Positions 1-64,000 of a stretch of DNA of 64,000 bases are shown piece by piece. Source of the stretch: Eledone cirrhosa (taxonomy: Eukaryota); the NCBI GenBank assembly GCA_964016885.1, contig OZ024742.1, positions 269,576,001-269,640,000 on the forward strand, written 5' to 3'. A program made the translations under genes and the position numbers. Position 1 is the first letter of the stretch. Each line of letters begins with the position of its first letter. The notes beneath the pieces are model-generated. The model saw nothing but the letters and a program-made list of their open reading frames with translations. It ran no database searches and was not told the DNA's origin.

Positions 1-19
1 GTGCGTGCGCGCATACACA

Positions 20-286
<267 letters not shown>

Positions 287-512
287 TTTATGTTTTTTCG
301 TGTATGTGTGGGTGTATGTGTAGTCTTATTTTATTTTTCCTTTCCTTCTTCCTCCTCCAGCATCACTTTCATATAGCTTGCTTTTTTTGTTTTTTTAAGA
401 TCCAAATTCAATAAACAAACCAGGATTTTTTCATTCTGAGGATTGAAAGCAAAACCTTTTGCTTTTAAGAAACCACTGGTAAATGGAATAATTGCCTTAT
501 GTTGTTTATTAC

Positions 513-581
<69 letters not shown>

Positions 582-588
582 GCATACA

Positions 589-622
<34 letters not shown>

Positions 623-1696
623 TAATTAGCTATATCAACACACTTTTATATAAGCTGGTCGGGACATATCAATAAGCAGCCATGATATTTGAGAGCTAAT
701 TACTTCATGAATATCACATTTAACATTGCACTGTCCAATCTGTTTCTCCATTAAGTTGACCGGACAGTTTTTTCTGAACTATGTCTGAAATAATGTATTT
801 CTTCTTTGTTTATACTGCTATGTAACTGTTATATGATTAATCATTTTTTCTTTCAGAAGTTAAGGTAACACTGAATAATTAACACTTGATTATTAAAAAC
901 CAACAAAGCTTTATCTAATTTTGCTAAACGTATGAGGTGTAAATGAAATGACATGTATACACGATTTTTTGATAATTTCTATTATAATAGTTTCACGATG
1001 TGCTGTATCTGAGGCAAATACCAAGAAACGTATTTTTTGTGATCACACTAATAGTGATATCATTTGCGACACTGGATAAAGTATGTGTCTTGGTAGAGAT
1101 AGAACCTTAATATATAAAACGAAAACCTGAATATATGGTTAGAGGCATTGGTTCATTGAACGATACCGGTATTAATATTACTGCTTAATAAAAGACTAAA
1201 CATTTCAGATATATTATATAGAATTTATAATCTATATAGCGTTGTTATATTCTACATTGCAGCGATTCGCTGTTCATACGCAATGATGTCGAAGTTACAC
1301 GTTTGATTTTCTATGTACAAGAAATGATTGAAACTGTTGAAATTGTATACATCATTATATTCAAGAAAAAGGGTAGATATATCTATGTTCTTTAATTTTA
1401 CATTTATCCATATAACTTTCCCCTGTTTATATGAGTGTGTGTGCATGTAAGCAAACATGTAAACGTTCAGAAACCGAATGAAACTAGACAGTGATGTTTA
1501 ATTTATTTGTATCATGTTACTCTTGGGAATTACTGGTTACGTATAACCCAGTACAACATGCGTCGTAGGTGTCTAAACAGGCAACCATGACAAGCTTGCT
1601 TCGTGACGAGCTCGAATTTTGGACACCCAACGAGATGAAAAACTATAGCAGTCAAAGGGCGTATGAACGCAGAAGAGACACCAGCTATCCAATAGT

Positions 1697-1740
<44 letters not shown>

Positions 1741-2075
1741 GTGTATAAAGACATCTATGTAGATATATGCGTTTATTATCACCAACATTTCGTTCCAGGA
1801 GTGTCGATTATAATACACATACTTGACCTTGCCAGGCAGCATCAATACAGTTGTCTTGTTCCCCGCCAGCTCTGGAATCAACCCCAACGAACATGGTAGT
1901 TACAGAGTGGTAAGTGCATGAGTGAACGGAGCTCAAAAATAACCAGGAGTGTGATGGAGAGAAGACTAATTGTTTAGTCCAAATTTTGCCGGGGTTTTTT
2001 CCCCCGACTAATGTTACTGGAAGCAGTCTACGTAGACGTTCATCCTCCAAGAGTCATGCTTGAATCGATATGAGT

Positions 2076-2152
<77 letters not shown>

Positions 2153-2154
<2 letters not shown>

Positions 2155-2338
2155 AAAATGTATGACCCCGACGGCAGAGCTAAGCCGTTACCACGGCTTT
2201 TTCTGTCCAGAAATAGCCGTCGAAATGGCTTGTGCTCTGCCGTCGGGGTCATACATTTCCTACTACCCACTCTACCACACTAAATATTGAGTATTCTGGT
2301 GCGTTATGGTCCATCTGGTTCCTTACCACAACTCTTCG

Positions 2339-2340
<2 letters not shown>
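2153..2340. mobile_element. Short foldback element in (TA)n, copy 1 (family shared with 42093-42300)
   Basis: Arms aaatgtatgaccccgacggcagagc (2156-2180) and gctctgccgtcggggtcatacattt (2234-2258), then a tail ...tctggtgcgttatggtccatctggttccttaccacaa that recurs near 42255; (TA)n on both sides. Confidence 0.8.
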
Positions 2341-2399
<59 letters not shown>

Positions 2400-2585
2400 T
2401 AATGAACGAATGATATACACTTTATATCATCTCAATTTTTTAAATTATATATATTTCGAAGATGCAAAGTTTTATGTATAACATAAAGCAAAACAAGTTC
2501 TCAGACACATGATATGGACAATGGATAATGCTTTGCTTATATGCTGGTACACAAACCGACTGGACAGATCGATGACCAGCAGGCA

Positions 2586-2650
<65 letters not shown>

Positions 2651-3587
2651 CCAAAGATTAATATGGTTCATTGATTACTCAATGAATATAGTTTTACAAT
2701 AGAATAATATTGAATTTTGTAACAAAATATTTAGTAAATATATTAATTAAACTATGCTTCTGATTATTATAGAAAATATTTTTATATTCTTTAATTTTGA
2801 TATAATATATTAGTATAATTAGTCTAAACATAACCAAATACAAAAAGATATAAAAAATATCATGGTATTTAATTGGTCGCTTCTATTTGAATTAATATTT
2901 GAAAGCAACGGTCACACATCATTTCTATTTCTTCCTTCTTTCTTTCTTTCTTTCTTCCTTCCCTTTTTGCAGTTACGTCTTTCTACTACTCTCTTCTATC
3001 TCTCTCTCTCTCTTCCTTTTTCTTCCTTAACACGTATATTTACGCATTTAAATATTTATGTATGTATTTATTTATTTCTTCTTGCATTTCCTCATACTGA
3101 CCCCCTCCTTATACCTATATCTCGCTCCACATCCTCTTCTTCATTAAATTTAAGTTTATCTTGTTATTATTTGTTGTATGTAAACGTTAAGATTTGTTGA
3201 AATAAATCACTGCCAATACTGGAATTGAACCATCAAGACCGTTGAGGTATGTCATACATCAATTCATGTATTTTATATGACGAAGACTTACTGAAAAAAA
3301 ACAGCACAATACCTTCGAAATATATATAATAAAACATATATTTTGAGTATGTGAATGTCTTCATTTAGTAATATTTTGAATACTATATATATATATATAT
3401 TAGGTATAGGATTATCCTGGATGCAGTAATGGTTAATTACTACACTGGATAGAGTTGACGTACGGTGAGGTGTCACTCAACGAGTTATGGAAGAATAGTT
3501 GAAGAAACTCAGTTCCTGATCCTTCTGTATTCCGGAGTGTAGATAAAGAATGAATAATAACAGGTAGGCATCATAAAAAGGTAATTT

Positions 3588-3711
3588 ATTCCGTGTGCAT
3601 ACAGATGTTTCCACGGTGGTTATACAGCCTAGTTATGATATGTGCACATTTATAACTATTTGCAAAACTCATTTATCAAATGCTGTTACCACTGTATCCT
3701 CAGAGCAGAAT
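3588..3711 (-). ncRNA. Type I hammerhead ribozyme motif with long helix II
   Basis: Minus strand: attctgct-CTGAGGA-TACAGTGGT...ACCACCGTG-GAAA-C-atct-GTA/tgcacacggaat, immediately followed by AATAAA. Helix I is imperfect. Confidence 0.6.
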
Positions 3712-4007
3712 GGTTAAAATGTAAAATGTAAATACCCTTAGGGAAGTTATTGGGGAAGATATATTAGTAAAGGAAGAGAGAAAGAAGGGATGAGAGAGAG
3801 AGAGAGAGTTATGCAGGGGTTGGAGAAATGGAAGAGAGTGGTTTGTAGAATACAGATATCTTAATCAAAATATTGTCGTAGGGGTTTTATTATACTGGTT
3901 ACTCTCAAAGCGACAACCTTAAGCGATACGTTGATGGTTAAGGTTGGAATTATTTATTGCCGCAGAGGGCCGGATCATAGGTGAACCGAGGGCGATAGAT
4001 AGATAGG

Positions 4008-4090
<83 letters not shown>

Positions 4091-4222
4091 GAGAGACAGG
4101 AAGAAATAGAGATAGACAGGGGACAGACGAAAGCTATGGGATGGGTGTACATTGAGTTCATAGTTGTAGGCTACAAATTGCACTTAAGTATCCATTGATA
4201 ATCAATTATATATATATATTAT

Positions 4223-5440
4223 ATTATATTTAGAGTTTAAACTCAAAGTCATTTACAATTAATCAGCTCAAAGAAAGAAGCATTTCCGAGCAGTGAAATA
4301 CAAGTTAATATATATTAATATATGATAAACACATACGTGTGTGTATTGCAAGAGACAAAGTTAGCTAGAATGAAATAAACTAATTAAAAAGAAAACATTT
4401 GTCTGTCTCGATATAAGTCAATAAAGACAAGCTTATATTGGCAAAAGCCGTGATTCCTGGACAAATTTAAATTTCAAAATCCAAACCTGCTCCGTAGATA
4501 AATTTGAACTCCGAAACCTAAATATGTTTCGCAACGATGGTATAAAAAGTGAAATATAAAAAGTGAAATATTCAAATCTTCTGTGCTTATCAACAGGAAT
4601 CCAGTAAAATTAGTACATTTCACCTCCAAAAATTTTGTAGGACTGATTCGCACGTGGTATAACCAGCTATACTAGCCATCCCATACTCACAGTGCTAGAA
4701 ATAACAGCCATTTATATGGGATTAAAAATTAGCTCTACAGTTAAGGAGCAATAGTATTATATTATATTTAGAGTTTAAACTCAAAGTCATTTACAATTAA
4801 TCAGCTCAAAGAAAGAAGCATTTCCGAGCAGTGAAATACAAGTTAATATATATTAATATAAACACGTATGTGTTTATCATATATTAATATATATTAACTT
4901 GTATTTCACTGCTCGGAAATGCTTCTTCTTTGAGCTGATTAATTGTAAATGACTTTGAGTTTAAACTCTAAATATAATATAATATTATTGCTCCTTATCT
5001 GTAGAGCTAATTTTTAATCCCATATAAACGGCTGTTATTTCTAGAAATGTGAGTATGGGATGGCTAGTATAGCTGGTTATACCACGTGCGAATCAGTCCT
5101 ACAAAATTTTTGGAGGGGAAATGTACTAATTTTACTGGATTCCTGTTGATAAGCACAGAAGATTTGAATATTTCACTTTTTATATTTCACTTTTTATACC
5201 ATCGTTGCGAAACATATTTAGGTTTCGGAGTTCAAATTCATCTACGGAGCAGGTTTGGATTTTGAAATTTAAATTTGTCCAGGAATCACGGCTTTTGCCA
5301 ATATAAGCTTGTCTTTATTGACTTATATCGAGACAGACAAATTGTATTCTTTTTAATTAGTTTATTTCATTCTAGCTAACTTTGTCTCTTGCAATATAAA
5401 CACGTATGTGTTTATCATATATTAATATATATTAACTTGT
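4223..5440. mobile_element. Non-coding PLE-like unit (~538 bp): 1.2 tandem copies followed by an inverted circularly permuted copy
   Basis: attatatttagagtttaaactc occurs at 4223 and 4761; 4861-5440 is the reverse complement and wraps across the unit junction; (TA)n flanks. Confidence 0.85.
5142..5222 (+). ncRNA. Variant-core (U3-A8) hammerhead-like motif; mirror copy on minus strand at 4517-4597
   Basis: cctg-TTGATAA-GCA...TGC-GAAA-cata-TT/tagg, with one mismatch in helix III. Confidence 0.45.
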
Positions 5441-6089
5441 ATATATATATATATAAAATTGATTTTCTTGCCCTAGATATCATGTTACAAAATCATTTAT
5501 CATATGTGTGTAGGTGCATGTATGGTGTATTCTGCCTTATAACACTTACTTAACCCGCCCTTGATCTATATCAGCGAAGGATTAATTACGTGGGACTACG
5601 AGACAACATTATAACGTTAAGTTCACAAAAAATGATGGACTGTACAGCGACGTTTTCTGATGTGATATTGACTCTAGCTTATAAACACAGCATTCTATCG
5701 ATTATGTAGTCTGATTGAATTTATGATCACGATAACAAAATATTATATTTATGCCAACGAATATTATAATATTAGCGTTTATTTAATGGTGGTTATCAAT
5801 CTCATTAAATTAGCATTAATGCATTTAACCACACATCTAACGTATGAGCTAAATATCACAATGAGTCTGATGGCAACTACGTTATATTTCACATTTATAA
5901 CTTGTGTCTGACAACACTTATGAACAACACATCCTGACCCTTATTCTGATTCGCGTCAATATGTAATTATATTGGGTATACATCTACTTACATATCTGTA
6001 TATGAAATACAAGTTTATTTCTCGCACTATTTTCCCTCATTCTCTATATTCCTACATACGAATACACACATGCAGCCCATCCCCACATA

Positions 6090-6171
<82 letters not shown>

Positions 6172-6258
6172 ATGAGGGAGAAATGAATAGATAGAGTGAT
6201 AGTGATAGAGATAGTGAGAGCGATGCACAAACACACACACATACATACATACACACAT

Positions 6259-6324
<66 letters not shown>

Positions 6325-6434
6325 CCCGGAATAACTTATATATATATATATAAGTTATTCCGGGTTGAATCGGAGGTAACCACAGTAAGTAAGGTGCTCA
6401 TTCCATAGCAGAGTATAACAGTTTGAATATAGAA

Positions 6435-6505
6435 GAGCTTCTACAGGACTAGAACTGTTTCCCTGATGATTTATCACGAATGAAACAGTTCTAGTCCTGT
6501 AGAAG

Positions 6506-6508
<3 letters not shown>
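6435..6508 (+). ncRNA. Hammerhead core inside a perfect 27-bp foldback
   Basis: CTGATGA (6463) t-ttatcacgaa-t GAAA (6482) cagttcta GTC; 6435-6461 is the exact reverse complement of 6482-6508; same family as 17470. Confidence 0.6.
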
Positions 6509-6591
<83 letters not shown>

Positions 6592-6699
6592 GGGAATGTA
6601 ATGTGAAGTCACTGTAAGTTCACCCAGGTGAGCAGTTGATGTTAAGGTATACGTCAGTGGCAAGGTGTAGAGCTTGACAGAGTGTAATATAATAATTGT

Positions 6700-6780
6700 T
6701 TCTCCTTTTGGCACAAGGCCAGCTTTTATCCCAGTACTTTATTTTATCGAACCCGTAAGGATGAAAGGCAAAGTTAACCT
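6700..6780 (-). mobile_element. Partial SINE (same family as 7063, 14451, 18723)
   Basis: ttttatcgaacccgtaaggatgaaaggcaaagttaacct matches the other copies. Confidence 0.8.
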
Positions 6781-6789
6781 TACAAGCAC

Positions 6790-7036
6790 GATTTGTTAAG
6801 CCTTCATTACGTTTATTGAATGGTGAGTCGCGTTTTGCTATTGATCAGCTCAAGGTTAGATTTGGCGCGACTCTGGAATGAAAAGCTCGTCCGACCTCTG
6901 CTGTTGTAATAAAAGCAAATGTCCGACAAGCTTTTGATTCCAGAGTCGGGCCAGATCGATACAGATCAAACCTTCAGCTGAACAATAGCGAAATGCGCAT
7001 CTTCAATCAATAAATATAATGAAGGCTTAACAAATC
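6790..7036. repeat. Imperfect ~110-bp-arm inverted repeat
   Basis: gatttgttaagccttcatta... pairs with ...taatgaaggcttaacaaatc; inner arms gactctggaatgaaaagct / agcttttgattccagagtc. The right arm ends agc-GAAA-TGCGCA-TC...aataaa, resembling an HHR 3' half. Confidence 0.75.
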
Positions 7037-7062
7037 ATCCATGCATGATTATTATATATATA

Positions 7063-7246
7063 GGGCGGTGGAATGGCAGTATCGGTAGAGGGTCTGACGC
7101 TACGTTTTGCAGCATAGAGTTACTTCCATTTACAGTGTGAGTTCAAATCTAGCCGAGGTTAACTTTGCCTTTCATCCTCATGAAGTCAATAAGTACCAGC
7201 GATGCGCTGGGATAATTGCTGGCCTTGTGCCAAAAGTACAAACATT
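7063..7246 (+). mobile_element. tRNA-derived SINE (cephalopod-type)
   Basis: A-box-like tggcagtatcgg, B-box gagttcaaatc, body aactttgcctttcatcct...aagtaccag, tail ggccttgtgccaaaagtacaaac. Confidence 0.85.
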
Positions 7247-8567
7247 TATTATTATATATATGACTTATTAAGAAGAGACCGGACGTCGCCTACAATGGAA
7301 AACGAGCAAGCCGGTGCGGTGGAGCCGCGAGGAACATTTGTAGACCCAGTGATTAGCGTGGAAAGTACGAAACGCCTCCCTCGCTGCGAACGGGAACCAC
7401 ACAGTTCGGGGTGATACGATCGGTATAACCATCCCAACGGGCAACATCGAACTGGGGGGCATGGCCCTTACATACGCCTACAGCAACTGCGTAACGCATA
7501 CTCAGTCGAACGGGTGCGGTGACTGGGGTCTACAACAGGAAGAACCGGTTCCCACAATGTCATTTGGCTTAAACAAAAAACACACACACACAACACCCAA
7601 TTATTGCCGGGTTGCGCAGAAACCTAGCGGCCGCTCTCTTCAGGGCTCTCGATGAGCACTTCCCTAAACATAACCGGTACCACGCCATTTTTCAACAGGC
7701 ACAATTAAATTGTTCTACTCCACAACTAGAAACCTAGCGCAATATATAGAAGCTTTAAACTGAAGTAGATTGAAAAATGTCTGTGACTTCAGGGGCATCA
7801 GTGATCGGGAGGAGGCGTGCTACACAAATGCCTTTTCCTCCGATGGTAACATCTTGAACCGTGAACGACCAGAGAATCATGCAGCACGATCGTAGTTCGG
7901 GCGGCACCACCTCTCCGAGCTGTAACTGTAGTAACCCCAGTAACTGCCCTCCTGGAAGGCAGGTGCCTTAGCAGTAGCATAGTCTATGAATTTAGTGTGA
8001 GTACCAATAATCAAACCTTCACCAAATCGGAGCCACGGCTAATAAATTTAAGGAACGCTAGTGAAATCACTGCCACATCTTTAGGAGAGTTGTTAAGAGA
8101 AACAGCACCGCCCTCTCAGAATTGGTGTGGCGTCTCTAACATGACAACTTGGAATACACTTTGTCGTGGTCTAAGGTGGCCTCAATCCAGTCCTACAGAG
8201 GGGGTGGTCATGACTCATACGATGTGTGTGTCACCGAAATTATAAGGGGGGGGGGGGGGCTCGGGTTATTAATAAAAGGAGAAATCTGTTCAGCATCTGC
8301 TACCACAGATCATCTGGAACTTTCCTCAGACTCTACGGACTAACAAGATAGTTGTACTGGTTTAGGACCAGTGCAAAGCTTGACCATGAGGGTCGGACGT
8401 GGCCCCACAATAACCCCAGCGTCAGGTGAACCCTGGATAGCTTGTATGCACACCTGGAGTCTCTGAGTGTCCATGTGTCACATCCCTTGTTCCTTATTCT
8501 CTGTTTGTATACCTTTTGTTGTTTTTATGTATATTTGTCCCGTACATTATTATGTTCTCTATATGTG

Positions 8568-8880
8568 TGCATGAATTTAAATGTATATGTTTTCTGTCCC
8601 TACTTTCGTTTCCCGTAGCCCACTTCCATAGTCTAGCAACCCTTTTGATAGTATTTATACCATTGTAGTTACAACTGGCTGCTTTTGTGGTTAGTTATTT
8701 TCTGCACTGTAATTATTGCTAGCCTTGTGCCTTGGGTGGAAGAGAGGACTGAATTAACTGTGCATGAATTTATATCTATCTGTTTTTCTGACCCTATTTT
8801 CGCTTCCTAGCTTTAACTAACTGCTATTGTGGTTAGTTTGTTTTTTCTGCACTGTATTTATTACTGGCCTTGTGCCTTAT
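8568..8880 (+). repeat. Diverged direct duplication (~8568-8732 vs ~8760-8878), possibly a LINE 3' UTR
   Basis: tgcatgaattt...tgtggttagtt...tttctgcactgta...gccttgtgcctt appears twice. Confidence 0.6.
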
Positions 8881-10075
8881 GAGGGACGGGAGGCCTTTTT
8901 GTTGCCGCCGTCACCGTGGTGGGCTCATCACTGGCGTTGTTGTTATGATTATCGTTGGTGTTACCGCAGTCTGGCTCTCGAGTAATGGGTACTCACTGTC
9001 ATTGACTTGATACTAATATCAATGATACCACCACTACTACGACGAGCGAGGAGGACGGTGTTAATGTTTGGTTGCTGTTACTATTGTTGTTGCTATGGTG
9101 TTGGTGATAGATGCCATCAAGTCTTTGTATCAACCTACCTCATAGCTCAGTTTATTGCTGTGGCAGTTGTTATCGTTGTTCTTGTCGGCGGGGTGGTATC
9201 GACACTACGACTGCTACGGCCTGTGTACGCGACTTTAGTCTGTGTTTTTGCTGTTGTTGCCGTTGTTTTCGTTGTTGTTGTTGTTGTCAGAAGAGTTGTT
9301 ATATCACTACGACTGCTGCGGCCAGTGTGGGTGACTTTTGATCGGTGTTTTGCTCTTATTGTCGGTTTTGATGTCGTGGTCGTTGTTGTTGTTGATGTTG
9401 TTCTTTTTTCTTGTTCTTGTTCTTGTTGTTATTGTAGCTGTTGCCTTAAGGTGGCTGTCAACAAAATATATACCCCACCCTCCCTCAGCGCTCCATTTAT
9501 ATATCGGAGTCGATAAAATCTGACTTTCTAGAACGTGCTGGCAACTTAGATAACTAAAAATACAGGGAACGTAAGCTTACAGTTTAGTTTACATTATTCC
9601 GTCGAAGGTGAAACATGTCGAATTGCATTGCTAGTTGCGTTCATTACAGATGTCACCAATAGGTTGTAAACATCCGGCAGACGCATTTGGTTATGTGTGT
9701 GGTGAATTTATGTGTGGTGAAGAGAAAAGCAAAAATGTGTTAAAATGTGTGAGACACACAATGCTTATTTAGGCATGCCTGTCGGGTACCTTTTTCACCT
9801 GCGAACTCTGCAACAGAACGTTATAAAGTTAGCTGAAACACTTTGTTTGTGTAGATAGTGGAATTTTTATTTGAAAAGGTTTGGGGTTTGGATTTATATG
9901 TAAGTTTATGGGTTGTTATCTTTTCTACTTTAAATTTTTTTATAAACCAAGGTTATGAAACACATATATATAGACTGTTAAAATTAATGATTTTCAACAA
10001 TTGCAAATATTATTTACACTATATTTATATTTGGCTCTTCATGACATTGACGGGAAGATACAGTCACGACATTTG

Positions 10076-10104
10076 CAACAACAACAACAACAACAACAAC
10101 AACA

Positions 10105-10135
<31 letters not shown>

Positions 10136-10194
10136 CTTCTTCTTCTTCTTCTTCTTCTTCTTCTTCTTCTTCTTCTTCTTCTTCTTCTTCTTCT
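10076..10194. repeat. (CAA)n(CTT)n microsatellite, likely the 3' tail of the adjacent minus-strand LINE
   Basis: Direct read; abuts the 3' end of the RTE-like fragment. Confidence 0.9.
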
Positions 10195-11220
10195 TGAGAG
10201 GAGAGGAGAGTGGGTGCAGAGTCCTTGAAACACTCCTTAGAGTGGATTTTTCTCAGTAGCAACCATCGCCGAATGATCCGGCTGGATCCACAAGCGTGAC
10301 TAGACAATCTCATGGATGTTATCCAACTTTCTTTCTCGGACTCTACCCTTGTGTCTCTTGCCGGTTGGATTTGCCCATGAAATCGATCCATGTGATTCTT
10401 TCCTGTTACATTCTAAATATATGCCATAATATCGGACTTGTGGTTTCTCAATTTGCAAAAGTAGCGGACCTACCTGGAGTGACTCTCTGATCTCTTACTT
10501 CCGCACATTATCGAGTGACATTTCCCTTTCATATTCGGCCGCTTTTGTTCGCAATTGTATTCTTTCGGTTACTCCTACAGTTTCACGACCATACGTAGGG
10601 GCTAGAATGTAAACCAAATTGAAGATAACGGGTTTGGCTTTAACGCTTCTTCTGATTACTGAATACTGAAGCTGGCGCAATTCTTGTAATTCTTGCGCTT
10701 ACTCCAGCCTCCTGCCTGCCATCACTCATGAACACAGTCCCGAGATACTTGACCTACTCTACCTCCTTCAGTGGCACTCTATACCCAAGTAGTGTGAACT
10801 GTGCAGGCTTTTTTGAAGGGTCATCTGTCTCTGCTTTCGCAGCACTGATTTTCATTCAATCCATGCATCTCTCGGTATGAAACATATCAAGTACAATTTG
10901 AAGATCATCATCTTTAGAGTTAAGTAGCACCATGTCATCTGCAAATTCCAGCCGACTGATTCTACACACACCAAGCAATTGTTTCTTCCTTAATGTGGAC
11001 TTATACAAATGTTGAGCTGGAAAGAACGCAACTACTATCTTATATTGAAACATTCCGCCTTCCATCGACCCAGTGACACACTGTCCTGAACTTCTCGTAC
11101 CCATTCCTCCAACGAGAGAGCGGCTGTCTTTAGATGAAAGTGCGTGTTTCGCACATCATAGTAAGCGAGTAGTGCCTCTTCAGCGACAACTGATCCAGAA
11201 ACCTCAAAGCAGTTCTGCTT
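10195..11220 (-). mobile_element. Decayed RTE-like LINE, 3' portion (RT remnant)
   Basis: ISRLEFADDMVLL (FADD motif) and ILAPTYGRET in different frames, followed by an (AAG)n tail. Confidence 0.75.
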
Positions 11221-11299
11221 CATAACGTTAAAATATATTTCTCTCTTCCCTTAGCTCACTCGGTGCGGCTCAAAGAGGAATACAGCAGTGTCAAGATCT

Positions 11300-12280
11300 T
11301 CTATACTCCTTGTAAAGTTGGGAAGTTATCGGAGACTTCAAAATTGTGGCATTCGTGATGGGTTCTCCAAGGTGGCTTTACCAAATTTCCATGTTATGTT
11401 TGCCTTTGAGACAGCTGGGACGCTGGGAAACACTACCACAGGCTAGACTTCCCACAGCTTGCCAAGTTTAGGATCACGATAACAAATGTAAAATGGGAGC
11501 CACTGGTTGATACCCGGAAGGTATTGTTCCCATCACTTCACTTGAAATTGGTCCCCATGAAACAGTGTGTCACAGCTCTAGATAAGGAGTCACCAGCCTT
11601 CAAGTACCTTCGAGACTTCTTCTCTAAGCTTTCTCAGACAAAAGTGAAAGACGGTGTATTCGTCGGATCATAGAGTGCAAGGTATTCCCAAAAAGTTCAC
11701 TAAGACAGAGGAAGCGTCATGGAAGAGCTTTGTTTCAGTGGTTCGGTGCTTCCTGGGGAATCACAAGGCCGAAAATTATGTGGAGCTTGACACTTGTGAA
11801 GAACTTCGGCAAAATGGGTTTCAGGATGTCCCTCAAACTACATATCCTAGACGCTCATTTTGATAAATTCAAAGGTATATGGGAGCATAGACTGGGGAGC
11901 AGGGCGAGCGCTCCACCAGGATATACTGGACTTTGAACGTCGCTACCAAGTATCATATAATGAAAACATGATGGATGACTATATATGGGGGTCTGATTCG
12001 AGAAACCAATTTTCAGCTGAAGCGCAAATCCTGAAAAGTCACTCGCTTCTATGTTTTTAGTATAATCCCAGAATAACTAAATGCTACTTGTTTATTCATG
12101 TGTCATTTTATTACAACTTAGCTTGAACGAGAATTTTCACAGTTGGCATTTTTCCCAATGGGATTAGCTAAATCTAGAAATATCATTATGATGGTTATAA
12201 AAGCAAAGCTTTAAGGAAATATTAGCCATTTTTCATACTGTCTAGGCTTAAGCAAATAGGAAATAATTGTTGCTACCCAA
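11300..12280 (+). mobile_element. Decayed Chapaev3-like DNA transposase fragment
   Basis: Frameshifted motifs LFPSLHLKL.PMKQCVTALD, MSLKLHILDAH, ALHQDILDFERRYQ...MMDDYIW; same protein family as the element at 54232. Confidence 0.65.
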
Positions 12281-12367
12281 TATATATAGTTGCTAAATGA
12301 AAGAAACAAAACAAGTAGGTCATTTCACATAGTTATAATAGGTTCACGATTGGAGAAAATCGAGGGA

Positions 12368-12404
12368 GTTTCAACGTTTCGGACAGAATTCCTTCTTCAG
12401 GAAA
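12368..12404 (-). ncRNA. Minimal type I hammerhead motif
   Basis: tttc-CTGAAGA-A-GGA-attctg-TCC-GAAA-C-GTT/gaaa; helix III is the palindrome AACGTT. Confidence 0.65.
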
Positions 12405-13339
12405 GTTCAGAGAAGGAGAAAACAGATAGACGTATGAATAGTGTGAGCAGGTTAGGGGAGGAAATGAAAAAAAGAAATAGGGTGAGATAGGTGAAAGTTC
12501 CGGCCTGGGGTGTCAGTATGAAGGGTATGGGGATGGCATGGGTGTGGTTATGCGTGAGACGAAGGGGAAGACATTGGTAGATGTGCGTAAATTCAGTCTA
12601 TCTGTCTCGGAGTCTTAAAAAGTGAAGTGTGCACAGTGGTATCTGTGTGTGTGTGTGTATGTCTGTGAGGTTTTAACATTTTGTGTGTATGTGAGGAGCT
12701 ACTTTTCCTGCAGTTTCTATGTATGTGAATGTGTACTATTGTGTGTGTGTGTGTGTGTGTATTATCACGTGTGCATGTGAGTATGTCTAAACGCGGTTGT
12801 GTATATGGGATTTTTATATATGTGAGTGTGTACGTACGTGTGTGTATATGAGTGTGTTAGTGGTTCTGTGTGCGGTGCTTCTATTGTTTTACGTATGTGA
12901 GTGTGTAATATAGCGTCAACGTCTTCGGAAGATTGCATGTATATTATATCCACATGATTTTGGGTTGTGTTTGATCAGTACCAGAAATATACTATGTAAA
13001 TGTGTGTGAGGGTGGATATGTGTATATTTATGTATGGGTATGCCCATGTGTGTGTTTGTTGGACTATTCATATAAATCCAGGACAGCACTGGTCGAAGTT
13101 GTTTCTTTGTATGTGAGTGTGTACAACTGTGTGTGTATATGTCTGTGTTAGTGGCTGTGTATGTGACATTTCTATTGCTGTTACGTGGGTTAGTGCGTAA
13201 TTTAGCGTGTGCGCACACGTTTGTGTGTGTTAGAGTTTACAGGTAAATTTATATATGCATGTATGTATATATACCTGTAAACTCTAACACACATATATAT
13301 ATATATATATGTATGCATGTATGTATATATGCATGTATG

Positions 13340-13373
<34 letters not shown>

Positions 13374-13429
13374 CATGTATGTATATATATATATGTATGC
13401 ATATATGACTGTATATATGTATACATATA

Positions 13430-14330
13430 TGACCTCTCGTTACGTAGACGATATTAATATAGTAATAAGAACACCCCCACAAGAGAGTACTGATGAACAT
13501 GATTTAGAATATAGCACAACGGAAAGCATCCAGGAGATAGTTAACTCCATACCCCAGAATATAACTGTAACTATTGACTACCCTAACAATAGACTACCAG
13601 TATTAGACACGGAACTCTGGATTTAACACTATAGACGAGAGAGCCCAAATTCTCCACTCACACTATGCTAAACCCATGGCCCTAAAATACCTGATACTCA
13701 ACAACTCAGCAATGACCAGGAGTGCTAAGGTGAATATTCTGATCGCAGACTTGGTACGAGTGATGAAGAACGTGTCCCGCATGTGCGACCTCACTGAAAG
13801 GGAAAGACACATCCAACACTTCATCAAGCGCATGCAGTTCTCTGGCTACAACCAACGAGACAGAATCAGAGTATACAAAGGAGCCACGGAGTAGTATAAG
13901 ACCCTCATAGAAATGGACATGAAAGGAATGTACCCATTATACAGGAGCAAATCATGGAATAGCTTAGATAGGACTAAACATAAGATAGGGAAAGACACTC
14001 GTTTGTTTGACAACCAGAGATTCCAGAGTCTCATGTTCATGGATGCTACCCCTGGGGGCAAATTAGCTAACCACTGTAGAAAGACCCTAAGAAAGACCCA
14101 CTTAAAAATTAAAGGGGTAGAAAAGCCAGGAACTACCATAAAAACCCTGATCAGCAAAAGAAAACCCCCTGTATTATAAGAAATGTGTAATATGTAAAGT
14201 GAACCCCCAACTAAAGTATAAAACTAGAAATGTAATAAAAAAATAATGGCGTAAACATTACAATACAATAGGAGGGATCATGATAATAGTACCACTGATG
14301 ATGTTGCAGTGTGCAACTTTGTTAGACTAT
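13430..14330 (+). mobile_element. Decayed PLE of a divergent (non-Neptune) clade: RT/thumb fragment plus truncated terminus
   Basis: [32 protein letters not shown]; the terminus carries CTGATGA-T-GTTGCA-gtg-TGCAAC with GAAA deleted, homologous to 19340-19420. Confidence 0.75.
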
Positions 14331-14450
14331 ATATATATATATATACGGTATGTGCGTATTTCTTCTAAGTTTAATTTTACTACTAATTACGTGCGGTTGA
14401 CGATATATTTGATCGGATTCTGCATGCTGTCGAAGTGTTTGATAAATAAT

Positions 14451-14638
14451 TGTTTCTACTTTAGGCACAAGGACAGCAATTACCCAGTGCATTACTGGTA
14501 CTTTGTTTTTATCGACCCCGTAAGGATGAAAGGCAAAGTCAACCTCGGCGGGATTTGAACTCAGATCGTAAAGGGACGTAACTATGCTGGAAAGCATGGC
14601 GTCCGACCCTCTACTGATACTGCCAATCCACGCCCTTT
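14451..14638 (-). mobile_element. Full-length SINE with 16-bp TSD
   Basis: Reverse complement of the 18723 copy; gtgtttgataaataat is duplicated at 14435-14450 and 14639-14654. Confidence 0.9.
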
Positions 14639-15011
14639 GTGTTTGATAAATAATGGAACGGAGTTAACACGAACTAGCTGCGATCAATTGTTTGTCGGAG
14701 ATTTCCCCGTTAGAAAATTTACTCTTAAAGCTTGCTGGATTTGATTATGTATATGGTTAATTATGCTGATTAGAGGAAGAAATAGTATATATTTTAATAT
14801 CTGATTGATTCTATAGACAGGTTTTATGATATATATATATATACGGGATAACAGGTTATCGTTATTGGTAGTCCAATTAGATGTAGTCCAGTTAGAGTAC
14901 TCCCTGTTGTGGATGGTATTAAATCATGGCTTAGTTTGACTCAACAAGTCGTTTCCATAGTGATGCTGCGAGTACATGGTGATTTCTATGTAGTTTATAC
15001 TTGGAGTAATA

Positions 15012-15220
15012 ATAATTCAAGAAAGAAGAGTGACATGGTTGGCTATACTTTCGCACGCTCTGCTGAAACGACTGGTTATAAACAAAGTATTGGAGATCGA
15101 TTGACGCAGCATCAAGCGTGTAGCGAACTCTAGACCTACCTGATCAAAGAAACAATTGTCAGCAATGTGAATAAAGCCATTATTGTATAGCCAACCATGT
15201 CACTCTTCTTTCTTGAATTA
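15012..15220. repeat. Perfect ~36-bp inverted repeat with ~135-bp spacer
   Basis: taattcaagaaagaagagtgacatggttggctatac / gtatagccaaccatgtcactcttctttcttgaatta. Confidence 0.85.
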
Positions 15221-15399
15221 TATATATATATATATTTATATCTGTATTTTCAACTGTTGGTCAGTCAATGATAAACATCGATTGCCAAATAAATTAACTA
15301 TTGAGATATAAAAGATAAAGAAGCAAAATCTAAAAAACAGTCAGTGTGATCTGTTAATATTTCTGTCAATATTACAACAATATGACCCTCCCCAAGTAT

Positions 15400-15448
<49 letters not shown>

Positions 15449-15735
15449 CAAATGACGAAACGAAATTAAATTTCGTTTCGTTTGTAACTCACTTTTGTAT
15501 GACTGACGCTTAAACAATTAAGTTAAAAAATGACATCTACATATGCATACTGAAATACTAGTGTGTATATGAATACACACACGTATACATATGTATATGT
15601 AACAAGTCTTTCACTGGTTGCTTTACTGTGAGCACCCAGCTATTCTGTATGTAAACACACAGACAAACCGGTTTTTAGAGTCATACTGGTTTTGAGGGAA
15701 CACCTTCCCTCTATTCTCCAGAAAGCCAGACAAGG

Positions 15736-15780
15736 AATATTGAACTAGTTTCGTTGTTGTTACAACTCATCAGCAATATT
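15736..15780 (-). ncRNA. Minimal type I hammerhead motif
   Basis: aatattg-CTGATGA-GTTGT-aaca-ACAAC-GAAA-CTA-GTT/caatatt: 7-bp helix I, 5-bp helix II, palindromic helix III (AACTAGTT). Confidence 0.8.
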
Positions 15781-15958
15781 TACCTATCTACCGGCCCCTC
15801 TGGAGAATTGTAAAAGCACATATCGTTATATTTATATATATATTAATAAAAGGATTTCCAACTTTGTCTGATTTACTCGTTTTATTTACAATCCTTTAAA
15901 ATTTATAATGGCATTAGAATGAAATAGTTTGGTAGAATATTAAATGTTAAGTGTTAAT

Positions 15959-15997
15959 TGAACAAGTACTTTCATGCTTTCGCAATCTTCAGGTTCA
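15959..15997 (-). ncRNA. Minimal type I hammerhead motif in the PLE 3' UTR
   Basis: tgaac-CTGAAGA-T-TGC-gaaa-GCA-T-GAAA-GTA-CTT/gttca, about 370 nt downstream of the GIY-YIG stop at 16363. Confidence 0.75.
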
Positions 15998-16362
15998 TAA
16001 TGTGTGGTGACAGTCAAGTTTGCAATTTTCAACTGTAATGAGATGGGTAAATTTTGTGCCTTATATACAGTGAAAAGTGGCTCCAGAATGCTAAATCTTG
16101 CAAAATATATTTCGACCAATCGGTGTGTAGTTTCACTGGATTACTAAAGGTGATTGGTTTAGGCATCACGGTTGGTTGAGCATGTCTAACGACTACTAAT
16201 TGACCCTATCCAAAGCATCAATTGTTTTGCTATTTTTAGAAATGATGAAAATAGCATTTTCTAGTAATCATCACCATCAACATCACTTTTATTAGTATTA
16301 TTGTTGTTGTTGTTGTTGTTAGTGGTCTTAGTCATAGTTATAGTAGGATTAATACCCCATTA

Positions 16363-17428
16363 TTATTGTTCATTTATCTTGGGTTTGAATTTATCAATAC
16401 AATTATTTTCTTTGATTTTTCTCCTGATTTCACTTGGGCTGTGTAATTTGTAGAATGGGAATATTATAAATATTCCCTGACCATATGTTGCTAGATGGTT
16501 ACTTAGGAGTATCTGACACACATTAGGGTCTCTGATTTGGTGTCGGTGTACCCGTACACGTTCCGATAATGCATTTCCAGTTTGACCGACATATAGTTCT
16601 TCACAATTCGAGCATTTAATGCAGTAAATTAGATTTCTGCTTTTGCAGTTCATATTTGCATTTGGAAATTTTTTTCCAGTTCTTGTTTTCATATATTGAC
16701 CAGCGTGTATGGATTGACATGTGCCACATCGAGTATCATTGCATTTAGATACAGTGAATGATTGGTCTTTGTTGTTATGGTCAAACTTTGCTTTTGTTAA
16801 TAATTGCTTCAAATTTTTCTGCTGTCTTTTACTAAGTGTCAAAGATCGATCTGTGATTAAGCCTTTTAATTCATTACTTTGAGCAATGATCGGTAGGTTT
16901 GCTTTGGCAGTGTTGAAGATATTCTGGTGACATGGGTTGTGTGTCATTATAAATGGCATGACCAGTCCTTGGTTTCTTCTTCCTTGGGTTGTCCTACGTT
17001 GTTGTATAGGTATTTTTATAGCCCGCTGTATGCCATTTTCTATAAGTAGAGATGGGTATTTTTGTTTGAGCAAAAATTCTCTTAATTCTGTTAGGCGTTT
17101 GTACCTGGTATTCGTATCTTCTACAATGGTACAAATTTTTCTGGCTAGGCAGTATGGGATGTTGCGTTTTGTATGAGGTGGATGGCACGACTTAAAATTC
17201 AGATATTGATGGGTGTATGTGTGTTTATAATATATATCCGAGGTAGTGGTGGTGTCGTTTTTGATTATCATTATATCTAGGAATGGTAACTTGGTACTAC
17301 TCATCTCTTTTGTGAAGTGGATAGATGGGTGTAGGTTATTCAGGAGGATATTGAACTCATCCAGAGTATCTAGAGATTCTTTCCACATGATGAAACAGTC
17401 GTCAGGTTATCTCTTCCAAGATTTTTCA
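16363..17428 (-). mobile_element. 5'-truncated Neptune-type PLE: RT C-terminus/thumb plus GIY-YIG endonuclease
   Basis: LPFLDI, SCHPPHTKRNIP, linker CNDTRCGTC, NLIYCIKCSNC..LYVGQTG..LSERVRVH. Confidence 0.9.
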
Positions 17429-17467
<39 letters not shown>

Positions 17468-17468
<1 letters not shown>

Positions 17469-17517
17469 CCTGATGATTTCTCCCGAATGAAACAGTTCTT
17501 GTCGTGTAGAAGGCATT

Positions 17518-17520
<3 letters not shown>
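17468..17520 (+). ncRNA. Isolated hammerhead core inserted in (TA)n
   Basis: ac-CTGATGA-T-TTC-tccc-GAA-T-GAAA-CAG-ttc-TT-GTC/gtgtag; the 5' strand of helix I is truncated by the microsatellite. Confidence 0.65.
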
Positions 17521-17558
<38 letters not shown>

Positions 17559-17573
17559 TATATATATATACAT

Positions 17574-17604
<31 letters not shown>

Positions 17605-17644
17605 TATACATATGTATATATAGATATATAGATATATAGATAGA

Positions 17645-18513
17645 CTAGCAGTAAAGCCCGGCGTTGCTCGGGGTCGCTCAGTAGCTGTGTTAAAGTTACA
17701 ATGTTAAGTTTCTTTCTTGGCTTAAAAACTGTAGTGTCTACTGTGCAGACTTGCATGTGGTGTTTTTGATTAATATTCCCTCAACCAACAATATGCCTTA
17801 TGAAGTTAAGAAAACATAACGATAACCCGAATGTTATAACAAAAGAGGATGCTGGGGATAGAAACTGCACTGGTTATTTATTAACAAAGATCGAAAATGT
17901 AAACACTGCAACGCAGAGAAAAACATTAGCGTAACCAAATTATCAGTTATGGCTGTCTGCACCTATATCACCTCTCTGCACGACTATCTGTCTGCACGCC
18001 TATATCACCTCTCTGCACGACTGTCTGTCTGCACGCCTATATCACCTCTCTGCACGACTGTCTGTCTGCACGCCTAACGAAATTTACAGATACATATATT
18101 TTAAATAAACTTATATAATTTTTGCTTTTTTTTACGAAATATTTGCTTGTTTTACGTAGTCTTTAAATAGACTTGTTTTCAAGTAAAAATATTGTTTTAA
18201 AATGCTTTTAAATGGAATGTATTGTGTTAATGTCATTTTAAACGCTGAGAAAGCCAGCGTAATTTTTTACGTAAGACGCTCAATGTAAACAGAACAAAGT
18301 GAAATAACTGATCACTTACGCTCAAAAATCGATACATTATATTCGATTTCGTCACATAGGGTGGGTCAATTTGAAATTTTTTTTTTCCGATGTCTTCGTT
18401 AGGGCTCAATGTACAAGTATAGCAATTTCGGTGCAATTCCGTGAGAGATTCTAAGAGGAGATGTGTGCCAAAAATCGATAGACAGACAGACAACCACAGT
18501 TTTATATATATAG

Positions 18514-18514
<1 letters not shown>
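17645..18514 (-). mobile_element. Non-autonomous Helitron
   Basis: Minus strand starts TC (TCTATATATATAAAA), ends with hairpin cccgagcaacgccggg then CTAG, and sits between A and T with no TSD. Confidence 0.8.
17955..18076. repeat. 37-bp minisatellite, ~3.3 copies, inside the Helitron
   Basis: ctatatcacctctctgcacgact(a/g)tctgtctgcacgc starting at 17963, 18000 and 18037. Confidence 0.9.
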
Positions 18515-18583
<69 letters not shown>

Positions 18584-18722
18584 TACTGTCATTTTATGTG
18601 TGTATCTGTAGGTGGGTATGAGTTAAAGTTGACTTGTTTATTTTTTCATATTAATTTAAAATAGGCTGAAGCCTGCAGTAGGAAATGGATACAATGTCCG
18701 ATTCATTATTTAACGTGATCTT

Positions 18723-18909
18723 GAGGCCGGTGTATTGGCAGTATCGGTAGAGGTTCGGACGCCATGCTTTCCAGCATAGTTACGTCCCTTTACGATCTGT
18801 GTTCAAATCCCGCTGAGGTTGACTTTGCCTTTCATCCTTACGGGGTCGATAAAATAAAGTACCAGTAATGCACTGGGTAATTGGTGGCCTTGTGCCTAAA
18901 GTAGAAACA
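18723..18909 (+). mobile_element. Full-length tRNA-derived SINE with 18-bp TSD
   Basis: A/B boxes (tggcagtatcgg, gttcaaatcc); attatttaacgtgatctt at 18705-18722 and 18910-18927. Confidence 0.9.
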
Positions 18910-19067
18910 ATTATTTAACGTGATCTTTTTTCATTCCTTCGTTTTTTATGTAGTATAGTTTCTATTCTGATACCTACACTATTCACTTCTCTCTGTTTTC
19001 GTCTACTCGTATTTCTTTCGTATACATACACATATGATCGAAATATTAAACACATTCATCTGCATAT

Positions 19068-19098
<31 letters not shown>

Positions 19099-19099
19099 G

Positions 19100-19905
19100 T
19101 TTTGCGAGGTTTTTGATATGAAATCGTGTGTCGAAACAAATATTGTTATACTTGGGGAGGGTCATACTTGTGTAATAATATTGCCAGATTTAATAACAGA
19201 ACACACTCACTGTTTGGTTGGTTTTCGCTTCTGTGTCTTTTATATCGGTTAATTGAATTTATTCGGTCCTCAATGTTACCATTGACTGCCCAATGGTCAA
19301 AAATACAGATACAATATAGACACAGACACATATATATAGTCTAACAAAATTCTTTCGTTGCACATCTGCAACATCGTCAGTGGTGCTATTATGTTTTCCT
19401 CCTGTTCTATTGTATGCCTACGCCATCTTTATTTAGTCTGTTTATTTATTTATTTATTTATTTATTTATTTGTCTTCTGTGTGCATGCATTTGCGTGTGT
19501 GTATAGTGTTTGATGTGTGTTCGTGTTGGGGTGACTGTGTATTGGTTATTGTATTCTATCTTAATTTACTAGCGTGTGTTTATATGTGTTTGTTGTTATT
19601 GTGCTTGTGTATGCATTTATTAATTTATTTATATTTCTCTTAGGTCAGTATTTGTTTGTTTGGGTGTTGTTGTTATTCCATTCATTTTTTCTGTTTAGCC
19701 TTGGCCTTCTAAGTTCTATTTCGCTGGCCTCGCTGATTTGCCCATCTGCTGGGTCATTTCTATGTTTAAATATTATTCTAATTTCTATGTTGTCTATGTT
19801 ACCGTCGTGTTGTTGTCTGGCATGTTCGTATAGTACTGAACCGTTTTTTCGTCCTTTTAGTTTCCCCCAGTGTTGGTCTATCCTTTCACCTATGCTACGA
19901 GTTGT
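19100..19905 (-). mobile_element. PLE 3' end: GIY-YIG C-terminus plus terminal repeat with a decayed HHR (19341-19388)
   Basis: SIGERIDQH...SVLYEHARQQH...LNRKNEW; cca-CTGACGA-T-GTTGCA-gatg-TGCAAC-GAAA; terminus homologous to 14250-14330, 15340-15405, 55700-55955 and 62358-63165. Confidence 0.75.
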
Positions 19906-21035
19906 AGATTGTCTTTTGCTCTTTATGATATCGTGTGTTCGTAGGATTTGGTTCATTCTATGGTCCTTTTTCAACACAGGGATGTTCGGGAGGATGGTGT
20001 CAAAGGCCTCATTGTTGAAGGGGTTGTGTGTGGAGATGTATGGAAGAGCTTTTAGTTTCGGTTGATTTACTTTAGGGTGTCTAAGGTCCTGGGTACTGAG
20101 TTTTAGGGCACGTTGGATTCCATTGTCAATTAGTGATGCAGAGTAGTCTCTGCCTATGAGTGTGTCCTTTAGTTCTTGTAGCCGTAAGTACACCTGGGTG
20201 TTTTTATTGGATACTATAGTACAGATTCTCTTGGCTAAGTTGTAGGGAATATTAATTTTAACGTGTCTAGGGTGGCAAGAGTTGGAAGATATTGCTTGGA
20301 GTCTGTGGACTTGTAGTATATGTCTGTTTCTATTTTTTTGTTATGGATCTTAATGAGGGTGTCGAGGAAGGGGAGTTGTTGATGGCTGTATTCCATCGTA
20401 GAGTTAATATTCGTGTTGAGACCATTTATAAGCGTGTGAAATTCTTTAAGTTTCTCGATGTTTTCGTGCCAAAGGATGAAGAAATCATCTAGATATCGCT
20501 TCCAGTTCCTTTCTATGTGTAAGTGGAGAGTGTTTCCAAATCCGTTTAGGACTTTAGTGTAGAGGGTGATTTCCAGGTATCCCATGACTGGGTTGGCATA
20601 AGTGGGGGCCGTTTTCGTTCCCATAGGGGTCCCAGATTTCTGCCTGTAGAATTTGTTATTGAAAACGAAGTAATTATTCTCCAAGATAAATTTGAGTCCC
20701 TCTATCACGAATTATTTTTTGATGCGTGGTGGGAGTTCATTGTGGTAATTATCCAGCCAGAATTGGATAGCTTCTATTCCTAGGTTGTGGTGGATATTGG
20801 AGTATAGGTTGACTACATCGAACGTCACTAGTAGGGTTTGTTCAGAAAGGGGCATATTAGGGAGGTGATTGAACATATCTAGGTCGTCCCTTATATAGCT
20901 TGTGATGTGTTTGAGAAAAGGCTTGAGAAGGGTATCAATGAAGTTGCTAAGGCGATGGGTTTCGCAAGCGGGGCCTGCTATTATAGGTCTTAATTTGAGA
21001 TCATTGGGTGAGGGAACATTGATGACTATGCTGTG
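19906..21035 (-). mobile_element. Neptune-type PLE RT fragment, related to the 50-kb element
   Basis: LRPIIAGPACETHRLSN, QKSGTPMGTKTAPTYAN, WKRYLDDFF, YISTHNP; contains frameshifts. Confidence 0.9.
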
Positions 21036-21036
21036 G

Positions 21037-21117
<81 letters not shown>

Positions 21118-21783
21118 TTTGTTGGTTCACCACTGGATAGAATTGGTCATTCCGTATGGTCAATCTCGATGTAATATTATGGCGACTACTCAACGCAATG
21201 CAGCTCGCCCGTCGACTTTTGTGTAGTTGGTGGTGCGAGTACGGGGTTAATTATTATAATAAAATAACAGGAGGCTGGACTTGTGTAAATCCTTGAAAGA
21301 TTTATTGTACTAAGATCATTTCATTGACCATGTTCCGTATGAATCCGTTGATATCATCAGGTATTCGAAATATAACAAAGAAATATAACAGATAAAATCC
21401 ATGGGGCTGAAAATCATAGACAAGGGGACGACCGAACATATAGCATCTTCTACTTTGACTTGAGGGCGACCGACTAAACTAGAAGATGCTAGATGGTCGG
21501 TCGTCCTCTTGTCGATGATATATATCTATATATCTATATCTATTTATGTATATATATATATATATATATAAGTATGTACACGTACATACATATATGTATA
21601 CAGACGTACAGTAGTATGTATATATATATATATATATACATACTTGCACACGTATATATATATGTACGTATGGATCCACCGAACATTTATTATAATGCTC
21701 GGTGTGTTTGTAAACAAACATCCCGTATTAAGCCGTAGTGTCTAGCAACCATCGTTGCTCGTTTGTTCAACACTGACAAAGGA

Positions 21784-21826
21784 ACGCTGTACTAGTTTCA
21801 AGCTTATTAGCTATCCTCAGCAACAT
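21784..21826 (-). ncRNA. Minimal type I hammerhead motif
   Basis: atgttg-CTGAGGA-T-AGCT-aata-AGCT-T-GAAA-CTA-GTA/cagcgt. Confidence 0.75.
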
Positions 21827-22053
21827 ATACCTTCCTGCCAGATTGTTGAACGTATATACTTACCTTATGCATATTAACGTCTGAGTAGCTCAATTTGCAT
21901 ATCGAGTGGGTTAATCGGCCGGGTGCACCGAAAACGATAAACAGAAAAAATGCAACGATAAACGGAAATGAAACGATAAACGGAAAAAATGAAACACACC
22001 GAGCATTATAATAAATGTTCGGCGGATCCATACGTACATATATATATGTGTCC

Positions 22054-22153
<100 letters not shown>

Positions 22154-22366
22154 GCTACTGTACGTCTGTATACATATATGTGTGTACGTGAACATAATTA
22201 TATTTAAGTAACAGCCTTACTAAGAGTGGGAAATGAAATTTCGTTTCATTTTTTCTGTTTATCGTTTTCGGTGCACCCGAGCGATTAACCCACTCGATAT
22301 GAAAATTGGGCTACTCAGCCGTTAATAATGTAAATATATACGTTCAACAATCTGGCATGACGGTAT

Positions 22367-22409
22367 ACGTTGCTGACGATAGCTAATAAGCTTGAAACTA
22401 GTACAGCGT
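22367..22409 (+). ncRNA. Minimal type I hammerhead motif (mirror of 21784)
   Basis: acgttg-CTGACGA-T-AGCT-aata-AGCT-T-GAAA-CTA-GTA/cagcgt; differs from its mirror only at the free N7 position and a G-U/G-C pair. Confidence 0.8.
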
Positions 22410-22713
22410 TCCTTTGTGAGTGTTCAACAAAGGAGCAACGATGGTTGCTAGACACTACGCCTTAAAACGGGATGTTTGTTTACAAACAAACCAAACATTA
22501 TAATAAATGTTCTGTGGATCCATACGTACATATATATATATATGTGTGCATGTATGTATATATACATACTACTGTACGTCTGTATACATATATGTATGTA
22601 CGTGTACATACTTATATTTAAGTAACAGCCGTATTAAGAGCGGGAAATGAAATTTCGTTTCATTGTTTCCGTTTATATATATATATATATACATATATGT
22701 ATTTATGTGTATA

Positions 22714-22819
<106 letters not shown>

Positions 22820-22849
22820 TGTATATATATATATATTTATATATATAGA

Positions 22850-24241
22850 GATAATTAGTATATCTACCAACATATGTATACAGATGTATACGCATGCTAG
22901 CAAATATATATGTTATGTCTTAGTACCTTTGTGATTCTATGCAGGAGGATGCAGAACAATTATATGAAAGAATAAGAAAATTTAAAAAATTAAAAATTAA
23001 CTTACTAAAATTTTCACTCCAACCAATTAGTTTCTGTAAGGGTATAAATATAGTTACGTAACGTAACTAGAGAGAATTCTTTACGTCATCAGGGAGTCTA
23101 TTCTCAGCTAAGTTCCCAGGCAATGCGCGGACACTAGGAACCCATATAAAAATAATAATTCAGTGGAATGGAATAAAGCTAGCGGGGACTAAATTCCAGA
23201 GCACTGAAAAAATTCACTGCCTACTTGGTCAGTAGCAAATTCTAAAGAATCAATCACGTGATACTGAGGTTAATCAGTGAGGAGTGGGGTGGTATTATGA
23301 CAAGAGACTACTACTACTACCATGAACCATAGCAGTAAATTTTGGCAAGTTTTACTCAACAAATAATTTGGAGATACATATAGAGAATTAGTACATCTAC
23401 CAACATATGTGTACAGATGTACACCCATGATAGCAAATATTTATGATATGTCTTACTACCTTTGTGGTTCTATGCAGGGGGATGCAGAACAATTATATGA
23501 AAGACGTAAAATAAGAAAATTTTAAAAATTTAAAATTAACTTACTAAAATTTTCACTCCAACTTATTAGTTTCTGTAAGGGAATAAATATAGTTACGTAA
23601 CGTAACAATAGAGAATTACTTACGTCATCAGGGGGTCTATTCTCAGCTAAGTTCCAAGGCAATGCGCGGACACTAGGAACCCACATAAAAATAATAATTC
23701 AGTGGATGGAATAAAGCTAGCGGGGACTAAATTCCAGAGCACTGAAAAAATTCACTGCCTACTTGGTTAGTGGCAAATTCTAAAGAATCAATCACGTGAT
23801 ACTGAGGTTAATCAGTGAGTAGTGGAGTGGTATTATGACATGAGCCTACTACTACTATCATGAACCATAGCAGTCAATTTTGGCAAGTTTTACTCAACAA
23901 ATAATTTGGAGATAAATATAGAGAATTAGTATATCTACCAATATATGTATACAGATGTATACACATGCTAGCAAATATATATGTTATGTCTTAGTACCTT
24001 TGTGGTTCTATGCAGGGGGATGCAGAACAATTATATGAAAGACGTAAAATAAGAAAATTTTAAAAATTAAACCTCAATTAAAACTTAGCTGAGAATAGAC
24101 TCCCAGATGACGTAAGGAATTCTCTAGTTACGTTAAGTAACTATATTTATTCCCTTACAGAAACTAATTAGTTGGAGTGAACATTTTAGTAAGTCAGTTA
24201 ATTTTTAATTTTTTTAATTTTCTTATTTTACGTCTTTCATA

Positions 24242-24242
<1 letters not shown>
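22850..24242. mobile_element. Non-coding ~535-bp unit, 2.3 tandem copies plus a short inverted copy
   Basis: attagta(t/c)atctacca at 22854, 23387 and 23925; 24084-24242 is inverted; minus-strand CTGATGA plus hairpin, but no intact GAAA. Confidence 0.85.
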
Positions 24243-24293
<51 letters not shown>

Positions 24294-24416
24294 GGAGGTG
24301 AGTTTTATTGTAGTACAATAAAGCAATGCAGATATCGGATAAGAAGCACTCTACAGTTTGTGGGACTGGAGTATGCATAATATAAGATCAAAAGATGGTT
24401 AAAGGAGTTCCATATA

Positions 24417-24483
24417 TTTTATTATGCGCATTTCAAAAACAAACATCATCAAGCAATAATATTTGTGTTTTCATCAGATAAAA
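24417..24483 (-). ncRNA. Type I hammerhead motif
   Basis: Exact reverse complement of 26028-26094. Confidence 0.8.
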
Positions 24484-25474
24484 CAGGAGAACATGATATG
24501 AAGGCTAAAAAACACTTGTGGATAGTGCAGTTTTAAATCAACATATGAAAAGTGGTTTTAGATTGATGTGTGATATTGGGAAAAATATTTTATTTAGAGA
24601 GGGGGGGGGATGAAAAGGGAAGGAGATGAGAGGGAGAGATGGGTGATAGAGAGAAAGAGATAGTTTTTATAACTGAGAGGAGATATATTTTTTACATAGA
24701 GGGGTTGAAAACCGTTGGAAGATACTGTATAAATTAAAAATTTTGAAAATTAACGAAGGGAGGATATGTGCGAGGAAAAAATATTTTATTTAGGGAGGGG
24801 GGGTGGAAAGGATGAAAAAAAGAGGGAGGAGATGAGAGTGAAGGTGGAGAGGGAGAGATGGGTGATAGAGAGAAAGAGATAGTTTTTATAACTGAGAAAA
24901 AGATATATTGTTTTAATATAGAGAGGTTGGGAACCGTTGTAAGATAATGTATAAATTAAAGGAATTTGAAAATTAACGAAGGGAAATTATGTATGAAGAT
25001 AGAGAGAAAAAAATAATAATTGTGGGTGAATATTCTAACGTCAAAAGAAGAAATGTATGTATTTTGGCAATTTCAAAATTAGCGAAGAGAAAAATTGTTA
25101 AGGTTTGTGTGTAGAAGGATTTGAGAAAAATAATGTGAAGTTAAAGTTTGTATATTGAATTGATAATATGTGCGAATAATAAGTTCGTTGATGGGGAGAA
25201 AAAAAATAATAATAAATTAAGGATGAAATTGAGATTAAAAAGATTTATGATAGAGAGAAAAAATAATAATGATTGCGGATGAATATTCAAAAAGTCAAAA
25301 ACAAATGTTATTATTTTACGAGAAGATAGAATGAGGGTAATGAGTAAACGAGTATTATAGAGTGTATAATGCCCTTTAAAGTAAGGTAGATGGGTATATT
25401 TTAAAGAGGTGTATGTATATGTGCCTTTGAGAAAAGATTCTAAATTGATAAAGAATTGAATATTAACTGTATAC

Positions 25475-25900
25475 TTTGTGAAAAGTTCTATGGAATTTAT
25501 GCAGGCAGATAGAAAACAAATCTGAGCGTCTATTTATTATAGAATCTAGGTTAGAGATAATGGTAAATTTTTCATTTAGGCAGAGATTACAGATTTTAGA
25601 TAGAGAGCTGTTCAAGTATGAGGATGCAGAAGAAATCTTCTTCCAAATGATGGTATATTTAATGTTTTTGTCTTTTAAGGACCATATGAGTTCTGAGAGA
25701 GCAGTGTTAGTTCTTTTAAGTTTGTATTTGAAAGATGAATGATGATTATAGAGACGAGCTTTAAAAGAGGTGGAAGTGGAGCCAAAATAGGTGAAGGAAT
25801 TGGTGCTAGTTATAATTTTACATTCATAAATTAAGTTTTTATCGAGGCAATGGTTGTTGAGAGGACATTTATTTTTAATGCGGCAGTTGCAATTAGAGAG
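25475..25900 (-). pseudogene. GIY-YIG endonuclease domain missing from the ORF track
   Basis: Manual translation: NCNCRIKNKCPLNNHCLDKNLIYECKI...TYFGSTSTSFKARLYNHHSSF...TALSELIWSLKDK...KICNLCLNEK...NRRSDLFSICLH. Confidence 0.85.
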
Positions 25901-26027
25901 ATTATTAATGAGTGATCTAGTGTTATCTATAGAAGGAATTGGATTGGAGAAGTTGTTTGCGATAGGAATAATAGGAATAATAGTTTCTTGATTTAGTGTT
26001 TTTTAGCCTTCCTATCATGTTCTCCTG

Positions 26028-26094
26028 TTTTATCTGATGAAAACACAAATATTATTGCTTGATGATGTTTGTTTTTGAAATGCGCATAATAAAA
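26028..26094 (+). ncRNA. Type I hammerhead motif
   Basis: ttttat-CTGATGA-AAACACAAATAT...ATGTTTGTTTTT-GAAA-TGCGC-ATA/ataaaa; helix III palindrome ATGCGCAT; AATAAA overlaps helix I. Confidence 0.8.
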
Positions 26095-26220
26095 TATATG
26101 GAACTCCTTTAACCATCTTTTGATCTTATATTATATATATATATAGTAATAATAATAAATTTGAAGACTAAAATCCAAAGAGGGCTTAAACTTTAATATG
26201 TTATTTTAATAAATAAATAA

Positions 26221-26521
<301 letters not shown>

Positions 26522-26664
26522 CTACCTGGAGTTACATAGTATTAGCAATTGTAAAGACCAACGGAAACATTGTTCCCTCGGTCCGATTTGACGAAAGTCG
26601 ATCGTTCTTTCCTATATATATATATGTATATATATATACCTATATATATATATATATATATATA

Positions 26665-26707
<43 letters not shown>

Positions 26708-26711
<4 letters not shown>

Positions 26712-27755
26712 ATCTCAGCGACTGCGAGTTTCTTGAAAAAGGTGTCGCAAATGGCGAAATGTTGCGTGAAATCGTATGGAATATGTGGGAGGTGGAAAAA
26801 ATCGTATTTTGAAGAGTTAAACGGCTGCCACGCCGTCCCTGACCAAAAATGCAAAGTGTAAAGCTACTATAAGATGTGCAATGATAGGTTCTATCGTAGT
26901 TTAAAAGTTGAACAAAATAAATTGATTTATGTGTGACGTGGAGCCGAAGTTTCGAATTTCAATGAAATCGGTTGAAAAATGTGGGAGCTAATGACAGGTC
27001 GCCGTCCCTGAACAAAACATGCTAAGTGTAATGCTACTATAAAATGTGCAATGATAGATTCCATCGTAGTATAAAGGTTGAAGCAAATAAATTGATTTAT
27101 GTCTGAGGTGGAGCCCAAGTCTCGAATTTGAACGAAATCGGTTGAAAAATGTGGGAGCGAGAGCCGAAAAGGCGGTAATTTGAGCGAAAAGGTGGTATTT
27201 TCGAATATTTAAGCTACTGTCACGCCGTTCCTAAACAAAAAATCCAAAACGTGAAGCCACTTTAAATCGTGAAGTAATCAGATCTAGCGTAGTGTAAAAT
27301 TTCAACAAAGTAGGTTGATTAATGTGGGAGCTAGAGTCGAAAAAGTGGAAATTTGAGTCTAAAAGTTGTATTTTTGAATATTTAAGCGGCTGCCATGCCC
27401 TCCCTAAACAACAAATACAAAATAAAAAGGCATTACAGTATGTGCAAAGATAAATTCTATTTTGCTTTTAAATCTGAACGAAATCGATGGCAAAATGTGG
27501 GAGCTAGAGCCAAACATCTTATTTTTGGATACCTAAAAAAAGGTGACCCCCCCCCTATCGATTTTATCTGCAGAATGACCCCAGAATAAAAAGAACGATA
27601 CGCTAACATATAGCAAACACTCCCCGATGACGAATCTATGAGCCTGTAAAGTTACATTAAAATCGGTCGTAAGATGTAGGCCCCTATAAGTAATAAACAG
27701 ACACACAAACACACACACACACCCACACATACTTAATTTTATATATATACAGATA
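26708..27755 (-). mobile_element. Probable non-autonomous Helitron remnant with ~175-bp internal tandem repeats
   Basis: gaaatcg...aaaatgtgggagc recurs near 26765, 26965, 27134, 27320 and 27481; the right end ttttatatatatacagat resembles the termini at 18514 and 56674; no CTAG end seen. Confidence 0.55.
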
Positions 27756-29839
27756 TACATGCATACGTATATATGAATATGTATGTGTGATTGTTATTGT
27801 GTGCACAGGTGAGTGTATTCGTGCGTTCCTGAAGAATATAAATATGTAAACTCTCTGTCATCTCTCTTTCGAGGCTGAATGATCAGCAATATACTTCATG
27901 TAAATGGTAAATCAATCTCTTGGAATCTGGTATTTCAATATCATTTACACTAAATGGAATAAATAAAGACTATAGTGTAGAGAAGCAAAGATGAAGAACC
28001 ACACTATATAGTGCCATGTATTGAACCATTTTACATTTAAACAACTGTGACTCTTTCACAAGTATATAGGAACAATACTCACAGATGCATCATATATATT
28101 TATATACATTGTTTATCAGATTTAATTTAATTCATCCCTTTTCTCATTACCGTGTATATTTCCCACTACAAGGTTTCTTTTAATTAGCCCCATGCCGAAA
28201 CTAATTTAACATAGCTATTATGAAGAACGTTCCGAAGTAATTATTCCCTATTCCATTTTGGAGATCACTTTCAAACCTAAAGCAAAAGTGTCGTTGGGAG
28301 CGCAAACTACAAAGATTTGTAACATATACGACGTGGCATCGAACAATTGTGTTTGTATACCTGTCTGGACGTATGTCATACCAAATATGTTTCAATCTAT
28401 ATGTTGACCTCAGATGAATTTGAAATCAGTGGTTAAAGCGCCGGAACAAATACCACCCGAACAATTGCATGTACCATATTTATGAACCAATCTCCACCCT
28501 CTCTATTATAACTATTACATTTCATTTTAACTCTGCATTGTTATGAGTTTAAAACAAATCACATATCCCCTCAGATATTATTTACAGAAGGAGATGCGAG
28601 AAGAAGACAACCTTACATAAGTACGGGTTAATCAATGCAAATCCCCCCCCAACCATTGTTGAAATAGATACATTAAACTTAAGTCAGAACCCCTGACAGA
28701 ATTAGAAACAAACGTTGTTCTAATTCCAAATAGAATATTGTTGTCTGTTGTCAATGATAAAAAATAAATATACTCTTAACACTGTTAGCATATTGTTTGT
28801 AAATGTTTAATACAGACTAACTGAGATTAACACAACTAGCAAAGGAAAGGGGTCTTTGAACGTAACATAGCCTAACATATATGTCAAAATCCCACTGTAA
28901 CTTGTCCCAGATTTTTATTATAAAACTCGCAGATTCATAAATTCGAATGCTTAATGTCAACCACTACATCTCTAAACTTAAATAATAACTTGCAAGTTGA
29001 TCGATTGCATAGATAATCAATTTGCCCCACAAGTATATTAGTTGCTATCTAAATGAGATTTATTAATTAGGGTCACTGCACTAACGCGTTTGATCATATG
29101 TTTGTATAATCATGGTTGACCTAGACGCTAAAAAAACAATTACAATAACAACTATATACGCTGCATTTATGGTGATGCAGCTACAAATTTATTGTTTCAT
29201 CGATTAATCAAGTATATGGAAGTATTATTTATCTTCGTTGGGGGGGGGGGGGCTGTCTGGACGTTGATATATCACACATAATATTATTTGGAGATGAATT
29301 TAAAGTTACGAATTACACGATAAGTAATAAACTTATCGTTATATCATGTTTTTACAGTCTAAATTGGTTACCTTATTGCAATATCTATTGAGACATAATT
29401 TGAATTGTAAAATCATTGTCCGTAAAATCAATATAGTCCCTAGTCTCACTCCATATTATATTCCTATTCCACAAAGCATTGTGTCAAAAGTCCGTTTTCG
29501 AAATCTTAGAACATGTCAAGTATATAAAAGGTAATTCTAGCTGGGAAACAAATCCTTCTCCCAGTATTACACATTTTGACAATTAAACATTTATATTAAT
29601 CAGCATACTTTGATGTTTGCAACTATGATGTTTATTTATTTATATTAGATATTTATAGCGGAGTAATTTAAGTATTTGTTAAGTGACTATATTGTCGATA
29701 CCTTTAGAAAAGTTACCTACGATTGATTCGGCTTATTTATATTTTCTACACACAGTCGGACATACATACGCATTTACCAGTGAATACACACACTTACACA
29801 TGAAAAATACATACGATTTGCCTCATGAAACGTGGGTTG

Positions 29840-30680
29840 AATGATATGTCTCTGTCGGTGGTGCTGGCTTATGCACCAAACAATGGGTCCAAATACAGAT
29901 CCATCCTTGATGAAGTCACTGCAGCATTAGATGAAGTGAAGATTGAGTCACATTCTGATGGGATTCTTCAATGCTCATGTTAACACTGACAACCTGACAG
30001 GGAAAGAAGTGTGTGGAAGGAACTGCATCGCCGATACAAATACACATGGAGAGGCCTTATGAGACGTCTGTCTATCAATCGACTCTCTATTACGAGCACC
30101 TTCTTCCAGCACAGAGACGTCCACAAACATATTGTATAAGAGGAATCATGGATAGAGATACATAATTGATTGTATTCATGTCTTCAGCTCATCGATTCTA
30201 TGCTGGATGTTCGTTTTAAAAGAGGGGCCGAGCTGAAACGTGATCACCATCTTGTCATCTGTATGCAACCTGCGACTACTTAAAGCCATGCAAGTCCACA
30301 AAACTGACAGGTCCAGGGATAAGGATAAAATAAGTAGCCCTAGTGGATATGTAAGTTATGACAATATACGCAAATACGATTGCATCCAGATTCAGAGAAC
30401 TTCCTGAGCAAAATGCCGGCGTTGAGGCATAGTGAATAAACATTTGAGCTCAGCAGTTTCTGTTTCAGCTGTGGAATGCGCCGTGTGAAAGAGGCTTGAT
30501 GTGGTGCCGGATGGAAGGAGGACTCATTGGTTCAATCATGAAGTCAAAGATGCTATCCGAGCAAAGTAGGAGGTCTATAAAGATTGGATTGGGTATAAGT
30601 CCTCCTTCTTGCACTTACGGTACATGCAGCCACGAAGAATCACAGAAGGTACAGTAAAGACGTCCGAATTTAAAACATGA
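29840..30680 (+). mobile_element. Decayed LINE APE-endonuclease region (RTE-like)
   Basis: VVLAYAPN, ILMGFFNAHV, TFFQHRDVHKH, GAELKRDHHLV in shifting frames. Confidence 0.65.
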
Positions 30681-30789
30681 GAGGACTCTGGAGTTTAGCT
30701 GAAATTCGAACTTTTTATCAAAATGTATATGGGAGTTGTATTTTGATATTCTTAATTTTATGTCGGATCTATGCACCTGCTTTTATTGT

Positions 30790-31728
30790 AGTACATACAA
30801 CATCCTTCACTAGCTATGCTGATGACACTACGGTAACACAGGCAATCAAAAACCCGGCTGACGCTGCCCTTTTACAACAAGATCAGGATGCCATATACAA
30901 ATGGGCGGAAGACAACAACATGCAGTTTAATGCTGGCAAATTCCAAGCCCTACAAGACAAACTTGCAAACCCAAATACAGTACAACACAGTTATACCGGT
31001 CCTGGAGGGCCCGATATTCCCGTGTCGAAATCGGTACTAGACCTGGGTATGGACATGAGCGACGATGTATCTTTTTCCTCACACATCATGAAAGTGGCGA
31101 CAATGTGCAGACGACTCATTGACTGGATCTTGAGGACTTTCCAGACAAGAGACCGAGACACCATGTTGACACTATGGAGGACATTTGTCCTAAGCCACAT
31201 GGACTATTGCTCCCAGTTGTGGTCACCCCATAGTGGCAAACTAACCACGGATCTTGAGGCAATCCAGTGACGCTACACCAAGAGGATTGCGACGATGAAG
31301 GAGATAAGCTACTGGGAGAGGCTAAAAGAACTGAACCTCTACACCTCGGAACGAAGACGAGAGAGATACGCAGTGATCTACATGTGGAAAATCCTGGAGG
31401 GACTAGAACCAGGCTTTGGCATTGGGAGCAGATATTGCAATAGCCTGGGGTTCATGGGCCCTTAACACTTCAACAAGCTGCCGAGGGATCTGAGAGATCT
31501 GCATCGTGTGGATGTGCATGCTTTCAGGAAACATCTCGACATCTTGCTATCCATGATCCCGGATGAGCCCTCAACACGGCACGAGGTGTAACCTAAGGGC
31601 AGAAGCAATGAACCCCCTCTTGCACAAGTGGCCAACCAATGCAGGCTGGAGATAAAATGTGTAGCAACAAGGACGGTGCCCCAGCATGGCCTCAGTCGGA
31701 TCGCTGGAGCAGGTAAAAGCGTAAAAGA
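30790..31728 (+). mobile_element. CR1/L2-group LINE 3' fragment (RT)
   Basis: SYADDT, WAEDNNMQFNAGKF, FVLSHMDYCSQLWSPH, YWERLKELNLYTSERRRER; short gtaaaag tail repeats. Confidence 0.85.
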
Positions 31729-31729
31729 C

Positions 31730-31762
<33 letters not shown>

Positions 31763-31924
31763 GTATTAGTTATACTAGTTATGGTTATGTAAATACAAAA
31801 CCTTAAGCAGTTGTAAGTATTTTACACACACCCTAAATAGTGGTAGGCAGTATTGTATTACTACCTTATTACCAGTAAGTTAAGTAGCTCAATGTAAAAA
31901 CATCAGATGATTTACAGAGCAGTT

Positions 31925-32001
31925 ATATGAAATATAAGAATCAAAGAACTGTTCAAAACATTATATGTTTTGAACAGTTCTTTGATTCTTATATTTCATA
32001 T
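31925..32001. repeat. Perfect palindrome, ~37-bp arms
   Basis: atatgaaatataagaatcaaagaactgttcaaaacat-tat-atgttttgaacagttctttgattcttatatttcatat. Confidence 0.9.
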
Positions 32002-32093
32002 ATATATATATATATATATAAGCATAGTTGTATTTAATTTGCTGATTATTCATCTAATTTATTTATTATAACAGATTCTAAGCACTCTACTCG

Positions 32094-32453
32094 TTTCCTG
32101 GAGTATAATATCAATGATATTAATAAATGGAAACTAAATTCATAAAACCATATTTATTTTATTATATATATTTCAAGGGAACCAAAACAACTTTGGTACA
32201 CTCTCATCAGATAAAATACAAAATTTGTTTTATAAATACTGACATACCCGATAAACCAGACTTTATGGAACCTGAACCGATAAGGTCTCGTTTATCGTGT
32301 ATGTCACTATTTATAAAACAAATTTTGTATTTTATCAGATGAGGGCGTACAAACATTTTTTTTGGTACCTTTGAAATATATATAATAAAATAAATATGGT
32401 TATATAAATATAGTTTCCATTTATTAATATCATTGATATTATACTCCAGGAAA
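32094..32453. repeat. ~175-bp-arm foldback of a PLE terminus
   Basis: tttcctggagtataatatc ... gatattatactccaggaaa with the centre near 32275. Confidence 0.9.
32157..32216 (-). ncRNA. Type I hammerhead motif (mirror copy near 32330-32390 has the mutated core CAGATGA)
   Basis: ttttat-CTGATGA-GAGTGTACCAAA-gttgt-TTTGGTTCCCTT-GAAA-TATAT-ATA/ataaaa. Confidence 0.7.
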
Positions 32454-32474
32454 GTTTCCATTTATTAATATTAA

Positions 32475-32550
<76 letters not shown>

Positions 32551-32552
<2 letters not shown>

Positions 32553-34145
32553 TTGCGTAGACTACGCAGCATATGAGCATAAACGCACCTGTACCGTGTC
32601 GCATTTGTGACAGTATTGTATAAGCTCAATGTACGAGAATAGAGCCGTTATATGTAAAATAAATCAAAGAACGCCTACATACTCATACCATTTTTATTTG
32701 CAGACAATGTTTCATCCATACCATTGGGCAGGAATCATCAGAGCTTTATAAACAAAAATACAGTGCTGGGTATAAGCTCTACCGAGCTTAATCACATGAG
32801 CATTATAAATAAAATAGAGGGCAACACGAGGGAGATGGTGAATGGCGAGTATGGAGAGAGTGCATAGTGGAGTTGTTATTCAGCACTACAGCTAAATGCA
32901 ATGGTACAGGCAGCTATTTTTACAAGATGCAGAAGCACGTGAGGGCACATAAATGCAAAAATTATAAACACTAGTTAAAACATATAATAAAAAGTAAAAG
33001 GAAAATAATAATATAAAATGATAAAAAAAAAAAATAAAAAAAAAATAAAAAAAAAAAAAATAAATAAAAAAAAAAAAAATAAATAAAAATAAAAAAAAAA
33101 AAATAAAAAAATAAAAACATAAAAACAAAAAAATAAAAAAATAAAAAAAATAAAAAAACAAAAAACAATATGTTTTAAAGCACACAAAACAGGAAGCTAT
33201 GCCTTGGTCACTATATATAACAGATGATTTAGCTCTCCATAACTTAAAGTTATAGAAATACTAAAAGGCTCCCAAGGTATCTTCAGAAAGCCCAAATGCG
33301 ATTTTATTCCTCTCCATAGTATACATAATCAAGGTATACTAGTAGGTTACGGAATTATGTGGACCATGGGTGCTAAACCTGTATATGTACATGTACCACA
33401 TAAATACAAGCCAAACACAAGCAAAGCGGGGTTAATGCATGATAATGCTAAAGCAAATATACATAACAAAAATGGTTTAGTTCCTGAAAAAATACACATC
33501 GGGCGAGGAATCACTACATATGTGTATCTACCGTAGAGGTCAGTCCAATCGGTTTCAAATGCCTCGATTGTCTTGGAGTTATAAATATAGTCGATTATCC
33601 ACAGATAGTAATTCTGTCCAGAGTTTACAACATATTTAGATCATCCGTAAAGTGTAATCCATTCGGATATATACTATTACCAAAACATAACATCACATAT
33701 AGTAACATGCAATACAGGCTGAATATAGACATAAAAAAAATCAAAAATTAACTATTGTTTATACTTTTTGCATTTATGTGCCTATACGTGCTTCTGCATC
33801 ATGTGAACATATCTGCTGTACCATTGGCCATATAGCTGTAGTGCTGAATAACAACCCTACTATGCCCTCTCTCCATACTCGCCATTCACCATCTCCCTCT
33901 TGTTGCCCTCTATTGTATTTCTAATGTTCATGTGACTAAGCTCGGGAGAGCTTATACTCAGCACTGTATTTTTGTTCATAAAGTTCTGATGATTCCTGCC
34001 CAATGGTATGGATGACACATTGTCTGCAAATAAAAATGGTATGAGTATGTAGCCGTTCTTTGATTTATTTTACATATAACGGCTCTGTCACAAATGCGAC
34101 ACGGTACAGGTGCGTTTATGCTCATATGCTGCGTAGTCTACGTAA

Positions 34146-34148
<3 letters not shown>
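32551..34148. mobile_element. PLE-like remnant with ~400-bp inverted termini
   Basis: 32551-32985 pairs with 33751-34148; A-rich spacer; (TA)n on both flanks. Confidence 0.85.
32700..32744 (-). ncRNA. Type I hammerhead motif (mirror at 33982-34027 has GAAA>GACA)
   Basis: gct-CTGATGA-T-TCC-tgcccaatggtat-GGA-T-GAAA-CATT-GTC/tgc, then AATAAA; weak helix I. Confidence 0.6.
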
Positions 34149-34225
<77 letters not shown>

Positions 34226-34228
<3 letters not shown>

Positions 34229-34274
34229 TCAGAAGATCCCGTCAAGGGTGAAAGCAGCGATTGTTTGCTTAAAC
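34226..34274 (+). ncRNA. Isolated hammerhead motif with one core mutation, in (TA)n
   Basis: gttt-CAGAAGA-T-CCC-gtcaa-GGG-T-GAAA-GCAG-cgattgt-TTG-CTT/aaac, then aataaa. Confidence 0.55.
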
Positions 34275-34377
34275 TTTAATCTGTTAATTTAATAAATAAA
34301 TATATATATATATATTTATATATATATATATATATATAAGTTAATTTTTAATTTTTAAAATTTTCTTATTTTACGTC

Positions 34378-34500
<123 letters not shown>

Positions 34501-35225
34501 TATATGTATAGTATATTTGGCAATATACCGTATGTTAAGAATCCAGCTTCTATAACTTTCGGTGGAAGCTGCGGAGTGCGTGGTTCTGATGTACGCCAAC
34601 CAGTGTGAACCACACTGTCAACCTCTCTTCCATCTTTCGCCGAACCTAAGTAAGTGACTGAGTAACTACTTTAAATCTGATACCGTATGGTCTTCTAAAT
34701 TTTTTAAAATTATAACATACGGTATAAGGCAAATATACTATACATACATTCATATATACATCGCTATTTTAGAGCACCAATCATAACTCTTAATTTTTGC
34801 TGGACCGGCAATCATTTTGTATAATCAGCTCCTGATTATTACTGGAATTCTGTAAGAATCCAGCTTCTATAATTATATGAGTGTGTGTGTATGTATGTAT
34901 TTATATATGCTTATGGATTTTATTTATTCATTCTCTAATTTTCCTCTGATATTGAAATGCAGTGAAATTCAATCGAATATTTTATAGAAATTCAGATTCG
35001 ACAGTGTTTACATCACAATCAGACCCTAATTAAGACATAATCATGTTATTTTTATTATTTACTTCGTAATTATGTGCAGGGAAATGAATCTAATTTATCT
35101 TAAATCAATGATAAATATCTGAAGCTGAAAAATAAAAATTCAATGCGGAAGGATTGCGATGATATCTGGTAAAACAAGAACAAAAACATCAACAACAATA
35201 ATAATAATAATGATAATGATAATAA

Positions 35226-38200
35226 TTTCTTTATTGGCTACAAGGGTCGACATATAAGGGATAATTCAACAGACAAGGACAGTATTGGTTTACATATATA
35301 AAGATAAATATATGAATAACAATAACAAAATAACAGGAAAATCGCAACAAAAAAATTACCCATTAGGGAGGATTACCACCCTTGGTGGAATGACGTACCC
35401 AACCAAACCTGAACAAAACGACGCTTCGAGGTGAACCAGGATGGGGACCCCTCTCACCCTCGAATGAACTAGCCTACAGGCGCGTGTTCCAATTAGTACC
35501 GTTCACACAGTGCATTCTCGAGATATTCATCCACCTTTTAGCAATTGTATACGGGGAAACACTTCTCTCTCCACCCTAAATTCTTTTCCAAGTCAAAAGG
35601 TTTATGAGAGATTTGTAGTAGAGGAAAGTGTATGACTTCATTCCTTTTAACCTGGTCCACCATACGACCTCTTTCGCTAACGCCACCAACAGAGGAAAAT
35701 TACCTGCCCTACCCGGCCCCAAAAAGGCCGTGGGTCGATCTTCACTGAAGACTCGGTCGTTAGCCGGATCCGTGATACACGTCACAGCTGTTGTTCGACA
35801 AATATCCACAAGTTTGCTAAGCACATTCAATGGAGCAGTGCGTGCAGAACGGTTTTGTCTTTCTGCGTGCAACCCGGGAAGGTCTGTCTAACAGACCTTC
35901 AGTATCTGTAGAGTGTATCTCAAACCGGCATTGATCGCCTGTAGTACAGTTAAGTGAGGGATTTCTGGAAGGAATCCTTTGTTCCGGGGAGGAAATTCTT
36001 CCGGAACATACTGGTCAGTCCGACTTCATTGACGCCCAGAGCTTCTCCGTGTACGTCGTCGCACTTGCCCACAATTAATCCTATACAGATCTCTAGAGTG
36101 GAAATAACACTGACCGCAATGCACGCCTGGTAGAGGGAAGTGAGTGCCTGGCACCATTCCAGTTGCCAGGGACCCACTGAATGTCGCTTCTTGACACAGG
36201 ACTGCTGCTAAGTCAAAGAGACAAGCTGCGGAAAAACCCGTCTCACACATGGTGACATCCCCTGTTCAAAATGTAGGCAGAATACCTGAATATGCCACCG
36301 AATCAGCGCATGTTCGCGTATCATTAGCCAATGCATGCCCAACCCTAAGGAAAGAGGGTATTGGCAGCAGATAGAGCGGCTCGCCAATGGAATATGTCAC
36401 ATCCACAAGAGGTTGAAGAGGAGCCGCTCCAGAATGGTGTGGCGCAAACGGGGGAAATCCTTAAACACATCGAGGTCTGGCTCGATAAAAACTCCGAGGA
36501 TATATACAGGTTCACCTGTCTAGCGCCCTAAAACGCTATTCAACGGCATATACCTGCTTCTCCAAGTGCCGATATGCAGGCTTTTCCCGGTTAAGCGACT
36601 TTTTCCGGTTAAGTTTCGTTCTCCTCAACCTTTCATATTCCTCCAATAAGGTTCCGACCATTTAGAATTTCGAGGTCCCTGACACCATTACGGTGATGTC
36701 TGCTCAAGCCGACACAGCCTTTCCGCCTGCTGGTTTGAGCAGGATGCTCTCAAACAGCTCCTGCTTCCGCAGTAAAGCTTCGAGGATCAATACGTACAGA
36801 TCGGCATATCTTAAACGCTTCCAAACGGTGGCCATTAACTTGGACCTGCGAGCAGATGCCGCTGTTTATTGCAGCAATCAAGCCCCTGAAGACGGGACCG
36901 AAACCATCTGCCTTGAGGAGAGCCTTCAGGTATCGATGGTTGACGTCATCGTAACCTTTCGATTGATCACCGAAGCCAGGTTTATATCCTACTCTCTCTA
37001 TGATGTATTGTATGTGTTAGTCGTGTATGGATCAGGTCGGAGTTCCACAAGGTTGCGCTATCCTCTTCGCTAACACCTTGGCCAAAATCTTAAACTGTGT
37101 TTGAGCAGATTTATGGTCCTGAAATTATCTAAAGTATCCCTCTCGTTTTCGTCTTTCCTCACCAGCGTCACTACACCCCGGCTAACAGAGCAAGAAATAC
37201 TCCCATTTTCCTACCAGTTTCATTAGAGTGATTGGAGAAGATCGTAGAACAAGTCGACCTAAACTCGTAGTGATGACAATCCGAACCGTGTGACATGTTC
37301 CTCGGGCAGCCCACTAAGGCATCCCGAATTTCGGTCGAAGTCATTGGGCTTTGCAGCGCCCAGCATCGGGCGTCGAGAAACGCAGCAGGCTGGTGAGGTA
37401 TGGAATGAAGTCCGGCAGCGTTTCCCACCCACCACTCCCTCCACACATCTGACTGTAATAATTCAACTCGCCTCCGTCTCGGTCCGTCAAACACCGAATT
37501 ATGGTTTTATTACCCCGCTGCACCGCTACCAATCAGGCCCATCGAACAGCTTTTGTTCCTTCGTTTTTCGCATTGAAGAAATGGTCCACTGCCATTCCCG
37601 CAGCGAGCACGTCGGTTGCAATGCCACACCTAATCGCTACATCTAATTTAGTTACTAATTTACCCTCCATTTTATTTTTTCCTAACGCTACATCTTGCTG
37701 AATACTATGGATTCTATTCATATCGCTCTCTTTAGAGCGCCACACCTCTTGGTGTTGGCGATTGCTCCCGTCAACTTCTGCTTAACTAATTTGCTAATTC
37801 TGTCGCTGTAGGTTTTACGCACCGGGAATGGCAGGTTAAGATTACAATAACCGGGTCCCTGTCTACGAGATCTCTCTAGGTCGCCCATGCATATCACAAA
37901 CTTGGGGTCTGTATGTAATTGTGGACAACCTTTACTAATCTTATCCACTAACCTGATTCGAAAACTGTCTAAGGACGATCTATGCCTCTATGTGTTTTGT
38001 CCTCGTTCACACTGGCGCATTAGGGAAATCTAGTTGGTACCTGTCAGACAGTTGGGACTGGCTAATCAGATTGTTGGGGCTTTTGCAAATCCCACTTCTA
38101 TCGGCTACTCCCACACAGTTCCAGCGTGCGTCCAAGATGCCGTACCAGTCCCCCGCTGATAATAAAAAGTGAGGCGTTCCTCGAAACGCTTCCAGACACC

Positions 38201-38800
38201 TAAAGAATTCTGGCCGACCTGCCCCAGTCGGGGCCTAGACAGCCATCAGACTAAAAGCACCACCTTCACTATTGTTCACATCAAGGATCATCAGCTCTCT
38301 GTGCTGGTCAAGGAAGATCGTCCATACGCCGAGACCAAGGCCCTTTCTAAATAGCTCTGCCAACCCGTCTCCCATTCTGTGTACATCTCAAAGTCCTCAA
38401 GAATAGGGACTAGAGCGTTTGTCCGAAATTCTGGTCTCGCTGACAACTGTGATATCAACTTCTAAAGACCTGTGGTCGTTGGGCAAGTGACCTTAATTTG
38501 AGGCCGACCCTAGGCCACGGACATTTATGCATCGCCATGTTGCTCTGAAAAAAAGAGAAAAAAAGGGTTACTTACTCTCCGTGTCCTGTTGGAGATCGGG
38601 TGTTTCAACATCCATTTCTGGTTTGTGGTGTTTCTTTGGCAACACCTTGACTTGAGGCTTTCACCTTGGGTGTTCGCACTTCGTTGGGGAAACTGTCTCT
38701 AATTGTCCTGTAATTCTCTAATGGTATGCACACCACCATAAGGGTATGTTATACCTTGAAGATGCGGGTGCTAAATGCCTCCACCTTTTTACCTATTACC
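35226..38800 (-). mobile_element. Decayed near-full-length L1/Tx1-type LINE (EN and RT remnants)
   Basis: CINVRGLG near 38520; degenerate SPG.DG and GFGPVF motifs; 3' end caataaagaa followed by an (ATT)n tail; homologous to 58230-59420. Confidence 0.75.
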
Positions 38801-38959
38801 TTCCTTCGTGTTATGAAGGTCATTAATTTTGGACTTCCTCACTAACACGAAGTTAGTTGTTGTGGTTTTGAGTTGCTGATGTGTGTGTATCTGTTCAGTT
38901 GTTTGTGTTAGTTTTTTGTGTTGTTGGCGGATGTCGTGTTTGTGTTGGTAGACGAAGAA

Positions 38960-40660
38960 GGAATGAGGCAAGAAGCAACTGGACGAAGGAATTAAAAACA
39001 AATTTCACCAAATATTATCTGATGAAAGATCCCATCGAAAAAAGACTATACGATACGCATGCTTAATCTGGAATGAGGTTGGTCTATTTAAATTAATTGA
39101 ACATAAACTAGCGAGTCAGGCTCGTGTAATAAGTATTAATCAATGGATAAGCGAGATGGACGTAGAAGAACTGAGCAGATAGATTAAGCTGGAAATAGAT
39201 AGTGAAGTATATCGGGCAAATGAGCCAGTACTAAATGAGAATGAATAGGTTGAGAGATCTGAGGAAGCAACCGTAGCCGACAATGACCGGAATGCAGAAA
39301 TAAATAACACCTGGAACAGGATATGGCTATTAAGGAAATGAATACTGACAGGCTAGGGGAAGATTTTGTTGATTTTCTGAACTTAGTGGTAGATGAAATG
39401 AACAATGATAGTGGAAAACCTATAAATCTGTTTTGTAGACAGAAAAAGAGGAAAAAAAACGAGATCTAAAGTAACCAGGGTCGCCACATAACTTGAGGCG
39501 AAATCTTTCCTCAAAACAACCACAAATTACTTGGTATAAAAACGAGAGGGAACAACAAACAAGAAAGATCAGAAACTTGCTGGAAGAAACGACTGAATGG
39601 TCAAATCAAGGTAATGAGAAGAGATATTGTAAAGTTTGTTTCTTTACTAGATGGGACATTAAAAAACACTGGCCCTAAGGATAGTTTAAAAATAAACTAC
39701 AACACGAAGGGAAAAGAGTTAAATGTTATCACAGAGGAAGTTAAGAAACATATTGTCGCAAAAGGCGCAAAGATTAAACGATATGAGAAAAGAGTTAGTA
39801 AGTATAGACAGAACTGCATGTTTGTCAACAACCAGATGATATTATTTGAACAGATTGAAGGGAAAGACGTGATCCCTGAAGCTTAACAGGTTAAGTCATT
39901 CTGGAGAGGAATATGGGAGCTGGGTGTTGATCGTAAAAGTCAGGGAGTGTGGATTGAGACAGTTAAAAAGGTGGTTAGTGAATGTGCACACCAACAACCT
40001 GATTTGAGAATCACAGTCAAAACTCTTAAAAAGGAGGCCAATAAAGTAACACATTGGAAATCACCAGGCCCTGATGGTATACAAGTTTATTGGACCAAAA
40101 ATATAACGCCCCTCTATCCAAAACTGGCAGCCATGTTAAATGACTGTTGGTGTCGGGTGATGTACCAGAGTGGTTGACAAAAGATATCAAAGTTCTGGTA
40201 ATGAAAGCCCGAAACAAGGGTAATGTTATTACAAACGATAGGACTATTACACTATTGCGTCTGAGGAAATAAACTATCGTCTCCACGTAAACATCTTATT
40301 GCTGGACTAACAGAAAATGTGCCGGAGGATGTCCCAAGGTACAAAATACCAGTTACTTATTCACAAGATGATAATAAGGAACTGCATGAGGAGGCATGCC
40401 GTTCTTGCCATGGGATGGATCTACTACAAGAAGGCATTCGACATGATACCTCATTCTTGGAATACCAAAAGGCTTCAAGGTGGCAGAAACAATCAGACAA
40501 CTATTAAGTAATAGTATGAAGACATGGGCGACGGAGCTAACAAAAGGTGGAGTATCATAGGGAGGAGTGAAGTTGAAGAGAAGTATCTTCCAAGGAGATA
40601 GTTTGTCCCTTTTTGTTTTGTCCTTACACTCATACCTATGTCACTCATATTGCGAAATGT
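38960..40660 (+). mobile_element. Decayed R4/Dong-like (RLE-type) non-LTR retrotransposon
   Basis: [63 protein letters not shown]. Confidence 0.75.
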
Positions 40661-40792
40661 AAAAGCATTTGTTCGATCAATGATACACATTGATTGCCAG
40701 GTAAATTAGCAATGGAGATATAAAATATACAGAAGCGAAAACAAACACAAATTAAACAGTGAGTGTGTTCTATTATTATTTCTGGCAATATT

Positions 40793-40865
40793 ATAAATCC
40801 CGCGAGGTTAACTTTGCCTTTTATCCTTACGGGGTCGATAAAATAAAGTACCAGTAATGCACTGC
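40793..40865 (+). mobile_element. Partial SINE
   Basis: aaatcccgcgaggttaactttgccttttatccttacggggtcgataaaataaagtaccagtaatgcactg. Confidence 0.85.
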
Positions 40866-41481
40866 TACTATATTTAGCTCTAGACCTAGCTATTGACCAG
40901 TTAATTTTATTGTTCATTTTTTGTCGATTCTATTAAATGATGAATAGCTCCTGTTTATTTTAACATGTCTATTGAGCACTCTTATTCGATATGTGTTATT
41001 CCACACTTTTCCGAATATTTTTTGCGGATATAAAGGTTATCTCCCTTGCTGAAATCCATGTGCGTATTTTTAGCCTGGGTTTTGTCTTTTCATCCGTTCG
41101 GACAAAGCTCGTTGAAGAAGTAACTCCAGTCCCCCGTTGTCTGTAAGTCTTATATTTTTATGTGAGCTGATAGAGGACGGTTTAAGGATTTACAGAAACC
41201 CAAGAAGCTAGATATACCATCTCTCTAGTGGGTCCGGGTATGCTTTTTACATTCATTTCATTTATTGATTTATTGATAATTTATCTGAGTGTCCCGAATC
41301 TTCCATATTGAAATTTTTCGGTTATTTGGTTGATTGTAGACATATTCTACGTGTGACGGTTTTTTAACGATAGTTATAGCTCTGATTTATTTGAATTATA
41401 GAGCCCTCTGCCGCTCATCTCGAATTTTGTTTATCGTGAACTCGTGCGCCGATTTTTCGATACTCGATTATTCTACTATAT

Positions 41482-41514
<33 letters not shown>

Positions 41515-41515
41515 C

Positions 41516-41558
<43 letters not shown>

Positions 41559-42092
41559 TGTGTATGTATATATGCAATAACTCGTTATGTGTATGTATGC
41601 GTATATATGTGTAGCTTGTCGAGTTCTTTGTTTGGCGCGAATTCCTTTGTTTGTATTCAACCACCAAACCACGTGTTTTAGTGCACGATAGGAATCTTCC
41701 TCTTTTCCATTAGAGGCAGAGCGTGAGAACGGCATGAACTGCTGGGTACATTATCCAGTGGTAATGGTTGTCCCACACTGCATAGACCTATATTAAGGCA
41801 TGAACCGTCTGCTAAAGACGTGTAATAGCCCGGTTACGTATATATCTGCTGACATTGTCGATATAATATCTGCATTTGTGAAGATATGTAGCACAGAAAC
41901 GATACTGTCCAGGAGTTGAGTGTTTCACTTTTATCTCTAACAAATCGCAGCCACCGTAACTGCTATTAACTAAATGTGTGCATTCTGAACTGCTTCAGTC
42001 AATCCGCCAGATTCATTGAGTAAGCTAGACGTTGGCCGGAGAACGTAGACTTACTACCAGCTACCTTCGTTACTTATATATATATATATATA

Positions 42093-42298
42093 TAGGAAAA
42101 AATATGACCCCGACGGCAGAGCTCAAGCCGTTTGGACGGCTATTTCTGGACTCAAATAGCTGTGTCCAGAAATAGCCGTCGAAACGGCTTGAGCTCTGCC
42201 GTCGGGATCATACTTTTCCTATTTCCAACTCTACTACCCTAAGTATTGAGTACTCTGGTGCGTTATGGTCCATCTGGTTCCTTACCACAATTCCTTTG

Positions 42299-42300
<2 letters not shown>
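42093..42300. mobile_element. Short foldback element in (TA)n, copy 2
   Basis: ~58-bp arms (42093-42150 / 42163-42221) plus the same 3' tail as 2260-2340. Confidence 0.85.
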
Positions 42301-42348
<48 letters not shown>

Positions 42349-44709
42349 CTCTAAACAATGTATCAGTTACTAGCGTTTGTCTAATGATAGAATATGTTGC
42401 AAGTTAGTGTTTATCGTGACTGAACCTTGAACTTCTAAATTATAGACCTCAAACCACACTTTGTCAACAAATGTGATTTCCAGGCTTGTGGCAATGTTTC
42501 TAAATTCAAATTCCTCCGATGAAAGCAGTTAGATAATGTCTCAGATTTTCATGTCAAAGTTATCATTCGATGTTTTAAATTTAGAATTTTGCTGTATGCA
42601 AAATCCTTTAACCGAATCAGCATGTTTTGATTTCTGACAATACTCCTTCTTGGGGCAAGATATGTTTTCTTGAGTTTCTCGTTTCCAGATGTATTTTTGA
42701 ATATTACTTAGTGTTAGATGATGTTAAAATTGGTTGTGTTTACGAACTGGTATTGCCGACTTTTCAATGTGTTCATAGATGTCCAGTGTTATTATTTTTC
42801 TTTCGGCAACGTCCGTAACCTCAAAGTATAATTGCTGGAAAACTAATAAGGCCTTATCATTCCAAGGACAAATCTATCACGAATACATAACATCCATAGA
42901 GAATATTAAATGAAGGTACCCACAACTACGTGTCGTTTATAAATATCACATTAACATAACAATGTCAACATTGGTTTGGTAACATCTTGTTGTTGTTAAG
43001 CGGATTCTATATTTGTAATTAATGTTATCCTTTGACAAATATATTAATCTCTAATCTGACTAAATTATGAAACAGAATTAAGCGCCAGTAAAGATATACC
43101 TATCGATAAATGACATATCGGAGGGGGTTAAAATCATTTACATTTCCATGTGACTGGTGTAAGAGAATACTAACTATTTATGAAGTCGATGTGTTGATTG
43201 AGATTGATATTAGGTTAGCCACTTTTGACATATTTTATAGCCCATTGACCTAACCTTCACTTAACTGGTAATATATAATGTAACTGCCGATCTGTAGGAC
43301 ATATGATAAAGCTACAACAATGACGGAACTGAATTACACAGCCAGAATGATAAATGGTAAATATGTTTACATCAGTTGAACCATAACGTTCGACGGATTT
43401 GATGACAAACGAATTGAGTATATTTATTGAACTTAGTGATTAATCAAATCTGTTATCAAGATATTTCAAATTTCATGTACTGTGGCAGACATTCATGCAA
43501 CTATTAATGCAATATATACTAACCATTCACCTGGCATGTTCATTAGTGTTCGTCATATTTGTTCAGTTGCTATAACTAATATAAGAGTTGTCAGATAATG
43601 ATTTATGCATTAACTGTTATGAAAATATGCAGAAAGTCACTCCATTTGCCGACGTTGTTATGTCAACAATATTAATTGCAGTAATTGATTGGTATATATT
43701 TTATGGATCCCAAGTGGATGAAATATTGTTCGCATATTGCAGGAATCCAGTTTCAAATGGAAAGGAGACATAATTTGATATAGACATGCAATCCAACTTT
43801 CTAGTCAGTTTTATAGATATTACTCAGAGTTTATGTAATCCGTGGTACTAATAACATGAAAAATAATGCCAAACAATACTAACATTAATAGGTAAAATAA
43901 CCTAATACCAATTCGTTATATAATATTCCATATGTCTCTGAAGAGTGCAGAGGCATTTTTTTTATGATATAGATATATAAATGTAAACAAGTGAGGCGTG
44001 TCTATTCAACTAATCAAGCAAGAAATGCAACGTATTGTAACTTAATGGCAAATGTTTATGATTAAGTTACACGGAAAATTTTGAAAGAAATGTTATTGTC
44101 ACGAAGGTTCAACGAATTGCATGTAACATTTGCACACGCAACAAGACTGGTAGTTATAGAGATGTTTATACGTACGATACATATTAACATCTTGATATTG
44201 AGTATCAAAGTAATATTAATGCCAACATTCAGGAAAATTACAAAACATTATGTTCCATTTTTTTTTTATTGAACTATTCAGAATTAGTGATATAATCGTT
44301 AAAGGTGCGTAAGATGAGGTCGCCGAATGGTAGTATATTATGATTAGAATTATATGTTAATGGCTGCCTTTCACCATTTCCTGTTCGATAAATAAAGAAT
44401 TCATCCATTGTTTGGGTTAATACTTCCCCTCTTTATCGCTCTGTCTATCTTTTGTTTTTTGGAAAAATTGGGCTGCGTTATGACATGTAGTGGGGTAGGT
44501 TCCACCAGATTGAAATGCCCAAGGCACGCCATGATTTAAGACAGTACTATAACAACTCAATCATGTGTTAAAAACATTTGACCTTACCATAATCTACTGA
44601 AATGTAAGACCGGACTTAAATCTTATGTAAGACACTACGATCAATGTTAATGGGTAATCACAACGTCAATGATTGAAATGTTGTGAATATTTTGATAGAT
44701 TTAACCTCA

Positions 44710-45612
<903 letters not shown>

Positions 45613-45620
45613 ACACACAC

Positions 45621-45693
<73 letters not shown>

Positions 45694-45702
<9 letters not shown>

Positions 45703-46390
45703 GTGAGGTTTTTTTTACAAAATGAAAAATAACCGAGGTGTCCTACACGAGTGAAAGTATAAAGAAAAAGAGATGAAATCGAAAATGCAACTGAAATCTT
45801 ATTTTTTTTTTAAATATATATATTTATTTGGTTCCTTTACCGGTTTCGCAGTTCTTATACTTTTCAAAAGGTGAGTTGAGATGGAGGGTCTGTGGTTTTT
45901 CTCACATCTGGTTGGTCTCTGAATGTTACTTGTTTTATATGGAAAAAGTGGCTCGAAATTCCAGGTTTTTCGAGAAGTAATTTGATTGGTTTGTCAATAA
46001 TTATAATAAATTTCGCGCCAGTTCGCGTTACAATAGTTCTTCAAATAAGAGAGGGGGGGGGGGTTATCACAGGTTGTTTTTTCATATATGAGTGTTTGAA
46101 TTTCTTTTTACTTGAAAAAAGGAGGCTCACGAAGGCTTTTTTTTGGTTGGTTATAAATGAAATTTGGCTGTCACGTGAACAAGTTTTTATTACATTTTTG
46201 CGCCCTTATTTGGAAAACTATTCTGTAGTCTTTATAGTGAATGTTATGACAATGGAGAGATAGTGGTCAAGAGAAAAGGGATTGGGAGAAATGTTCTGGT
46301 TCAGTGAATATGGCCAGCTCGCCGGGGTGTCAGAGTTCAGATTTTCTATTGAGACTGAAAATATATATGTTTATTTGTGTGCTTGTGTGT

Positions 46391-46445
<55 letters not shown>

Positions 46446-46697
46446 TATTGGAAGAGGATTCTATTAGTAGAGATGGGGGAGGGAGTTGTGTGTGTGTGTG
46501 TATATGGGTGTTATGTGTGTGTGTGCGAGTATGTTAAGATGGAGAGAATATATATTTTGTGTGTGTGTATATATATATGTGTGTAGGAAAGTGGTTCTAT
46601 TAGTAGAAATGGGGAGGGAGTTGTCGGTGTGGGGGTTGTTATGTGTGTGTATGGGTGTTATGTGTGTGGGAGTATGGTTAGCATGTTAAGATGAAGA

Positions 46698-46732
<35 letters not shown>

Positions 46733-47400
46733 GTGTGTGTGTATGTGTGTGTGTAGGAAAGTGATTCCTTTAGTAGGAATATTTTTGAATGAACATATTT
46801 TCCTTACTTTTTTGTGTTTGCTGTTGTATTGCCAGTGCAAAAGTATGTCAAGGTTTATTTAGTTCGGGTTTTTATTTTCTAAAGTAGAAGGCGTTATGTG
46901 TGTGTGTGTATGTCATATTGTGGTGTTGACATAATGTATATTAAACCTTATTTAATGTTGGTCTATATTTTTGAATAAACATATTTTCCTTATTTATTCG
47001 CATTTGTTCTGTTGTATTGTTAGCGCAAAGGTAGAATGGGAAGACTTGGAATTTGGGTGTCTTATTAATTGCGCAAATGTCTAGATATGCACTTAGTTGT
47101 ATCTGTCTCGTGGTTGGATCTCGTAATTGTTGGCGATGAACTGTCATTCTGTTTCTGAGTGTGAGTTTAGTTTGTCCTATATAATCTTCATTGCATCCTT
47201 TACATTTAATGGCTTAAAATAGATTTTTTGATGAGCAAGTGAAGTGATTTTTTACAGTAAAATTTTGTCCTGATTTAAATGTATACGTGTTGCCTTCAAT
47301 GAGGTGAGTGCAGGTTCCACAATTAGAGCGACCACATTTTTTGATACTTGGTTGTGGGTTTGTGGTAGGTAATTTGGCATTGGTGAGTAATGTTTTCAGT
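45694..47400 (-). repeat. Inverted pseudo-LTR
   Basis: Reverse complement of 47414-49079, including the GIY-YIG region (with a TAA stop). Confidence 0.95.
45834..45871 (-). ncRNA. U3-A8 variant hammerhead, helix II mutated
   Basis: cctt-TTGAAAA-GTAT-aagaa-CTGC-GAAA-CC-GGTA/aagg. Confidence 0.55.
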
Positions 47401-47414
47401 GAAAACATTACTCA

Positions 47415-47873
47415 CTGAAAACATTACTCACCAATGCCAAATTACCTACCACAAACCCACAACCAAGTATCAAAAAATGTGGTCGCTCTAATTGTGGAAC
47501 CTGCACTCACCTCATTGAAGGCAACACGTATACATTTAAATCAGGACAAAATTTTACTGTAAAAAATCACTTCACTTGCTCATCAATAAATCTACTTTAT
47601 GCCATTAAATGTAAAGGATGCAATGAAGATTATATAGGACAAACTAAACTCACACTCAGAAACAGAATTACAGTTCATCGCCAACAATTACGAGATCCAA
47701 CCACGAGACAGATACCACTAAGTGCACATCTAGACATTTGCGCAAGTAATAAGACACCCAAATTCCAAGTTTTCCCATTTCACCTTTGCGCTAACAATAC
47801 AACAGAACAAATGCGAATAAATAAGGAAAATATGTATATTCAAAAATATAGACCAACATTAAATAAGGTTTAA
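47415..47873 (+). pseudogene. Uninterrupted, start-less copy of the linker plus GIY-YIG domain in the upstream pLTR
   Basis: CGRSNCGTC...NLLYAIKCKGCNEDYIGQTKLTLRNRITVH...LSAHL...PTLNKV*; no internal stop, unlike the other two copies. Confidence 0.85.
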
Positions 47874-48896
47874 TATACATTATGTCAACACCACAATATG
47901 ACATACACACACACACATAACACCTTCTACTTTAGAAAATAAAAACCCGAACTAAATAAACCTTAACATACGTTTGCACTGGCAATACAACAGCAAACAC
48001 GAAAAAGTAAGGAAAATATGTTCATTCAAAAATATTCCTACTAAAGGAATCACTTTCCTACACACACACATACACACACACACAATATATATATCTTCAT
48101 CTTAACACGCTAACCATACTCCCACACACATAACACCCATACACACACATAACAACCCCCACACCCACAACTCCCTCCCCATTTCTACTAATAGAACCAC
48201 TTTCCTACACACATATATATATACACACACACAAAATATATATTCTCTCCATCTTAACATACTCGCACACACACACATAACACCCATATACACACACACA
48301 CACAACTCCCTCCCCCATCTCTACTAATAGAATCATCTTCCAATACACACATACACACACACACACACACACATACACACACACAAGCACACAAATAAAC
48401 ATATATATCTTCAGTCTCAATAGAAAATCTGAACTCTGACACCCCGGCGAGCTGGCCATATTCACTGAACCAGAACATTTCTCCCAATCCCTTTTCTCTT
48501 GACCACTATCTCTCCATTGTCATAACATTCACTATAAAGACTACAGAATAGTTTTCCAAATAAGGGCGCAAAAATGTAATAAAAACTTGTTCACGTGACA
48601 GCCAAATTTCATTTATAACCAACCCAAAAAAAGCCTTTTCGTGAGCCTCCTTTTTTCAAGTAAAAAGAAATTCAAACACTCATATATGAAAAAACAACCT
48701 GTGATAACCCCCCCCTCTCTTATTTGAAGAACTATTGTAACGCGAACTGGCGCGAAATTTATTATAATTATTGACAAACCAATCAAATTACTTCTCGAAA
48801 AACTTGGAATTTCGAGCCACTTTTTCCATATAAAACAAGTAACATTCAGAGACCAACCAGATGTGAGAAAAACCACAGACCCTCCATCTCAACTCA

Positions 48897-48934
48897 CCTT
48901 TTGAAAAGCAGAAGAACTGCGAAACCGGTAAAGG
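48897..48934 (+). ncRNA. Minimal hammerhead with compensatory U3-A8 core
   Basis: cctt-TTGAAAA-GCAG-aagaa-CTGC-GAAA-CCG-GTA/aagg; AATAAA at 48940; 170 nt upstream of the ORF1 ATG. Confidence 0.8.
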
Positions 48935-49100
48935 AACCAAATAAATATATATATTTAAAAAAAAAAATAAGACTTCAGTTGCATTTTCGATTTCATCTCT
49001 TTTTCTTTATACTTTCACTCGTGTAGGACACCTCGGTTAATTTTCATTTTGTAAAAAAAACTTCACTTTCTAATATATACCCACCACACGAAGACCGAAA

Positions 49101-50303
49101 ATGCCACCAAAGTCTCAACAAAACAACAACTCACTGAACCAGGACATCTTAAATGAACTCAAAGAGATTTCCTCTAAACTCTCAATTTTGACCAACAAAG
49201 TGGACCAAATACACATCTATAAAAAAGGACCCCACGAAGAAACAGAAAATACCCAAGAGACGAATATTACTCCATTATTAACTAAGCTAATCGAAACCAT
49301 TGAAACAGCAATGCTCCAAAAGCTTGAACAACCGTTAGAACCCAATCTACGAGATGTCCACTCAGTGAGAAACACCCTAATCAACATATGGACTCAAAAG
49401 CTCACAGCCCGCAAATTCGCCCTTTGGAATCTCCTAAAAAATAATGGCAAGGCAGACATATATGAAAAGTGGCTAAACTGTACCCCAATCATCCTCCCCA
49501 AAAAACTCCAAATAAAACCCATCCCGAATGAACCAGAAAACCAACAAAGACTTAGGGAAAAGATGGCATTGGAAAAATTTAAAACAGAAATAGAACTGTT
49601 GCGATTAAGAGCCAACTCCAACGAAGAAAAATTCAAGTCACTCGACCAACAGATGGACACAGAAATCTCAAAGCACTCTGAAGGCCTACTCTACAAAAAA
49701 AACCTAAAACTTTGGAAAGAAAACTGTGAGGATGAAGAACTAACATCCCTCCAGCGATGGGAACAAAACGCCACCTGGTTCAACAACTACGAAATGGACT
49801 TCAAAAATGAACAACATACAGGTAACCCATTTTTAAAACAAACTAAAACTCACACACCACATGCACAACAAATAACAAAAAAAGTAACAAAACGTCCAAC
49901 ATACCCCCAGCAAAACTATAACGATAATCCCAGAAACCATAGACAAAACTATAACCCCACGTACAAAAACCAAAGATCCCCGAACACAAGGCAGGACCTG
50001 ATCCGCAGATCAATACCCACACAAAACCTATTCCAAAACCGTAGACCCCTGCCCACACAGAGCCTGTTCCAAAACCGTAGATCCCAACCCACACAAAGGA
50101 ACCAAATCTACAACTCGGACTATCAACAAACCGAACCTCAATACGTCCGAAACTTCTATACAAGACCACACAACAACAGGGGAAATACCATTAGATATAA
50201 TAATACCAATGAAAAAACATTCCAGAAAAATCATGTTTTAGACCAAGGCTACAGGACTCACGACACTCGGTGGCACAAACCGATTTTGAAAAACCGAAAA
50301 TAA
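49101..50303 (+). CDS. PLE ORF1, 400 aa: putative coiled-coil protein with Q/N/R-rich disordered C-terminus
   Basis: Intact ATG-TAA frame; heptad-like stretches (LNELKEISSKLSILTNKVDQI; LEKFKTEIELLRLRANSNEEKFKSLDQQM); 12-aa repeat RRxxPTQxLFQN. Confidence 0.8.
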   Translation: MPPKSQQNNNSLNQDILNELKEISSKLSILTNKVDQIHIYKKGPHEETENTQETNITPLLTKLIETIETAMLQKLEQPLEPNLRDVHSVRNTLINIWTQKLTARKFALWNLLKNNGKADIYEKWLNCTPIILPKKLQIKPIPNEPENQQRLREKMALEKFKTEIELLRLRANSNEEKFKSLDQQMDTEISKHSEGLLYKKNLKLWKENCEDEELTSLQRWEQNATWFNNYEMDFKNEQHTGNPFLKQTKTHTPHAQQITKKVTKRPTYPQQNYNDNPRNHRQNYNPTYKNQRSPNTRQDLIRRSIPTQNLFQNRRPLPTQSLFQNRRSQPTQRNQIYNSDYQQTEPQYVRNFYTRPHNNRGNTIRYNNTNEKTFQKNHVLDQGYRTHDTRWHKPILKNRK

Positions 50304-52027
50304 TTAACATTTCAAATACAAACCTCTCAGCCCAACAAGTAAAAATTCTCTCCAAAGGTCTGAAATTCACACCAACACCACAATACCCTAACCCCAACGA
50401 GATAAATGACGATATCTCACACTTCTGTAGAAAATTACGTCTCACAGAGGAATTCCTTGACAAGGAGAATAACGACGAATCAATTGTACGGAATAAAAGC
50501 AGCTACAACCCAACAAAAAGTAGAAACAGAGTTCTGGACAAATTTTGTGACCACATAGCTACCTTCCCATACCATGAACTACCACAACCTAAACCCAAAC
50601 CCAACACAAGTCGAAGGGAATGGGAGATTATCCATGAACTAAAAAACAATACGGACATTGTAATTAAGGAAGCGGACAAGGGAAGTACTGTTGTCATTAT
50701 GGAGGCTGAAAAATATAAAAATTCTATGTTCTCTCTCTTACAAAATACTAATTACTATAAAAGAGTAAAAAACTACCAGCAATCAAAAATAATGACCAGA
50801 TTAAACACACTGATTTATCGATACCAGGAACACCTAACTAAAAAGGAACGCGATTATTTAACAAATTTTGAATACAAAACCAGCAACCTTTACGGACTTC
50901 CGAAGATCCACAAATGTAAAATAATCAACGATGCCTGTAAACAATCCACCTCAGCCTGCGTGAACACACAATACCCCACACAACTTAAATTAAGACCAAT
51001 TGTAGCGGGCCCACAATGTGAAACACACAGATTGAGCAACTTTATAGACATACTACTGAAACCAATACTGAAACACATACCAAGCCTTGTAAGAGACGAT
51101 CTGGACCTCTTAAACCACCTCCCCAAACATGTCAACAACGACACTATTATTCTGTCTTTCGATGTAGTGAATCTCTACACAACGATCCCACACCAATACG
51201 GACTAGAAGCAATAGGATTCTGGCTAGAGAAATATCCCAATGAGATACCTGACAGAATAGAAAAAAGCTTCATCACCGAGGGATTAAAATTCATCCTACA
51301 GAACAACTTTTTTGATTTCGATGGCAATACTTACAAGCAAATATCGGGGACTGCGATGGGCACAAAAGCCGCTCCAACTTATGCCAACTTAGTCATGGCA
51401 TACTTAGAAGTCCAGATATATGAACAGTCCAAATCAAAATACGGATTGAACTTCCACAAATATTTATCAGAGAATTGGAAACGCTACTTGGATGATTGCC
51501 TCATTCTTTGGTCCCACACACTCGACCAACTGAAGGATTTCAAAAACTTAATAAACGGCATCAATAACCCCATCCAATTCACAATGGAATACAGCCAAGA
51601 TCAACTCCCATTTCTGGACATCTTAATCACAAAAAAAGACACAAATATCGAAACTGACATACACTACAAACCAACAGATTCCAAACAATATCTGCTATTC
51701 ACCTCCAACCATCCAAAGCACACGAAGACGAACATTCCTTTTAACCTAGCAAGAAGAATTTGCACAATTGTCTCCAATTATGAAACGCGAAATAAAAAAC
51801 TTCAAGAATTAAAGGAAATTCTACTAGAGAGAGAGTACCCACTATTACTAATAAATAATGGAATAGAAAGGGCTAAAGCAATAGGCATTGATGAATTACG
51901 GAAACAGAAACAAATTCAAGGTACGTCCAATATTCTATCATATATCTCAACACACAACCCAAGAAATGCGGAAGCTTACAACACTATACACAATAACATC
52001 CCACTACTAAAACAAAACCAAGAATGA
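50213..52027 (+). CDS. PLE reverse transcriptase (frame open from 50213, -1 relative to ORF1)
   Basis: LSKGLKFTPTP, IKEADKG, LYGLPKIHK, LRPIVAGP, SFDVVNLYT, GTAMGTKAAPTYAN, WKRYLDDC, LPFLDI; ends at a probable 1-nt deletion near 52019. Confidence 0.95.
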   Translation, partial: KNIPEKSCFRPRLQDSRHSVAQTDFEKPKIINISNTNLSAQQVKILSKGLKFTPTPQYPNPNEINDDISHFCRKLRLTEEFLDKENNDESIVRNKSSYNPTKSRNRVLDKFCDHIATFPYHELPQPKPKPNTSRREWEIIHELKNNTDIVIKEADKGSTVVIMEAEKYKNSMFSLLQNTNYYKRVKNYQQSKIMTRLNTLIYRYQEHLTKKERDYLTNFEYKTSNLYGLPKIHKCKIINDACKQSTSACVNTQYPTQLKLRPIVAGPQCETHRLSNFIDILLKPILKHIPSLVRDDLDLLNHLPKHVNNDTIILSFDVVNLYTTIPHQYGLEAIGFWLEKYPNEIPDRIEKSFITEGLKFILQNNFFDFDGNTYKQISGTAMGTKAAPTYANLVMAYLEVQIYEQSKSKYGLNFHKYLSENWKRYLDDCLILWSHTLDQLKDFKNLINGINNPIQFTMEYSQDQLPFLDILITKKDTNIETDIHYKPTDSKQYLLFTSNHPKHTKTNIPFNLARRICTIVSNYETRNKKLQELKEILLEREYPLLLINNGIERAKAIGIDELRKQKQIQGTSNILSYISTHNPRNAEAYNTIHNNIPLLKQNQE

Positions 52028-52539
52028 AAAAAGCCCTTGAAACACACAAAATAATCAAAAGCAAAAGACAACCAAAATCACTGAAAACATTACTCACCAA
52101 TGCCAAATTACCTACCACAAACCCACAACCAAGTATCAAAAAATGTGGTCGCTCTAATTGTGGAACTTGCACTCACCTCATTGAAGGCAACACGTATACA
52201 TTTAAATCAGGACAAAATTTTACTGTAAAAAATCACTTCACTTACTCATCAAAAAATCTTATTTAGGCCATTAAATGTAAAGGATGCAATGAAGATTATA
52301 TAGGACAAACTAAACTCACACTCAGAAACAGAATGACAGTTCATCGCCAACAATTACGAGATCCAACCACGAGACAGATACCACTAAGTGCACATCTAGA
52401 CATTTGCGCAAGTAATAAGACACCCAAATTCCAAGTCTTCCCATTTCACCTTTGCGCTAACAATACAACAGAACAAATGCGAATAAATAAGGAAAATATG
52501 TTTATTCAAAAATATAGACCAACATTAAATAAGGTTTAA
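52024..52539 (+). pseudogene. PLE linker plus GIY-YIG endonuclease (frameshifted from RT, internal TAG at 52264)
   Basis: CGRSNCGTC linker; NLI*AIKCKGCNEDYIGQT...RMTVH...LSAHL. Confidence 0.9.
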
Positions 52540-53021
52540 TATACATTATGTCAACACCACAATATGACATACACACACACACATAACACCTTCTACTTTA
52601 GAAAATAAAAACCCGAACTAAATAAACCTTAACATACGTTTGCACTGGCAATACAACAGCAAACACAAAAAAGTAAGGAAAATATGTTCATTCAAAAATA
52701 TTCCTACTAAAGGAATCACTTTCCTACACACACACATACACACACACACAATATATATATATATATATATTCTCTTCATCTTAACATGCTAACCATACTC
52801 CCACACCCATAACACCCATACACACACATAACAACCCCCACACCCACAACTCCCTCTCCATTTCTACTAATAAACCACTTTCCTACACACATATATATAT
52901 ACACACACACAAAATATATATTCTCTCCATCTTAACATACTCGCACACACACACATAACACCCATATACACACACACACAACTCCCTCCCCCATCTCTAC
53001 TAATAGAATCATCTTCCAATA

Positions 53022-53088
<67 letters not shown>

Positions 53089-53406
53089 GCACACAAATAA
53101 ACATACATATTTTCAGTCTCAATAGAAAATCTGAACTCTGACACCCCGGCGAGCTGGCCATATTCACTGAACCAGAACATTTCTCCCAATCCCTTTTCTC
53201 TTGACCACTATCTCTCCATTGTCATAACATTCACTATAAAGACTACAGAATAGTTTTCCAAATAAGGGCGCAAAAATGTAATAAAAACTTGTTCACGTGA
53301 CAGCCAAATTTCATTTAGAACCAACCAAAAAAAGCCTTCGTGAGCCTCCTTTTTTCAAGTAAAAAGAAATTCAAACACTCATATATGAAAAAACAACCTG
53401 TGACAA

Positions 53407-53438
<32 letters not shown>

Positions 53439-53615
53439 CTTATTTGAACAACTATTGTAACGCGAACTGGCGCGAAATTTATTATAATTATTGACAAACC
53501 CATCAAATTACTTCTCGAAAAACCTGGAATTTCGAGCCACTTTTCCATATAAAACAAGTAACATTCAGAGAGCAACCAGATGTGAGAAAAACCACAGACC
53601 CTCCATCTCAACTCA

Positions 53616-53653
53616 CCTTTTGAAAAGCAGAAGAACTGCGAAACCGGTAAAGG
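53616..53653 (+). ncRNA. Minimal U3-A8 hammerhead in the 3' pLTR
   Basis: Identical to 48897-48934. Confidence 0.8.
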
Positions 53654-54231
53654 AACCAAATAAATATATATATTTAAAAAAAAAAATAAGACTTCAGTTG
53701 CATTTTCGATTTCATCTCTTTTTCTTTATATATATATATATATAGGTACGGCTGCATGTCTGTGTTTATGTATGTTCACGTGTGAATGTATCCGTGTCGC
53801 TGTGATTATGTGTATATGTATATATGCGCCCTTGAAATTTTGTTTGCGTTTAAAACAATGACTCAAATTATGTGCACTAAATTAATTTCCACAAATTAGA
53901 ATTTCATAAAACATACACCAGAGGTGGATATTTTTATATACAAACCTATGTATGTATTTGAGATATATTTTGACGCGCATATCAACAAAATGAGTGACTA
54001 AACTCACGCAGTTTCTCTCCAAAATAAAACTCTGTTTCTTCATTTAATTCTTGTTTTCCTTTCTAATTCTTACTTTATCTCTCACTCTATCTTCTGGTGA
54101 AGGTCTAAGTTTTAAATCTTTTTCCATTATATCAAGCAGTAAAGTAATATTTATGTTCATTGTCCTGTATCATTCATTCCCTTGCAGTGATTATATATTT
54201 ACTTTTTGCTGATCAATCAATCTATCTATTA

Positions 54232-55505
54232 CACTGGTCAACAAAAAAATGTTTTTTATGGTTCTGGTATGATCTGGTCTGAGTTATGGGTAATCAAAGG
54301 TGCGGAATCAGAATATGACAACGGTCAATCCGTAACGGGTCTAGTGTTCGAGAACCAAATTAACAGGTTTTGTGACTCATATTAGGTAGCACATGTTATT
54401 TTCTCTATGTTACATCCATTATATTTGCTTGTTATTAACCGATTTTTGATTTTCTTTTGTTTCATATCACACAGTTACAACTACCCAATGCTGTTATTGT
54501 AATAATTCACAATCAATGACTCTATTGGGAAAGATGGAACGCCGCAAATATGTAAATGATCCCAACCGACTTGGTTATCTTTGTGGACTCTTTACTCCAG
54601 AAAGCATTAAGAAACCTATCACCAAAGCAGTTCGATTAAACTACAAAGCTTACTTTAAAATCCCATATGGCTGAAAATTATGAAACAATGAATATTTTTC
54701 TTTCCTATATTGAGTACCAAAAGCACCAGTCGAAAATATGTGAGGGGGGGGGGGTCTCAAAGTAATTATTCTTATTCCAGGTCTTCAGACTGGTTACATA
54801 AAGTATATGTGCTTTCTGTGTTTGTGGAATAGTAGAGCAGATGCAGAACACTTCTTAAATAAGAATTGGCCAGCAAGACGAAAGAATAGCACAGGAAGGT
54901 TCAACTGCCTGTAAAAACCACTAGCAGAACCAGAAAATGTATTCCTGCCTCCATTACATCTCAAATTATGCTTGGCAAAAAATGTCATAAAAGGTATGGA
55001 TCATACAGGAAATGGGTTTCAGGACTTGTGACAGATTTGGCTGGTTTGGTATCTGAAGCAAAGTAAAAAACGGGGGTTTTGAATGGTTGTCAGATTCGCA
55101 TGCTGGTTAATGATAGTGAGTTTGCTAAAACACTAAACCCTTTCGAGTCTGCTGCATGGAAATCATTCGTTGGGAGACTACTGCTGGACACTGCAATGTG
55201 AGGACAACCCACAGAATAAGCTTAGAAGCAAAATCAGGAAAAGGTGTTAGGACTCCTTTCATTTTTCTCAATTTATGAAGTATTGTTAAAACCAATGAAG
55301 CAAAATAAATCACTAGTTAGTATATATACATACCTCACCATATGTTAAAAAAGGGATAGAAATGACTGTACGCAGAACATATTTCCCATCCAACATACAG
55401 AAATCCTGGTCCGATGGCAAAAAATTAGTGTCAAAACTAAATTCAGCACTAGAAAATTAGTAAGAAGCACATATTCATAAGAAACAATTTGGTTGTTGAC
55501 CAGTG
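54232..55505 (+). mobile_element. Internally deleted Chapaev3-type (CMC) DNA transposon
   Basis: TIRs cactggtcaacaa / ttgttgaccagtg; 3-bp TTA TSD (54229-54231, 55506-55508); remnants MERRKYVNDPNRLGYLCG, YMCFLCLWNSRA, FLPPLHLKL. Confidence 0.8.
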
Positions 55506-55569
55506 TTATCTATCTATCAATTTACTATCTGTCCATCTATCTACCTATTTCTCTATCTATCTAAATATA

Positions 55570-55957
55570 TTTGATTGCGATTGGTTTTTGCTTCCTTATA
55601 TTTCATATCCCTATAATTAATTTATAGGGCAACCAATGTTTAGCAGTGATTGGCCAACAATTAAAAATACAGTTATAAATATATATATATATATACATAT
55701 GTAGTCTATCAAATGTCTTTCATCATACCTCTGCGACAGCATGAGTGGTGTTATTATGTTTCCTCCCGTTGTATTGTAATGTCTATTCTACAAAAAATAT
55801 AATAGACATTACATGTATAAAATATAGTGTAGCGAAAACCAATCCAAACCAACAGTGAGTGTGATTTATTATATGTTTCTGACAAAATTATAACGATACG
55901 ATCCTCCCAATTACAACGATATTTGTTTCAACACACAATTTCATATCAAAAACCTTG
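55570..55957. mobile_element. Decayed PLE terminal-repeat fragments in both orientations (19.1/62.4-kb family)
   Basis: tagtctatcaaatgtctttc...gtggtgttattatg resembles 19338-19392; 55830-55955 is the reverse complement of 19110-19230. Confidence 0.6.
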
Positions 55958-55989
55958 AAAAAGAGATTAATCACCGTCATACATATATG

Positions 55990-56068
<79 letters not shown>

Positions 56069-56205
56069 AGTATATGTTGCTTGATTACTGACATCTCAGT
56101 ATGCAGATTGGAGTACTCGACGAAGTACGCGGGCTGGTTTTTTTACCCGGAGTAATGCAAAATAATTAAGTCAAATATGTAAAATTTGGCTTCGTTTATT
56201 ATACA

Positions 56206-56674
56206 CCAGCAGTGATACCCGGCGTTGGACGGGATAAGGTATTTTGGAACGCGGGCCGTCAATCGTAGAAAAACTGCATGCCTGGACAATATGTAAAGAA
56301 AATAAACCGAATACTCTGATGGCTGGATAATCTTTAAGATTTTCGTTGATGAAGCAGGAAAAATGTAGGTTTTCCCCTAATGCGGGCCCTAGGAGTCAAG
56401 AAAATGATTTTTTTTTATGTGCATAATATGCCTTGAAATTTCGGGAAAATCGGCTAAACGTAACGCCTCAAAAAAGTCCTAAAACGCTGAAAATATGAGG
56501 TTTTTCACCTAGGTGATCAAAAAGAAAAAATATATGTGCATAACACTCCATGAAACATAAGTAATACACATGTAAAGTTTGAAAAAATCGGTTAGGTACT
56601 TCTCGAGTTTTAGGGATTCAAACTCACATACACACACACACATACATAGGCATCTTCAGTTTTATATATATAGA
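56206..56674 (-). mobile_element. Non-autonomous Helitron
   Basis: Same termini as 17645-18514: TCTATATATATAAAACTG start, hairpin cccgtccaacgccggg, CTGG end. Confidence 0.75.
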
Positions 56675-56684
56675 TTATAGATAT

Positions 56685-56739
56685 ACTGCTATATATATTT
56701 CGGTGACAGCCATCATTGGCTGTGACCTCTTCAGGCAGT
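56685..56739 (-). ncRNA. Type I hammerhead motif, canonical core
   Basis: actgc-CTGAAGA-GGTcACAGCCA-atga-TGGCTGTcACC-GAAA-TATAT-ATA/gcagt. Confidence 0.8.
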
Positions 56740-57169
56740 CCGAATAAGGCGGTGCATAGCCAAATTATATCTTATAATCCGAGGCACGATGATAGGGATA
56801 GCCCAACGGACGCCCACGACCCACTGTAGCCGGGAGGGCGACTGTAACAGCACAGGCAGAGTAGAAACCACTAAACCCCATGAGCCCAACACCACCGCAT
56901 TAGCGAAAAGGACACGTACGCCTAGCCATGGGAGGAAACCCAGTACGCGGAGCAGTCTCAGGAGTGATATTAACCACCCCAGGCCCGACGCCCAACCGCA
57001 AGACACGACGCGAGACGGATAGAAGATCATCCCATTGTAGAACTCTTAGTTTGGGCAACAACCACCCCACAGGTACGGGCCGGCAAGCTAGCATAACACA
57101 TAGCGCCCAAAGAGGAAGCAGCAATGCGGGATCCACTAGCAACCCAACAGCCCACAACGCGCTCAACCC

Positions 57170-57870
57170 ACCCAAATAGGAATAGACGTAGCAATATCAC
57201 GTGGTATAACCCACCCTACTCAGCGGCCCTAAAGAACATCCTGGCCTGGTCATTCTTTAGAGCACTAGATAAATGCTTGCCGAGGGACCATAGATATCAC
57301 AAGATCTTCAACAGACATACTGTGAAGCTCTATTATTCTACCACGCGTAACGTAGCCCAGCACATAGCTAGCATCAATAGGGATAGACTTAGGAATTACA
57401 CACAACCAGAAGCTGGCAATATAAGCACCCAGCAGAGACATGTGGAGGGAAGGAAGAGTGGACCCGCTACCCACCCAGGGAACCAAAACATACCCAGGGA
57501 CGCCCACCGGGTCCAGGAGAAGACCACCCGATAATACGCTACGGGAACCCCACATTGGGTACTCGGGGCTCGACCACCTCCTGCAACTGCACAACCCCCA
57601 CATTATGAATGCCTTAGGAAGAACTTAATATACAGAAGTAGAGTAAATACCCCCAACTCTGAGCACATTTACATAGGAGCCATATCAACGAGCTTCAAAG
57701 GCAGAGTGTATAACCATCACCATTCCTTTAATATGGAGGACAAAATGAAAAGTACGGCTCTTTCTGAACTGATCTGGAAGGTCAAGCTGGACAGGACCCC
57801 GTACTCTCTGGCCCGGTCCCAAATGTGGAAAGTACCACTTGATAGAGGTACCACCTGATGACTCGCTTTT
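57170..57870 (+). mobile_element. Decayed Naiad-like PLE thumb plus GIY-YIG fragment
   Basis: ITWYNPPYS, YHKIFNRHTVKLYYS, CNC, YIGA..SFKGRVYNHHHSF, TALSELIWK; truncated CTGATGA at 57856. Confidence 0.75.
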
Positions 57871-58229
57871 TATACCCATATACTTTGTATACCAATTCAA
57901 TAAAATCACTCGAGAATTATTGTCGTCTTCGTTTGCCTGACCTTACTTGTGCCCATCGGCACCAGGTAAGGCTGTCCTTGGAAAAATTACTTCGTTCCCT
58001 CCTCCACAGAGTATTTTAATTTGAGGTTGTTGTCCATCAAGGAAGCACCAGAGATGTCGCAGCGTCAGCGCATGTTTGCGCATCATCAGCCATGGCATGC
58101 CCAGTCCTCCACGCAACGGGTTTTGACAGCAGATGGGTCATCTGACAATGGGAGCGCGTCCCTTCCACAAAAAGCGGAAGAGGAGGCGCTCCATTTTGGT
58201 GAGAGTTGGGCTGGAGCAAGGGACGACGG

Positions 58230-59420
58230 TAAGGCGGTAGCAGATGATGGATGCGATGTACGCATTCGCCATCTCCGCCCGGCCTTTCAGGGACAGCTTC
58301 CTCTCAGCCTATTTCTGCGTGAGGGAGGCCACCCTGCTCGTCACCTCGTACCAGTTTTTCTCCATCTGGAGGTCCAGTCCGAACCAGACCATGAGCAATT
58401 TAACCGGTCCGTCCGTCCAACGCACCACGACGCTGTCGGACGGCATGGACTTGCCTTTCCAGGTGCCTAGCTGCAAGCCCACCGACTTTTCCTGGTTTAT
58501 CTTTGCTCCTGTCACCGCTTCGTATTCATTGAGAGCGGTGTCGAGCATCTGGACGTGTGTGGTGCTCGACACCACCACGGTGACGTCGTCAACGTATGCC
58601 GACTCGGATTTCCCGCATCCTAGTTCGCGTGGGACGCCCCTCATCACCCCCAGTTGTGCAGTAATGGCTCGAGAGCCAATACGTACAAGAGGGACGAGAG
58701 GGGACAACCCTGGCGGACTGAGAACATGATGCTGAACGGCTGCGACAGGTGACCGTTCACCCTCACAACTGAGCTGATGTCGGTGTACATTGCTGCGATC
58801 CAACCCCTGAAAACGGGCCCGAAACCGGCTGCCTCGAGGACCGACGCCAGGTACCTATGGTAGACCCTAGCGAATGCTTACGATTGATCAAAGTTGATCA
58901 GGGCCCCACCCTTGCCAGGTTCCTTAACCACCCTCTCTATGATGTATCGCATGAGGTGGAGGTTGTCGTGTATGGATCTGTCAGGAATGGCGCGTGTCTG
59001 CGCCTCTCCCACCAGACCCTTGACGACAAGCGCCAACCTCGTTGCTAACACCTTGGTCAAAATCTTGAACTCTGCGTTTAGCAGGGTTATGGGCCTGAAA
59101 TTATCGATAACATCCCCCTTGATCGGGTCTTTTCTCAGCAGCACCACTGCTCTCCGGCTCACAAAACTGTGAATGCTCCCGTTCTGCTGTCAGTGCAGTA
59201 GACGTCTGCCAAGAGGTCACCGAACAAGTCTGGCATAAATGCATAAAGCTCGTAGGGCAGACCATCCAAACCTGGCGATTTACCCCTTGTGCAGTTAGCC
59301 ATCGCTTCCCGTATTTCACCGGCTGTTATTGGCTTTTCGCAACACTGTGCTGCGGTCGTCGAGAGCCGAGGCAGTCCGTCGAGGTATGCACTGAAGTCCA
59401 AGCCCCGATCCGTGCCGCTG
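58230..59420 (-). mobile_element. L1/Tx1-type LINE RT fragment
   Basis: KSPGLDGLPYELY, NFRPITLLNAEFKILTKVLATRL, LINFDQS, SAYVDDVT, GAKINQEKS. Confidence 0.9.
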
Positions 59421-59497
59421 CATGTTGGGCTTTGTTTTCAGGAAACACTTGATCCACTGCAGCCACTTTCTAGTGACACCAAAGTTGGATAATTCTC

Positions 59498-59990
59498 TCA
59501 GTAGAATCTTATGATCAACCTTGTCAAAAGCCTTGCTGAAATAAAGATAGATGACATCAGTGTTGAGCCCTCTTCCAAAGTTCTCAAAATGTTATGAAAG
59601 AGATGCAGTATCTTCGTTAGGCAATCCCTTCCATTACGGAACCCATGTTGTTCGGAGTTCAGCAGATTGTTGCTTTCGAGAAAGTGAGTTATTTGTGATC
59701 CCACCACCCCCTCAAATACCTTAATGATGTGAGTGGTGAGTGACATTGGACGGTAATTTACTGTAAGGTATTTGTTTCCCTTTTGAAAACTGGGACAACA
59801 GAGTGGGTTCTTGTATATATCCTGCATCCAGTGAGTTCCTCCACATATTAACAGGAGAGGTGCAAGTTGGTGTCGACACACCTTCAGAGTACAAGCAGGG
59901 AACACATCGGGGCCTACTGCTAAATTGTGTTTATTTTTGTTATTGACGCTAAGATATCCGGGGCACCAAACGTTATGTCCGATATAGTGT
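59498..59990 (-). mobile_element. CR1-group LINE RT fragment
   Basis: NYRPMSLTTHIIKVFE, QHGFRNGRDCLT, frameshifted KAFDKVDH. Confidence 0.8.
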
Positions 59991-61499
59991 GTTGGCGATT
60001 AACATCGCTACCGTCTATGTTAATTGGACGAAATTGTGACGCCTTTGTAACTCGGAAAAATTAAATACACAACTTCACAGTTCTAGCCGTTGTCCACACT
60101 GAGTAAATGAGTTAGACTGGGCTAACTAATCCTGAATTAAAGGAATACATTTTCTTTATTTACTGACTAATTTGTTGTCAAGGAAATGGATTCTTTGAGT
60201 TAGCTTGGAAATCTTCCCCCTTACTCTTGTAATTAGTTTTATAAGAGTTATCTCTCCTCTACTTAACTATTATTTTGGCCTATACTTTTCTAAATTAGCT
60301 GCCTTTGTTTGAACCCTCGAATAATTTTCAAAAAACAAAATAAATTCAACCACAAGAGGCTATCTTCATTTTTATTTTGTATGTAAAAGGTAAGCAGAAG
60401 TAACAAATTAACCGCCACAGTACATTGACGAAATATATCAGGTTAAAATGTTTGAAATAGCAGAAAAAAAACTCATATCGTTTAGTACACAGAAAAATAA
60501 AAAGAAGGAAGAGGGAAAATATTGTAAAAAGAAACGAAGAGAGAATGGTGTTAAACATACGTGCTTATTCAGCTTGGCGTTTTGGAGGTTTGCGAATGTC
60601 TGGATATCTTACACATTAAAGAGTTTTAAAAAGGGAAGTAATCATTGTATATGTAGGCTGAGCATGTGTTTATGCGCGCGATGTGTGTATGTATGTGTGC
60701 TTGTGTGCGTATGTTGGTGTGTGTGTGTTCTCATGTAGGCATGTTCGTATGTCTGAAGGACATGCGCTGGGCCGTGACAGACTGGCTGCAGTTAGAGTGC
60801 AGATGAGTGACTGAGCGTGTGCGCGTGAACGTACCAAGTAAGGGTATATACGTAAATGAATGTGAATTTCTACATATACATACTTACAGACGCACATATT
60901 AACAGCGTCGAGAGGCTTTGTAGACAGAAATTGGCAGCGAATATGATCGTTGCTTTTTATTTCATTAAGCGGTATGGAATTTGCTTATTTTCGGATACGA
61001 CGATATGGTGGTGCAAACGTAAAAGGCTAATCTCCACAAATATGAAGTCAATTTGTGCGTGGAGGTAGATAAACACGGGAAGTAGTGATGACGGATAAAT
61101 TTTAGAAAACATTCCACATCGACGACACTAGAGCCGCGGAATAGTCGCACGCGCAAGAAAACAAACACGCATGGACGGGAGCACTGGACTGTGTGTCGAT
61201 GGTGTGTGGGAACATGTGTACATGCGTGCGCATTAATCAGTATACGTACGATTTCATGATTATATGTGTGCAGAGTTGTATATCTGTTGGGTGGTATATA
61301 GGGATGACTTCTTACCGTGTCAACACTTATAACTGTTGCTTGTGGTTGTGATATGATTAGCAGTATCTTATCAATACTCTCAGGGCCGCGGCGTCGAGGT
61401 TCCTATCATGAGCCCATACAGATGTTGTAAGTGTGAGTATGTGGTGGGTGGATTTGGCTGTGTTTGGGTGTGAAAGCAACGATAAAGGGAGGTTATCGG

Positions 61500-62270
61500 A
61501 ACTGTGGGTTCATTGAGTTCATTCGTAAATGCAGTTTAAATGTGGAAAATATGTTCTGCTCGGTCCTGCAGCGAGTGGCTAAGGATCCGTGGGGTAAAAT
61601 ATGGCCTAAGACAGTGAGTTGTAGAGCAATGTGATTGGGGAACGGAGGGGGCGAGCGACCGAAGTATATTTACCTGGCCTTGTACACCTCAGCTTTTGGT
61701 AGTTCAGTCCAACACACGGCGGCCCGTTTCTCTGATATAAATGGAATTGAAAAAACCGTAGGGCATAGGCGACGTTGGTGGAAGTGCAAGAGAACGAGTG
61801 GCGAATGCCAAAGAATATGTCATATATGTGAGTGTGGAAAGGGTTGGTATATTGAGACAGATGTTTCAGTGGGGGCCGGAACACGTACGAGACACAGGTG
61901 GTGTCTAAAAGGAGGAAGAAACTGTGCGCAAGGTCACAGTTTGCGAGCGCGCTTAAATACAGTGATGTATTGGGTGGGAGAAAATGCCGCGGCAGAAACG
62001 AGGTTTCGTAACCAATGAAGGATTCAGTGACATAATGTTAATGTAGGGGGAAAGGAAGATTGGTGCAGCGGTTGGTGCGTGAGAAGGCTGTAGTGCAGTC
62101 AGTAACTTTGGAGCGGACAAAGGCAGATTGAATCATAGTATATCCACTTTGGATGAAGCGAGAAGCAATGCATTGAGACTTGAACTCTAAATCATAGTCA
62201 TCTTTGAGAAGACGAGGAAGACAGATGAATTGGCCGTTGATAATGCATGAGGGTTGTAGCTGTGTAGACA
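61500..62270 (-). mobile_element. Heavily decayed Neptune-like PLE thumb/GIY-YIG fragment
   Basis: FGIRHSFSCTSTNVAYAL (GIY strand); ASRFIQSGY thumb motif. Confidence 0.55.
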
Positions 62271-62326
62271 GGTAGATATGTGTGGGTGAGAGTGGCATGT
62301 GTGTATGTATTTGTGTATGGAGTTAC

Positions 62327-62364
<38 letters not shown>

Positions 62365-62522
62365 ATACTTTGGGAGGGTCATGTTGCCAATAAGAAACAC
62401 ACGCACCAGTTGCTTTCACTTCAATTTATTATATATTTATAAATTTATAAATTTACAAATCTACAAACTTATAAATTTCTGGTTGGTTGGTTGGTTCCAC
62501 AACCAGATAGTTGTTTATATAT

Positions 62523-62567
62523 AGTCATAGTCCTTTCGTCACACACTCTGTGACCTCTTCAGTGACT
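62523..62567 (-). ncRNA. Minimal type I hammerhead motif
   Basis: agtca-CTGAAGA-G-GTCACA-gagtg-TGTGAC-GAAA-GGA-CTA/tgact. Confidence 0.75.
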
Positions 62568-62927
62568 GCGGATTCCTTTCTTTGTTTCTGTGCCTTTCCT
62601 TTCTTCTGTTCTACGCCATTTTGTTTCTGTGTGTGTGTAAGAGGCAGTAAGCATAATAGAATTACAACCAAAATTAAATAGAAAATATGAGTGGAACAGC
62701 AACATCACAACTTACAATTAAGGACAAAATGAAAACACACACACATAGAACAAACAACCAACCAACAATAAATACATAAATAAATAAACAAATAGATAAA
62801 TGAACTCAAACACACACAGACACCCGGATGTGGCGCATGCGCAAACTGAGCACACAACACACACACAGAAACAAAATGGCGTAGGACAGAAGAAAGGAAA
62901 GGCACAGAAACAAAGAAAGGAATCCCC

Positions 62928-62972
62928 AGTCACTGAAGAGGTCACAGAGTGTTTGACGAAAGGACTATGACT
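62928..62972 (+). ncRNA. Minimal type I hammerhead motif (mirror of 62523)
   Basis: Same motif with one helix II mismatch. Confidence 0.7.
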
Positions 62973-63259
62973 ATATATAAACAACTATCTGGTTGTGGAA
63001 CCAACCAACCAACCAGAAATTTATAAGTTTGTAGATTTGTAAATTTATAAATTTATAAATATATAATAAATTGAAGTGAAAGCAACTGGTGCGTGTGTTT
63101 CTTATTGGCAACATGACCCTCCCAAAGTATAACAATATCGGTTTCAACACACGATTTCAGATAAAGAATCTTGCTAAACAAATTCAGAAACGAAATATAT
63201 ATATATATATATAAAATAAAATAAATAAGTCAAATGTTTAAAATTTGTCTTCGTTTATT

Positions 63260-63314
63260 ACTACTATATATATTTCGCTGACAGCCATCTTTGGCTGTGA
63301 CCTCTTCAGGCAGT
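63260..63314 (-). ncRNA. Type I hammerhead motif (family of 56685)
   Basis: actgc-CTGAAGA-GGTCACAGCCA-aaga-TGGCTGTCAGC-GAAA-TATAT-ATA/gtagt, then AATAAA. Confidence 0.7.
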
Positions 63315-63459
63315 CCGAATTAGTGTCATAGAGACGAGTACACATGTTGTTGAGGTGTTTAAATTTGTCAATACTCTGATATGCCCAGTTCCTGGCTGGG
63401 TTGTTATTTCACAGAGGAACAGGAATCATATGTATTTAAACAAACGAATTTCAGCGTCA

Positions 63460-63897
63460 AAGGACATCTTCTCCTCTCATTGGTCAGTTGTGAGAACATT
63501 CCTCCGTCAACAGTCTATAGGAATTCGTTCTGAGGCAAGGCAATCTGTAGTGGTTGTTCTTATTATTATTAAGTATATCTGACCTCGACTCTTATGTTGG
63601 TAGTGGTGTTGGTGTTGGAGTCAGCTGAAAAAAATGATAAAGTGGTTGAAGGAATAAGATGGTAAAGGAACAAAATAAAATAATCAAATAAAATGTGTGT
63701 GTGTTATATCCAATCTCAATGTTAGAAAGATTTGTAAGGTCACATCTCCCATTGGTCAGCTTTGAGAGCATTCCTCAGTCAAAAGTCTATAGAAATTCTT
63801 TCTGGGGTGAGGCTCCCTGTAGTGTATGTTTTTGCTATTGTTAAGTGCATCTGACCGCTACCTTTATGTTGGTAGTGGTGTTGGTGTTGTGGTCAGC
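63460..63897. repeat. Diverged ~165-bp direct duplication (63460-63626 / 63737-63897)
   Basis: cattggtcag...agtctatag...ttatgttggtagtggtgttggtgttg occurs twice. Confidence 0.8.
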
Positions 63898-64000
63898 CTA
63901 TGTCTTGCTGCTGCTGACATTTAAAAGTATCTGTGTGTGTTTCTTCATCCATCCTGCCACCATCTCTCGTGGTAGTGGTGGTGGTGGGGGGGGGGCGTCT

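Follow-up and report, generated by a model that had tools for sequence, protein, structure and literature searches.

Ends of genomic insertions in a young Penelope-type element (PLE) family of Eledone cirrhosa indicate that its short copies were very probably templated by RNA that the element's own hammerhead had left uncut. On balance we favor slow cutting that takes place only in a dimer, such that most RNA is likely copied uncut; a minority would be cut and circularized, and the resulting 4,719-nt circle would serve as template for full-length copies. The motif concerned, at 48897-48934 of the window (the whole 64-kb stretch of DNA analyzed here), is almost certainly a PLE hammerhead. Because the family is young, uniform and very large, the places where its insertions end tell which RNA templates were used. 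The element has the following features in the window:

45690-47402, minus strand: inverted pLTR arm comprising the end of the endonuclease, the 3' UTR, the hammerhead and the tail, with its 3' end at the +149 site in (TA)n
45834-45871, minus strand: third U3-A8 hammerhead copy, helix II damaged, inside the inverted pLTR arm
47412-49079, plus strand: direct 5' pLTR, which repeats the sequence from 52078 on and adds the tail
48829-48835, plus strand: TATA box (TATAAAA), 30 nt upstream of where the 5' ends cluster
48856-48870, plus strand: cluster of short-copy 5' ends (59 of the 91 copies that reach 48870)
48897-48934, plus strand: type I hammerhead with U3-A8 core and palindromic helix III, predicted cut after A48930
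48940-48945, plus strand: AATAAA followed by an A-run, candidate poly(A) signal
49011-49079, plus strand: the two points at which genomic copies end on the 3' side, +81 (49011) and +149 (49079), putative RT start sites
49101-50303, plus strand: ORF1, 400 aa
50213-52539, plus strand: ORF2 with RT (DKG motif), CX4CX2C linker and GIY-YIG endonuclease, in the -1 frame relative to ORF1
53616-53653, plus strand: second hammerhead, identical to the copy at 48897, predicted cut after 53649
53654-53730, plus strand: 3' end of the element, which continues for 81 nt after the predicted cut and into (TA)n

The coding region is that of an endonuclease-bearing PLE, RT followed by GIY-YIG. The RT matched PF00078 with an E value of 1.6e-6, just under the curated cut-off, and in the endonuclease copy within the pLTR the GIY-YIG domain matched PF01541 (E 5.3e-7); the 400-aa ORF1 product had no Pfam match. 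There were 957 homologues, many with both RT and GIY-YIG, and the closest named ones were Octopus proteins with 65-74% identity. The layout is also that of a PLE, with pLTRs, an inverted 5' copy, a tail at one end and a hammerhead in both pLTRs. The DKG motif, the CX2-5CxxC linker and the (TA)n targets are Neptune-type features, and Craig et al. (2021; PMC8557442) give the Neptune clade these same features together with a C-terminal GIY-YIG, a partial tandem with inverted 5' copy and a tail at one end only. The element is a young Penelope element, Neptune-like by its motifs. The first-pass annotation had called it near-intact, a fair description given that ORF1 is open, though the RT frame carries a stop at 52025-52027 and the endonuclease part of ORF2, which is in a different frame, is interrupted by a stop at 52264-52266. 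Both frames were open in 12 of 39 other long copies. ORF1 and ORF2 overlap by 91 nt, and ORF2 has no ATG for 162 codons. A slippery heptamer, T TTT TTA, was found at 50234-50240 in 36 of 40 long copies, the window copy deviating from it, and judging from the letters this is likely a -1 frameshift site. A figure legend in Craig et al. (PMC8557442) permits a frameshifted ORF1 in some PLE types.

Of 77 pLTR stretches of long copies that were matched by pattern, 76 contained TATAAAA. The pLTR upstream of and including it (48565-48835) contains GGCGCAAAA at 48565, CACGTG at 48592, GGCGCGAAA at 48749 and CCAAT at 48779, which we take to resemble E2F, E-box and CCAAT-box sites; such sites would fit a promoter for dividing cells. 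A sigma-70 promoter scan, whose model is not applicable to this organism, found nothing.

The motif at 48897 has the anatomy of a type I hammerhead, namely an N3-UGANN8-A core, GAAA, an NUH triplet, three helices and a Watson-Crick 3-8 pair. Helix I is formed by CCTT (48897-48900) and AAGG (48931-48934), the core TTGAAAA (48901-48907) carries U3 and A8, and helix II pairs GCAG with CTGC around a 5-nt loop, with G48908-C48920 as the G10.1-C11.1 pair. GAAA (48921-48924) is followed by the palindrome ACCGGT (48924-48929) and the GUA triplet. These helices, GAAA and the GUA site are as the first-pass annotation had described them, and its identical copy at 53616-53653, the same letters throughout, and the AATAAA within 10 nt downstream, starting at 48940, were also found. 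Its account did not include the third copy at 45834-45871 on the minus strand. Helix III is not stable in the monomer, where it has 2 bp around a 2-nt loop, as is expected of dimer-type motifs. The extra unpaired base between A9 and 10.1 and the long helix II, typical though not universal in minimal PLE hammerheads, are absent. A strict descriptor matched three times in the window vs. zero in 60 dinucleotide shuffles; the matches were the copies at 48897 and 53616 and a C3-G8 motif at 15773 on the minus strand. A loose descriptor gave eight window matches vs. 0.08 per shuffle. Neither of the U3-A8 copies at 48897 and 53616 was among the matches listed in an Rfam scan of the window, and the motif at 15720-15791 was among them with a score below the gathering threshold.

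The window holds further hammerhead candidates, two of which belong to a separate repeat family:

5138-5287, plus strand: extended type I hammerhead candidate with U3-A8, GUC and an 8-bp helix I
4452-4601, minus strand: inverted twin of the candidate at 5138

The core of the former is TTGATAA (5146-5152) and its predicted cut falls after C5279. An early reading had placed a second U3-A8 motif at 5142, and the extended hammerhead with its inverted twin is a better candidate than that description implied: a descriptor of the extended type had no match in 100 shuffles. The helix III loop limit of the first strict descriptor was too short for this motif. The family to which it belongs is seen at 4210-5450 as an inverted-repeat insertion in AT-rich flanks and has many relatives in the genome, in which the helix II loop varies by tandem duplication and the core, GUC and helix I show little change. 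At 15736-15780 on the minus strand there is a canonical C3-G8 hammerhead whose palindrome is ACTAGT; a second fragment of PLE RT-endonuclease (16363-17406, minus strand) lies about 580 nt upstream of it. Four more C3-G8 candidates lie at 436 (plus), 24477 (minus), 26034 (plus) and 56734 (minus); their helix III is palindromic or near-palindromic, and those at 24477 and 26034 form an inverted pair.

The U3-A8 core is the state of the family. With positions 3 and 8 left free, the 3.0-Gb genome contained 10,972 exact copies of the motif, of which 10,850 were U3-A8 and 42 were C3-A8; C3-G8 did not occur in this motif context in any of the 10,972. A reading of the core as a damaged canonical ribozyme was rejected on this absence, and the compensatory swap that had been proposed from the window alone holds for the family. 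The copies are too young for within-family selection on the motif to be visible. A first metagenome scan found no relative; a second, made with alignment, provided 80 related PLE loci, which were scanned with a descriptor free at positions 3 and 8. Eight hammerheads were detected, all on the coding strand and with palindromic helix III, vs. 0.2 matches per shuffled set, none palindromic. The 3-8 pair was Watson-Crick in all eight (six C-G, one U-A and one A-U, with no mismatch), and the helix II region was longer in all eight, with an extra base in several. The A3-U8 core candidate lies at L291:1969 of a related PLE locus. Within the family, 41 of 87 copies spanning the site have A at 48897, so that the outermost helix I pair is lost, and this pair was kept in 77 of 79 long copies. 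The two-base variant at 48896-48897 was found in 41 of 87 short copies vs. 2 of 79 long, ORF-bearing copies, and may mark an older or non-autonomous subfamily.

Much of this has precedent. Cervera and De la Pena (2014; PMC4209133) report a U3-A8 variant in Schistosoma PLEs with about 1,300 hits, and propose a dimer model, with low dimer activity in vitro and a ligated circle as a more-than-unit template; variant, dimer and circle have thus all been published before. Like the Schistosoma mansoni Cercyon PLEs of that paper, the element here has a type I hammerhead with short helix I and U3-A8 in both flanking repeats, is mostly dispersed in truncated copies, and has palindromic positions 15.2-16.2, with dimer cleavage and a circular template proposed. 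Unlike Cercyon as described there, helix II here is 4 bp directly after A9 (7-8 bp plus an unpaired base in Cercyon), N17 is A and able to pair with U3, and exact copies number 10,850 vs. about 1,300 heterogeneous hits. In the supplementary consensus, helix I is followed by AU-rich sequence, some examples of which resemble AAUAAA (PMC4209133), so nothing sets the AATAAA here apart. Natural U3-A8 cores in several hammerheads are described as active in vitro by Perreault et al. (2011; PMC3088659); the 3-8 covariation is the same, whereas helices and contexts differ. Our literature search on Penelope hammerhead ribozymes in octopus returned only PMC8557442, and a search for C3U/G8A wording returned no paper. 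The U3-A8 motif itself thus adds little, being published in PLE repeats, and Rfam-type searches miss such motifs.

Folding predictions point to a slow, dimer-dependent ribozyme for which cleavage is predicted. Closing helix III in the monomer would cost about 5.4 kcal/mol, and the 6-bp ACCGGT duplex is predicted at -8.3 kcal/mol. The palindromic helix III region and G10.1-C11.1 are those of the class of Cervera and De la Pena. The idea that the palindrome lets two ribozymes act as a dimer, raised earlier for this DNA, is accordingly a prediction of folding and also a published model. In the predicted monomer fold, U3 pairs with A17 and lengthens helix I (-6.4 vs. -4.7 kcal/mol), and in the context 48859-49079 the pairing probability of helix I is about 0.05. 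The U3-A17 pairing resembles the presumed C3-G17 trap (PMC3884650). None of the eight hammerheads in the relatives had an N17 complementary to N3.

The ends of short copies were mapped in the first 100 matches on contig C1 to the 23-nt word that starts at the cut, all of which could be mapped. Ninety-seven of the 100 extended upstream of the cut. At the 3' side, 31 ended at +81/82 and 57 at +146-150, nearly always in (TA)n, and none ran beyond +150 past the cut; the PLE tail is the 68 nt between the +81 and +149 sites. At the 5' side, the stop rate within 48856-48870 was 0.043 per base vs. 0.0008-0.004 on either side. The usual short copy therefore starts about 70 nt upstream of the cut and ends 81 or about 149 nt downstream of it. 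Because the stop cluster follows TATAAAA at 48829 by 30 nt, we infer that transcription starts near 48859. Among inverted pairs, 14 of 20 (loci L037-L096 on C1 of G000) combined a +81 arm with a +149 arm, as though the two target strands prime at separate sites. Genome-wide, AAGG continued past the cut in 94% of copies exact up to it, and 0 of 80 motif-anchored copies had a 3' end within 5 nt of the cut. Since most copies span an uncut ribozyme, most templates would have been uncut, which contradicts a linear cut-to-cut template. Starts exactly at 48931 were found in 3 of the first 100 copies. In the whole genome about 90 of 13,676 copies (about 1%) started at the cut vs. about 60 at a control position two bases upstream, which is itself biased by TA flanks; these counts were sorted by hand from 100 of 108 and 77 of 77 rows. 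With no clear peak over the control position, a genomic cleavage footprint at 48931 was dropped. Two contig runs of unknown kind repeated the +81 and +149 ends, had a depth step near 48860 and skipped 48930-48972; they possibly come from the window's own sample, are not independent and were not counted as support.

Long copies behaved differently at their 5' ends. We used the best 40 ORF1 matches of 330 candidates, a sample biased to the young subfamily of the window; L166, in which the start codon motif was unmatched, was left out of 5'-end mapping. Only 1 of the 26 long copies that reach 48856-48870 stopped there vs. 47 of 74 motif-anchored copies (Fisher p 4e-8). An RT stall at 48860 is disfavored, as long copies pass through the site. 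Most long copies exceed one unit and are seamless across both cut sites, and their 5' repeats extend up to 2.8 kb upstream of the cut. None of the 30 long copies that reach the cut started within 6 nt of it. Three of these 30 (L132, L138 and L150) begin at 48916-48917, in loop II, with different flanks.

The two pLTRs of an insertion differed by 0.74% vs. 1.79% between loci (25 loci, p 0.003). For alleles found in at least four loci, partner pLTRs agreed in 35 of 38 cases, and they had 6 of 76 private alleles in common. Half the within-pair divergence (0.37%) matched the load of private mutations in the body (0.36%; Spearman 0.78, 21 loci). The comparison left out L149, which has an extra small insertion, and loci with fewer than 80 comparable sites (between loci) or 200 (body load). 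These sequence comparisons indicate that the two pLTRs of a long copy were probably identical at insertion. The family is star-like as well as young, and in many cases a pLTR was no nearer to its partner than to the closest other locus; identical pLTRs are for this reason not specific to a circle.

The mechanism that we favor joins these patterns. Transcription would start near 48859, and RT, primed by nicked (TA)n DNA, would begin within the 5' UTR at +81 or +149 and run off the 5' end of uncut RNA, giving copies of 150-220 nt, often as inverted pairs with one arm per priming site. The 5' and 3' hammerheads would pair via ACCGGU, with U3-A17 pairing damping cleavage, and a minority of the RNA would be cut at both sites and ligated into the 4,719-nt circle, the template for full-length copies. 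A similar use of uncut RNA is known from PAc, a Poseidon element of Anolis carolinensis, in which reverse transcription initiates internally at two positions that delimit the tail; its ribozyme depends on protein, and uncut RNA is what the RT mainly uses (PMC11167929). Like PAc, the element here has AT-rich targets and a hammerhead upstream of its putative RT starts, and it probably also has two internal RT starts and uncut RNA as the main substrate. Unlike the element here, PAc has a C3-G8 core, one ORF and RT starts inside that ORF; the element here has a 68-nt tail in the 5' UTR, a separate ORF1 and two sites paired in inverted arms (PMC11167929). Points against our best explanation are the low pairing probability of helix I in its context, the broken outer pair in 41 of 87 spanning copies, the lack of a clear peak of starts at the cut, and the fact that HHR-less Naiads spread well (Craig et al., PMC8557442).

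How the hammerhead bears on the template can be read in other ways. In the model drawn from the first-pass annotation, both ribozymes cut efficiently, and the linear RNA of 4.72 kb released between 48931 and 53649 is message and template. Two identical ribozymes do flank both ORFs at exactly the unit distance of 4,719 nt, and some 90 copies begin at 48931. Such a unit-length RNA could still template long copies if ligated into a circle. As the usual template, linear cut RNA does not agree with the continuation into AAGG in 94% of copies or the lack of 3' ends at the cut in 80, with the 88 of 100 copies that run 81 or 149 nt past the 3' cut, with the 97 that extend upstream of it or with the 30 long copies that reach the cut, none of which begins within 6 nt of it. 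Its template role is largely refuted by end mapping, and the model as a whole is very improbable.

For long copies the data do not separate a ligated circle from strand jumping or read-through; we favor the circle, tentatively and with rather less confidence than an even judgment would carry, and the features of long copies fit a cut-and-ligated circle without proving it. In the strand-jumping account, which we think rather unlikely, a hammerhead dimer joins the ends of one uncut RNA or of two RNAs, and strong-stop cDNA made from +81 or +149 to the cap jumps to the 3' repeat in an LTR-like manner, short copies being failed jumps and long copies repeated ones. The order of TATA, start, hammerhead, AATAAA and priming sites is LTR-like, pLTR identity and more-than-unit length are explained without ligation, and the predicted dimer is stable, with U3-A17 pairing that would keep it uncut. 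A first-pass failure of about 64% should recur, yet a single long copy in 26 stops at the start site, so that an all-or-none class of jump-competent particles is needed, and the covariation of catalytic core bases in relatives is left unexplained. Unlikely, and a little more so, is that long copies come from read-through transcripts of partial-tandem masters, with pLTRs arising by tandem insertion and a hammerhead that trims precursors or is a passenger with no role in the template. Tandem insertion is the standing view of pLTR origin, as given by Schostak et al. (2008; PMC2377424), ribozyme mutants left PAc insertion in vitro unchanged and no reads ended at the PAc cut (PMC11167929), masters of a young family can carry near-identical pLTRs, and cut-site starts form no clear peak. 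Against read-through, the agreement of subfamily alleles in 35 of 38 cases and the six shared private alleles require regular homogenization, and 5' repeats reaching up to 2.8 kb upstream of the cut need promoters further upstream. Because the ligated junction would have the sequence of the genomic pLTR, divergent RT-PCR alone would not decide for the circle.

The role of the hammerhead in PLEs is still called unclear, both in PMC11167929 and in PMC8557442. With short and long copies contrasting in this way, circle, strand-jump and read-through models can be tested directly against one another. Extending our favored mechanism, one can picture two template pools, in which capped uncut RNA gives thousands of 150-220-nt copies and the circle gives full-length copies by rolling-circle RT, the U3-A17 brake setting the ratio; taken as a whole, this picture is rather unlikely. 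If true, it would be genomic support for the circular template proposed in 2014 for PLE replication, in which the hammerhead would then be indispensable.
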